A DNA stretch of 63,875 bases, the filler included, from Neolecta irregularis DAH-3 (taxonomy: Eukaryota), in assembly GCA_001929475.1 (NCBI GenBank). It is 15 parts of 15 records of this genome, joined end to end, with 100 filler letters (N's around TTAATTAATTAA, not from the genome) between each part and the next. Parts side by side here need not be neighbours in the genome. Positions count along the whole stretch, not along the records: positions 51,925 to 53,384 come from LXFE01002256.1; 14 more parts are not named here. One strand, given 5' to 3'. The translations under genes were made by a program, and so were the position numbers. This document shows, piece by piece, positions 1-63,875 of this stretch (position 1 is its first letter; every line of letters starts with the position of its first letter). Under the pieces are notes generated by a model. It was not told the origin of the DNA. It saw only the letters and a program-made list of their open reading frames with translations, and did no database searches.

Positions 1-11198: not shown

Positions 11199-13924
11199 TC
11201 ATCTCGGATATCGGTGACTTGTCGCTTCACTAAATGGGTATGGCTCCCAATCGATATCACCCAAAAAATAGGATGGCTCGTCATAACTTCTAAAGTGATG
11301 CCCATCTGCCAAGTTGAGACCGAAGAGTGGTTCATGGGCATATGAGCACTGTGGTAAAGGCAAGGAAGAACTTGAAGAAGTCCATTCGGATTTATGTGCA
11401 TTACTGGACTCAGGATGGGAAACAGGATAGCCAATGAAGGGATGATTTCCGTGCAAATTGGAGACCGGAGGAGGCAACTCGATATGAGCCTGAGGATTTT
11501 CTTCAGGCGAATCAGAGGGTAGGTCAGTGACTCTTGAGCGCTTCGCCTTCCGCGATGAGACTTTCGAAAGGATTTGTCGAGAAAGTTTTACGAGGCCTTC
11601 GAGATGACTTGCCATGCCATCTATGTAAGGATTATCACTGAGCGGGTGGGCACGGCGGAAGAACAGAATCGCTTCTTCAATCAATGCGATATCCGACATG
11701 GCATTGTCTTGTGAGGGGTCATTGATAAAGTTCGTGAATATGACCAACGCTGACAGGTATGGATAATACACATGGAGGCTGCGTATTAAACAAAGCAGAA
11801 AAGCATCAAGTACCATACTCGTTGCAGGATATCAGGGGGCACCAAACCCAATACCTGAATCGTCGACCTTGCAGAGCTGACGCAAAGAGCGCCACCAGCT
11901 AAAAGCCGAGGATGAGCGGAGAGAATTTGAGGAGGCACAGAAATATTGCCGAACATCCTTTGAAGCGAAATCAACAGTCCCTGCCGATGAAGAATGATTA
12001 CTGTGTGATGGAACCTGGAAATGAGAAACAGATGCAAAGCATGATTATACAAAAGATGTGCGTAGAGAGTGATGGCATAAATTACTGGCGAAAGCTCCGG
12101 CTTCAGGTCGAAATCGGGCCTCATATTTTCTTTCCACTGAAACATAAATTAAAATATTTGAAGCAAGACTTACTGCTACAACATCTTGGTCTAATTCAGC
12201 GGCATTCCGTACTAGCTTTACGATATCGATGTCACTGCGAACAATCTTGTAGAGCTTCTTCTGGATCTTTGACTGGATCTTGGCCAGTTCAATGATCCGT
12301 AGAAAGAGTCGCAGGGAAATGCTGCACGTGTGTTCACCTTCGATAACCCTATCTCTTGTGATAAAGTGGTCATCGATAGGCTGCGGGAGTAGCTGATCGA
12401 TGTCGTCATCTTGTAACACACCTGGAAGCCCGACAATATTTGACAGAATTTTGTCCATGATATATATAGTCCAAAACAAATTGCAACGCTCTTGCAGTTC
12501 GACAGGATCAAGGTTTAAGCGGTGTCCAGAACGATGAAGGCCTGCGCCAAGCGCACAGCGAATGATCGTACCGAGCTGCCACCACACTTGCTTGGGATCG
12601 GTCCGAGTCTGAGTATAGATCATCTTCCTATTACTACAGTTACAGCAACGAGTACTTACAATAAGCAAAAGAGCCCGAATAGAATGAGAGCCCCCAATAT
12701 CTAGTAACTCATCACGCAGACCGGAGGCAGCATCCGCCCAGTTTTTAGCCATCGCCTCAAACTCTTCTCGGATATTATCATCGCGCTTGTAAGCATCGGC
12801 TTGACACCCAAGAGCAAGGACCTTCCAGGTCAGAGTGACAATTTTCCAGAATACGAACTATGAGATATGTAGCAAGCCATGAAGGTTTGAGCATAATATT
12901 CGCATTTGTCCACGAATTTTGATAGGTTTCGAGAAAGGATGGAGTATGGAACAGTGGAATAGCAACATTAACATGGTCAAGAAAGGCTATCAAGATTAGC
13001 CGCCAATCAAGCGCTGGAATATACCTTGAACAAAGATATCCGCAATTTCCCGGCTCGGTAACAACGCCATCTCAGAAGGACGATCATTAACCCGAGGGCG
13101 CGACGGAATCGATAGCATTCTGAGGAAGTCGTCCATCACTTCATGTTGTGGCAAATGCTCCATAACATACTCTTTAGCCTTCAGCAGAAACGAAAATCCT
13201 GATTGGGACCCTATATCTGTTAATACTATTCGGAAAAATACTTGCCGAAATATCTGGTTTTACCGTCATCTTCGTTGAGAAACATTCCAACCAGAGAATC
13301 CGATAGAGTACCTAGGATAGATGACTCAGCGTCGTGGTCTCGAGCTTTAGAATCTTCAGAGGTAGCGGCTTTGGATAACTGAGGATCGGGGAACCGACGA
13401 GACTTATCAGCCTTTGCCGATAATAAAAACGATTCAGCCATTTCCTCAGCAAGCAATCCTTCGATCTCACTCTCTATTTCTGGAACAAGGCCTTTAAGAA
13501 GAGATTCCATGCGCTCCAGTCGTTTCTGTTATAAGACATATCTCAGAGTGGTGCTAAACCTCTAACGTTTCAATATATCTCTGCCTGAGTTGTTAACCCA
13601 AGAGTAGATTAAATCGGCTTCATACCCCTTTTGAGGCTGTCTTTTCTTCGGCTGATCAGAAAAGGTGCAGTCTGCGTTTGAATGCGAACAACTCGCACAT
13701 GGATGAGACCCATCACACTTGAATGAGCTGACTGGCCACCAACGATCGTACCTTAATCTTCCGTCGCTACTTAAGGTTAAACAGAAAGAAAAAGGTTATA
13801 AAGATAGAAATACCCGACATAAATCGCAAGCTCTAGTTATCCTTCGCTTTTTCATATGTGAAAGACCTTGGTCTATCCTCTCGGGTGTGCTAGCATGACT
13901 GAATGAATCTGGGCTGGCGGACAT
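11199..13924 (-). CDS. Zn(II)2Cys6 fungal transcription factor (paralog B, tandem duplicate)
   Basis: KKRRITRACDLCR...CDGSHPCASCSHSNADCTF, then GLHRSGHRLNLDPVELQERCNLFWTIYIMDKILSNIVGLPGVLQDDDIDQLLP. Same exon layout as paralog A. Confidence 0.88.
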
Positions 13925-14430
13925 TTTGCACAGGTGCTTGGTGTGGATCCGAGTGAGCATCGCCAGGTTTTATACAAGAGGAGCCCAATATAGAATGAGA
14001 ATGGCGCGAACTGGAAGGGCATCAATGCTCAGGCCGTTTCCCAAAATTCTTCCCAAAGACCATACTTAGCCTGATTACAAAAAACAGCAAGGACTGTCCC
14101 CATGGAGCAAAAATTGCACAAACTCGAGACAGCTTCGCAATCGTATTATCTCTGTATTTCCTCAGCCTCCAGTCAGAGTCAGGCCTGGAACGGAAAAAAG
14201 GAGGCTTATCGCCGTCTCATCATGGGTACGTTAGTGTGAGAATCAGCTAATACTCTATGTAAGCAAGGTCCACAATGCAAGGATACTATAACGACGCTAA
14301 CCAAACCATGAGGCTGAGAAATGATAGGGAACAAAATAAGAACGCCAAATCCACTGAACCCAAACTCAGTCAACGAAAGCTCGCTTCATTTGCCCTCGGC
14401 GGCCGATCTCTATCGGACGCGACTGCACGT

Positions 14431-14978
14431 TCATCTGAAGCCTCCTTGTTTCTCAAGGCTAAGAAATTAGTAAACTAAGCCCCTCGGAAAATAGCAACAG
14501 GCTATGTAGCACATACAAGTCTTTTGCCTCGTTGATTTTTGTCGCTAAATAAGGTGAACCGCCACGATCAGGGTGATTCAAGAGCATGATCCTTCGATGT
14601 GCATCTTTCAATTTTGACTTGTTTAGACCTCGCTCTCTAAAATACAATCAGTGATATGGTTTAACCATTTGATGAGGATTTTGGTACGTCAATGATAATA
14701 TCATGGTGGCTTCCTTTTTGGACATTTTGGAGTCGAACCCTCCCTTTGAGAAGTTTTTTACTGCTGCGTTAACTCCTTTCGGCATGCCCTGGTAGCGTTT
14801 AAATGCCCGCAGGCCGAATCTTCCCTGCAGAGAATATTAATCCCACTCTGTTCGCAAATACGAAGGAACGGACGGACATACGGCAGTAGCTAAAGCTGCA
14901 ATCCCGACACCAGCAGCGATTATGGATGCCTTTTACTTGTTAGAAAAAAGGAAAACAATAGCTCAAGCTAGATACCAT
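14431..14978 (-). CDS. PAM18: Mitochondrial import motor J-protein Pam18/Tim14
   Basis: [17 protein letters not shown]...[31 protein letters not shown]. The first exon is ATG only, and the spliced end is [12 protein letters not shown]. Confidence 0.93.
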
Positions 14979-15262
14979 CGTGAGAAGTACAGTGGGTTAT
15001 AGTGCGATAGGATTTGCGTGGAGCGATCAGCTGGTACTTGAGTGCAAGGAGCAGGAATTCTTTTGTTTCAGTATTAACAACGACCCCATTCTTCGCGAAA
15101 TACAGAAAGCATAAAATTTCATAGCATCATATGATATTGAAGTTTATAGGAAAAGAATCTGAGTAACTGATGTATATATTTTATGTAGTTTGCATCGAAT
15201 CACGTTAGGCCAAGCTATACCAGATATCGTTTGGTCAATGTTGAGGTCGAAATTAGGAATCA

Positions 15263-16489
15263 TTAGGCATTCAAGGTCTTGAACCGCATTGGCTTTGTTC
15301 CTTCTTCAAATGGAACACCTTCAGGTTAGTCTATAAAATGTAAAAAAAGGATCAAGATACCTAGCTCGAGGAGCCGTGAAAATGCGTTGCCGAAATCTTC
15401 AAAAAATTTCTCCTGGTCATTGGCATAGATATCAACCCATTTTTTGAAACTTTTGTCTTTAATAAGAGCCATATCAGTAGGAAGCATCATCAGACTTTGC
15501 GTTTTCTTGTCTTCATGTTGTCTTGAAGGTTAGCGTATGGGATTACCGAGATGATACTCCGGTCCGTTCCATTTTTTCCATTGCCATTTCTCATCTAGAA
15601 GGAGCTTGAAGAAATCGTTCGTAAACATGGTGGGCGAGAAGGTCCAAGGACCACTGTATCCCGAACGATCTGGATGGCCTCGACCAAGAGCATGAGCACC
15701 AGACAAAGCCACAATTTCTTGATCGTTCCAACCCATCCGGTAGAAGATATCGCGTAAGTGGCGCTGATCTTTGGAAGCATCCGGAAGTCTGCATTAGCAA
15801 GATGAACCAGGCAAAATCACTACCGTCCATCAGGCGAACATGCCGCCACATCTTTATCAGATCTTCCCGGCCTCCAGGAGATAGTTGGTCCCTGCATTTC
15901 TTGAATTGCAACAACACCTCCAAGGGTCCATAAATCAGAATAAGAAATCCAAGGAAACCTTTTGTGGATAGATTCCATGATATCTCTCGCGACCTTGAGA
16001 CCGGCATTAGCACCATGATCTGATTCCTACAAGTAAATCAGGGTGTAGCAGTTTCAAAATTACAGGTGCAAATCTCATTGTCGCGCCATTCGATCCACCA
16101 GTTCCAGTCTCTTTATCGTATGTGCCAGAGGCGTGCCACGCAAGTCTGACCAAGACAGGGCCAAAACTCCCATCGTCGTAATTCTCAGCACCCTCTTCCA
16201 GTTTTTCGGCAATAGCCTCATAGACGGCCTGATAATCCTTTTCAGCTGGTTTAGATAGCTTTTTCAAGGCCGTTCCAGTAGTGGATGGGCTCTGCGAGAG
16301 GCCAAACTTATCGGCGTGGCTATAAACGTAGCCCCCTCCGAGCACAAGCGCACCAGCAGTTATATATAGCCCAATCTTGCTTTTCCGTGGCCGCCCCTGG
16401 GACGACTGGAATCGCCGCTGAGTGACACGCGAGACTGGCCCAGAGGGTAAACGCAAACGGAGAAGCCGGAGAGGTGTCTGAACTGACAT
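15263..16489 (-). CDS. CCP1: Mitochondrial cytochrome c peroxidase
   Basis: Presequence plus hydrophobic segment, then [64 protein letters not shown] and [10 protein letters not shown]. Confidence 0.95.
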
Positions 16490-16826
16490 GGCGGTGGGAT
16501 AATTGTCAAAGAGCGGGGATTCACGTCAATCTATACGAGTCTGGCTACGGCTAGGTCACAGTCGCATTAGTAAGAAAATCTTACCAGATACCTCTCAAAT
16601 GGGCTGCTTACTACTCTATTCTTTTGTCAGCTGCACGCAAATCTATATTGGCAGCTTTGGCCTGGTTGGATACGGCCCTAGAGAAGGATGCCGGAATCCA
16701 GATCCAAGCGGAAGGCCTAGGTGAGACGACAATTTAATAGATCTTAGGTCATTTGGGCAACCCCTGTTCGAGTATCCCCATCTTGAAAAGTCTCGTTCCC
16801 CTGTTATTGCCACAGAAGATTATGTC

Positions 16827-18015
16827 ATGTTGAAAGAGTCATCCCCTGTTCTTTCCGATGCAGCGACCTTTGTATATCCACAAACGACATCCAAATCCGA
16901 GCTGCCTGGACATGAACAGACCCTGTCAATAAGCAGTCTCCCTCGAGATAAACTCTTCATTGAGGTCGATTGTATACAAGCCTATCCGCGGACCGAGAAG
17001 AACTTTACTTTTGTGCTTGTCCAGGGGGAAATCTGTCTTGACAGAATCATAAGAGGCAGGATTGTACTATGCCTGTCGCACCCTTTGCTTGCAAAGAGAA
17101 TCATCGCGAGCGTCAAAGCCACCAAGTCCATTATTCTGAAAGATAAATCCTTGATCAGGAACTTGGGACATCGCCATGAAGAAACGCTTTGGAATCGAGT
17201 TTGTACATGTCTCTGATTAATTAATTACTATTAAGGTTACAAGTGTCTGGACAGGCGATATTATTCCCGCTAACACGCCGCTCGAATTTCCATTCTCCGT
17301 AACGATTCCTTCGACACTGCCTCCGTCACTTCAGCTTAGCAATGGATCTTTTACTTACACAGTAAAAGTCTATACATCCAGAGGGCTGCTCCACAAAGGC
17401 ATCTCCGGAACGCCACTGATATCACAAATTGTCTTCGTCAATGTGCCTGCGCCAATACCTCTCGAGTCCCTCGAACATCAGCCATCCCAAACTCTTCATT
17501 ACGCATATCCAATGTCATCACGCTTCAGCGTCCATTTTACAATCCCGACAACAGTACATATAAACTCACGCGATGACAAGGGTGATCTTCCAGTAGCCGT
17601 TCATTTCACCTCACATCCTCCTGGCACCCGATTGCCAGAATTCTTGAGTTTTGAATGGACGCTCATCCAGCATGCTCGTTTCACATTTCGGTCAACAGTT
17701 ACTCAACAGGGATCCCTTCATAACCTTGATTCGACAACTAAAATAATGAGCGGCAGAGAAATCATTAGTACGACATTGCAGACGGCAGTAGCAACAAAGG
17801 TGTTTCATATCTCATTGACAAATTCCTTCATCGCTGCTGGAGATATGAAATCTCAACATATCGAGATTAGCCACAGCCTTGATGTTTCTGTTTTACGAGC
17901 ACAGTGCCTTAAATGGTGGAAATCGATGAGATACAAAAATGACAAAAGGAAATGGACCGTTAGCGTTCCAATTACAATCTTGGATAGTATTGAAGGAAGC
18001 CTCTACCACTCATAA
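16827..18015 (+). CDS. Arrestin-N-like (alpha-arrestin related) protein
   Basis: IRGRIVLCLSHPLLAKRIIASVKA, then after one intron (about 17199-17236) EFPFSVTIPSTLPPSLQLSNGSFTYTVKV, typical of arrestin N domains. The frame continues into ORF 17443-18015. Confidence 0.6.
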
Positions 18016-18333
18016 TGACACAATATCGCCTTTAGTTAAAAAACAGTAGTGTTTAGCGAACATTAATTCTAATTATTCAATGCTACTTGGTGCACCATTG
18101 CAGGACAGGGAGATACAAATATGATAAAGAGACCTAGCAGGGAGAATAACCGGTGTCCTATGAGAGCGAGGCTTCAGTGATGACAGCCACTGACGGCGGG
18201 CGTTACACAGCACTTACAAGCATCCACGCTCATTTACACGAATTCAGGTGATATATTAATAAACGCATCGATGACCAAAAATATTGGAAGGCATGAATGA
18301 CCATGCAACGGGGGGCCAGGATAGATTTATTCT

Positions 18334-19875
18334 TCAGAGACGGGCAGAGCGACCTTCCTTCGACATCATCCAATTTGATCGATACTTCTTACTCTGCACT
18401 TTGAGGGTCATCTATAATTTAACCCTATACAAAGTTCAGGAACCTACCTCCTCCGTAATTCCCCTAGCTTCAACAGCAGGATTATATCCCAGTCGCTTTC
18501 GACCATCTTCCATACTGTTCATGCCCGAAGAAACAGCGCAACCATCGAGTCTCTTATACACAGTAACAACGACGGCTCCACCCAGCCCAACATTATGTTG
18601 TAATGCATATTTACAATTCGGCACTTGACGGTTCGTAGCCCAACCACGTAGCTGCCAGACAAGTTCACTCGCTTGAGCGAGGCCAGTGGCTCCGAGTGGA
18701 TGGCCTTTTGAAATTAAGCCTCTCTGTAAGGGAATGATCATAAATAGAAGGTGTCTCGTACCTCCACTCGGATTTATAACATATTTTCCACCGTATGTAA
18801 TTTGATCGGTTTCTACCAGTTCATGTGCTTTCCCTGGTTTTGATAATCCTAGGGCATCGATACAGACGAGCTCATTAGCACTGAAACAATCATGTAACTC
18901 GACAACTTGGATTTCGTCAGCTGTGATGCCTGCTTCTTTGTAAACTTGATCAGCAGCATGTCTGGTCATGTCGGCCCCGACGAGCTCTATTGCACTTTTA
19001 TTGAACAAGGAAGGGGAATCTGTAGCCAGGCATTGTCCTGCGATTTCGATTGCCTGTGATTTAATATGAGGATGCGAATCAAGGAATCTTTGTGAGCAGA
19101 GAACAACAGCGGCAGCTCCATCTGAAGTCGGACAACACTGAAGCTTGGTGAGTGGGCCATGGATTTGTGGCGATTTGAGGATTTCATCCAGAGTATACAC
19201 TTTTTGGGACTGAGAGTATGGGTTTGATTTGCTGACGTTAACTTTGGACAGTAAATGAAATACCTATGCCGGTGATTAATTTCAGCAATATGAGCGAGAT
19301 GATCAGCAGTAGCGCCATACTTCTCGCAGTATTCAGTACCTGCATTCCCAAAGAGCTGAGCAGCCACTGGAGCAGTCGTCATTCCTCGAGTATTGGCCAT
19401 CAGAAATATTGAGCGGTCTAGGGGATTTGTTCGATCACTGAAGACACTCTTTAGTGATCCTAGATCGTCGGAAATCACAGAGAAATGTTGAGATACCTCG
19501 TTGCATCTGCTCGAATCCAATAACAAGAATGCAGTCTGAAACTCCATGTTCGATGAGTTGCTTCGCCATGAATAATCCAGTCGATCCGGTCGAACAGTTG
19601 TTGTTTACGTTATATATCGGAATTTGCGTCAATCCCAGTTGATAGAAGACTCTTTGGCCAGAGGTACTATCGCCATACACGTAGCACGCAATTCCTTGAT
19701 TGACTTCGTCATAGTTAATACCGGCATCTATTAGGGCTTTCACTGCGGCTTCCAATCCGCTATCGACGTAATCGATCTCGCCCTTAGGTTTGACAAATTT
19801 TGTCTGTGAATAAGTATTCGCCTAAGATGAGCCCACCATCCCAACTCCGGCAACATAAACTTTTGATTTCGACAT
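18334..19875 (-). CDS. SCPx-type peroxisomal thiolase (non-specific lipid-transfer protein thiolase domain)
   Basis: [66 protein letters not shown] and [14 protein letters not shown]. The spliced C-terminus ends ARL-stop (PTS1). Confidence 0.93.
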
Positions 19876-20390
19876 AAGTTTGATTCAAAAGTGAGGTTTA
19901 GTCCTGTACAATGATTACTGTAGCGGACAAAATGGGGGGAGGATCACATTTTCCTAACGCCACCCACCTCTTACCTCGGCATCTTCAACCCTCCTTCAGT
20001 CGGGTGAGCAAACGCAAACCTTGGATTATTTCTTCAATTAATAAAATCATACAAAACTCCAAAAAATAGCAAAGTGGGCACTGAAATCAGCTCCTTGATC
20101 TTTATCAATAAGCAAATATAAAACCCTTCCAATAAAATCCTGTTGCTCAAATGCTTTTAATTTTTCAGATTCCTATCGTTAATTCACGTGTGGCTTTCAA
20201 ACTGCGAGTCCACGAAACAAACGAAACAAGTTGAAGACTTGCGGCCTTTTACAAACCACTTTCGGCTCGGTACTATTATTTTTCCCTTGACCAGTGGAAA
20301 TTTGATGGGCCATTGTTGAAAAGTTAGGGATGTAAACCCGGTCAATGAATTAATTGTCATCTACGTCAAACACCACTAAGACTATACCCG

Positions 20391-21929
20391 ATGTTCTATG
20401 TGCACATTTATTGCCCCTGTGCAGACTCGCCTGTTGATTCTTTGACTCTTTGGGATCCTACTGAGGAGCCCACAGAAAGAGATCTGCAATTCGACCCATC
20501 CCATCCTCGCGCGCAATTCAGCTGTCATCCGTTACCACTCTTGAACTTTTGCGAAGAATGCCACGCAATTCGCTGCCCGAGATGTGTCCAGGAAGAGATA
20601 GTCAGCTACTTTTGTCCGAGCTGTTTGTTGGAAGTCCCTCAGGCCAGCGTGAAAGGTGATAGCTGCAGGTTTGACTTCCTTTCAATCATAGCGACTAATA
20701 TCCAAGATGTACGAGGAATTGCTTTCAATGTCCTGTGTGTTTTTCTGGGCTTTCGGTGATTTCGGAAGAGACGGGGACACATTCGTGCTACTTCTTGCAG
20801 TGTTCATATTGTCAGTGGTCATCAACTTCTGTAAATCTTACATTCGACAAGCCGACTGGCCTGTACCGTATTTGGTACTCTATAAGACTAGTAACTTATA
20901 TTAGAGCAAATGCTAAAAAGGGACACACCAGCATCAAAACAAGCTCATTCATTTGGCATAATAAAGACTCATTACGAGGAATATATTGAGACTGAAAAGA
21001 CTCGAGAGGATCCCCATGCCCAGTTTTCGAGAATACTTGGATTATCAGGCGGGATATTTGGAAAACGAAAGAGTGTGACACCAAAGATACAAAAGGCTGA
21101 ATTAGAACCTGTTGAGATTCCTGATGAATCTGAGTTGATTCAACACCTGGAAAAGGCGTCCATCAATGATGGTATCTGCTTAACTACACCTGAAGCTCAC
21201 GTCGCAAAGTGACTTCTTTATCTCAACGTCTCGCTCAAGTTTACTCAACGCCCAAAATCTCGTAGAATAGCCTCTCTTCCTACATACTAATTAAAAGGGA
21301 GCTTTATCCTATACCAAGATCCCTGCGGGCCAAAAGATCAAAACGCTGTCGTGCATGTCGACATATTCTTGTCCGTCCAGAAGCGAAACCTCTTGCAATT
21401 CGTTATCGACACAAGCTACTCGCAATGTATTATCTAAATCTTCTGAAAATATTAAATAGTAAGGAATTATATTCCTGCAATCACACTCTCACCACTTAAC
21501 CTCGCATCGGATAAACAAACGTACATCCTTCGTCTGACCAATCCTCTCTATGATTCAATAAAAGTCTCATTGGCTACACCACCGCAAACCACCACTAAGT
21601 ACAGAATCACCCTCCTATGTCCGGATTTCGAGGTCGGACCAAATGCAGATGTTTGGGATCAAACCTCTGCCGTTGTCCGTCCTACAGATCTAAAAAAACC
21701 AATAAACGCAGAAGAAGGGGCTATTTGGGATTCAGGTCGCAATTGGACATCGACGATCTTGGAAATCGTCCCACCTGAAGATAATAACAAAGTTGAACAG
21801 TTGGAAATCTCGATGTTTGTGAAATTGGTTTACGAGACAGAGATTGAAAAGGAAGAGGATGAATGTGGCAAGGCCAAGCTTGTTAAAGTTGATAGGGAGA
21901 TTGGTTTCTGGTCGGTAATTGGTATATGA
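20391..21929 (+). CDS. DCTN4: Dynactin subunit 4 (p62)
   Basis: Cys clusters FCEECHAIRCPRCVQEEIVSYFCPSCLLEVP, TRNCFQCPVC and CSYCQWSS, followed by LRAKRSKRCRACRHILVRPE. Confidence 0.9.
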
Positions 21930-22174
21930 AGAGCACTTGAAGATAACTTCTTGCAGGGTATTAGTGACAGACAAAAAAAGTATATAATACGAAGACAAAA
22001 ATCTCTACGCACCCAAGAACAATAATGTTGATTTTCAGTTGCAAAGACAACTGGCGCAATTGTACAAAGAAAATATTAAAACATTCAGGGGATGAACCAT
22101 CCAGAAGTAAAACAAAATGACTACAACCGTCTTTCTTTCAGACACCAGAAGCTTTATGAAAAGAAAAAAAAGAC

Positions 22175-23307
22175 TCAAAGATCTTCTTCGTGCTCTCTAA
22201 ACCGACTAATGCTTGAACCGTCATGAACAGCTAGACTTCTACCGACCGGATCTTGGAGGGGTGGGACGGTAATGGACGGTAGTTCGGAAATAGGGCAAGG
22301 TCTGTCTGAATTGCGAAAGTGTGTTGCTGTAGAACCCAGGCGGCCAGGTGGATATATAGATGTCGGCGAGTCGCCGCTACGGCGATCTGAATACTGGAGA
22401 TCTTGTTCACTGGATGTTCTTCGTCCAGAGATAACAACGAATTCGGGGGATGGAGGAGATGTGGTTAGATGTTCGGGTGTGGAATTTCGGTGCAATAGGG
22501 AGGCGAGGAACTTAGAATGTGGAGTAAGTGATGCCAAACTTGATGACCGATCTTGTTGATGCAACGAGATTTGGTGTCTGCGACGACGCAATAAATATAG
22601 TAAAGCAATAAGGATTAATGCAGAACCAGCAAGACATCCAACCACTCCTCCGACAACCTTTTGGTTTACTGGAGTTAGTCCGCCTCCGCTACCCGTATCG
22701 GAAGGTGAATTGGACGATGGGGTTCCTAAAGATGATGACGGAGGTAATTGTTTCGCAGCGGGCGGCACAGGGGGTAAGGGTAAAGCTGATGATAAAGTGG
22801 TAGCCTGCAACTCAATCGTGGAGGTTACCGGAGACTGAGTAGTAGCATATGAAATTCGAGAACCATTGAACAGTAGATAACTAGTATTCAATGCTTGAGT
22901 AGTGTTGATAGATATGCTCAACAAAGTACAATTGCCAATACAAGTACCATTCGAGTATAGAGAGGGAGGAGTCGTGGTGTCCGCCGACAACGTGGGAGTC
23001 ACTGAAATTAATCAGCGGCTATTTACCCAAGGAAATATATACCCAAACTATCATTCAAAGTCGTTGCCACTTTTTCAATTTGGGTTTCCAGCTTCAGGCT
23101 GCGAGGTTCCGATATGTCTTCTTCTGGAGCTCCTGTTTGGAAATTATCGACAGCCCGAGCCTGGAAGCCCCTGAATGTCTTTGAAGGGGTTAATATTATG
23201 GAAGTGACACTGTGCTCTGGTAACCTAGCGCCTTCTGAAGACTCATTATGATGGTGTGCATGGCGTTTACTGCGCGACCTGGGGTACTCCTGGTCTGATG
23301 CAGTCAT
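22175..23307 (-). CDS. Ser/Thr/Pro-rich single-pass membrane protein (Mid2/Axl2-like topology)
   Basis: S/T-rich region, then TM VVGGVVGCLAGSALILIALLYLL followed by RRRRH and a cytoplasmic tail. One intron near 23000-23040. The start codon is uncertain. Confidence 0.55.
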
Positions 23308-24446
23308 CGAACATACAGCGACAAAGCGGCGGCTATTAGGATACGGCTACGCGTGACACGGGGTAGACGAGGGTCCTGTGAGGACGAGTATATGCGCACT
23401 CGATAAATGGAACAACAGGGATGACTGGCGGTCCGGTTGTGATTGAGAAATCTCGGGAATGACCAAATTTTCCGAAGCAGGAACGAGCGGAACACCGGAA
23501 ACAAATGAAAGAGCGTGGGGAAACGAGAGACTTTTGTGGGCGTCGACAGGCGAAAACTAACAACTCGCGGAGGAGTCGAGAGGAGGAAAGCCGGGACGGA
23601 TGGTGGCGGGTGGAGGCACAAAACTCAGTGGTACCCCCGGAAGCCTTTCCATCTTGCAATTGCACTGTTTCCTATCTATAACTCTGTCTTGTGTCAAATG
23701 TGATTGGTTTTTGAAAATGATAAAGCAAGATATGAGAGGACTGGGGGCTTTTCTCTCCTTTTTTTAAAATTATTCCTGAAAAACTTCAAGATTTTGCGAG
23801 ATTCTCGTCGAGTTGCACTCCAGCTTGATATCCAAGTGATACGCGTCTGATCTTTTTTATCAAGCACGGCCAAATGCTAGTCATGTGGCTGATTCTGCTT
23901 ACTTGCTATCATAGCGCATATTTTTCAGTTATCAGGGGTAGTGACGGGCCAGGGTTGCGAAAAGATTGCCATTGGATAAGCCGGCGAATCATTTACGCCT
24001 GCGGCAATGGCTTTGCCGAGTTTGGGAAAATTGGGTTATCCGCGGGTATTCTTAGTGTAACCCGCCCTATAATAGTCTCTAATTGAATGCTATGCTTGTG
24101 AGATAGCATACTCAAATCAGACAATGCTGAACTAGGGACGATATAAATGTAGTATAAAGCCAGTTTTCAGCTAGATGAAGAGGAAATGCCCTTCAAGACT
24201 TCATATTCAAAGACCCGTCAAATAATCATTTGTTGAGAGATCATTAATCCGACACGCCACTGTAAGTGGATCAATGACGCGTATGTCTCGCAATCATTGT
24301 CCCAGGAAGCATCAAGGAGGCGCCAGTCTCAACAACAAACCATTTCGACACCCACCAAGCCGCCTCCAAATTTTCGATCAAGAATTGATTTATCTATAAA
24401 TCCAGCAAATCCCGCTCTCATGTTCAATTAATCCAACCCTCACTAA

Positions 24447-25481
24447 ATGAGCGACCATTTACAGGTAAAACTATGCCAAAGCTAAAAAATGATTTTTTAG
24501 ACCCTTGAATTACGTTGTGCAGAATTAGATCGCCTTATTAAAGATCTTGAAGTTGAAATTGCAGATATTAAAAGATTACTCCCTCCGAATCCGTGTACAC
24601 ACAACCCTACCCATCGCGATCAATTACAACGATTATATTACACATTATGTAAAGATCGAGATGGATTCCGGCAGGAACGGCATTATGTTGGTATGAAGTT
24701 GACTCGAAGTGTAAGAAGACGGGAGAAGGAAGGTTTTGGTACAGAAGCTTGTTCGACTTTTTGGGTGAGAAGAATCGCTAGCGATCCTTGTTCTGCGGAA
24801 GAAATACTACGGAAAGGAGCGAGAAGGATTAGCGTTGTATATCCCCATGTCCCGGTATTTTCTGATTAGAACAAGGCTGGACGGAAATCCCTGTGCGAAG
24901 AGTCTTCTCGGTCTAAACCTCTTGAACATAAATCGCCGTCGTCAGAAGACAAAGATCAACAGCCACCTATTAGTGAAGTTTCTTCCCTGCAGTTACTAGA
25001 TCTCCCCGCATCTCCACTATTGAAAAAATTATCATTGGCAAAACCTGAAAAGTTGGAAACAACATCAACTTTAAAACAACCATATCGATTACCCAAACGA
25101 CCTGCTCTTCCAATTTCTCCCCTTCCAAAGACTCCTACCACCCCGATTTCTCCTAAATTATGTACAAAAGCTTTTACCCAACCCCCGGTTTCTCCTAAAT
25201 CTCGTATCCCAAGAACATTACCACACAGGTCTCACCCATCACCACCAATAAATCCAAATAGACAATATTTTCCAGCAACCTCTCAAGGACCAATGAAAAA
25301 TCGTGTCAAGGCAATAATCGCTGCTACAGAAGAAGCAGGACCTTCACCTGTCCCAAATTTTGCATCAATGGTATGTATCCCCCTTGTTTTTATTGCCCTG
25401 GGGTACCGCTTAATAATGTAGCCTGCGAATGTATCTAAAGTTCGACAATATAAACCGGCCTCGCGAATTCAACGTTTCTGA
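24447..25481 (+). CDS. Hypothetical protein, N-terminal coiled coil and Pro/Ser/Lys-rich C-terminus
   Basis: MSDHLQ, an intron, then TLELRCAELDRLIKDLEVEIADIKRLL. ORF 25020-25421 is Pro-rich. Short GT-AG introns are visible but the model is approximate. Confidence 0.4.
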
Positions 25482-25568
25482 TGAAAGTGGATTTATCATT
25501 CAATTACCGGCCTGTTTTACCTTTTTTCCGCTCCTATTTAATTTATTGTTGTTGGGTGTTTTTATTAT

Positions 25569-25632
25569 TATCAATCATCAATCATCAATCATCAATCATT
25601 AATCATCAATCAATCATCAATCAATCAATCAA
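25569..25632. repeat. (ATCA)/(ATCAATC) microsatellite
   Basis: tcaatcatcaatcatcaatcatcaatc... is directly visible. Confidence 0.85.
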
Positions 25633-25665
25633 TTTTGATCAATTTTAATTGTTTCAAGTTACATA

Positions 25666-25937
25666 CAGTCAAACCTGGATATAACCAATGTGGCTTGGCA
25701 GCCAATTCAAGCCCATGGGTGCCAAGCCCAAGTCAGTAGCACGGCCCATCTGCAGTGGTTGGTACACAGAGCAATCTTTGCTCAATTGTAATAGCAGAGC
25801 GGCGTTGAACGAATTTTGCATTAATCTAACAAACTTTGTAGTATGGTTAAACCCGATACAAATCAATTTTGACAGAGTTGGATTCGTTATAACGGGTAAT
25901 TTGTTATACGGAGGATCCCTATAGCCAGGTTTGACTG
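25666..25937. mobile_element. Tc1/mariner (pogo-like) MITE, 272 bp
   Basis: The left TIR is CAGTCAAACCTGGATATA and the right TIR reverse complement is CAGTCAAACCTGGCTATA (17/18 match). Both are flanked by TA (25664-25665, 25938-25939). Confidence 0.85.
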
Positions 25938-26403
25938 TACATGAATCCATCATTTGAGGAGAAAGGGGAATTCAAATCAATCGAATTGAGAGTGTATTTA
26001 TTTCAATATATTTCAATATCTGAAATAAACAAATAGGAATAAAAAGGAACAAGGAACAAGTTAAATAAAGCCAAACATATCCAATACTTGAAAAATGGGC
26101 AATTTTAAATAAAATAAAGTAGACTTGAGATTTCCCTTGCTGAAAGAGTGAAAGAATGAAAGAATGAGAAAAGGTAGATAAATGATATTTCTAAAGGAAA
26201 TAATAAAAGTATAACGTACATTAACCAAAAAAACACACAAGCACACAAACACGCAGAGCACGAATGAAGTGCTACAAGTCTCATCCAATATCAAAAAACA
26301 GAAAAAAGAAGAAAATGCCCGCCAATTCAGAATGAAAACTAATGAAAACGTACCCAAATGATTTTTTAAAAGACGAGGTTGATGAATGGGAATAATGGAG
26401 GGG

Positions 26404-29164
26404 TTAAAATCCAGCGACGACGGCTCCTCCTTCGATTTTACTTTCCCAGTATTTACTGTAATTGTGCATCACGTCTTCTGGGCTTTGTGTAAAAAATGGA
26501 TCCCACGGTTCTTCTTCTTGCTCTTGTTGAATCGGTTGAGAACTCGGACGTAAACTCTCGTCAACTTTTGGCAGCGCCTCGGTTTCAGATGAAGATTGTT
26601 CAGTTGGTTCAGCAGACGGTTCATCGAATAATGAATCTTTATCGTCATCTGGACTAGAGATATTAGGAAATAAACTTTCCACTGCAAAAGATTCAGTTGA
26701 TTTGCCTTCATCTTCTTTTGGAGAAGTAAATAAAAACGGTTGGGGAGTTTTCAACAAGGCATTAGGTGAAACTCCCTTTCCTGATTCGCCCAACGAACCG
26801 GGTACCCCGAGTTTGGAATTTTTAAAAGTACAAGGTGATGATGCGCAAGATCCTTTATCCAATGTTGAAAATAAATATTCCCAAGGCGAACAAGTTGCAT
26901 TTTGTAATTCTTTTCGTTCTTGGGCTTCGCGGTCGAGCTGTTTGGCAACGTTATCTTCTTGTACGGGGGGTTGAACGGTAACAGTTGGAGCTGATACTGG
27001 ATTTTCTTTTGGAGTTACTAATTCAGGTGCAGCTGATTGGGCAGGAGGTGAAATCTTCTTCTTTTTGGAAGGGGGTAGCTTAAGATCGGATATCGTGTGT
27101 TTCATAGCAGCAGCCACGAATGAAGGAGACGAACTCTCGATAGGTATAGGGTTTGCAGCAGCGATTGGTGCGGCGGCGCCTCCATGCTGTTGTTGGCGAG
27201 CAGCTACAGCAGAAGCAGCTGATTTTGCAATATTTTTGGGAGTGGGCAATGGGTTTCCTTCTTTGAGAGCGTTATGTGCATTCGAAACATATCCTCTGAC
27301 GAACTGAAAGTATTTTCCTATTTGTTCGCGCATTTTCGTGAGATGTCCTGGTGTCATGATGAATATATTCTGAGCAAGCTTTTCATGTTGTTCTTTAAAC
27401 ATGTTTTTCTGAATGATTAATATAACAAAATACAGCTTTAATACCAGCCAGATGAGTCGTTTGGTGTTGTCTTCGCTGCCAGTAATTTGCAAGAATAATG
27501 GACATAGAGCTTCGATGCGAGTATACATTGGATGCATTGAACAAATTCCCTCTCGAACAAGAGCCTGATCTTGGGGAGATAAAGCGATTGGCGAGTTTCG
27601 AACTGGGTTTTCAAGAACCTGTTTAGATAAAATTTGGACTCGTTTTTCCAATCCCTCGGTGTTATTTTTGCCGCCTTGGGCGAGGATACGCTGCACAACT
27701 TGGGTTTCTGCGATTTGTGCAGGTCGAACGGCGGCAGGGGGTGAAGGAGGATGAGGGAGTTTCATCTTTGGTGTTGAGACGGTCTTTTTCTTTGGCGTCA
27801 TGGCTGGAGTCTTTGTGGATTTTGGGGGAGAAGTGGCAGACTGTTGGGGTCGAGGGGGTTGATAGGAGTGACCAGCCTGGCGTTGGTTTTGGGCATTTAG
27901 CCAGGCCTGCTGTAATATTCTGGCGTGGACTTGGTAAAAGTTTTTGGATTGTTCGAGGAGTTGGGGTGTTAGTTCGCCCTTTCTAGCGAGTTCGTGAACT
28001 TGGGTCCAAGTGCGAATGCCGTCGGGCAAGCCTTGCATTTTTGCGAGGAGAGGGGGAGGGATTGGGTTATTTCCTGGTTCGAGGTTTGCGATGATATTTG
28101 AGGAAATGAGATTTTGGGGGGCTTGAATCTGGTGCTGGTAGGAGGGCAGCTGTGACTGGGGCCTGGGGGCTTGAGTGGAGAGCAGGTTGTGCTGGTTGAT
28201 GCGTTGTGTAGTCAGGTGTTCTTCCCAAGGAAGGAGGAATTTGCGGTACAAGGCTTCGAGCTGCAAGGCGGAGCTGAGTTCGAAGCCTAGGGCGAGGCCT
28301 AGTTTTGCCCAGTTTTGGCTTGTCTGCTGAGCTTTGTAGCCGCCACTTTTGTTGACGAAAAAGTAGAACTGGTAGAGATTGACGTGGCGGCCGCCTATTT
28401 TTGGGACCTGGTCGATGGGGGTGCCTCGTGCTTTCATGAATTCTGAGAGGGACTGGAAGAACATTTGCTGGGTTGCGTTTATCATTTCTGGGGAGAAGGC
28501 TGGGTTTGCGGGAGGGCGAGGTTGGGAGGGTCTCTGCTGGTGTGTGGCCGAATTGAGGAGGCCCATTTGGGGGGGTTGGACCAGCTGGGGTTGGGGCGGG
28601 GACTGGTGGGGTTGTGGTTGCTGCTGGTGCATACGTAGGGCAAACTGGGGGTTTTGCAGTTGGGCAGCTGAGGACTGTTGGACCATGACCTTGCCGTAGG
28701 CCTGTTGCATAGCGGCAGAGAGCTGCTGCTGCTGCTGTTGCTGTTGTTGCTGTTGTTGCTGTTGCTGCTGCTGTTGTTGCTGTTGCTGCTGCTGCTGCTG
28801 CTGGGACAGCGACTGCAGGGGTCGCGGGACGGAAGCGGAGCGGGCTGTGATCTGGGCCTGGAGCTGCTGGATCTTGCTCTGGCAGACCTGCAGGTACATG
28901 GGCTGGGGTTAGCAGGGCCGAGAGGGCGGGGTACGCCGGAGGAGGCGGAGGTGAATGCGGTGGTCTCGAACCTGCGGACGACGGCGAGGGCCTGTTCTGG
29001 GGGCACCGCGGGCTGGGCGGCGGTGTAGCAGTTGAGGCTACGGTCAGGCCGGGCCGGGAGGGGCGGTACAGCATGGCAATTGCATTCTGGCGGTCCTGCT
29101 GGGAGACATGGGCATGCCAGGCGCGGTCGAGGGGGTCGCGGAGGGGCATGGCGGGGTTGTGCAT
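26404..29164 (-). CDS. MED15: Mediator subunit Med15/Gal11 with KIX, polyQ, inserted ARID domain, ABD1 and C-terminal Med15 region
   Basis: KIX-like WHAHVSQQDRQNAIAMLL...VRRFETTAFTSASSGPMYLQVCQSKI, assembled via 32-nt introns 29038-29069 and 28903-28934. Gal11 ABD1-like IPPPLLAKMQGLPDGIRTWTQVHELARKGELTPQLLEQSKNFYQVH. C-terminal segment LFLQITGSEDNTKRLI...IFIMTPGHLTKMREQIGKYF. Confidence 0.8.
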
Positions 29165-29370
29165 GGCGGGGCGGCAGCGGGCAGGCGTTGCCGTGAGCAG
29201 GCGGGCGGGCAGGCAGCAGGCCGCGCGGGTCGAGGCCCGTGCCCGCCCCGCTGCCCGCCTGCCCGCTGCGNNNNNNNNNNNNNNNNNNNNNNNNNNNNNN
29301 NNNNNNNNNNNNNNTTAATTAATTAANNNNNNNNNNNNNNNNNNNNNNNNNNNNNNNNNNNNNNNNNNNN

Positions 29371-30610
29371 GCAGTAACGGGCGAGGTGGGCGGGGCGATA
29401 GCAGGTGAGAGGGCAGGCGATGACAGGCGAGAGGGCGGGCGATAGCAGGCGAGAGGGCAGGCGATGACGGGCGAGAGGGCAGGCGATGACGGGCGAGAGG
29501 GAGAGGCGAAAAAGGACGAAAAGGAGGAGGGGGAGCATAACGGGTGAGGTGGGCGGGCAGGACAATAGCAGGCGACGTGGGCAGGCGATAACAGGTGAGA
29601 AGGGCAGGCGACAAACTTTAGAATGCTTTCGTAATGGTCTTTGGCGGCATCTTCTCTAACTAAATCGACCTTGTTTTGCAGGATAATAATGTTCCGCAGC
29701 TTCATAATTTCAATTGCTGCAAGATGTTCTGATGTTGGGGTTGAGGACAAGTTTCGTTGCCAGCAACTAGAAGCATAGCTGCGTCTATGACTGCTGCTCT
29801 GTTCAACATGCTCTGTTCGACATGGTCGCTATGAGAATATCATGACCAGCTCAGTCAACAAAGGAGATGTGTCGCGCGCAAGGAGGATTGAAGGGATATT
29901 CGGAAGAGTACGATCTATAGCAGGTTGGATGAGGGCACTCAGTGCACCTGTAGATCTACAGCTCAACAGGATTCCAAAAAAGATCGGGTACTTTACTATT
30001 TGCATATCCAAGTTTGATCATGATATTGCTTTTGAGTTCATTCTTAAATTGGACAGTCTGGACACCCGAAATTGCTTTGACGATTGTAGACTTTTATTAA
30101 TATATCCATCCATAAGGTCTACATGACCTATATCTATTAGTTTCTATTAAACAGAGAAACAAACCAATAATCCCAATATTGAAAGTCACTTGTCGATTTT
30201 CAATTTAATGATCGATTCTCTTCTGACTCATACCTCGAGGAGAAGGGCAGAAGCAATGGGCGAGAGGTCAGGGGGATAGCAGGCGAGGAGGGCAGGTGAT
30301 AACGGGGAGAGGGCGGGGCAAAAAAGGACGATGAGGGGGAGCAGTGACTGGCGAGGTGGACAGGCAGGACGATAGCAGGCGACGAGGGCAGGCGATAACA
30401 GGTGGGAAGGGCAGGCGATACCGGGCAACGAGCGCAGGCAATACCGGATGACGACGAGGAGGGGGAGGGGGAGGGTTAGCTGTGATAATGGGCGAGGAGG
30501 GCGGGGCAGGGTGAGGAGGGCAGGCGATGACATGAGAGAGGGCGGGCGATGATGGGCGAGAGGGCGAGACGAGAAAGGATGAGGAGGGGAAGGGGAGAAG
30601 TAGCCGACCA
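29371..30610. repeat. GC-rich purine minisatellite (GGGCAGGCGAT/GACGGGCGAGA-like units) in two blocks, 29371-29610 and 30240-30610
   Basis: Directly visible. The two blocks share an approximately 100-nt direct repeat. Related tracts occur at 40290-40480, 44655-44803 (reverse), 58280-58335 and 59346-59400. Confidence 0.85.
29611..30235 (-). pseudogene. GCD11: Degenerate fragment of translation initiation factor eIF2 gamma (G domain)
   Basis: [49 protein letters not shown] and [28 protein letters not shown]. It has an in-frame stop, a frameshift, a small duplication and intron remnants. Confidence 0.9.
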
Positions 30611-30788
30611 AGGATAAACTGGAGAGGATGAAGGATGTGAGTGGGATGGGGGATTATTGGGAGATGTAGGGAGCAAGGAAATGGAGGCTGGCAGGAGGGG
30701 TGAAGTTGAGGGCATGGGTTTTGGTAATCGGGAGGTTGTTGACAATTTGGCTACGTAATTTCATTATATTGTCAATACTACTCTTCAA

Positions 30789-31394
30789 ATGACTTCGAAT
30801 TCAACATCCTGTATTCCTATTGATCAATCATCAGACTCAGAATGTTTTGACCTAAATTCTGAGTTGGTTGAGTCACAGTCCACCGCATCCAGATACAACA
30901 GAGAGGAAAGTGATGCCTCTGATCCATCACCATGTAGGAAACGCCGCAAGACAACTGCAACTGAGATATGGGCCTATGCGCGTGGTGCCCACAATCAGGA
31001 ACTCGAACGAGATGACTTTGGCCATAAGTGTTGGTACTGTGCTAGATGTGGTCAGCAATGTGCATCACTCGGTCGAGCTCGAACACACATGCTTCGGTTC
31101 CATAATGTAAAAGTACAAAATGAAGCTCTAACACCGGTTCAGCAGGCCAAGAAGAACACTTTGGACCTTATATTTGGCCGCCAGTCTCAGCTACAGCAAG
31201 GTCGTGATTATGAGCAGGAACGACATCTTAAATCTGCAATCAACAAGGAAGCATTTGATGAAGCGCTGGCTCAATTGATAACTGTTCATAACCTCCCATT
31301 TCAATGTGTCCAGTGGCCTGCTCTACACTCCCTTCTGTACTCAATCAACTATACTGCTAGTAAGCTCTGTTTGGCCTCGTGTGCATCAGTTCCT
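30789..31394 (+). mobile_element. hAT-family transposase N-terminus (BED zinc finger), truncated by contig end
   Basis: EIWAYAR...KCWYCARC...RARTHMLRFHNV (BED CCHH) and FDEALAQLITVHNLPFQCVQWPALHSLL, typical of fungal hAT transposases. Confidence 0.8.
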
Positions 31395-31494
31395 NNNNNN
31401 NNNNNNNNNNNNNNNNNNNNNNNNNNNNNNNNNNNNNNTTAATTAATTAANNNNNNNNNNNNNNNNNNNNNNNNNNNNNNNNNNNNNNNNNNNN

Positions 31495-31713
31495 GAGGAG
31501 GTTGCAACTGGAATTATAGCAGTGAGGTTCCCGGCGGATTTTACAGCAGAGCTTTTGGCACTGGTTTTTGAAGTAGCAGTAGAGCTTCCGGGTGCTTTTG
31601 TTGTCGAGTTTCCGGTGGCAACGATGGTGGTGCCGATTGCAACGATAGCGGTGCCGGTGGCAGTAGGTTGAACTGTGCCTGTCCCGATGCCTATGTCCGT
31701 GATGACACTCAGA
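31495..31713 (-). repeat. 219-nt near-identical copy of part of the GPI-protein gene (36298-36516)
   Basis: By-eye alignment shows 5 substitutions. It is isolated by a linker and a short N gap. Confidence 0.9.
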
Positions 31714-31772
31714 NNNNNNNNNNGACCAAATACGGCTGTACCACTGGCCATCATTCTTCATCCACGCTCAAT

Positions 31773-33376
31773 ATGCAGAACGATCGCAACTTCATATCTC
31801 CTCAACAGATTGGTATTTAAATTCCTTGGCTATAAATGCATTGAATAACCAGAAGTTTACCACCATGAGCCAAGATGTAAACGACCTCTAAGACCAAATC
31901 AACCAAGCTCCTTGTCAGACACTACACAGCAGTACACTAATTTCAGTGATGTTGTTAACGATCTCAAATATGAACCATTAAGAAATGGACCCTGTGGAGG
32001 TGTAGAAAGAAATCCAAGGATGTCCTTTTCCTCCAATTTGCCCCGTCATAATCGCGCAATGTCTGGCCCCCGCCCTCTTCCTGGAAGATCTTTTGCCAAG
32101 AGAGATTCTGTTCCAGTAATATCTGTGGAAAATAATGAAATAATTCTCCCGGTTGCTAGTGTTAACACGAAACCTCAAACAAGAAGATATGGGATTGATT
32201 CTACTCTGTCGGGAGGTTATATACTGCCATCAGACCCTACCATATCAATCCCATCGGAAGCCTCTAGATCTACCTCATGCTCCCCGAGGGCAGATTTTAA
32301 ATCGAATGGCCCTCGATCTCTCATTCAAACCACCGATGAAATACCCTTGTTCTCGATGCCGACAATAGAAATCACTGCTGAAACAACGCCACCCATGTCA
32401 TCAAATAGGCTTACAACTCCTTCTAAGACAAATTCCTTATCCAAAACAGCAGCATCAGTAACACCACTAATGTCAATTACACCAGAAGTACACATCTCAA
32501 AGAATCCACCATCGCCGCACCCGATACCCGCTGGAGAATTGAATTCACCGAGACCATTTCTTCCTCCCAAGTCAAATCAGCATGCGTCGGCTTGTCATTC
32601 TCTTCCAAGAATCCTGCCCTCTAAACCAATTCACCCTGCAAAAAGCATTTCAGGGCTGTCCTGTTCATCCTGTTCGACAAACATATCCGGGAGGATTGTA
32701 CGAGCTACGAGGAAGGTGTTTCATCCCCACTGCTTCAACTGTCATCATTGCCGGACAAATCTTGAACACGTAGCATTTTACGAGAATGATGGTGAGGTGT
32801 ACTGCCACTTAGATTACCACGAACTCTTTTCCCCGCGGTATCCATTTATCATATATCCGAAACTGAGCTGAACTGGGATAGTTGTAAACACTGCGACACG
32901 CCAATCGAAGATGTATTGTCCCTCACTTTTCAAACTTACGGAAAAGCAAATTATTCGAGCGTTAGGGAATACTTACCATCCGCTTCACTTCTTCTGTGCC
33001 GAATGTGGAGACCCTTTCGATGTAGATACTCCTTTTATTGTAAAGGAAAATTATCCCTACTGTGAGAAATGTTATACAAATACCTTCTCGCCAAGATGTC
33101 GAAGCTGCAAAAAACCAATCGTTGGAGATGGAGTTAAGGCAATAGGCGGAAATTGGCATCTTGATTGCTTTACGTGTGTGGTGTGTTTCCTTTCGGGGAT
33201 GCCGAATTGACAGTATTTAGAAATGTGAGCGGGGAGTTGGGAAGTTGGGGTTCGTCGTTGCGGGGAGAGGTATGAATGCGAGGCCGAAATGTGCCGGATG
33301 TTACGATTTGGAGATTAGAGAAGGGAGTTGGGAAGTTTCTTCTGGACATACAGAAAATAAAAAACATAACGGTTGA
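31773..33376 (+). CDS. PXL1: Paxillin-like protein with three C-terminal LIM domains
   Basis: Pro/Ser-rich N-terminus, then CSSC...FHPHCFNCHHC...YCHLDYHELFSPRCKHC...YHPLHFFCAEC...YCEKCYTNTFSPRCRSC...WHLDCFTCV. Confidence 0.85.
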
Positions 33377-33905
33377 GGCGAACAGCGCTAATATGTCGAG
33401 TTCCTCTAATGCAACATTCGCCCAGGTAGTTATAATTCACATAGTATTATACGTTTACATGGTAAGCCGGTTGAATCTAATAATTTATAATTCCTTAAAA
33501 CTGAAGAGCTTCAACAAGTTCTGTAGACATTGAACCTGGATATGTTGGTGCGCGTTTGTTGACCTACCTGATCTATTTTCTACAACTAGTCGTTTCCCAT
33601 TATTCGGCACCTTGCTTTCTGTCAAATCACCTTCGAATGTGAATTCGCCACTAGTTCGGACTTAGTAAATTTATCGCACTATCCTTTTCACTATAATGCG
33701 CCAAGAGAGACACGGAGATTACGATGCCTGAAGAGTCCGACCTATCTTTAATTAGATCATACAAACCACACCGCCACGAGTCGGGCATCAAAGGTTCACC
33801 TCGTTGCTTCACCCTTAAATTACTTGTAAACGATTTCAAAGTCGCCTTTTTAAATCTCGGGTATCTGGTCTGCGTTAATCAACCCAGTAGTGGGAAAATT
33901 TCAAA

Positions 33906-34166
33906 ATGATTTCCACATCAAGATCATCAGTGACGGATCAGACGTCCACAATGACTCCCGATCTTGAATCCCAGAGAACCGTTTCACCTCCGCCTCCGTA
34001 CAAGGCCCGAGAAACCAATAGTCCTGAAATCAATGGGGAGACTACCCGTAGGCAAGACGTGTTGTGCGCCATCACGAGCAAAAGAATTTATATTATCGTC
34101 GCAGCATTGATGCTATTGATTGCTGCGGGGCTGTTATCAGCGTCGCTTGTGCTATCTCTTAGATGA
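33906..34166 (+). CDS. Small tail-anchored membrane protein with PPPY motif
   Basis: 86 aa with DLESQ...SPPPPYKA and a C-terminal hydrophobic helix IYIIVAALMLLIAAGLLSASLVLSL. Confidence 0.5.
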   Translation: MISTSRSSVTDQTSTMTPDLESQRTVSPPPPYKARETNSPEINGETTRRQDVLCAITSKRIYIIVAALMLLIAAGLLSASLVLSLR

Positions 34167-34256
34167 TTGCTGTTTCTACCTGGATAAACAGCAACAGAGG
34201 CTGTTGAAATGTTTGAAATCAAAACTTAATGAAGACTAATTCCAAGGCTTTCTTTA

Positions 34257-34507
34257 TGTAAGTGTTGGAGCTCAACTACAATAAGATCAGGTTATATTTC
34301 CTTAATCTAAATTTGTAGGCGAGTGAGCTTCACATACCTTAATATAAGCTTGTAGGTGTGTGAGCTTAGACTAAGATATGTGAGCATAGCCTTTATATAC
34401 ATTTCTATCTAATGTCCCTTATATTTTATCTGCGACATACTTTATTGGTCTGGGTATATCCAGGTAATACCTGAGTTGTAAGAATATAGTCAAAGTATAT
34501 ATTACCA
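34257..34507 (+). mobile_element. Probable solo LTR remnant (TGTAAGTGTTG family)
   Basis: The start TGTAAGTGTTGGAGCTC...AATAAGATCAGGTTATATTTCCTTAATCTAA matches copies at 39672, 47936 and 59115. The 3' end is approximate. Confidence 0.55.
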
Positions 34508-34896
34508 ATGCAACTGGGTAATGAAATCAGTGTTGAGGCCAGGCCAAACAGTCACACCAACATTGCGCAACGTTACACCAACGTCACACAACGTTGTACC
34601 ATGTAACACCAGGCAGGACAAAGTAATAGAAATGCAGTAAGGATAAGTGAGCTTATATGCTTACAATAATCTTATATTGTATCATCCCAATATAAATTTC
34701 TTCATATCATATTGTCAAAATATGAAAAAACCCATATGGTAAGTTTAGATGAATATAAATAACCAGTGCCTTATTTTATCATTAAAACACATCACTCTTT
34801 CTCTTTCAACCACCTTTTGTTTAAAGTATTACCTCGAGTTTAAATTATTATACCTAATTTATTGAAGTTTACTCTACCTTTGGGAATACAACCAAT

Positions 34897-36081
34897 ATGA
34901 TATTACTCCAAGAATCTTTGCATTCTCTCCAAGCTCCTTCTATAGTATCAAATCAATCTAGCTCAAGAACAACATATCACACTCAAAAAGACTGCCTGGT
35001 AGAGCAACAGGTACTCAAGAATCATAAAATTGGTAGTCATCTTGTGGCTGCTTTAAATAAGAGGAGGGATTCTATTATACCAAAACCTGTAAGACCAGCA
35101 CCATTGACTACGAAGAGAATTCCTTCTTCAACTATGAAGTCACTAAATCCATCAAGGATGATCAAGAATGTTGTGTTTGAGGATAGTACCATCAAGGAAA
35201 ATATTAAACCTCCAGGTCCCTCAAAGATACCAATACTTGTTCCTAAAAGGGAGAATAAAGGCTCTGCGATGCCCATACCTTTGTTGACAAGCAAAGAAAA
35301 CAAGATGACAGTAGAACACAGAAACGCATTGAAGAAGCAATTTCCACCTCCGCTCCAAGCATCCCCTGTCAGAAACAAACACAAGAGGGCGAGCCGAGTA
35401 GGCTCGCATCTAGCTTCCATTCGATCAAGAGGTTCATCATCTGACCTTGCACAAAAACAAATATATAATCCAGTTGAACATTCACTTGATATCCTGCACC
35501 TTGATGCTCTGCCGTCTCCTTATCTCCAGTCTACTCAGAGTTCAGAACTCAACCTCACCAGATCCTGGCATAAACCAGCTTCTCTTCTTAGTCTCCCGCT
35601 ATCAGTACCGCGACCTCGCAACCTTCTCAAGCGCCTTCTCCATCCATTCAAAGTGCAAGAACCAAGCACGGTACCAGCGTTTCACCAATCCGAAGACCAA
35701 AATCCGGTTTTAAATAGAGATCCCTTTGAAGCATCGACTACGACGCCGAGGGACGAAATGTTTCTACCGTCTAGAAAAGCCAAAGTTATTTCAATAAAAG
35801 AAAAGTTGCATCATTTGGATGATATCCGCGGAATTGACAGATCAAATATCGCCTATAAACCCCATAGAGAGCTCAAGACAAAACAGTCGTTGCGACTGCC
35901 CTCAATTTGTCCAGCTGTAGGCGATTCTTTTGTTTTGGAAGAGCTTGGGAACTGGACTGCGTTTGGTCAAGATATATTGGTAGGTGGGAAAACTCGAGAC
36001 ATTAACCCATCCCGTGTGGGTAAACGTAGCACAGATTATGATGACATCGACTTTGCGGTAGAAAGAGAGTTTGGGATTTAA
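34897..36081 (+). CDS. Hypothetical intronless basic, Pro/Ser-rich protein (394 aa)
   Basis: Long uninterrupted ORF with no recognisable domain. Confidence 0.55.
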   Translation: MILLQESLHSLQAPSIVSNQSSSRTTYHTQKDCLVEQQVLKNHKIGSHLVAALNKRRDSIIPKPVRPAPLTTKRIPSSTMKSLNPSRMIKNVVFEDSTIKENIKPPGPSKIPILVPKRENKGSAMPIPLLTSKENKMTVEHRNALKKQFPPPLQASPVRNKHKRASRVGSHLASIRSRGSSSDLAQKQIYNPVEHSLDILHLDALPSPYLQSTQSSELNLTRSWHKPASLLSLPLSVPRPRNLLKRLLHPFKVQEPSTVPAFHQSEDQNPVLNRDPFEASTTTPRDEMFLPSRKAKVISIKEKLHHLDDIRGIDRSNIAYKPHRELKTKQSLRLPSICPAVGDSFVLEELGNWTAFGQDILVGGKTRDINPSRVGKRSTDYDDIDFAVEREFGI

Positions 36082-36188
36082 AGACGTGTGGAAAAGGGGG
36101 TGACAGGCATTTACAATGCAGTTTGATTTTGACTAAAGGCGATGTATTATTAATAATATTAAGAAGAGAGATAGAAATTTCCAGCAGA

Positions 36189-37118
36189 TTAAACCAAGAA
36201 AGCCAAGATAGAGAGGAGGAAACCCGAAGAGACCTGTAATCCGACGGCGGTATTGGTTTTCTTGGCAACGGGGGCAGTGGTGGTAACTTTAACTACAGAG
36301 GAGGTTGCAACTGGAATTATAGCAGTGAGGTTCCCGGCGGATTTTACAGCAGAGCTTTTGGCAGTGGTTTTTGAAGTAGCAGTAGAGCTTCCAGGTGCTT
36401 TTGTTGTCGAGTTTCCGGTGGCAACGATTGCGGTGCCGATTGCAACGATTGCGGTGCCGGTGGCAGTAGGTTGAACTGTGCCTGTCCCGATGCCTATGTC
36501 CGTGATGACACTCAGATCGGTAGGAAAATTTAAGCCGGTAGCTAGAGCCAGATCTGTGGGTAAAGTTATACCGGAAAGAAAGGCTAGCAAAGAGGTAGGA
36601 AAGGAGTCAACCGTAGCCAGTGTAAGGATGGATCCTGTGGCTGTGGCGTGACAGTCTGTACATTGAATTGATCCACTGACTGTTGTTCCACTTTCTACCG
36701 ACTCTGCAAAGGCGCTTCCATCATTAATTCTAATACAACCACTCAACCCTGAAAAATCAGAACAAACAGCTGTTTGGTTTCCAATTGGATTAACTTGATT
36801 TCCGCAATTTCCGTAGATTGAACTCAAGGCTAAAGGTGAGAAGGTTGCAAGAGAGAGGAGGGTACTTTGAGATACAGCAACGACGAATGGATCAGTGGGA
36901 CCGTTATTTCCCAGACAAGCGATACAACCTTCTATTGGACCGATGGTACTGAAGAGGTATCCGCAAGTACAGCCGAGTTGACAGACACCAGCGGCTTGAA
37001 AGAAGCCGTCGCATTGACAATCGTTTAGTTGTTGTTGGGAGATTGCAACTGCAGATAACGGTGCGGCCGGGGATTGCGCGAACGCTATCGGGAGGAGTAA
37101 AGCCAGGGAAATGTACAT
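36189..37118 (-). CDS. Secreted, probably GPI-anchored cell-surface protein with Cys-rich N-domain and Ser/Thr stalk
   Basis: Signal peptide MYISLALLLPIAFA, 12 Cys in the N-terminal half, a T/S/A-rich stalk, and a hydrophobic tail after KKTN (omega-like). Confidence 0.8.
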   Translation of the reverse strand: MYISLALLLPIAFAQSPAAPLSAVAISQQQLNDCQCDGFFQAAGVCQLGCTCGYLFSTIGPIEGCIACLGNNGPTDPFVVAVSQSTLLSLATFSPLALSSIYGNCGNQVNPIGNQTAVCSDFSGLSGCIRINDGSAFAESVESGTTVSGSIQCTDCHATATGSILTLATVDSFPTSLLAFLSGITLPTDLALATGLNFPTDLSVITDIGIGTGTVQPTATGTAIVAIGTAIVATGNSTTKAPGSSTATSKTTAKSSAVKSAGNLTAIIPVATSSVVKVTTTAPVAKKTNTAVGLQVSSGFLLSILAFLV

Positions 37119-37149
37119 TTGACGGGTTGATACGTCCCAGAGGGGGGGG

Positions 37150-37440
37150 TTATATAGAGGGCAAAAGGATGCATTAGGAAGTGTATCTCTTGTGGCATTG
37201 TAAGACAGGACGCATTAGGAATGTCATTGATTGGCGCCCTGGATGTGAGATCTGCATTAGGATGGGCGACTTCTGAGGGTTTGGTTGTAGGCGGAGGATC
37301 TAATGGAGGTGTAGAGGCAAACGGAAGATTCTAATGCAGGAGTAGTGGTAGACGCAAGATTCTGTGAGCAAAGATTTTGGGAGGAATGTATATTCATCAG
37401 CCAGATACGGATACATATGGACGCATTAGGAAGTGTATTT
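37150..37440 (-). promoter_or_regulatory. Promoter of the GPI gene: TATA box plus clustered GCATTAG(G/A) motifs
   Basis: TATATAA on the - strand at about 37150-37156. GCATTAGGA at 37171, 37212, 37254 and 37423, plus an inverted TTCTAATGC at about 37329. Confidence 0.5.
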
Positions 37441-37498
37441 ATATCGATAAGTGGTGGCGACAGTGGCCGGAATTAAAGGTGGCGGAGCGAGGTCGCAT

Positions 37499-38320
37499 TC
37501 AATGGGGCAGGGCAAACTCTGGCCAAGGGACGACATCATCGAGGATGTCTTCTCCGTCCTGTATATTAGCGTAATTGAGTAACCAAGACACTTTTTTCTT
37601 GCGTTTCTTTTTCTTGCGCGGCTCTCCATTCTCGTCGAACTTGCGTTTCTGGAATCAGAGGAGGAAGGGCGGGGGGCATGCCTTTTTCTTTTTCCTGGGA
37701 GCGCCGTCTCTGGCTGGGGAGGCTGAGCTTTCGCGGTCGTTTTGCGGGTCGTGGTCGTGGTCGTCGAGGCCGAGGAGGGAGGAATCGAACTTTGATTAGA
37801 GCAGGGGGCGGAGAGAGGGTACGCCGGGGACGGGGCCGGCGATGAAGGTGAAGTTTGCGATGTTTACGAGGCCGGGGTCGAGGGAGACTGAGTCGAAGAG
37901 GGCGTCTGGGCGGGCGAGCAGGTCTCTGAGGAAGGCGTCGCGGGGGATGTCGTTCCTGCCGGGCAGATCTGCGATATGGCCCTTGTAGCTCTTGCGCAGC
38001 TTCTTGCGGAGGCCTTGGGGGTCGACGCGGGAGGCCTGGCGGGCGAGGCTGTGCAGGGCATAGCGGGCGAGCAGATCGGAGGCGGGGGCGGGCTCTGCGG
38101 GGCTGCAGGCTGCGGTCAGCGGCGGCGAGGGGGGCTTACGGGTATGGGTGAGCTGGGCGAACCCTTGGGCGAACCCTTGGGGGTGGGACTGGAACTGGGA
38201 CTGGGACTGGAACTGGGACTCAGGTTGAGACTCTAGGTGGGACTCTGGGTGGGACTCGGGTTGAGACTCTAGGTGGGACTCAGCATGGGACTGCAGGTCG
38301 CTGCAGGCTGCAGGAGCCAT
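37499..38320 (-). CDS. MED19: Mediator subunit Med19/Rox3
   Basis: DLLARYALHSLARQASRVDPQGLRKKLRKSYKGHIADLPGRNDI and a Lys-rich C-terminus. Three 33-nt introns (37790-37822, 37649-37681 GC-AG, 37559-37591). The start may lie beyond the contig end. Confidence 0.85.
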
Positions 38321-39671
38321 CGGCGCTCTCTCGCTGGTAGNNNNNNNNNNNNNNNNNNNNNNNNNNNNNNNNNNNNNNNNNNNNTTAATTAATTAANNNN
38401 NNNNNNNNNNNNNNNNNNNNNNNNNNNNNNNNNNNNNNNNTGCGCGCCCGCTTCCCAAGCGCAATGGAATAATTGAATCGCCCGGGGTCAAGCCTTGGTC
38501 AGCACCAAGTAATGAAGCATCAGTATTGCAGATGGACCAATGACGCCCATGGGCCTAAACGGACTGTATAACCCTAGATTAGATAGTATGAACAATTATG
38601 TAAAAGGTTCAAATTTTCAAGACGTGACAATAGATAGTGTGCTATCTGGTTAAGTGTCAACCACCCACGGTCCACCACCAATCTGCAGCCGCGTGCTGGG
38701 CGGCGATGGCGGGGCCGGGTAGGGAGGCCTTTGTGGGGACGAGCGCGGCCATTGGTGGGGGAGGGGGCGGGAGGAGACAGAATTGACCCCCGACACTGAG
38801 CCCTCATACCACACCGTTCCACCAACTAAACTCGAGCATGTAGTACGTTTCTGACCAGAGATATATTCATCATCGCCTATATACGTGTTAGCACACAGGT
38901 TCCAGTCAATGTCTACGGTGAGTTTTGACTGCTTTGACGAAGGGTAGGTTCTTGGTGAAAATGGAGTTGAAGGTTTGTTGAGCGAGGCGGGGGTCTTGTA
39001 GCGAGGAATCAAGTTATCAAAGAAAAGACTTGACTCGCTATTCAGACAGTAACCTCGTCTATATAAAAGAAACCTTTGCAGCCCTTTTATCCTATCCGCA
39101 GAACACACGCTATGCCAAGTGGCTCAGAAAAACAAAGATAAGAAAGTAAGTAAGTAAAAATAAAAGATAAGAGCTTCTCTAAACTAGACCCAGTGAGACA
39201 ACCGGCCTCATTTCCCCTATACGAGAGGCCTACGGCGAGTCAGACCGATCCAATGACCTAGTTCTTCAAAGTTAAAATGTAGAAACGCATAGTCGATTTT
39301 GGCTGACCGCGTGCTGAAGATGTCTAAAAATGCCGCGCAGGATAGTTGATGTAACTGATTCGACGATATGGGGTGGATAGTGATGAGCGATTTGGAGGAC
39401 TGGGAGGGGATAACCATTGGGGTAGATAAGGATATGGGTAGAGGGTAGTGGAGAGTGCGGAGATGAGGTCCGTCGCTGTAACAGGGAAGTGAAGAAAATG
39501 AGTGTTTTCATGTTACTTTCGACATACGCATTATTTATTTCCAATGCTCAATAATTTAACTACAAAATCATCTTTTCAAATTCTTATTTCTATTATCGCT
39601 GTTCGGGTGGTCCTTCTTCTAGTGGTCAGTTTCCTTGAGCTAGGCCTGCAGGTGTGGTGGAACAAGGAAGG

Positions 39672-39732
39672 TGTAAGTCGTGAAGCTGTGATTACAAATA
39701 AGATCGGATTATATTTCCTAATCTAAGTAAGT
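39672..39732 (+). mobile_element. Truncated LTR-family 5' end
   Basis: TGTAAGTCGTGAAGCTGTGATTACAAATAAGATCGGATTATATTTCCTAATCTAAG resembles 34257, 47936 and 59115. Confidence 0.5.
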
Positions 39733-39743
39733 AGACCTTAGAG

Positions 39744-40575
39744 CAGTGTTGCAATGGGCCGAAGCCCATGGGCTTTTTAAAAAGCCTGGCCCAATGGGCT
39801 TTTTTGAGGGTCCGGCCCGGTTCATGGGCTTTTTCATGGACCGGCCCATGGGCAGGCCGGGCCTAACATGTGACAACCAATTTGGGTGGTGACGGACGAG
39901 TGCATCGGACGGACGGCAAGTATAAGTTGTAGACGAGAAGGGCGGGCAAGGTGGGAGACAAGCGGGGGAGCGAGATTGGAGAGACGGGCGTGAGGCGGGT
40001 GGGTCGCGGTGCGCGCACTGCTCGCCGCTGGGGTTCTTTGTGTAAGCACTGCCAGGGCTTGCAAGGCCGCACCTGCTGCACGCGGCGGCGTTGGGAGCAG
40101 CGGCGGCGCACCGGTAGCAGCGGGCGGCGGCAGCGATTGCGGGCGCGGAGCTGGGCGTGCTGCTGCTGTGGACGCTGGCAGCTCACCGCATGTTGCCCGC
40201 GAACCCTTGGCTGTACTCTTCGGTGGCAGCCTGGCGCAGGGTCGCCTTTGCGGTTGCCGATGCGCTACTCGCCCTGGCCATGCACTGCTGCTCGAGACGG
40301 GCGGGAGAGGCAGGAGAGATAGACGGGAGAGGCAGGCGGACAGGCAGGAGAGACAGGCAGGAGAGGCGGGCGAGGAGAGCGCGACGAGGGTGAGATGGAA
40401 GAGGCGGGCGAGATGGACTGGCAAGGCGGGCTGGCGACGCCGGTAGGAAGGCAGTTAGGGAGGAGACATGGGAGGAGAAGGGCTGCAATAGTACTATTTA
40501 ATATCACGTGAAAAAGCCCGTTTCAAAGCCCATGGGCCGGGTCAGAAAAAAACCCAGCCCATGGGCTTTTACTGC
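39744..40575. mobile_element. Non-autonomous hAT-like element with GGGCC/ATGGGC subterminal repeats
   Basis: It starts CAGTGTTGCAATGGGCC, and both ends are dense in GCCCATGGGC motifs. 40440-40520 is homologous in reverse orientation to 58240-58300. Confidence 0.65.
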
Positions 40576-40581
40576 GGGCTG

Positions 40582-40690
40582 CAGGGGTGAATAGAATCGG
40601 CTGATACTGAATCCAATGGTGGATTCATGAATCCACACTGAATCAGGTTTTGGATTCGTATCGATTCAATTGATTCGAATCCATGAATAT
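40582..40690 (+). mobile_element. Second hAT-like terminus (CAGGGG start) with GAATC/GATTC subterminal repeats
   Basis: CAGGGGTGAATAGAATC followed by about nine GAATC/GATTC motifs. Confidence 0.45.
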
Positions 40691-41368
40691 AAGATATAAA
40701 TAGCATTGTTATATTAAATTTCTATTTTAGTACGTCCTACGATATTCAAGTTTGGGGGAGCATGCTGACTGGAGGTGGGAGTGTGCCAAGAGCGTGATGT
40801 TTGTGCAGGGTGCAGCGGCGGCGGGCGGCAGCGGCGGGGACGAGGAGATGGCGTAGACTCGCCCTCGTACTCGAGCCTCGACGAGATCGCAGGTCGCGTC
40901 GTGCTCGAGCTGCCGCAGGCCCAGGTCGTCGCGGCCGTCGTGGTCAAGCGGGAAGGCGTCGTGCGCACCCGCTTCCAGCGCAGCGCCCCGGTCTTATACC
41001 CTTGGTCAAAGTTACTTTAACTGCGACCCCACTGTATTCTCCACTGTAGATTAATTTGGTCATTATATTATCTTGGAATAGTAGTATTCTTATTGAAGCG
41101 ATTATAGAGAACCAAAGAAATGATTAATAATAGAAAACCCATCAGACAACTGCTATGATAGTACCTGTATTGTATTCCTATGACACTCTGCTTCCCAATC
41201 CATGAACCCGGGTTGATAGATCCCATCTCTTGGGGAAAGTGGATGCACAGCATTTACAAGGTCACTAGATGCCCAACCTTTTTGAGCAATATAACCATCC
41301 TTTTGTGAAAGTTGCGCGATAATATCTTTAGCTAATCGGTGGTAGTTTGAGGAATTCTCGGTTACGAA

Positions 41369-42081
41369 CTAGTAACTTAGTGCAAATGAAGAAATGCAGA
41401 TATTCACCAATAAATCCACAGACTCTTTCAAAATAGGTTGACGATCCTTGAAAAATTGGTAATTGAAGGACATTTTTTTGCGAAGAGGATCACATCCATC
41501 TAAAAGGATTGCTACAATCCGGAAGGGATCTCCATAGAGATCTCTGATGGATGGGAAAGCATTCGTGTAACACATTGGAACCCCTTTTGAAGTTGTCCAC
41601 AAGCTTGTCAACTCCTCTACTCTTTTGACAACAAATCTGTCAATGTTCGACATGTCGCGGGAGGATTCAGAAAGACTACCGACGACATCCATCCCTGTTG
41701 ATGATCCATCAGGGTGAGGGTTTGATGTTGAGAAGAAGGTACTCATGACATGATCCCAACTCTCGTCAATTATTAAAGGATGGCCTCCGATATCTGTAGC
41801 AGTTGGATACTCAGACAGGAACAGATCATCTGGAAAGAAACCGGAGGTAGCTGGTGACTGTCCTGACCCTGTTTCATAGTTATTTGTTATAAATTCGTCA
41901 ATATAAAAATCTCCATAGCCATTATCGATCTTTGGAATGTTATTAGATATAAATTCGGGTTGCACTTCAGAAAACCTTCGATTGGTTTGGCTACGGTTGC
42001 CGCTTTGAGTGTCTTTTGTTGCAAGTCCTGATACTTCATTACTGGGTGCTGACCAAGGCTTGACCCCGGCCGATTCAATTA
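41369..42081 (-). CDS. Hypothetical protein fragment (5' end probably lost at contig edge)
   Basis: 198-aa ORF with an acidic/Ser-rich part and no recognisable domain. Confidence 0.35.
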
Positions 42082-43251
42082 NNNNNNNNNNNNNNNNNNN
42101 NNNNNNNNNNNNNNNNNNNNNNNNNTTAATTAATTAANNNNNNNNNNNNNNNNNNNNNNNNNNNNNNNNNNNNNNNNNNNNACAATTGCACCGTGAAACT
42201 TTCATCAGCCTGCTCCCTGATTCGACAAGCAACCTGGGAAATGTTTTCTCGAGGCTGACTCGAAGAAGACCGTCAAGCAGTCCTGGTTTGTGCTCTAGCA
42301 GCCCAAAATTCGACCTTTGGCCAATACAACAAGCCGAGACAGCCCCACAGGATTTCTGTATAACCATAGCAGCAGACGAGTCATATTCCAAGGCATTGAC
42401 TACGATTTGTGAGAACTTTGCCAAAGCACGCGGCGAACACTGAGCCCATGACTGCAGCACCACGGCAGAATCATCATCCGCGAGAAGTCGCGCCAAGTCC
42501 TTCTCGTCAGTTCATCAGATTTGCAATTGGCTATATACAGCGAGGCCCGGCGGATATTCGCAATTCAGCAGGTGGTTCAAAAGGTCTGGGGATTCGCATG
42601 GCTGGCCCAGATCACGAGACTGGCCAATTGCGGTCAGGGACCTCGACGCCGCTACACGTGGTCATCCACAACAACAATGTTCTCTGCATTCGCGATTGCG
42701 CCTGTTGCAAGCAATTCCATCCGAATAGAACAGGTCTTTGTACTAGGCTTGCTTTTTTTCGGCATGGACTTTTGATGGCGTTGTGATACGAGAAAATTCT
42801 ACACTTGGAATATTACTGATTACTCTGGTTAATGAACCTGTAATTCCTTAGTCTCCTTTGTACAATATATAAACCAGCCTTAGGTAGGGAATAAATCATT
42901 ACTATTTTGTTTAATCCCTGTAGTCATAGTTAAGCTCTCTCCCAGTACTCACCCCAAGTACTTTACCGCGGAAAGCGAGCACAGGTGCTCCATGAACCGC
43001 GGTTAATTGACCATACAAACGATAGTCGATTACAGCGTTTGATAGGCGCGCCCACTGGAAAGTGTCAGCAATAAATGGCTGGCCAGGTCTGGCATATTTC
43101 CGAACGCGGAAACGAACAGCTCGACAGATTACTCCGCATGCGGCCTGATATTCCTTCTCCGGTCTATATTTGCCGTTTTTTCTTTCACCCGCCTCCCGTC
43201 CTGTTCAACGATATAAAGACGTCTCGAGATTCCTTGCTAGTCCGGACCAAT

Positions 43252-44557
43252 ATGCTGAACTTCATAAACCAACAATCCGCGAATCCCTTCTACCTGAACA
43301 GTCACTCATCTTCTTCCAAGCACATTGTGAACGAACCATCGCCCCTTCGCTTTGCACTGCCTGCTATTACTGGTGCAGCGCATACTTCACACACATCAAC
43401 TCCACAATCAGCACCGGTCAGAAGATGCACGCCACATCCCCTACAGCTCCCTGAAATCCTTGATCTCATACTGGGGTTTCTTGATTGCACCAATCCAATT
43501 CCTAGCGAGCCTGCTCCTGCTCGACGGAAACCATTGTCACTTCGACATGCCCGTCTTATCTATCCAACTGAAGGACAAGCTAGCGCGGCTTGGGAAGCTG
43601 CATGTCGCGATGACAACAGAATCCCTCAACATACAACTGCAGGAGTATACAACTGTCTTACTGTCAATTCCGAATGGTACGATTCCGCCCGACGAGTCCT
43701 TTCAAAACGCCTCTTCTTCGACGATCAAACTAAGTGGGAAAACTTCGCATCGCAGCCGTTTGATAGAATGGCAAACACCTTGGTTCTTCACAAATTGAAG
43801 ACTACAACTCAAACCATGGTGAATAAATTATATCAACCAAGACTAGAATGGCTGGAGTTTTATGTTTGCCCCAACCTCCTTCCCTCTCCATCTCTCCTCT
43901 CGCAATTCTTAAAGCGGCTAGCGCTCCCGGGGTCTGCCAGAGTTGACGATGAATTTCTTGCTCTGGTCGCCAATAATTGCCCTTACCTTGAAACTTTGGA
44001 TCTTCGAGCCTGCGAAGCCGTCAGCGATACTGGACTAGTCTTTATTGCCGATAGATGTCCAAATCTCAAGTACCTCAACGTCGGAAGAATCGAAGGAGGA
44101 CATATGATTACTTGTCGCGGTGTTGGTGCAATATCGAGGCAGACTCAAGTTGATACCCTTGGACTAGCTGGATGCGATATTGGTGATAGCGGAATGTGGG
44201 ACATCGCTCAGTATCGAGGGGACGGCATTGAACGGTATGCTCACTCTAGACCTATCAAACTCACATCCTAGCCTCTCTCTTAATGGCTGCAAACTCCTTA
44301 CCAATCGTTCAATCCCTCTTATCCTTCGACATACTCCCAACCTTCAGGTCCTTGAACTGCGTCAGTGCACACTGATTACCAACGTCCGACCAATTATTGA
44401 ATTCAAGCGAAGAGGACAGCCACTAGTCGAAGGTTGCGAAATCTTTGAAGAAAGAATGCGAGATGAAGAACGAAAGATGGCGAGGGAGGAACGTAAAGCT
44501 AGACTTTCTAGGTCTGTGGAACACGGACCACAGTCCTCTCTGCGAAGAAGAATATGA
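43252..44557 (+). CDS. AMN1: Antagonist of mitotic exit network Amn1 (F-box-like/LRR)
   Basis: LQLPEILDLIL, RRKPLSLRHARLIY, CLTVNSEWY, LVLHKLK, LEWLEFYVCP, LETLDLRACE, LNVGR and TLGLAGC...IERLSLNGC. One intron near 44235-44271. Confidence 0.88.
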
Positions 44558-44903
44558 CGTAGTATGTTTTGGTTTGTGGAGTTTGGGCACTACTATTTTT
44601 GTATAATATCTAATTATAGCGAAAATTGCACTAGTTTAATTCCTAATTATTGCCTCTTCTCCCTCTCCCGTCCTTCTCCCGCCTCTTCTCCCGCCTTTCT
44701 CCCGCCTTTCTCCCGCCTCTCTCCCGCTCTTCTCCCGCTTCTTCTCCCTCTCGCCCCTCTCTCCCGCCTCTTCTCCCGCCTCTCTCCCGTCTCTCTCTCT
44801 CTCNNNNNNNNNNNNNNNNNNNNNNNNNNNNNNNNNNNNNNNNNNNNTTAATTAATTAANNNNNNNNNNNNNNNNNNNNNNNNNNNNNNNNNNNNNNNNN
44901 NNN

Positions 44904-45084
44904 ATAATCATATTTTTCACCATGAACAGTGAGGAGAAAGGAGACCAGGAAACCGAAAAACTTCATGATGAAGTGCGTAGTAGTGGGTGGATGGGAGCAT
45001 TTTATACCATTTTGCAACAAAATGCTAGGCCGACCACGGTATGCAAATATTCGTGATCGAGGAAGAAATTCGAACATGATGTGA
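44904..45084 (-). repeat. 181-nt near-identical copy of 47226-47406 (5' end of the secreted-protein gene)
   Basis: By-eye alignment shows 2 substitutions. It is bounded by a linker and a short N gap. Confidence 0.9.
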
Positions 45085-45173
45085 NNNNNNNNNNCAACCG
45101 CGCCTTCTGCCTGTGGCGGTGCTGCAGAGTACTTGCCGATGTTTTTTGTGTATTCTCCTGTTCGGTCTGTCTT

Positions 45174-45303
45174 CCGTTCTGTCCCGTTCTGTCCCGTTCT
45201 GTCCCGTTCTGTCCCGTTCTGTCCCGTTCTTCCCGTTCTGTCCCGTTCTGTCCCGTTCTTCCCGTTCTTCCCGTTCTGTCCCGTTCTGTCCCGTTCTGTC
45301 CCT
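45174..45303. repeat. 10-bp tandem repeat (CCCGTTCTGT)n with 9-bp variants, upstream of AHA1
   Basis: About 13 units are directly visible. Confidence 0.95.
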
Positions 45304-45389
45304 TCCACCGTCTTCCCTTCTTCCGACACCCACCACATCCACCTATCTACCACATCCACTCCACCACATCCAAGGGTTACTCCGTTATA

Positions 45390-46474
45390 ATGCCCCTCAA
45401 TCCAAACAACTGGCACTGGGTAGACAAAAACTGCCTCCCCTGGGCACACGCCTACTTGAAACACGCCCTCACAGACATCGCCGTCGCCGGCCCCGAGGGC
45501 TGCGTGACCACCACCGCCCTCGACGAGTGCTCCGGCGACGTAGACCTCTCCCTGCGCAAAGGCAAGTTCATCACCCTCTACGACGTAAAACTGGCCATCG
45601 GCTACACTGGTTGCCCCCCGCCCGGCCCCGCTGACCTCAGGCTCCACCCCTGACAACGCGCCCCTCGCCGGCCGCATCCTCGTCCCCGAAGTCGCCCACG
45701 ACTCCGATGTCCAGGACTACGTCGTACGTCCCCCTTGTTCCCCGCCAACCCCAGTTTGATATCCAAATCTTTGAAGAGACGCCCCAAAAATCCCCAATCA
45801 AAGACCTCATCAAAAGAGACTTGACCCCAAAACTCTGCTCTGCTCTCGCAAATTTCTCAAAAGACTTGATTCAAGCACATGCAAAAGACATTCAGCAGGA
45901 CACCACCAACAACCAACCTACCATCAACCATACCACCAACAACCAACCTACCACCGACAACCAACCTACCACCGACAATACCACCGACAATACCACCAAC
46001 CAACCTACCATCAACAATACTACCAACCAACCTACTACCTCTTCACTAGTAAACACTACCACTCTCACAGACTCGGTCGAATTTCTCGCTCCTGCTTCAG
46101 AATTATATGCTTGCTTCATAGACCCCGCTCGTATCACAGCTTGGTCCCGCTCCCCTCCCTCGCTAAATCCAACTATAAACGGCTCCTTCTCACTCTTCTC
46201 AAACAACGTTTCCGGAAAACTTTTATCCCTCGACCCCGACAAAAAACTCGTTCAGTCTTGGAGACTCTTCAATTGGCCTGAACGTACCTTTTCATTCAAA
46301 TCACCACTAACAATAGACCACTACTCCATCCTGAGTTTGGTCTTTGATCAAGGATTAGATAGCACCATATTGCGTGTAACTTGGTCACACGTGCCAATAG
46401 GCCAACAGGACGTCGTTTTACGCAATTTTCACGAATACTATGTAAAAGGCATCAAATCCACTTTTGGATACTAG
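45390..46474 (+). CDS. AHA1: Hsp90 co-chaperone Aha1
   Basis: MPLNPNNWHWVDKNC, LRKGKFITLYDVKL, ILVPEVAHDS and a C-domain LYACFIDPARITAWSR...LVQSWRL...YYVKGIKSTFG. The linker carries TTNNQP repeats. Confidence 0.93.
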
Positions 46475-46485
46475 TCTTTGCAGTC

Positions 46486-46650
46486 AAGTTCCACTGCACA
46501 TTGAAAAGTTGAATTAGACAGATACATAATTAGATACAGTCCAAGTCCATGCATCGTTAAAAAGTTGCATTTACAGATACATGAAAAATGCATTCCAAGT
46601 CCACTGCACAGTTGAAAAGTTGCATTTACAGATACATGAAAAATGCATAT
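46486..46650. repeat. About 55-bp tandem repeat, three degenerate copies
   Basis: Unit ccaagtccactgcacagttgaaaagttgcatttacagatacatgaaaaatgcat. Confidence 0.8.
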
Positions 46651-46808
46651 CCCTCCAATGACTGGCGCTTTAAATGTCTCGTACAAGCAGGCTGTTGGAC
46701 ATTGATAGGAACTACAAAACTACCAAAGTTCACCAATACTCTGCTACAAAAACCTAGTCTTATTTATATCTCGGCTTCAATACTTCCAGAAACTGCACCC
46801 TATCTCAA

Positions 46809-47288
46809 TCAAGTAAACGTTTGTCTGTCTCCGCGTATTATAGGGAAAGGATCACCGCACCGATCGGAATCCCAGCGGAAAGTTAGAGTATTCTCATTCG
46901 GACAATTGTAAAAGTAAACATATTTCTTGTTATACCACACCAAGTAGTCCGGTTTGTTTTTATCATAGTTTCCTCCATTATCCGCGAGGATATATAAATT
47001 GGTTTCCCCAGTGCTAGTGAAGTAGACTGTCCCTTTATCATCGTCCAACCCCGAACGATTACTATAACCATCTTTCGTCTTAACGCTCGTATGCAAATTA
47101 TCGTGAGCTAGGAAGAAATTCGAACATGATGAGGTATCAGCCGCAACTACGAGTTCATAATAAGTATCGTTAGTAGTAGTGAGACAACGTCGGGGCACTC
47201 TGTTGTCCTCAAGGTAGATGGTAAAATAATCATATTTTTCACCATGAACAGTGAGGAGAAAGGAGACCAGGAAACCGAAAAACTTCAT
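46809..47288 (-). CDS. Small secreted protein (159 aa, 4 Cys)
   Basis: Signal peptide MKFFGFLVSFLLTVHG and C-terminal YFYNCPNENTLTFRWDSDRC. Intronless. Confidence 0.7.
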   Translation of the reverse strand: MKFFGFLVSFLLTVHGEKYDYFTIYLEDNRVPRRCLTTTNDTYYELVVAADTSSCSNFFLAHDNLHTSVKTKDGYSNRSGLDDDKGTVYFTSTGETNLYILADNGGNYDKNKPDYLVWYNKKYVYFYNCPNENTLTFRWDSDRCGDPFPIIRGDRQTFT

Positions 47289-47384
47289 GATAAAGTGCGT
47301 AGTAGTGGGTGGATGGGAGCATTTTATACCATTTTGCAAAAAAATGCTAGGCCGACCACGGTATGCAAATATTCGTGATCGAGG

Positions 47385-47560
47385 AAGAAATTCGAACATG
47401 ATGTGATATTAGCCGCAACTATGTGCGGTATTAGCCGCAACTATAAGTTCATAATAAATATCGCTAGTGAGACGAGGAAACCGAAACTTCATGATGAAGC
47501 GCGTAGTAATGGGTGGGAAAGCACTCTGCCATTTTGAAAACAAAATGCTAGACCGACCAA
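47385..47560 (-). pseudogene. Deleted, degenerate tandem copy of the 5' part of the 46809-47288 gene
   Basis: It repeats gaagaaattcgaacatgatg, agccgcaacta, gttcataata, ggaaaccgaaa-cttcatgat and aaaatgctag-ccgacca in the same order, with deletions. Confidence 0.75.
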
Positions 47561-47935
47561 CGGCCCACCAACGGGACCACATCTACCTTGACTCTTGAGA
47601 ATGATGTCTTCTATTACAACATAACCAGATGATGTCACTTCAGAATCTCTTGCTTGGATTCAAAATGAGGTAATCCTACCGCGCCGATGGGCCGCACTAC
47701 TGGCTAAATATGTAGCGTGAACGAGTGGCAAATGTTGATTGTGAGGATGGTGTGGTCAAATAGGGGCAGCGGGGCAGCAGCAGGGTCACTTGAATGCAGG
47801 TAGGAGACAGTGGAAGAAGGAGAAGACAGTATAGAGCAGCAGGGTGAGGCAGATGGGGTGGCGTGGAAGAATACAGATAAAAATATTTCCTTCAAATATC
47901 TAATGTTACGTGATATGACCCGTTTAGGTCCCTGC

Positions 47936-47995
47936 TGTAAGTGTTGAAGCTCGGTTACAAATAAGAATAGGCTATATTCCTAATCTAAGATATGT
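47936..47995 (+). mobile_element. Truncated LTR-family 5' end
   Basis: TGTAAGTGTTGAAGCTCGGTTACAAATAAGAATAGGCTATATTCCTAATCTAAG. Confidence 0.55.
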
Positions 47996-48352
47996 TAGTT
48001 GTCCTTTCGTTTCACTTCAAATAATCAAACATGAACACTCAAGTCGCTATCTTATCGATTGTACTAGCTCTCTCATGCCCATTTGTGGTAGTGGGCAAGT
48101 GTCCTGATAGCGACGGGATAGTTCCTTTTTGTACTGTGAATGTTAAATCATCGGCCCCCACGCCGACGAGTTAGTTCTTTGTTGTTGGGGTTAGTTCTTT
48201 GTTGTCACTTTGTCAACTTCAAAGCCNNNNNNNNNNNNNNNNNNNNNNNNNNNNNNNNNNNNNNNNNNNNTTAATTAATTAANNNNNNNNNNNNNNNNNN
48301 NNNNNNNNNNNNNNNNNNNNNNNNNNTACTCTATTATCATGCATACAAACTA

Positions 48353-49555
48353 TTACAAAAATAGCTGCGTCTGACCATTGTTTATGGTTATGGCAGTTAA
48401 AGCGCCAGTTTTGGCCTTTTTGAACAAACTGGTGTGAAACCGACGGGCTCGAATCTTTTCATATACGCTAGAGAGCACTGCTGTTACGATATCGCGATAC
48501 ATTATTGTCTCCCGGGTACACGGAATCCACAGTGAGAGAGACCGAGGTCGAAAGAGTACCTCTGCCACGGTGATCAATACTACTGTAGCAATCGATTGCT
48601 CATCATTTGCGCTGGAGAGAAGGGTAGCCATAGTTGGACAATAAGGAATCGTGGCAAGCCGGCCACCACGGGCCACTGCGTTTTTATATAGATCCAAAGC
48701 ATGATTCTTCTGTTTATAGTCGATTTGAAAGTAGGATGGTGCTATTGTAGCTTGGATAAAATTTTTTAGTGATTCAGTGTGCCATAATATTTCATAATTG
48801 TTAGGGCCGAATGAAACGATCAGCAGGTTCAAGTTTTTACTTTGAATGAAAAGGGTCTTGTTGGTTGGATCGTAAAAAGTGGAGACATCTTGTTCAGCAT
48901 TCTTGCTGAATATTTCGAGAAAAGTGAATACAATAGTGTCAAACCCTCTCAATAAGGTGTCTGAGTTGGTCGAATGCTGTGCCCATGAAATCAAGGGTAG
49001 GTCCATAAGTTGTCGTACAATATTTACCGACATTGGTGGTTCGCCATGCATGACAATGTTGCCGACCCTTAGAACTTGTTGATCTAACAGTTTTTGATCG
49101 GAAGATCGTTCCGATAGCCCATATTTAGTTTGAATTTCACTAGTCCAATCTTTTTCATCATTGTGAGAAAACCTTGCAGCAAGGTCTGAACTTGATCTGG
49201 CTGACGTGTCCTAGTATCAGAAATCTACATGCCTTGCGAGCATTTACACATATAACAGCACTTCAAACTCGGAATCAGAAGGACTAGAGATCCAGTTTGC
49301 CTCAGATGTGGTAAACATTTGACATTCTTTCGGAAATTGGCCATGAACGATAAAAGAGTGGCAAAAGTATGGGATCAACAGGCATTGCCGCGCGCATTCT
49401 TCTTTTGCTTGGTACTTGTCCATATCCTGGAGATCGAAATAGTGTGATTTCTGCTGCTTTATAGTGACTCGGGTTGAAATCTCTGTGAAATTCTCGAGAT
49501 ATTTTGCCGCGCTGATAGTACAAAGTGTGATCAAACAGAGGACCTTGAGCATCAT
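48353..49555 (-). CDS. Secreted PAN/Apple-domain protein, probably spliced to a C-terminal domain of unknown type
   Basis: Signal peptide MMLKVLCLITLCTISA and PAN pattern EECARQCLLIPYFCHSF...ECQMF. A 39-nt GT-AG intron (49211-49249) would join it in frame to ORF 48353-49051. Confidence 0.6.
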
Positions 49556-50035
49556 GTTGGATATGTTGAACTAGGGTACCAGATAGATTGTCAGGTTCAT
49601 ATAGGGAATCTGTATATAGGTTTTTTTCTAGTTTCAGATCTTTGATTTAAGTTTTACCCTGAAACAGTTCTGCTGCTAAGCCGCTTCTCATTTTGGCTTC
49701 TTTAGTTCAGATTATATTCTACGGCATGATACGTTGTACCTTGCGAAATAGTTGGGTTTGTAATTTCGGAAGACAAGTGGGGTTGGTCGATGAGGATTGG
49801 AATCGCCTTGACGCAGGACGTGATTTAGGTGTATGAAGGCGGTTTCAGGGATTTATTGAGGATACGCGGTAGGGAGGCTGTTTGTAGTGACCCAAGTGGA
49901 CTAGTGTGTATTCTGTGGGAGGGAAGGGTATGCGAAATATAGGATAGTCAGCCTTGAAAAGAAATCCATTATTACCGCCATCAAAATGCTAGCATATCAA
50001 CATCCAAATGAAATAATGATAATTTAGAGTATGTA

Positions 50036-50530
50036 TCACTGTGGGAGATATTCTACAACGGCTACATATAATTCACACACCAAACCCAATAAAAAGTCAT
50101 TTTTCTCGCGTTCGCGCAAGAGTTCTTGTGTTAGCCGAGAATTAAACTTTTTGAGTTCTCGAATCCTGCCGACGCCCAATTTCCTCAGGACTTTTTTGAC
50201 GCTGGTCGGGATATTTTTGTCATCGGTGTATCTTGTGCGTTTGGCGATGTGGGAGTCATGGATTGGTGGCGATGTGGCGTTTGCATAGGTGTGGATGCAT
50301 GTTTCTGCTTTCCGCTTCAATGTCGAGTATAATGCAAGTTTATTTGTTGTTTTACTGGAAACTGTGATTTCGAGGAAGCTCTGAGTTGCTCCATGTGGGG
50401 GTTGGGGGGCAGGGTCGAGGTCTTGAGGAGGGCTGGGGAATGCGCGGATAATATCCGAGGTAATTCTGCGGTTAGGAGTATTGAAGAAGAGTTTTTACGT
50501 GGGGACAGAGGCCTTGCTTGTGGCGGACAT
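50036..50530 (-). CDS. Hypothetical protein with C-terminal coiled coil
   Basis: MSATSKASVPT, a 33-nt intron, then an open frame to ...IRELKKFNSRLTQELLREREKNDFLLGLV. Confidence 0.4.
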
Positions 50531-51015
50531 GAAAAGACAAAGGATAGCGGGCAGAAGGGGAAGGGCAGCTCTTAATAGAGGGTGTGGTGGATCGAGACCG
50601 GCGGAGCAGCCGCACGGCATGTCCGTGATTGAACACAATCAAATATAAGGAGACAGTGCCAGGAATGGCGGTGTAGTTATCTACTCTGTGTATCCGCGAC
50701 TGGACTAGCGATGCAGATGTCACAGCCAACTGGGCGGAGCTGCGTAGTGTGATTAGAAATGCAAGAGCCGGAACTGAAGCTAAATGCTGCCGCTGCGTTA
50801 TCAAGCTCCATCTTGAGAGGGCCAGTGGTGGGGACAAGGGAGTGTTTGTCGAGGCCAAAGGGATCGTCAACGTTTGCAAGCACTAGTGTACTAGACTATT
50901 TGGACTTTGAGGGTGATCTATAGACAGAATGTACAGCAACAGAGTGCACTATCCTCGGATCCTCGGACGGTGCCGGTAGTAGTTCTGGAGATGTGCGAGC
51001 AAGAGCCGCAGGGAA

Positions 51016-51824
51016 TCACCAGCCTCTGTCGGCGAGGCGGTCTTCTTTGCTGATGGCTGCGCAGCTGATGCCGACCATAGCTTCGCCGAGGCCCTCGCTG
51101 ACCTTTGCAAGGATTTGCGGATCCTGCGGCGTTGGAGGAGGTTAGGGGCGGGGACATGCCTTGTAGTGGGTAGTGGCCTGGACGATCGCCCTTGCGCGCT
51201 GGGCGGCATCGCCGCTCTTGAAGATGCCGCTGCCGACGAAGACGCCGTCTGCGCCGAGCTGCATCAGCAGGGCGGCGTCGGCGGGGGTTGCGATGCCGCC
51301 GGCGGCGAAGTTGACGACGGGCAGGCGCCTGAGGCGCGCGGTTTCCTTGAGCAGGTGGAACGGCGCATTGAGCCGGGCGGCGAAGACGTGCAGCTCCTCG
51401 TCGGTCATGGCGGCGGCGCGGCGGATCTGGCTGTGCAGGGCGCGCATGTGGGTGACGGCGGAGCCCACGTCGCCGGTGCCGGCCTCGCCCTTGGTGCGGA
51501 TCATGGCGGCGCCCTCCGCAATGCGGCGCAGGGCCTCGCCGAGGTCGCGGCAGCCGCAGACGAACGGGATGCGGAACGGGTGCTTGGTGATGTGGTGCGC
51601 GCAGTCGGCCGGCGTCAGCACCTCGGACTCGTCGATGTAGTCGACGCCCACGGCCTCGAGGATCTGCGCCTCTGCAAAGTGGCCGATGCGGCACTTGGCC
51701 ATGACGGGCACCGTGACGGCGGCGATGATCTCGCGGATCCGCGCCGGGTCGCTCATGCGGGCCACGCCGCCCGCCGCGCGGATGTCGGCCGGCACCCGCT
51801 CGAGCGCCATGACGGCGCAGGCGC
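51016..51824 (-). CDS. SNZ1: Pyridoxal 5'-phosphate synthase subunit Snz1/Pdx1 (5' truncated by contig end)
   Basis: [84 protein letters not shown]. The last exon follows GC-AG intron 51124-51159 and ends LADRGW. Confidence 0.97.
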
Positions 51825-51924
51825 NNNNNNNNNNNNNNNNNNNNNNNNNNNNNNNNNNNNNNNNNNNNTTAATTAATTAANNNNNNNNNNNNNNNNNNNN
51901 NNNNNNNNNNNNNNNNNNNNNNNN

Positions 51925-53182
51925 AGTTGTTCCACAAGAGGGTAATGCTAATCGACTCGGCGCTCACCGAGATTCTGGTTTGTAAATAACCGCTAGACAT
52001 GAACTAATAGATTGCAGGATCTCACGTTGGTCCTAAGCAGTCGCTACCACCAAGTAAGCCCCCCGGTAGAACTTTCGAGGATAAGAGTGATGGAAAGAGA
52101 GTAACTTTCGAAGACAAAGATAACAAAGGCTTTGTGACAGTTAAACCATCCGGGCCACCACCACCTCCATCGAAAGAGATCTTTGAAGCTTATGCCAGTA
52201 AAACGAAGATAACCACCGCAGTCGGGAAGGGTGGCCCATCTGGAATCGATAAACCGAAAGACAAAGGAAAACAAGTCGTAAAAACCGATGGTGACTTCAC
52301 ATCGCAACCCTGAAGCTAACCCCAGGCACCGACCATCTTGCGGCTATAAGGACCGGCGTAACATTAAAGGCACTAGGTGATCGAGCAAAGAGCGAAGAAC
52401 CCCAAGGTGACTTCATGGAAGAGCTAAGAAAGGCCCAATCAAAGAGGCTAAAGAAACCTGATCCTGTGGAGGGGGGCGTTCTTGGGCCGATCAAGAAGAG
52501 TCCAGATCTTCCACCACCGCGGGGACCGTCGACCAGTAAAGCAGGCCCGAGTTCATCTGGCTTGAAGTCAGCTATACCAGGCCCGAGTTCATCTGGAGGG
52601 TCAACTATACCAGGCCCTAGTTCATCTGGCTTAGGGCCACCACCACCTCCGACAATGAGAATTGAAGATTGGGAATCCAATAAAACGAAGAAAATCCCCC
52701 TAGTCGGGAAGGTTGACCTAGCTGGAGACATATCAGGAACGAAGCTGAATTCAGCTCAAGATAACAAAATCGACAAAGGAAAACAAATCGTAAAACCCCA
52801 GGATGATTTTATGGGAACACTAAAGGATAACCTAACCCGTAAGCTAAAGCCAGTTTCCACAGGAGAACGGGAAAAACCATTAGAAAAGGAAAACCCGACG
52901 CCGACCAGTACGATCGTCAGCAATCAGGAAATGCTTCGCACAGCATTGCTGCTCGCTAGCAAAAAGGTCCAGAAGGGAGATGTTGATGATGAAATCGGTG
53001 ATGATCAAGATGATGATGAAAGTGAAGTCGAAAAACAGAAGCCGAAACCAGAAGATAACAAAGCCGACAAAGTAAAGGATAACACAGCTCGCGATCTTTT
53101 GAAGAACATCGTTGGCACAATGGCCACGGTTGAAATTGATGATAAAAAGGAAGCTGGCATTGAAGATGAAACATGGACATAG
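51925..53182 (+). CDS. Pro-rich protein with three WH2-like motifs and acidic Trp-containing C-terminus (WASP/VCA-like), 5' truncated
   Basis: Introns 51978-52017 and 52291-52325 give one frame containing GPPPPP, DHLAAIRTGVTLKAL, DFMEELRKAQSKRLKKP, PGPSSSG repeats, GPPPPP, DFMGTLKDNLTRKLKPV, an acidic tract and the end GIEDETWT. Confidence 0.65.
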
Positions 53183-53246
53183 GGTAGTGCCTAGGAGTGT
53201 GATAATTTCTTCGTGTCTGACTTGGCCGAGTTGTGGTTTCGCGAGA

Positions 53247-53360
53247 TGTCTGTTTGTTTGTTTGTTAGTCGAACTTGTCTGTTTGTTTGTTTGTTAGTCG
53301 AACTTGTCTGTTTGTTTATTTGTTAGTCGTACTTGTCTGTTTGTTTGTTTGTTAGTCGTA
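53247..53360. repeat. 29-bp tandem repeat x4 (TGTCTGTTTGTTTGTTTGTTAGTCGAACT)
   Basis: Directly visible. Confidence 0.92.
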
Positions 53361-54282
53361 GTTGCTAATTCCTGTTTCCTGTCTNNNNNNNNNNNNNNNN
53401 NNNNNNNNNNNNNNNNNNNNNNNNNNNNTTAATTAATTAANNNNNNNNNNNNNNNNNNNNNNNNNNNNNNNNNNNNNNNNNNNNCTTTTCCATCCAATCC
53501 CAGTCAAAAACAATATCAGTAGTTGGCAAGGAAGAGCTAAATATATTGTTAGTGGATGGTGCTGGAATATTGTAACAATTCCAGTCTTTATTAAAGTGCT
53601 TCGGATTTGCAACGACGAGGCGGGCAAGCAGGGCCAGAGAGTGAGGGTCAAGTGGGCAGTGGACTGGAAGAGGCAGGCGAGTGTGGTGAGAAGAATGAGA
53701 AGAGTGAGGAGGGGAGTTGGCGGGGAGGGGGCGGAGGTGGTCATGGCGTGGATGATAGGGTGGTTGAGAAAGGTGTAGTGCTGGCACTGTGAAAGGGAGC
53801 AGGCAGCGAGGTGCAGGTGGTGGATGGGGCTGAGGATGATGATGCGGCAGGCGCAGGGCAACCAGTGCAGGCAGGCGTAGGCGTGGGTCAAAGTGAGAAC
53901 AGTGGGGCCGCTGTATGCCCAGCCCGTGTGGGGCTGACAAGCTTATAATGTCTTCAACGAATTTTTACCACAGGCATCGCCACCCAGCCGATCAATAGGG
54001 AGGCAAATGGGCAGATGACGGTATCAGCACATGGGCCGAGTCTGTATATAACTAGCGCCTAGCTGGACTAGCTGGCTAGGCTTTAACCTGATATTCAATT
54101 TCCATAGTTACTCTTATTTGCAGTATCTACAGCAGCATATCCAATCTAAATCTCCATCAGCTCCCACCCTAAGGTCGTGTTCTGACAGTTGAGGTCAAAG
54201 CAAAAGGCCTCGATAAGAACTCGTGCAAATCCATGCCTGTAGTCTGGTCAGTGACTTTCAGTAGCAAGACTCGAATGGGGAC

Positions 54283-54774
54283 CTACACCCAGGTGTGACA
54301 ACCGTCTAAATCCTTTGCCATTGTGAATCGGTTGACTGTCGCAATGTTCGCAAAGATCACGAGGTGACGAAGTGTCAGAAGGACTTCAGACACCCAAGGC
54401 CGCTGGAGGGACAAGCCCGTGATTTCTTTCCAAGAGATGTTCTTGATGTTCTTGAAGTCTTGGAACTTCATGATAAGCTCACCCGGCGACTCCGTACCTT
54501 TTTTAGAAATCGCCGAATTTTCCATGCTGAACCGGGTGATGCAGTCATTCTCGAGCATAACATAAAAGACCGACTGGTCAAGGCTGTCGTGTTGTTGAGG
54601 TGTCTGCATGCCTGATGTGTCCAGACGAACTGTCAGTATGGCAATACGACATTGTTGAATTTTGCGATCAAGGCGATCCTTGATGATTGTTTTCTGTGTC
54701 TCGGAGAGGTCCTTTGTATCATGCCCGAGAGCAACTGCAAGGATCGTCTCGAATTCAAAGTCACCTGATGACAT
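54283..54774 (-). CDS. Hypothetical protein ending in a GCHTWV motif; exon structure uncertain
   Basis: 163-aa open frame with globular composition. The ...RFSME...PGELIM...RFTM...GCHTWV layout recalls uncharacterised fungal GCRxWV proteins. Confidence 0.35.
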   Translation of the reverse strand: MSSGDFEFETILAVALGHDTKDLSETQKTIIKDRLDRKIQQCRIAILTVRLDTSGMQTPQQHDSLDQSVFYVMLENDCITRFSMENSAISKKGTESPGELIMKFQDFKNIKNISWKEITGLSLQRPWVSEVLLTLRHLVIFANIATVNRFTMAKDLDGCHTWV

Positions 54775-54780
54775 CTTCAA

Positions 54781-54897
54781 TGTATGTGAGTATTGTATGT
54801 GAGTAAAGACTGAACCAATCTATACTCAGCGTAGTACAAGATCAGACCTTACCTATACTCAGCGTAGTACAAGATGAGTATAGGTGAAGATCTTACA
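54781..54897. mobile_element. Possible short solo LTR (TGTA...TTACA) with internal 23-nt direct repeat
   Basis: TG...CA inverted ends, and ctatactcagcgtagtacaagat occurs twice. Confidence 0.4.
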
Positions 54898-55882
54898 TAA
54901 CCCTTATTGACTCATTCCTCTTCATTCCCTATTACCATCTAATGACGGTTCTTGTCTTAGCTCCATTTCTTAGAGCCACTAGAATGTAGTCTAACCCAAC
55001 CCCACCGGAGACCCTCCGGTGGGCGGGCAGTTCAATCAATCTACGGCAGGCAGGCGGGCGGGCTGGCCAAAATGTTTTTTTTGACAATTAGGATAATAGT
55101 TATACCACTGGCTAGCGTTTATTCAGCTTCAAAGAGGGAAATNNNNNNNNNNNNNNNNNNNNNNNNNNNNNNNNNNNNNNNNNNNNTTAATTAATTAANN
55201 NNNNNNNNNNNNNNNNNNNNNNNNNNNNNNNNNNNNNNNNNNCCCCAGCCACAAGATTCCCCGGCGGGTGGCGGCGCGGGGACACCGGCGAACAGCGGCA
55301 GCAGCGGGTCTGGAGCGGCGAGGGGAAACGGGGTGCGGTGCAGGGCCAGGTGCGCGGCAAGCTGCAGGCTGGCGGGATCGGGGGGCGGCGCAGAGTCTGC
55401 GTCGGCGTAGATGTCTTCGCTGAGGGTCCGAGCGATAGCGCGCAGGGAGGCGGCGCGCACGACGATTGTGGTAGTGTAGCTGACCAAGTTCTCATACCAC
55501 ACCGTGGCCATACCCCGCAATCGGCTATCCGGAACAGGAAGTTCACGTGTAGTATGTGTCGTGTCCAGACTGATTCGGCGTTTCCGCAATCAGCTATCCG
55601 GAACAGGAAGTTCAAGCGTATAGACGTTTCCGGATTCAGCTATGCCAGATAGCGACTTCACGCTTGGATATGGTAATGTGGCGCATATCGACGACGCTTC
55701 CGGGATCAGCTCTCAATAACTTTGAGGAGCTGCTTTTGTACACGAGCGTTATAATTCAATCACTTCTGAACGCCACTTCTTCTGGATGCAGGGCAAAGCA
55801 TCGAGTTGAATCCGGAATAGAAAGACAGCCATTCAGCTATATAAACCGTCTAGATTTCCTCTTGTAGTTGTGATCCTTTGCT

Positions 55883-56302
55883 ATGCTTTATGTCAATATT
55901 CTTGTGCTATCTGTTGGAGTAGTTCTAGCTGCTCCACTGGGTGCTTCGGCAGATTTCGGTTTGTAAAAGCTGCCAGACATACACTAATAGATTGAAGAGC
56001 TCGCTAAACGGAACTATTACAATCAACCACAATATGCTCCACAAAACTTTCAATATGGAGGGTATGCACAACCGGCGTATGATCAAGGCCACAATTACAA
56101 ACCGCAAGAAACTGCTGGGGCGATCGCATATCAACCACAGCACACTGCTGGGCCGATCGCACATCATCCACAGCACGCTGCTGTAGCGACCGCACATCAA
56201 CCACAGCACACTGCTGCACCGATTGTACATCAACCACAACCCAATCCTGCGCCTGAAGGTGATACTGGTGCGCCACCACCGCCGCCACCAAAAGTCGCCC
56301 CC
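55883..56302 (+). CDS. Secreted Pro/Gln/His-rich repeat protein, 5' part (3' truncated by contig end); missed by the ORF track
   Basis: TATATAAA at about 55838. MLYVNILVLSVGVVLAAPLGASADF, intron 55959-55997, then ELAKR (Kex2 site), NYYNQPQY..., four 11-aa HQPQHTAxPIA-type repeats and GAPPPPPPKVAP. Confidence 0.7.
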
Positions 56303-56508
56303 NNNNNNNNNNNNNNNNNNNNNNNNNNNNNNNNNNNNNNNNNNNNTTAATTAATTAANNNNNNNNNNNNNNNNNNNNNNNNNNNNNNNNNNNNNNNNNN
56401 NNTCTGAAGTTTATTGGGATCGTCCCTATTATACCAAGTTCAGTAAGTTTCGGTAACTTCGCATAACTTGGTTAGTCATTATATCGCATCCGAGTTATCT
56501 CGCCTACA

Positions 56509-57727
56509 GCATTCCAGATCAATGCACATTGGAGCTACTATAAGCATACCATAACGACCCTTCAAGTGGCCACCCTGGACCTAGGAAATTACTATCGGCA
56601 TTGGTAAAAAAGTTTTATTGGAAGAAGATATCTGCGCAAGTAGATGATTTCTGCAATTCGTGTATGGTATGCGCTAAAGTAAAGGTAGATACCAGAAAAA
56701 AAGCAGGACTGCTAAAACCCCTAGAGATCCCAGAGGAACGCTGGTTAGAGATCACCATGGATTTCGTTACTGGACTACCGAAAATAAAAGGATATGATGC
56801 AATACTGACCGTCGTCGATAGAGCAACCCGGAGTTGCCACTTTTGGCCTTCGAAGACAACATGTTCAGCAAAAGAACTTGCAAAATTACTTCTAGATTGG
56901 TATTACCAGTTACATGGGATCCCCAAATCAATCATATCGGATAGGGGCCCACAGTTCGACTCAAAGTTTTGGCAAGAGTTTTGGAAATTGATTGGAACAG
57001 ATATTAAACTCTCGACGGCATACCACCCACAGACGGATGGATTATCAGAAAGGATGAACAGGGTCGTCGAAGATTATTTAAAGATGTTCATCGAAAAAGA
57101 TGCCAATTGGTTATCCCTGCTAGCAACAGCAGAATTCGCGTACAACAGCTCGGTTTCGGCATCTCTTGGATTCACCCCATTTGAAGTTGACCCAGGATAT
57201 AATCCGCGGTCAACTAAGGACCTCAAGTACAGAGGTTCTAACCCCTCAGTAATGGAGTTCTCAGCAGAGCATCAGAGGATATTCGATAATGCCCAGGCTG
57301 CATTGGCTAGAGCACAACAAGCTCAGAAAATGCAAGCTGACAGACATAGGAGAACAGACAGCTTTCAAGAGGGGGACAAGGTTTTTCTATCAACAGAAAA
57401 CCTGAGGGTAATCCCAGAGGGAAAGCAGCAGATGCTGCCACCAAAACTACAAGTGAGGTACGAAGGACCGTTTAGGATCTAAAGGAAATTATCTGAATTA
57501 AATTACGAACTTGAGCTCCCTCCATCATCACGCATCCACCCTGTCGTACATATATCGCGATTGAAAAGGAAAACTGAAATGGCAGAAACAGTCAAACGGG
57601 ACCTACCACCACCAGGGCCATCAAAAATCTACAGTGATAGATCCGGAGAATACGAACTGGAAGCTATTCTCGACTGTAAAAGAGCCGGGAATGGGTATAA
57701 GTACCTGGTAAGGTGGAAAGGTTACAG
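56509..57727 (+). mobile_element. Degenerate Ty3/Gypsy chromovirus pol fragment: integrase (HHCC, DDE, GPY/F) plus chromodomain
   Basis: YHNDPSSGHPG...CNSCMVC, ITMDFVTGLP, IISDRGPQF, STAYHPQTDGLSERMN, YEGPFRI* (stop 57480-57482), IHPVVHISRLK and EYELEAILD...KYLVRWKGYS. Confidence 0.95.
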
Positions 57728-57917
57728 TGTCAACGAAATACCTCTTGGGTATTTCGCCGAACCAGGTTATGTGAAGTTAACCAAACTTACTGAACCTGGT
57801 ATACTTTTGCAGGACTCNNNNNNNNNNNNNNNNNNNNNNNNNNNNNNNNNNNNNNNNNNNNTTAATTAATTAANNNNNNNNNNNNNNNNNNNNNNNNNNN
57901 NNNNNNNNNNNNNNNNN

Positions 57918-58051
57918 TGTAACTCCGTACAGGGACATACCTAGCCTAAGTGTTGTAACTCAGGCTAGGTATAACTATAAACTGCGCTACGTATTCCACC
58001 AATGCCTGATTACTGTATTGGTAAGGTATAGCGACTGGGTATATCCTTACA
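57918..58051 (+). mobile_element. Possible solo LTR (TGTAA...TTACA, 134 bp)
   Basis: 5-bp inverted ends. It shares ggacatacctagcctaagtg-like sequence with 59160-59205. Confidence 0.5.
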
Positions 58052-58211
58052 CGCTCCGCCTTCGCAGCAGCAGCAACTATTTCCAGCAACATGCTTATTT
58101 CCAGCAGCATGATCTCTTCCAGTGCATCCTCCCACTAGAGCCCACCAAAGTCCTTGCCATAACCCGCCGGAGCCTCCCCGGCAGGCGGGCGGTTCAGATT
58201 CCTCCAGTGGG

Positions 58212-58393
58212 CAGTGGTTGCAATGGGCCATGGGCCGATATGGGCTTTTTCACGTGATATTATATAATACTACCTAACCGCCTTCCTACCTGCCTCGTCT
58301 ACGCGTCTTGCCCGCCTCTCCCGCTGGCCCGCCTTGCACCCGTGGGCCGGGCCGTCCATGGGCCGGGCTTTACAAAAAGCCCATCCAACACTG
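58212..58393. mobile_element. 182-bp hAT-like MITE
   Basis: The left end is CAGTGGTTGCAATGGGC and the right end reverse complement is CAGTGTTGGATGGGC. It has GGGCC subterminal repeats and is homologous to 39744-40575. No clear 8-bp TSD. Confidence 0.7.
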
Positions 58394-58545
58394 GGCGGGT
58401 GGGTAGACACACTGAATAAAGAATGGGTATATAGGTAACAGAAACTACATCTTGACTAGGTTCAATGATCTCCTTCTGCCTGACTTGATTCTGTAATTGA
58501 TCTCCCTCTAACCATCTTGATTCTGTCAGCTTATGTCTGAATATT

Positions 58546-58983
58546 TCACCTACAAGACATAAAAATTGATCCCGACGTAGGACAGTTTTGCGACAAGGTG
58601 ATGGATATCTGTTTTGATGTGCATTCGAAGAACGTTCCTACATTATCATATTCAAGCTGATTGACATTGATAGAAAATCTGTTGTGTTGATCGGGCACGT
58701 CGAGGAATGCAACTATTTGATCAAGATGTGTTTTGTCGACACCCATGAGAATTTTCCCATTAGTAGCGAACGTGTAAACGGAGATCGCTCCATAGCCTGG
58801 GTGCAACCCATTTACCCACATATTTTCATCTGCACCCCCAACTATGAGACGATGATCGATGGTCATACTCAAGGGAATATTGCCAACTCCCACCTTTTTA
58901 AAATACCAAATTCCATTGGGCACTGTAGTATCTGCGACACAGAATGTCAAAATGAAGCAGGCAATGATAGCGAGAAAGTCCAT
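58546..58983 (-). CDS. Small secreted protein (145 aa)
   Basis: Signal peptide MDFLAIIACFILTFCVA and C-terminal FSINVNQLEYDNVGTFFECTSKQISITLSQNC. Intronless. Confidence 0.75.
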   Translation of the reverse strand: MDFLAIIACFILTFCVADTTVPNGIWYFKKVGVGNIPLSMTIDHRLIVGGADENMWVNGLHPGYGAISVYTFATNGKILMGVDKTHLDQIVAFLDVPDQHNRFSINVNQLEYDNVGTFFECTSKQISITLSQNCPTSGSIFMSCR

Positions 58984-59114
58984 TGAGAGTGATGGTTCTG
59001 GTATGAATGAGCGCCGTTCTTATAATTTCTCTTTAGGCTATCCTCTCTACTTTCTGCCTATTGGCGACTCGAACACTATCACTCTACTACAAACGTTTGC
59101 CCTATTATTCTATC

Positions 59115-59343
59115 TGTAAGTGTTGAAGCTCGAGTTCGAATAAGACTAGGTTTATTATACTAGCCTAAGTGACTGAACTTGCGCGGACATACCTAGTCTA
59201 AGTGACTGAACTTGGCTAGGGAATGAACACCTATCTACTTTATACAATACAAATTAAATTGCTGCAATATTATTGCAAGCCTTCCTTCCGTAATGGTGAG
59301 CTCTACCCGAGGTATTGTTGTGTTCTGCAAGTATATAGATTAG
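59115..59343 (+). mobile_element. Probable solo LTR remnant (TGTAAGTGTTG family)
   Basis: TGTAAGTGTTGAAGCTCGAGTTCGAATAAGACTAGG, with an internal repeat ctag-ctaagtgactgaacttg. The 3' end is approximate. Confidence 0.55.
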
Positions 59344-59631
59344 TTCCCCGCCTCTCCCAGCTCGCGCGCCCGCCTCTCCCAGCTCGCGCGCCCGCCTCTC
59401 NNNNNNNNNNNNNNNNNNNNNNNNNNNNNNNNNNNNNNNNNNNNTTAATTAATTAANNNNNNNNNNNNNNNNNNNNNNNNNNNNNNNNNNNNNNNNNNNN
59501 TCGATATCACCGAATATTGCAATAAGTGGGTCAATATTGTGGCTGGCGAACGCACCCTTATTTATATTCAGATGGGAAACCAAATTGTGATAAAGAGTGA
59601 ATAAACATTATGCTATGTAGATGTTATAGGA

Positions 59632-61153
59632 CTACACTTTGGCAAATAAAGTCCTATTCAAACTCCATCGAACCTTTGCGATAAAAAGACTTCCAATAAT
59701 CATAGCAGCACCGCTGAGTGCAAAAGCAAGATCCCAATTGAGAAGAATCGCGACTGGGGTACCGAAAAGTACTCCCAGTGTAGCCGAAAAGTTGAACATT
59801 CCTAATTGAGCGGCAAATCCCTTTCCCACGGCGATGCGTTTCATAGAAACGGCATAGAGTGAAAAGTAACCGCCACTTAGAAATCCATAGAGGATGGAGA
59901 AGAAAAACACCGAGTCTATGGTTTTATTAGGGAGCCAAAAGCAAATGTTGACAAGACCGGTTAGAAAGGTTGTGGATGTAAGGACGTTCAAATTTCCGTA
60001 ACGATCTGCGAGATAGCCACTGCTTGTAAGTGTATTTGTTGGAAAAGGGGGTGGGGGTGTACGCTAACAGATTTCCGGGGATAGAAGCGGCGTTCATTAG
60101 ACATATTGTCAAGTAGGCAGTTGTTACGCCGTTCAATCTGAGCCACCAGACTGTGAAGAATGGTGCAACCCAAAATCCAAAGCCTTGAATGGTGAGAAAG
60201 GGATGATGTGAGTGGAAAGTACTTGATACAAGATTGCCAAGACACATGAAGACGAAGCGGTTGTCTTTAAATGCAGTGAAGTCCCATTTTCCGACTTTCT
60301 GGGAACTCTTTGGTATTCGTTCTTTGACGAGGAAGGTTGCTATGAATAGCTCTACTGCGACGATTATGGCGATGATTCCTAGAGTTAGAGGGAGCTTGAT
60401 ATGTGTATATGTACGATTTGCCATGGGGAAGTCGAGCTTTTTGTAGGCATAATAGAATATAACTGGCCAGGTAACGCCGCCGAGATAGGCGCCGCAAAAG
60501 GAGATTCCGACGGCCAGCGCTCTTTTCTGCCTGAACCACTGAGTGACTGCGTAGAGGGCGGGATTGTAGCAGAGGCCGATGCCGGTGCCGAGGAGGATTG
60601 AATGGCTGAGATAGAATTCCCAGAGCTGTTCCGAGAGGGACACGCAAAACAGACTGTATACGATAAAACTGCTACCAACGATGAGCGAGGCACGGGCGGA
60701 GACTCTGTTGACGAGACGACCAGCGACAAGACCCGAGAGGTTGAGCACTGCGAGCTGAAGGGCGCCGATGGAGATGATCCACTGGGGCGGTTTGTCGACG
60801 AAGAGGACCTCTGCAGTGTCAGAAGAGCAGACTATGTATCGGAAACGTGCTTTGGTAGTAGATGTTCCAGATGCCAAAGGACTGCAGGTAAACAGGACGC
60901 ACACACACAAATATATACCAAAACAAGGCCAAAACCGGCGTGGAAGACGAGAAAAGCACCGAGGACAACGACCCAGCCGTAACCGCCCTCTGCCGATTAG
61001 CATATATGCATTCGACATCTCTCAACCGGGATACGCAACAAGACTGTGCTGCCGGGTCCTGTCGACGGTCGCAACGCCGCCGACATAGTCGCGCTCTAGA
61101 AAGGCCAAGTCAGACTTGATATCTGCGAAAAACGTGTTTGACTTGGTGATCAT
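59632..61153 (-). CDS. MFS monocarboxylate-transporter-like (Mch family) permease
   Basis: Spliced YPEGGYGWVVVLGAF, LLGTGIGLCYNPALYAVTQWFRQKRALAVGI, WDFTAFKDNRF, MNAASIPG and LADRYGNLN. Confidence 0.88.
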
Positions 61154-61416
61154 GGTCAGGAACAGCGCATTACCGCCTGAACGACTTTGATCGCCGGTTG
61201 CAGCAATGCCCGATGGGAGTGGGGTGTCACGTGATCGGCACTCCTCCTGGCGGCAGGCGGAGTAAGCGTGCCATGACTTCGCTGTTCCCGCCGAGCCTCG
61301 AGCAGAATCCGTTCCGNNNNNNNNNNNNNNNNNNNNNNNNNNNNNNNNNNNNNNNNNNNNTTAATTAATTAANNNNNNNNNNNNNNNNNNNNNNNNNNNN
61401 NNNNNNNNNNNNNNNN

Positions 61417-61505
61417 CACCCACCGCAATACTAACCAGACTCTTCCGGGCTTAACTTTGCAGATCGGACGGGATGCAGTGCTGTGCCGGAGATATGAACG
61501 CATCT
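61417..61505 (-). rRNA. 5S rRNA gene, 3' end cut by contig edge
   Basis: The reverse strand AGATGCGTTCATATC...GCATCCCGTCCGATCTGCAAAGTTAAGC...GGTTAGTATTGCGGTGGGTG contains the conserved eukaryotic 5S CCCGTCCGATC, box A AGTTAAGC and TTAGTA elements. Confidence 0.9.
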
Positions 61506-62301
61506 GTGATGAAGTGAATACTAGTCACTATATTCAGTAATCTTTATGCCAAGCTTAAAAGTTGCATTACCGATGATGAAAACTAGAACGCTCACATTGC
61601 AAAATCAAATGATCAAATAATAGAAATTAATACCCAGTTCAATTTTCCAACACAATTTCCAAATTGTAGCATTTACCATTATGGGGCAAGTTTGGAGCGC
61701 AATTATTCATATCCTTTCCCCGTTTATCACTGTTGACTGATCACTCCGAGGCAGAGTGGGGTTTACATCCGTCAACAGTTATTACCAGCTCCAATATGTG
61801 AAATAGCTGCAAACAGTATCTTTGCAGCGCATTATGAAAATACCATGATTAATATAAGAAAAGCAAGAGATCAAGATACCTTGTCTTGTATTTGGACTAG
61901 TAGGGATGATAGCTAGGATAGTCAAGGGCCTAATTCGAGTGACAAAGTGCAGCCGATAATTTAGAGGGCACATAAAAAGGGGCACTGATCCTGAGAGATA
62001 GCGAGGTTATCTCACAAACTATGAATCTAGCTTATGAGAGGAAGACGGATAGTATAGCAAAATCTTGTAGGGCAAAAGTGGGTTGCACGAGGGAGATTGG
62101 ATTGAAATGGGAAAAGAGTCCTGTGAATTTTTGCAAGGATATTTTGCAAAGGTCGAATAAGAGATAGCTTTTAAAAGTACTACTCAGAATAATAGAAGAG
62201 GGCGGAAGAGAATATGGTAATCGTATGGTAAGGATTCCGATATCGAAAAGTCGAGTGATGTATGGAACAAATGTAATTCGTACCAAAGGAATGAACAAAT
62301 T

Positions 62302-62743
62302 TTACTCTTTCTTCGCCTTGGGCCCCTTGACTTTGGCAGTACCGCGTAGTTTTGCCGCACGATTCTTCCGTTGCTTGCGTTGTTGTCTGGACGGCTTTTC
62401 CACTTTGCTAGCTGCTCCGATTCTGACGAGTCTGTATCGTGGCTGAATGTTAAAATTGAATATGAAGAGGAAATATACCTCAAACTTTTTCAGGGCCTCT
62501 ACGCTATCGTAAATTAATGCGAAACCTGTTGATTTTCCGCCGCCAAATTGGGTTCGGAAACCAAAGCATTGAACCTGGTCTTTGGAAACTTTATACTGCA
62601 ACAATTGGCGACAGCGCGGTACAAGAATTTACCAGCTCAGTGAGTTTTGCTCTGAGTTCGTCTTTGCTGACATTTGCCCGATTTGGGTGAAGAACATCGA
62701 CAACCATTTGCTTTCGCTATTATGCATAAATTTTCTTCCTTTT
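62302..62743 (-). CDS. RPS24: 40S ribosomal protein S24 (eS24), 5' truncated
   Basis: [46 protein letters not shown] and [18 protein letters not shown]. Confidence 0.97.
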
Positions 62744-62843
62744 NNNNNNNNNNNNNNNNNNNNNNNNNNNNNNNNNNNNNNNNNNNNTTAATTAATTAAN
62801 NNNNNNNNNNNNNNNNNNNNNNNNNNNNNNNNNNNNNNNNNNN

Positions 62844-63143
62844 CTCGTGGCCGGGGAAGCAGATCCGAAGATTAGCATGGTCGTAACAAAAGATGGAAAG
62901 CTGAATATCGCTCTTCAAATTGGATTAGGAACGACAATAATGGTGGATGTCGACGGCAACAATCAAATAATTAAAGCCAACGGATCACCCAAATACAGTC
63001 ATTTTTCCAAGACTGTTGATATGCTTGTAAACGATAAGGGCCTTTATTTCTATCAATGTACGAAGACAAATAGATTATCGATTAGATCGTCGCAGGACTG
63101 TTTAGCAGAGCGAATTGTGCACCTGATGGCTCAAACCCATTGA
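62844..63143 (+). CDS. C-terminal part of a probable small secreted protein related to 58546-58983
   Basis: FSKTVDMLVNDKGLYFYQCTKTNRLSIRSSQDC aligns with FSINVNQLEYDNVGTFFECTSKQISITLSQNC. Confidence 0.6.
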   Translation, partial: LVAGEADPKISMVVTKDGKLNIALQIGLGTTIMVDVDGNNQIIKANGSPKYSHFSKTVDMLVNDKGLYFYQCTKTNRLSIRSSQDCLAERIVHLMAQTH

Positions 63144-63875
63144 AACATCCGAGACTGGAGTGGCATAACGGATTATGCAGATATCGTCGAGATGAGTTGA
63201 TGGTAAGAAGGTTGGAGGTATATAGTCACGTATAATTAATCAGTGAACTACAGAAGAATAGATATCAGAATAGATATTGAATGGATTCTCGAGAATAGAT
63301 ATCCTCACATCCACATGTGAGGATATGTATTGATCACGTGATGTTATTACCACTAATTACAATAATGGTTGATAATAGCTAGAAACCGGCATGACGCTTG
63401 TGGAATACGAGGATGACAAGCCGATGGTTGATGAAGGGATGTACATCATCTTGGGGGATGCGAGGCTAAAGCAGCATCCGGATTACGTGCTGGTGAACCC
63501 GTGGGTGGTGCTGGACAAGTATTTGCGCAGAGTACCGGCTGCGGCGATCGACGTGAAGGACGCAGGAGCGGCAGCGGAAGCGGGGCAAAACCCTAATAAA
63601 GCGAGTGGGAAACTCAATAGTGGTTATTCAATAAATTAATCATTTGCATGATGGATCCTCAATTCTATCTATGCACGACAATAAAAGGATATCGATTACC
63701 TCGTCGTGAATGTTCAGCAGCTCAATGGTTGTACGAAGTGAAATATCTCCGACATGAGTTGACAGAAAGAATGAAGCATGATTTAGAGTTGTATTGTTGT
63801 AGAGAATATTTGTATATTTAATCTCCGAGGTTAAGTGACAATCTTCTCGTAGTCGTAAGGCTTGCTTTGATATTC

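Follow-up and report, generated by a model that had tools for sequence, protein, structure and literature searches.

Locus and assembly context

NEOLI_005390 of Neolecta irregularis DAH-3 occupies one 1460-bp contig (LXFE01002256.1) in the window, the whole 63,875-nucleotide stretch of DNA that was analysed. The window strings together 15 small contigs with N/TTAATTAATTAA spacers between them, and therefore provides no genomic neighbourhood for the gene. Splicing was judged from contigs of two public runs, X1 and X2, both labelled 'DNA?', of which X2 has the spliced form. The features of the locus are as follows.

51925..52009 (+): multi-copy 5' element, one 85-nt copy of an approximately 92-nt head-to-tail unit, with the assembly break; from contig depth
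51927..51977 (+): putative 51-nt (17-codon) exon, possibly tandem-repeated with a 41-nt intron; inferred from sequence
51978..52017 (+): putative intron 1, 40 nt, GTTTGT..CTAAT..AG; from sequence
52018..52290 (+): exon 2, with RVxF-like KRVTF (52095-52109), PPPPP (52155-52169) and the first copy of the KTK..KGKQVVK module; from sequence and repeat families D3, D6 and D8
52291..52325 (+): intron 2, 35 nt, GTGACT..CTAAC..AG; from an X2 contig at depth 125, side 255
52326..53182 (+): exon 3, to the stop codon TAG (53180-53182); from an X2 contig over 52325-53245 with 0 other letters
53247..53358 (+): 29-nt tandem repeat of the 3' flank, 3.9 copies, with the contig stopping just beyond; repeat family D1, X1 depth 2015-4660 vs 450

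Coordinate 51925 is the first base of the contig and falls both within an open frame and within a repeat. Depth over the 5' element was 3588-10991 in X1 against a baseline of 450, and 973-1584 in X2 against 125, or 8-24 times single-copy depth. A joint linking 52009 to 51925 across 7 intervening letters (X1 depth 1951, X2 depth 325) indicated a head-to-tail arrangement, and several differing loose ends lay inside the element (51953, 51966 and 51982). A 38-nt piece of the unit occurred only once within the window, and the three weak Rfam matches on the contig were all far under gathering scores, with none on the 5' repeat. Since the assembly broke in this multi-copy 92-nt unit, the N-terminus of NEOLI_005390 is missing and its annotated start, which looks forced, is doubtful. 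The unit length equals 51 + 41 nt, the contig opens with AG, and the donor GTTTGT stands at 51978; across the unit copies the split codon is Val and the inner codons are without stops. The unit is possibly a repeated exon plus intron.

Gene model

Two canonical short introns had been proposed in a preliminary description of this DNA, and the second of them holds. A 1206-nt X2 contig with 0 other letters skips exactly the 35-nt GT..AG segment, so intron 2 is real; X1 has the colinear (unspliced) form there. The first intron did not receive the same support, as no joined contig is listed in X1 or X2 and an X2 contig (51961-52034, depth 29) runs colinear across it, contigs being unable to prove an absence of splicing. 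Read colinearly, the exon-2 frame contains 3 stops, and a splice is therefore required for an upstream start. An X2 contig is colinear over 52005-52289 and thus retains the annotated intron at 52054-52097. A heuristic intron scan, noisy with 165 overlapping candidates, suggested that introns of 36-42 nt are usual in the N. irregularis genome.

NEOLI_005390 is a genuine gene that is both transcribed and spliced. An origin as assembly artefact or pseudogene fragment would fit the tiny contig with repeats on both flanks, the forced-looking annotated start and the absence of an in-frame ATG from the colinear sequence upstream of the second motif described below. Such an origin is, however, most improbable: 52003-53245 recurs with 0 differences in independent contigs of the two runs, the precisely spliced form is present in one run, a 393-codon frame remains open after splicing, and the motifs are conserved in a paralog.

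Features of the encoded protein

The NEOLI_005390 protein is cysteine-free, rich in Lys, Pro, Gly, Asp and Ser (K 52, P 41, G 39, D 36 and S 33 of 393 residues) and intrinsically disordered. Exon 3 encodes the following elements.

52331..52375 (+): WH2-like motif 1, DHLAAIRTGVTLKAL; AF2 helix at residues 89-96
52409..52459 (+): WH2-like motif 2, DFMEELRKAQSKRLKKP; relaxed-pattern match, AF2 helix 115-128, block pLDDT 51-53
52542..52632 (+): Ser/Gly/Pro-rich tandem repeat with a 33-nt period (repeat family D2), followed by PPPPP at 52637-52651
52664..52678 (+): acidic-Trp motif EDWES, kept in the paralog; from the paralog alignment
52775..52855 (+): conserved block KGKQIVKPQ with WH2-like motif 3, DDFMGTLKDNLTRKLKPV (52802-52855); paralog alignment, AF2 helix 245-260
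52928..52969 (+): amphipathic helix EMLRTALLLASKKV (EMLR..SKKV); AF2 helix 287-304
52979..53029 (+): first acidic run, without Trp; from sequence
53087..53128 (+): C-like amphipathic helix (ARDL..TMAT), with L, I and M each three residues apart; AF2 helix 340-354
53159..53179 (+): acidic tail IEDETWT, with Trp second from the end; from sequence

All the peptide motifs quoted in the preliminary description were found in one frame, as were its PPPPP tracts, its two amphipathic helices, and its acidic run and IEDETWT terminus, the last directly followed by the stop codon. Its three WH2-like motifs are likewise present as peptides; they form a tandem pair with a third approximately 130 residues further on, and standard tests for WH2 failed (see below). 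The motifs arose by internal duplication (families D3, D6 and D8) and are thus not independent events. AF2 models of NEOLI_005390 and its paralog were disordered, with mean pLDDT of 39 and 45, and their helices coincided with the WH2-like and C-like segments. In NEOLI_005390 the highest-pLDDT blocks were motifs 2 and 3, the helix of motif 3 scoring highest (54-60).

A family with two known members in Neolecta irregularis

An exhaustive phmmer search of 1,835,955,588 representatives returned two proteins at E<=0.001, the NEOLI_005390 protein and one paralog, and a profile search returned the identical two. The family is so far known, from sequence searches, in N. irregularis alone, in line with the earlier claim of lineage specificity; none of the matches resembled Wsp1, Vrp1, Pan1 or myosin I, which also agrees with what had been proposed. 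Further partial copies probably exist in this species. Verprolin/WIP was considered as a relative and rejected, no such match appearing in the exhaustive, UniRef or profile searches; verprolins have N-terminal WH2s and are not known to have an acidic-Trp tail.

The paralog, NEOLI_005224 (241 aa, on a 2168-bp contig of strain DAH-3), matched NEOLI_005390 at E = 4.2e-12 in the exhaustive search and with 49% identity over 79 residues by BLASTP (E = 2e-15), and its residues 68-152 aligned to 52062-52301 in the exon-2 frame (tblastn). It carries the motifs in a cleaner form, in the order PPPP, EDWES, KGKQVVKPQ, DDFMETLQARLKTPNLKRV, EGLLGAIESFNLKTLKKA, an RR-containing helix and an acidic tail ending ENDTWLQ, with its two WH2-like motifs approximately 29 residues apart. 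Conservation peaked in the PPPP-to-LKxV module, where 40 of 63 aligned positions were identical to the paralog; the helix EMLRTALLLASKKV aligned with the second, better WH2-like motif of the paralog, and the order of WH2-like motif, helix and acidic tail with Trp was common to both proteins. No Pfam domain at all, WH1 included, was found in the paralog, and no longer protein matched its VCA-like part at E<=10.

A hydrophobic stretch at approximately residues 13-39 of the paralog, just after an internal Met (Met20), looks like a signal peptide or membrane anchor, judging by its sequence; together with the acidic tail, this N-terminal segment has the highest pLDDT of the paralog's AF2 model. Such a stretch is ill-suited to a cytosolic factor.

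Tests of WH2 identity

A WH2 HMM scan had been suggested as a check on the motifs and, when run, it failed on both proteins and on the isolated motifs. Neither Pfam WH2 (PF02205) nor Pfam Thymosin (PF01290) gave a match at E<=10 to two window translations, the database NEOLI_005390 protein, the paralog or 5 isolated motif segments, although HMMER filters can hide very weak Pfam matches. The published WH2 pattern (Kollmar et al. 2012), with a linker of 4-10 residues, had 0 exact matches in the spliced model or the paralog. Each motif deviated at 2-3 of the ten positions that the pattern specifies, motif 1 having His at the first hydrophobic position and ending in LKAL, while the structural core was retained: two hydrophobic residues, two others, one hydrophobic, then L-K. 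Relaxed patterns found 2 matches against 0.007-0.009 expected (20000 shuffles), a figure that is biased because these patterns were written after the motifs had been seen. A profile of the three motifs gave 9 matches at E<=10 among 177,635 PDB sequences, none of them a WH2 or actin-binding chain; phmmer against PDB returned only a chance match (E = 1.5) for the window translation and none for the paralog.

Pointers towards WH2 are limited to a UniRef name, 'WH2 domain-containing protein' for NEOLI_005390, and sub-threshold language-model neighbours. For paralog residues 140-241, PF02205 WH2 occurs in the three best named clusters (81%, 19% and 16% of members), with scores of 0.89, 0.88 and 0.84, the first sharing 180 of 256 features, and the fifth named neighbour was a Thymosin cluster with a score of 0.75; Atlas scores below 0.9 are a lead only. 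The family was common to only 4 of the ten best neighbours, 'probably wrong' by the Atlas criterion, and a search with the whole paralog gave no usable feature match and only structure matches with TM <0.25. The motifs do agree with what PMC3298513 (section 11) describes for the structure of WH2 and for the acidic tail. Predicted WH2 motifs can be wrong; the title of one preprint reports that Rickettsia Sca2 'lacks WH2 domains'.

These results bear on whether the WH2 and VCA likeness is coincidental, arising in a fast-evolving, low-complexity disordered protein with another role, which could be that of a hyphal or fruiting-body protein, secreted or anchored in the membrane, or of an acidic-Trp/basic-motif scaffold. 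Every family-level test failed (Pfam, published pattern, PDB profile and longer-protein search), the composition is strongly biased and lacks Cys, and no known sequence matches the best-conserved block, EDWES..KGKQVVKPQ, which falls outside the WH2-like core. The hydrophobic stretch of the paralog points the same way; in the annotated paralog model, however, it is internal, and the conserved RVxF-like motif favours a cytosolic protein since it would dock an intracellular phosphatase. Furthermore, the two WH2-like motifs, the RR helix and the acidic-Trp tail keep their order and spacing between paralogs only 39-49% identical, and the closest named clusters in the language model belong to WH2 and thymosin families. 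Coincidence is a serious alternative, if a somewhat unlikely one.

C-like helix, acidic tail and candidate phosphatase docking motif

The C domain of a VCA module has three large hydrophobic residues three apart, a doublet or triplet of R/K and then a further hydrophobic residue (PMC3298513). Compared by eye, the C-like helix of NEOLI_005390 has L, I and M at these positions and no basic doublet after them, and that of the paralog has V...A...I, then RR, then F, with Ala at the middle hydrophobic position. Both proteins have the acidic C-terminus with Trp near its end that characterises VCA (..IEDETWT, and ..DDDEEENDTWLQ in the paralog), and the last 40 residues of the paralog contain 12 D+E against 5 K+R.

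A candidate [KR]-[KR]-V-x-F docking motif is kept in both proteins (KRVTF at 52095-52109, KRVAF in the paralog), which align there by tblastn, and has an acidic flank in each (KRVTFED and RKRVAFED); the match to PP1-interacting proteins is one of motif only. Phactr is a PP1 regulator that engages G-actin. PPP1R15B offers a further precedent, with a KVTF motif and with G-actin joining PP1-PPP1R15 and thereby conferring substrate selectivity on the eIF2alpha phosphatase, as reported in PMC4394352. Like such regulators, the Neolecta proteins combine an RVxF-type docking motif with candidate G-actin-binding helices in a disordered chain; the differences are a lack of homology, another type of actin-binding element and the added acidic-Trp tail. 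The conserved motif and flank, with the PPP1R15B precedent, could accordingly mark a protein that is primarily a PP1 regulatory subunit, using G-actin as cofactor or signal by the logic of Phactr and PPP1R15, with WH2-like helices substituting for the actin-binding elements of those regulators. This is unlikely, as RVxF-like strings are frequent in disordered Lys-rich sequence, neither the exhaustive search nor Pfam revealed homology to any PP1 regulator, and the acidic-Trp tail would be left unexplained.

Comparison with known actin-assembly factors

WASP-family class I nucleation-promoting factors (PMC3298513) share with the Neolecta proteins a proline tract, one or more WH2-like units, an amphipathic helix and an acidic-Trp C-terminus, in identical order, and the WH2-like unit is built as in that family, from a short helix, a linker with a hydrophobic residue and L-K-x-V. 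Differences from the family are that no WH1, SHD or other family N-terminal domain was seen here (the N-terminus of NEOLI_005390 lying beyond the contig), that Pfam WH2 was unmatched and the published WH2 and C patterns were not strictly followed, and that similarity to WASP, WAVE or WASH was undetectable among 1.84 billion proteins. A VCA-bearing protein without WH1 recalls, as a concept, WAWH (WASP without WH1 domain), which is found among amoebae and Apusozoa and in the anole, is recognised through a GBD (CRIB/WAID) homologous to that of WASP, and is not reported from fungi (PMC3298513). Nothing GBD-like was detectable in the Neolecta proteins, however, and no sequence relationship was found.

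Las17/Wsp1 has a single WH2 according to the preliminary description. It resembles the Neolecta proteins in host lineage and in its overall poly-Pro, WH2, C and A arrangement, but NEOLI_005390 has several WH2-like motifs, internal duplication and the extra blocks EDWES and KGKQVVKPQ, and its paralog is without WH1. That NEOLI_005390 is itself the Wsp1 orthologue, its WH1 upstream of the contig start, would suit a contig that begins inside an open frame in a repeat, the WASP-like C-terminal layout of poly-Pro, WH2-like motif, helix and acidic-Trp tail, and the retention in Dikarya of WASP only among WASP-family Arp2/3 activators, with extra CA motifs on coronin and myosin I (PMC3298513). Against this orthology, the paralog has the identical C-terminal layout in 241 residues with no Pfam WH1, no fungal WASP appeared at E<=0.001 in the exhaustive search, and the upstream sequence looks like the 17-codon repeated unit rather than a long proline-rich region; it is very unlikely.

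Tandem-WH2 nucleators (Spire, Cobl, VopL/VopF) and beta-thymosin/WH2 repeat proteins also have more than one WH2-like unit per chain, but here the close tandem comprises two motifs only, and Pfam Thymosin and WH2 are unmatched. An acidic-Trp tail points to Arp2/3, unlike the direct nucleation performed by tandem-WH2 nucleators.

Proposed function and implications

The reading preferred here, quite possible if short of probable, is of a lineage-specific protein that lacks WH1 and bears a VCA-like module. Judging from the motifs, G-actin would dock on the WH2-like helices, Arp2/3 would be engaged by the C-helix and the acidic-Trp tail, and profilin or SH3 proteins would be recruited through poly-Pro. 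The result would be a WH1-less, VCA-type actin-assembly adaptor that has arisen, or diverged past recognition, in the Neolecta lineage. It is rather doubtful that the proteins go further and represent a second, Wsp1-independent class of Arp2/3 activator, a small WH1-less family combining tandem WH2-like motifs, C-helix, acidic-Trp tail and a PP1-docking RVxF. A bolder version, in which the family is secreted or membrane-anchored and acts on actin at or beyond the cell surface because the paralog start is signal-peptide-like, is less likely.

To our knowledge, Neolecta is the sole member of the Taphrinomycotina, mostly yeasts, with complex multicellular fruiting bodies. The main text of the Neolecta genome paper does not contain 'intron', 'actin' or 'WASP', the family's locus tags and accessions were found in no paper, no literature joining 'WH2' with 'Taphrinomycotina' was found, and papers mentioning both 'Neolecta' and 'WASP' were unrelated, judging by their titles. 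Pfam searches of 10 other long frames of the window revealed no actin or Arp subunit.

If the preferred reading is true, a Neolecta-confined, WH1-less VCA-type family would be a new way to build a fungal actin-assembly factor. Under the more doubtful reading of a second class of Arp2/3 activator, an early-diverging ascomycete with complex multicellularity would exceed the 'WASP only' inventory of Dikarya and link actin assembly with a phosphatase. A merely superficial likeness would instead warn that helix-plus-LKxV motifs and acidic-Trp tails arise easily in Lys-rich or acid-rich disordered proteins. The case also illustrates how motif-only proteins slip past profile searches.

Locus and splicing

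The window comprises 15 contigs of 1032-29270 bases each, set between spacers (N runs around TTAATTAATTAA); because the pieces are separate contigs, features on different pieces are not genomic neighbours. The region of interest fills one entire piece (51925-53384, 1460 bases, GC 0.46), which was matched by protein search to NEOLI_005390 of Neolecta irregularis DAH-3. Since the region is one whole contig, 51925 is the contig's first base and the gene is without genomic neighbours. The deposited protein of 372 aa is named 'hypothetical protein' at NCBI and 'WH2 domain-containing protein' in UniRef, so that the WH2 label pre-exists as an automatic name. The genome paper (PMC5309816) describes an assembly of 14.5 Mb (N50 16 kb, 44% GC) obtained from fruiting-body DNA and RNA. 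The gene lies alone on a tiny contig because repeats are found on both of its sides. The features of the piece include:

51978-52017, intron 1 of the preliminary description
52291-52325, intron 2, 35 nt, GTGACT..CTAAC..AG, the sole GT-AG pair joining the two long frames
53247-53358, 29-nt tandem repeat in the 3' flank, 3.9 copies, 96% matches, read depth 4-10x that of the gene, with the contig end just beyond

Translation of the window recovered all of the peptides previously quoted, in a single frame. The preliminary description had proposed two short introns, of which intron 2 was confirmed by a spliced contig from X2, one of two public sequencing runs compared with the window, while intron 1 was not confirmed. 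The X2 contig (1206 nt, 0 differences) runs from 52005-52289 directly into 52325-53245 and so leaves out 35 nt bounded by GT..AG; across the same intron, a 1243-nt contig of the other run, X1, has the colinear form. Both runs are labelled 'DNA?', yet X2 behaves like cDNA, with the spliced form present and far fewer contig letters (11 million vs 96 million in X1). If X2 is instead DNA, a processed copy would account for the joined form. Short introns seem usual in the window, as a rough heuristic scan returned other 36-41-nt GT..branch..AG candidates joining frames of at least 100 codons (e.g. 17199-17235 and 23002-23042).

Relatives of NEOLI_005390

phmmer, run exhaustively against 1,835,955,588 representative proteins, yielded two matches at E<=0.001, the query protein itself and NEOLI_005224 (P0004; E = 4.2e-12), a 241-aa paralog of the same fungus encoded on a 2168-base contig absent from the window. 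The earlier proposal that the protein is lineage-specific is upheld at this threshold. Word-indexed searches matched 1 of 4639 candidates with exon 3 (52326..53182) and 2 of 7999 scored candidates with a two-sequence profile, and the C-terminal 102 residues of the paralog had no match at E<=10 among 353 longer candidates. Further family copies or alleles probably exist, judging by other run contigs that are 85-94% alike over 52128-52207, 52200-52325, and 52570-52652. One related contig carries a CTT insertion after 52596, and another tracks the gene as far as the end of intron 2, beyond which it diverges.

Annotated start and 5' repeat

The contig opens with 85-95 multi-copy bases, at 8-24x single-copy depth in X1 and 8-13x in X2. 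In contigs of both runs, a joint leads from 52009 to 51925 across seven intervening letters, forming a 92-nt head-to-tail unit, and differing sequences abut at 51953, 51966, 51982, and 52018. The contig starts with AG, and the 92 nt divide into 51 + 41, the 51-nt part being 17 stop-free codons that keep phase; each unit could be a 51-nt exon and a 41-nt intron. The intron-like part (bin 51974-52022) has approximately 24x single-copy depth and unlike flanks on its two sides, as a repeated intron or exon-intron array would.

The colinear sequence has three stops in the frame of exon 2 (52018..52290) and lacks an in-frame ATG ahead of the second motif, so that a splice somewhere upstream is required. 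In the deposited model, translation begins at an ATG within the 5' repeat (51946), and an additional intron (52054-52097) brings it into the main frame. The annotated N-terminal 24 residues are doubtful because an X2 contig retains 52054-52097 and because this stretch aligns with the paralog protein, and is thus coding by comparison. As the N-terminus is missing, NEOLI_005390 might be the Wsp1 orthologue; this appears very improbable, as the paralog has no WH1 domain and the upstream repeat is not proline-rich.

Protein architecture

The NEOLI_005390 protein has no Cys and is rich in K, P, G, D, and S. The AlphaFold2 models of NEOLI_005390 and the paralog averaged pLDDT 39 and 45, and the paralog model from Atlas (language-model protein clusters) scored 0.49; the NEOLI_005390 protein is therefore intrinsically disordered. 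An internal duplication comprises PPPPP, a KTK..VGK stretch, KGKQ[VI]VK, and then a WH2-like motif. Alignment with the paralog identified the following conserved elements, in order:

Element 1, RVxF-like motif with acidic flank: KRVTFED, 52095-52109, upstream of the proline tract; RKRVAFED at approximately residues 78-84 of the paralog
Element 2, Ser/Gly-rich stretch followed by PPPP
Element 3, EDWES
Element 4, KGKQ[VI]VKPQDDFM.TL......LK.V
Element 5, second helix: a good WH2-like motif in the paralog (LLGAI......LKKA), degenerate in NEOLI_005390 (EMLRTALLLASKKV)
Element 6, a further amphipathic helix
Element 7, acidic tail, with TW followed by the last one or two residues

Identity peaks in the PPPP-to-LKxV module (40/63 aligned positions vs 17/52 in the tail). 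The helices of the AlphaFold2 models coincide with WH2-like and C-like segments, and the two highest pLDDT blocks of NEOLI_005390 lie on WH2-like motifs 2 and 3. In the paralog the highest blocks are the acidic tail and an N-terminal hydrophobic segment (residues 13-39) that is modelled as a helix, follows an internal Met (residue 20), and resembles a signal peptide or membrane anchor. This segment favors the main rival explanation, in which the WH2/VCA likeness is superficial and the protein is composition-biased and disordered; we consider this rather unlikely. The conserved RVxF-like motif suggests a link to PP1, alone or together with actin binding, a combination known in principle from PPP1R15 (PMC4394352). 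That NEOLI_005390 is a PP1 regulator is improbable.

WH2 and VCA features

WH2 and VCA (WH2-central-acidic) features were assessed against the description by Kollmar et al. 2012 (PMC3298513). Each motif retains a helix core of two hydrophobic, two other, and one hydrophobic residue, together with a basic or Gln residue, a 4-7-residue linker (in most cases containing a hydrophobic residue), and L-K. A Trp lies close to the end of the acidic tail, and the order and spacing of the motifs resemble a VVCA module. The paralog's helix and acidic tail together look strongly reminiscent of the C-A region in WAVE and WASP. For the paralog's C-terminal part, the nearest named Atlas clusters have WH2 in 81%, 19%, and 16% of members (scores 0.89, 0.88, and 0.84) and a Thymosin cluster is among the neighbours (0.75), with all scores under the tool's 0.9 bar and 4/10 best matches in agreement.

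The preliminary WH2 reading is partly supported by the helix core and L-K, the UniRef name, and the Atlas neighbours of the paralog, but not by formal searches. In the WH2 HMM scan it had proposed, neither Pfam WH2 nor Pfam Thymosin matched any protein form or isolated motif. The WH2 pattern of PMC3298513 had 0 matches in the proteins and its C-domain pattern was only partly matched. Searched as a profile against 177,635 PDB sequences, the three motifs of NEOLI_005390 retrieved no WH2 chain. Relaxed patterns, composed after the motifs had been seen, gave 2 matches each vs 0.006-0.009 expected. The evidence for NEOLI_005390 is at the motif level, and formal tests of membership fail.

Our preferred reading of NEOLI_005390, as a WH1-less VCA-type adaptor, is tentative, falling somewhat short of probable. 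Such an adaptor would hold G-actin through its WH2-like helices, contact Arp2/3 with its last helix and acidic-Trp tail, and recruit profilin or SH3 partners via poly-Pro. According to a survey (PMC3298513), Dikarya kept WASP alone, WAVE and WASH having been lost, which would make a second VCA family lacking WH1 in Neolecta genuinely interesting. In literature searched by locus tags and accessions, 'WH2' with 'Taphrinomycotina', and 'Neolecta' with 'WASP', the paralog, the conserved helix with its acidic-Trp tail, the RVxF-like motif, the 35-nt intron confirmed by X2, the repeats that bound the locus, and the doubtful annotated start are apparently unpublished.

Other features of the window

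Other pieces of the window contain the following:

26404-28908 (-), 834-codon open frame with a long poly-Gln run
51142-51822 (-), frame for SOR/SNZ, a PdxS-type pyridoxal phosphate synthase (Pfam E = 2.7e-87), at the end of the piece that precedes NEOLI_005390 in the window
56544-57482 (+), retroelement integrase (Integrase_H2C2 and rve domains) on a 1415-base contig

At its end, the 29-kb contig is rich in GC and in Pro/Ala. GC content of the SOR/SNZ contig reaches 72% over 51127-51526 vs 39-45% in its first 2 kb (48327-50326), a jump that could reflect chimeric assembly, contamination, or a gene of unusually high GC.
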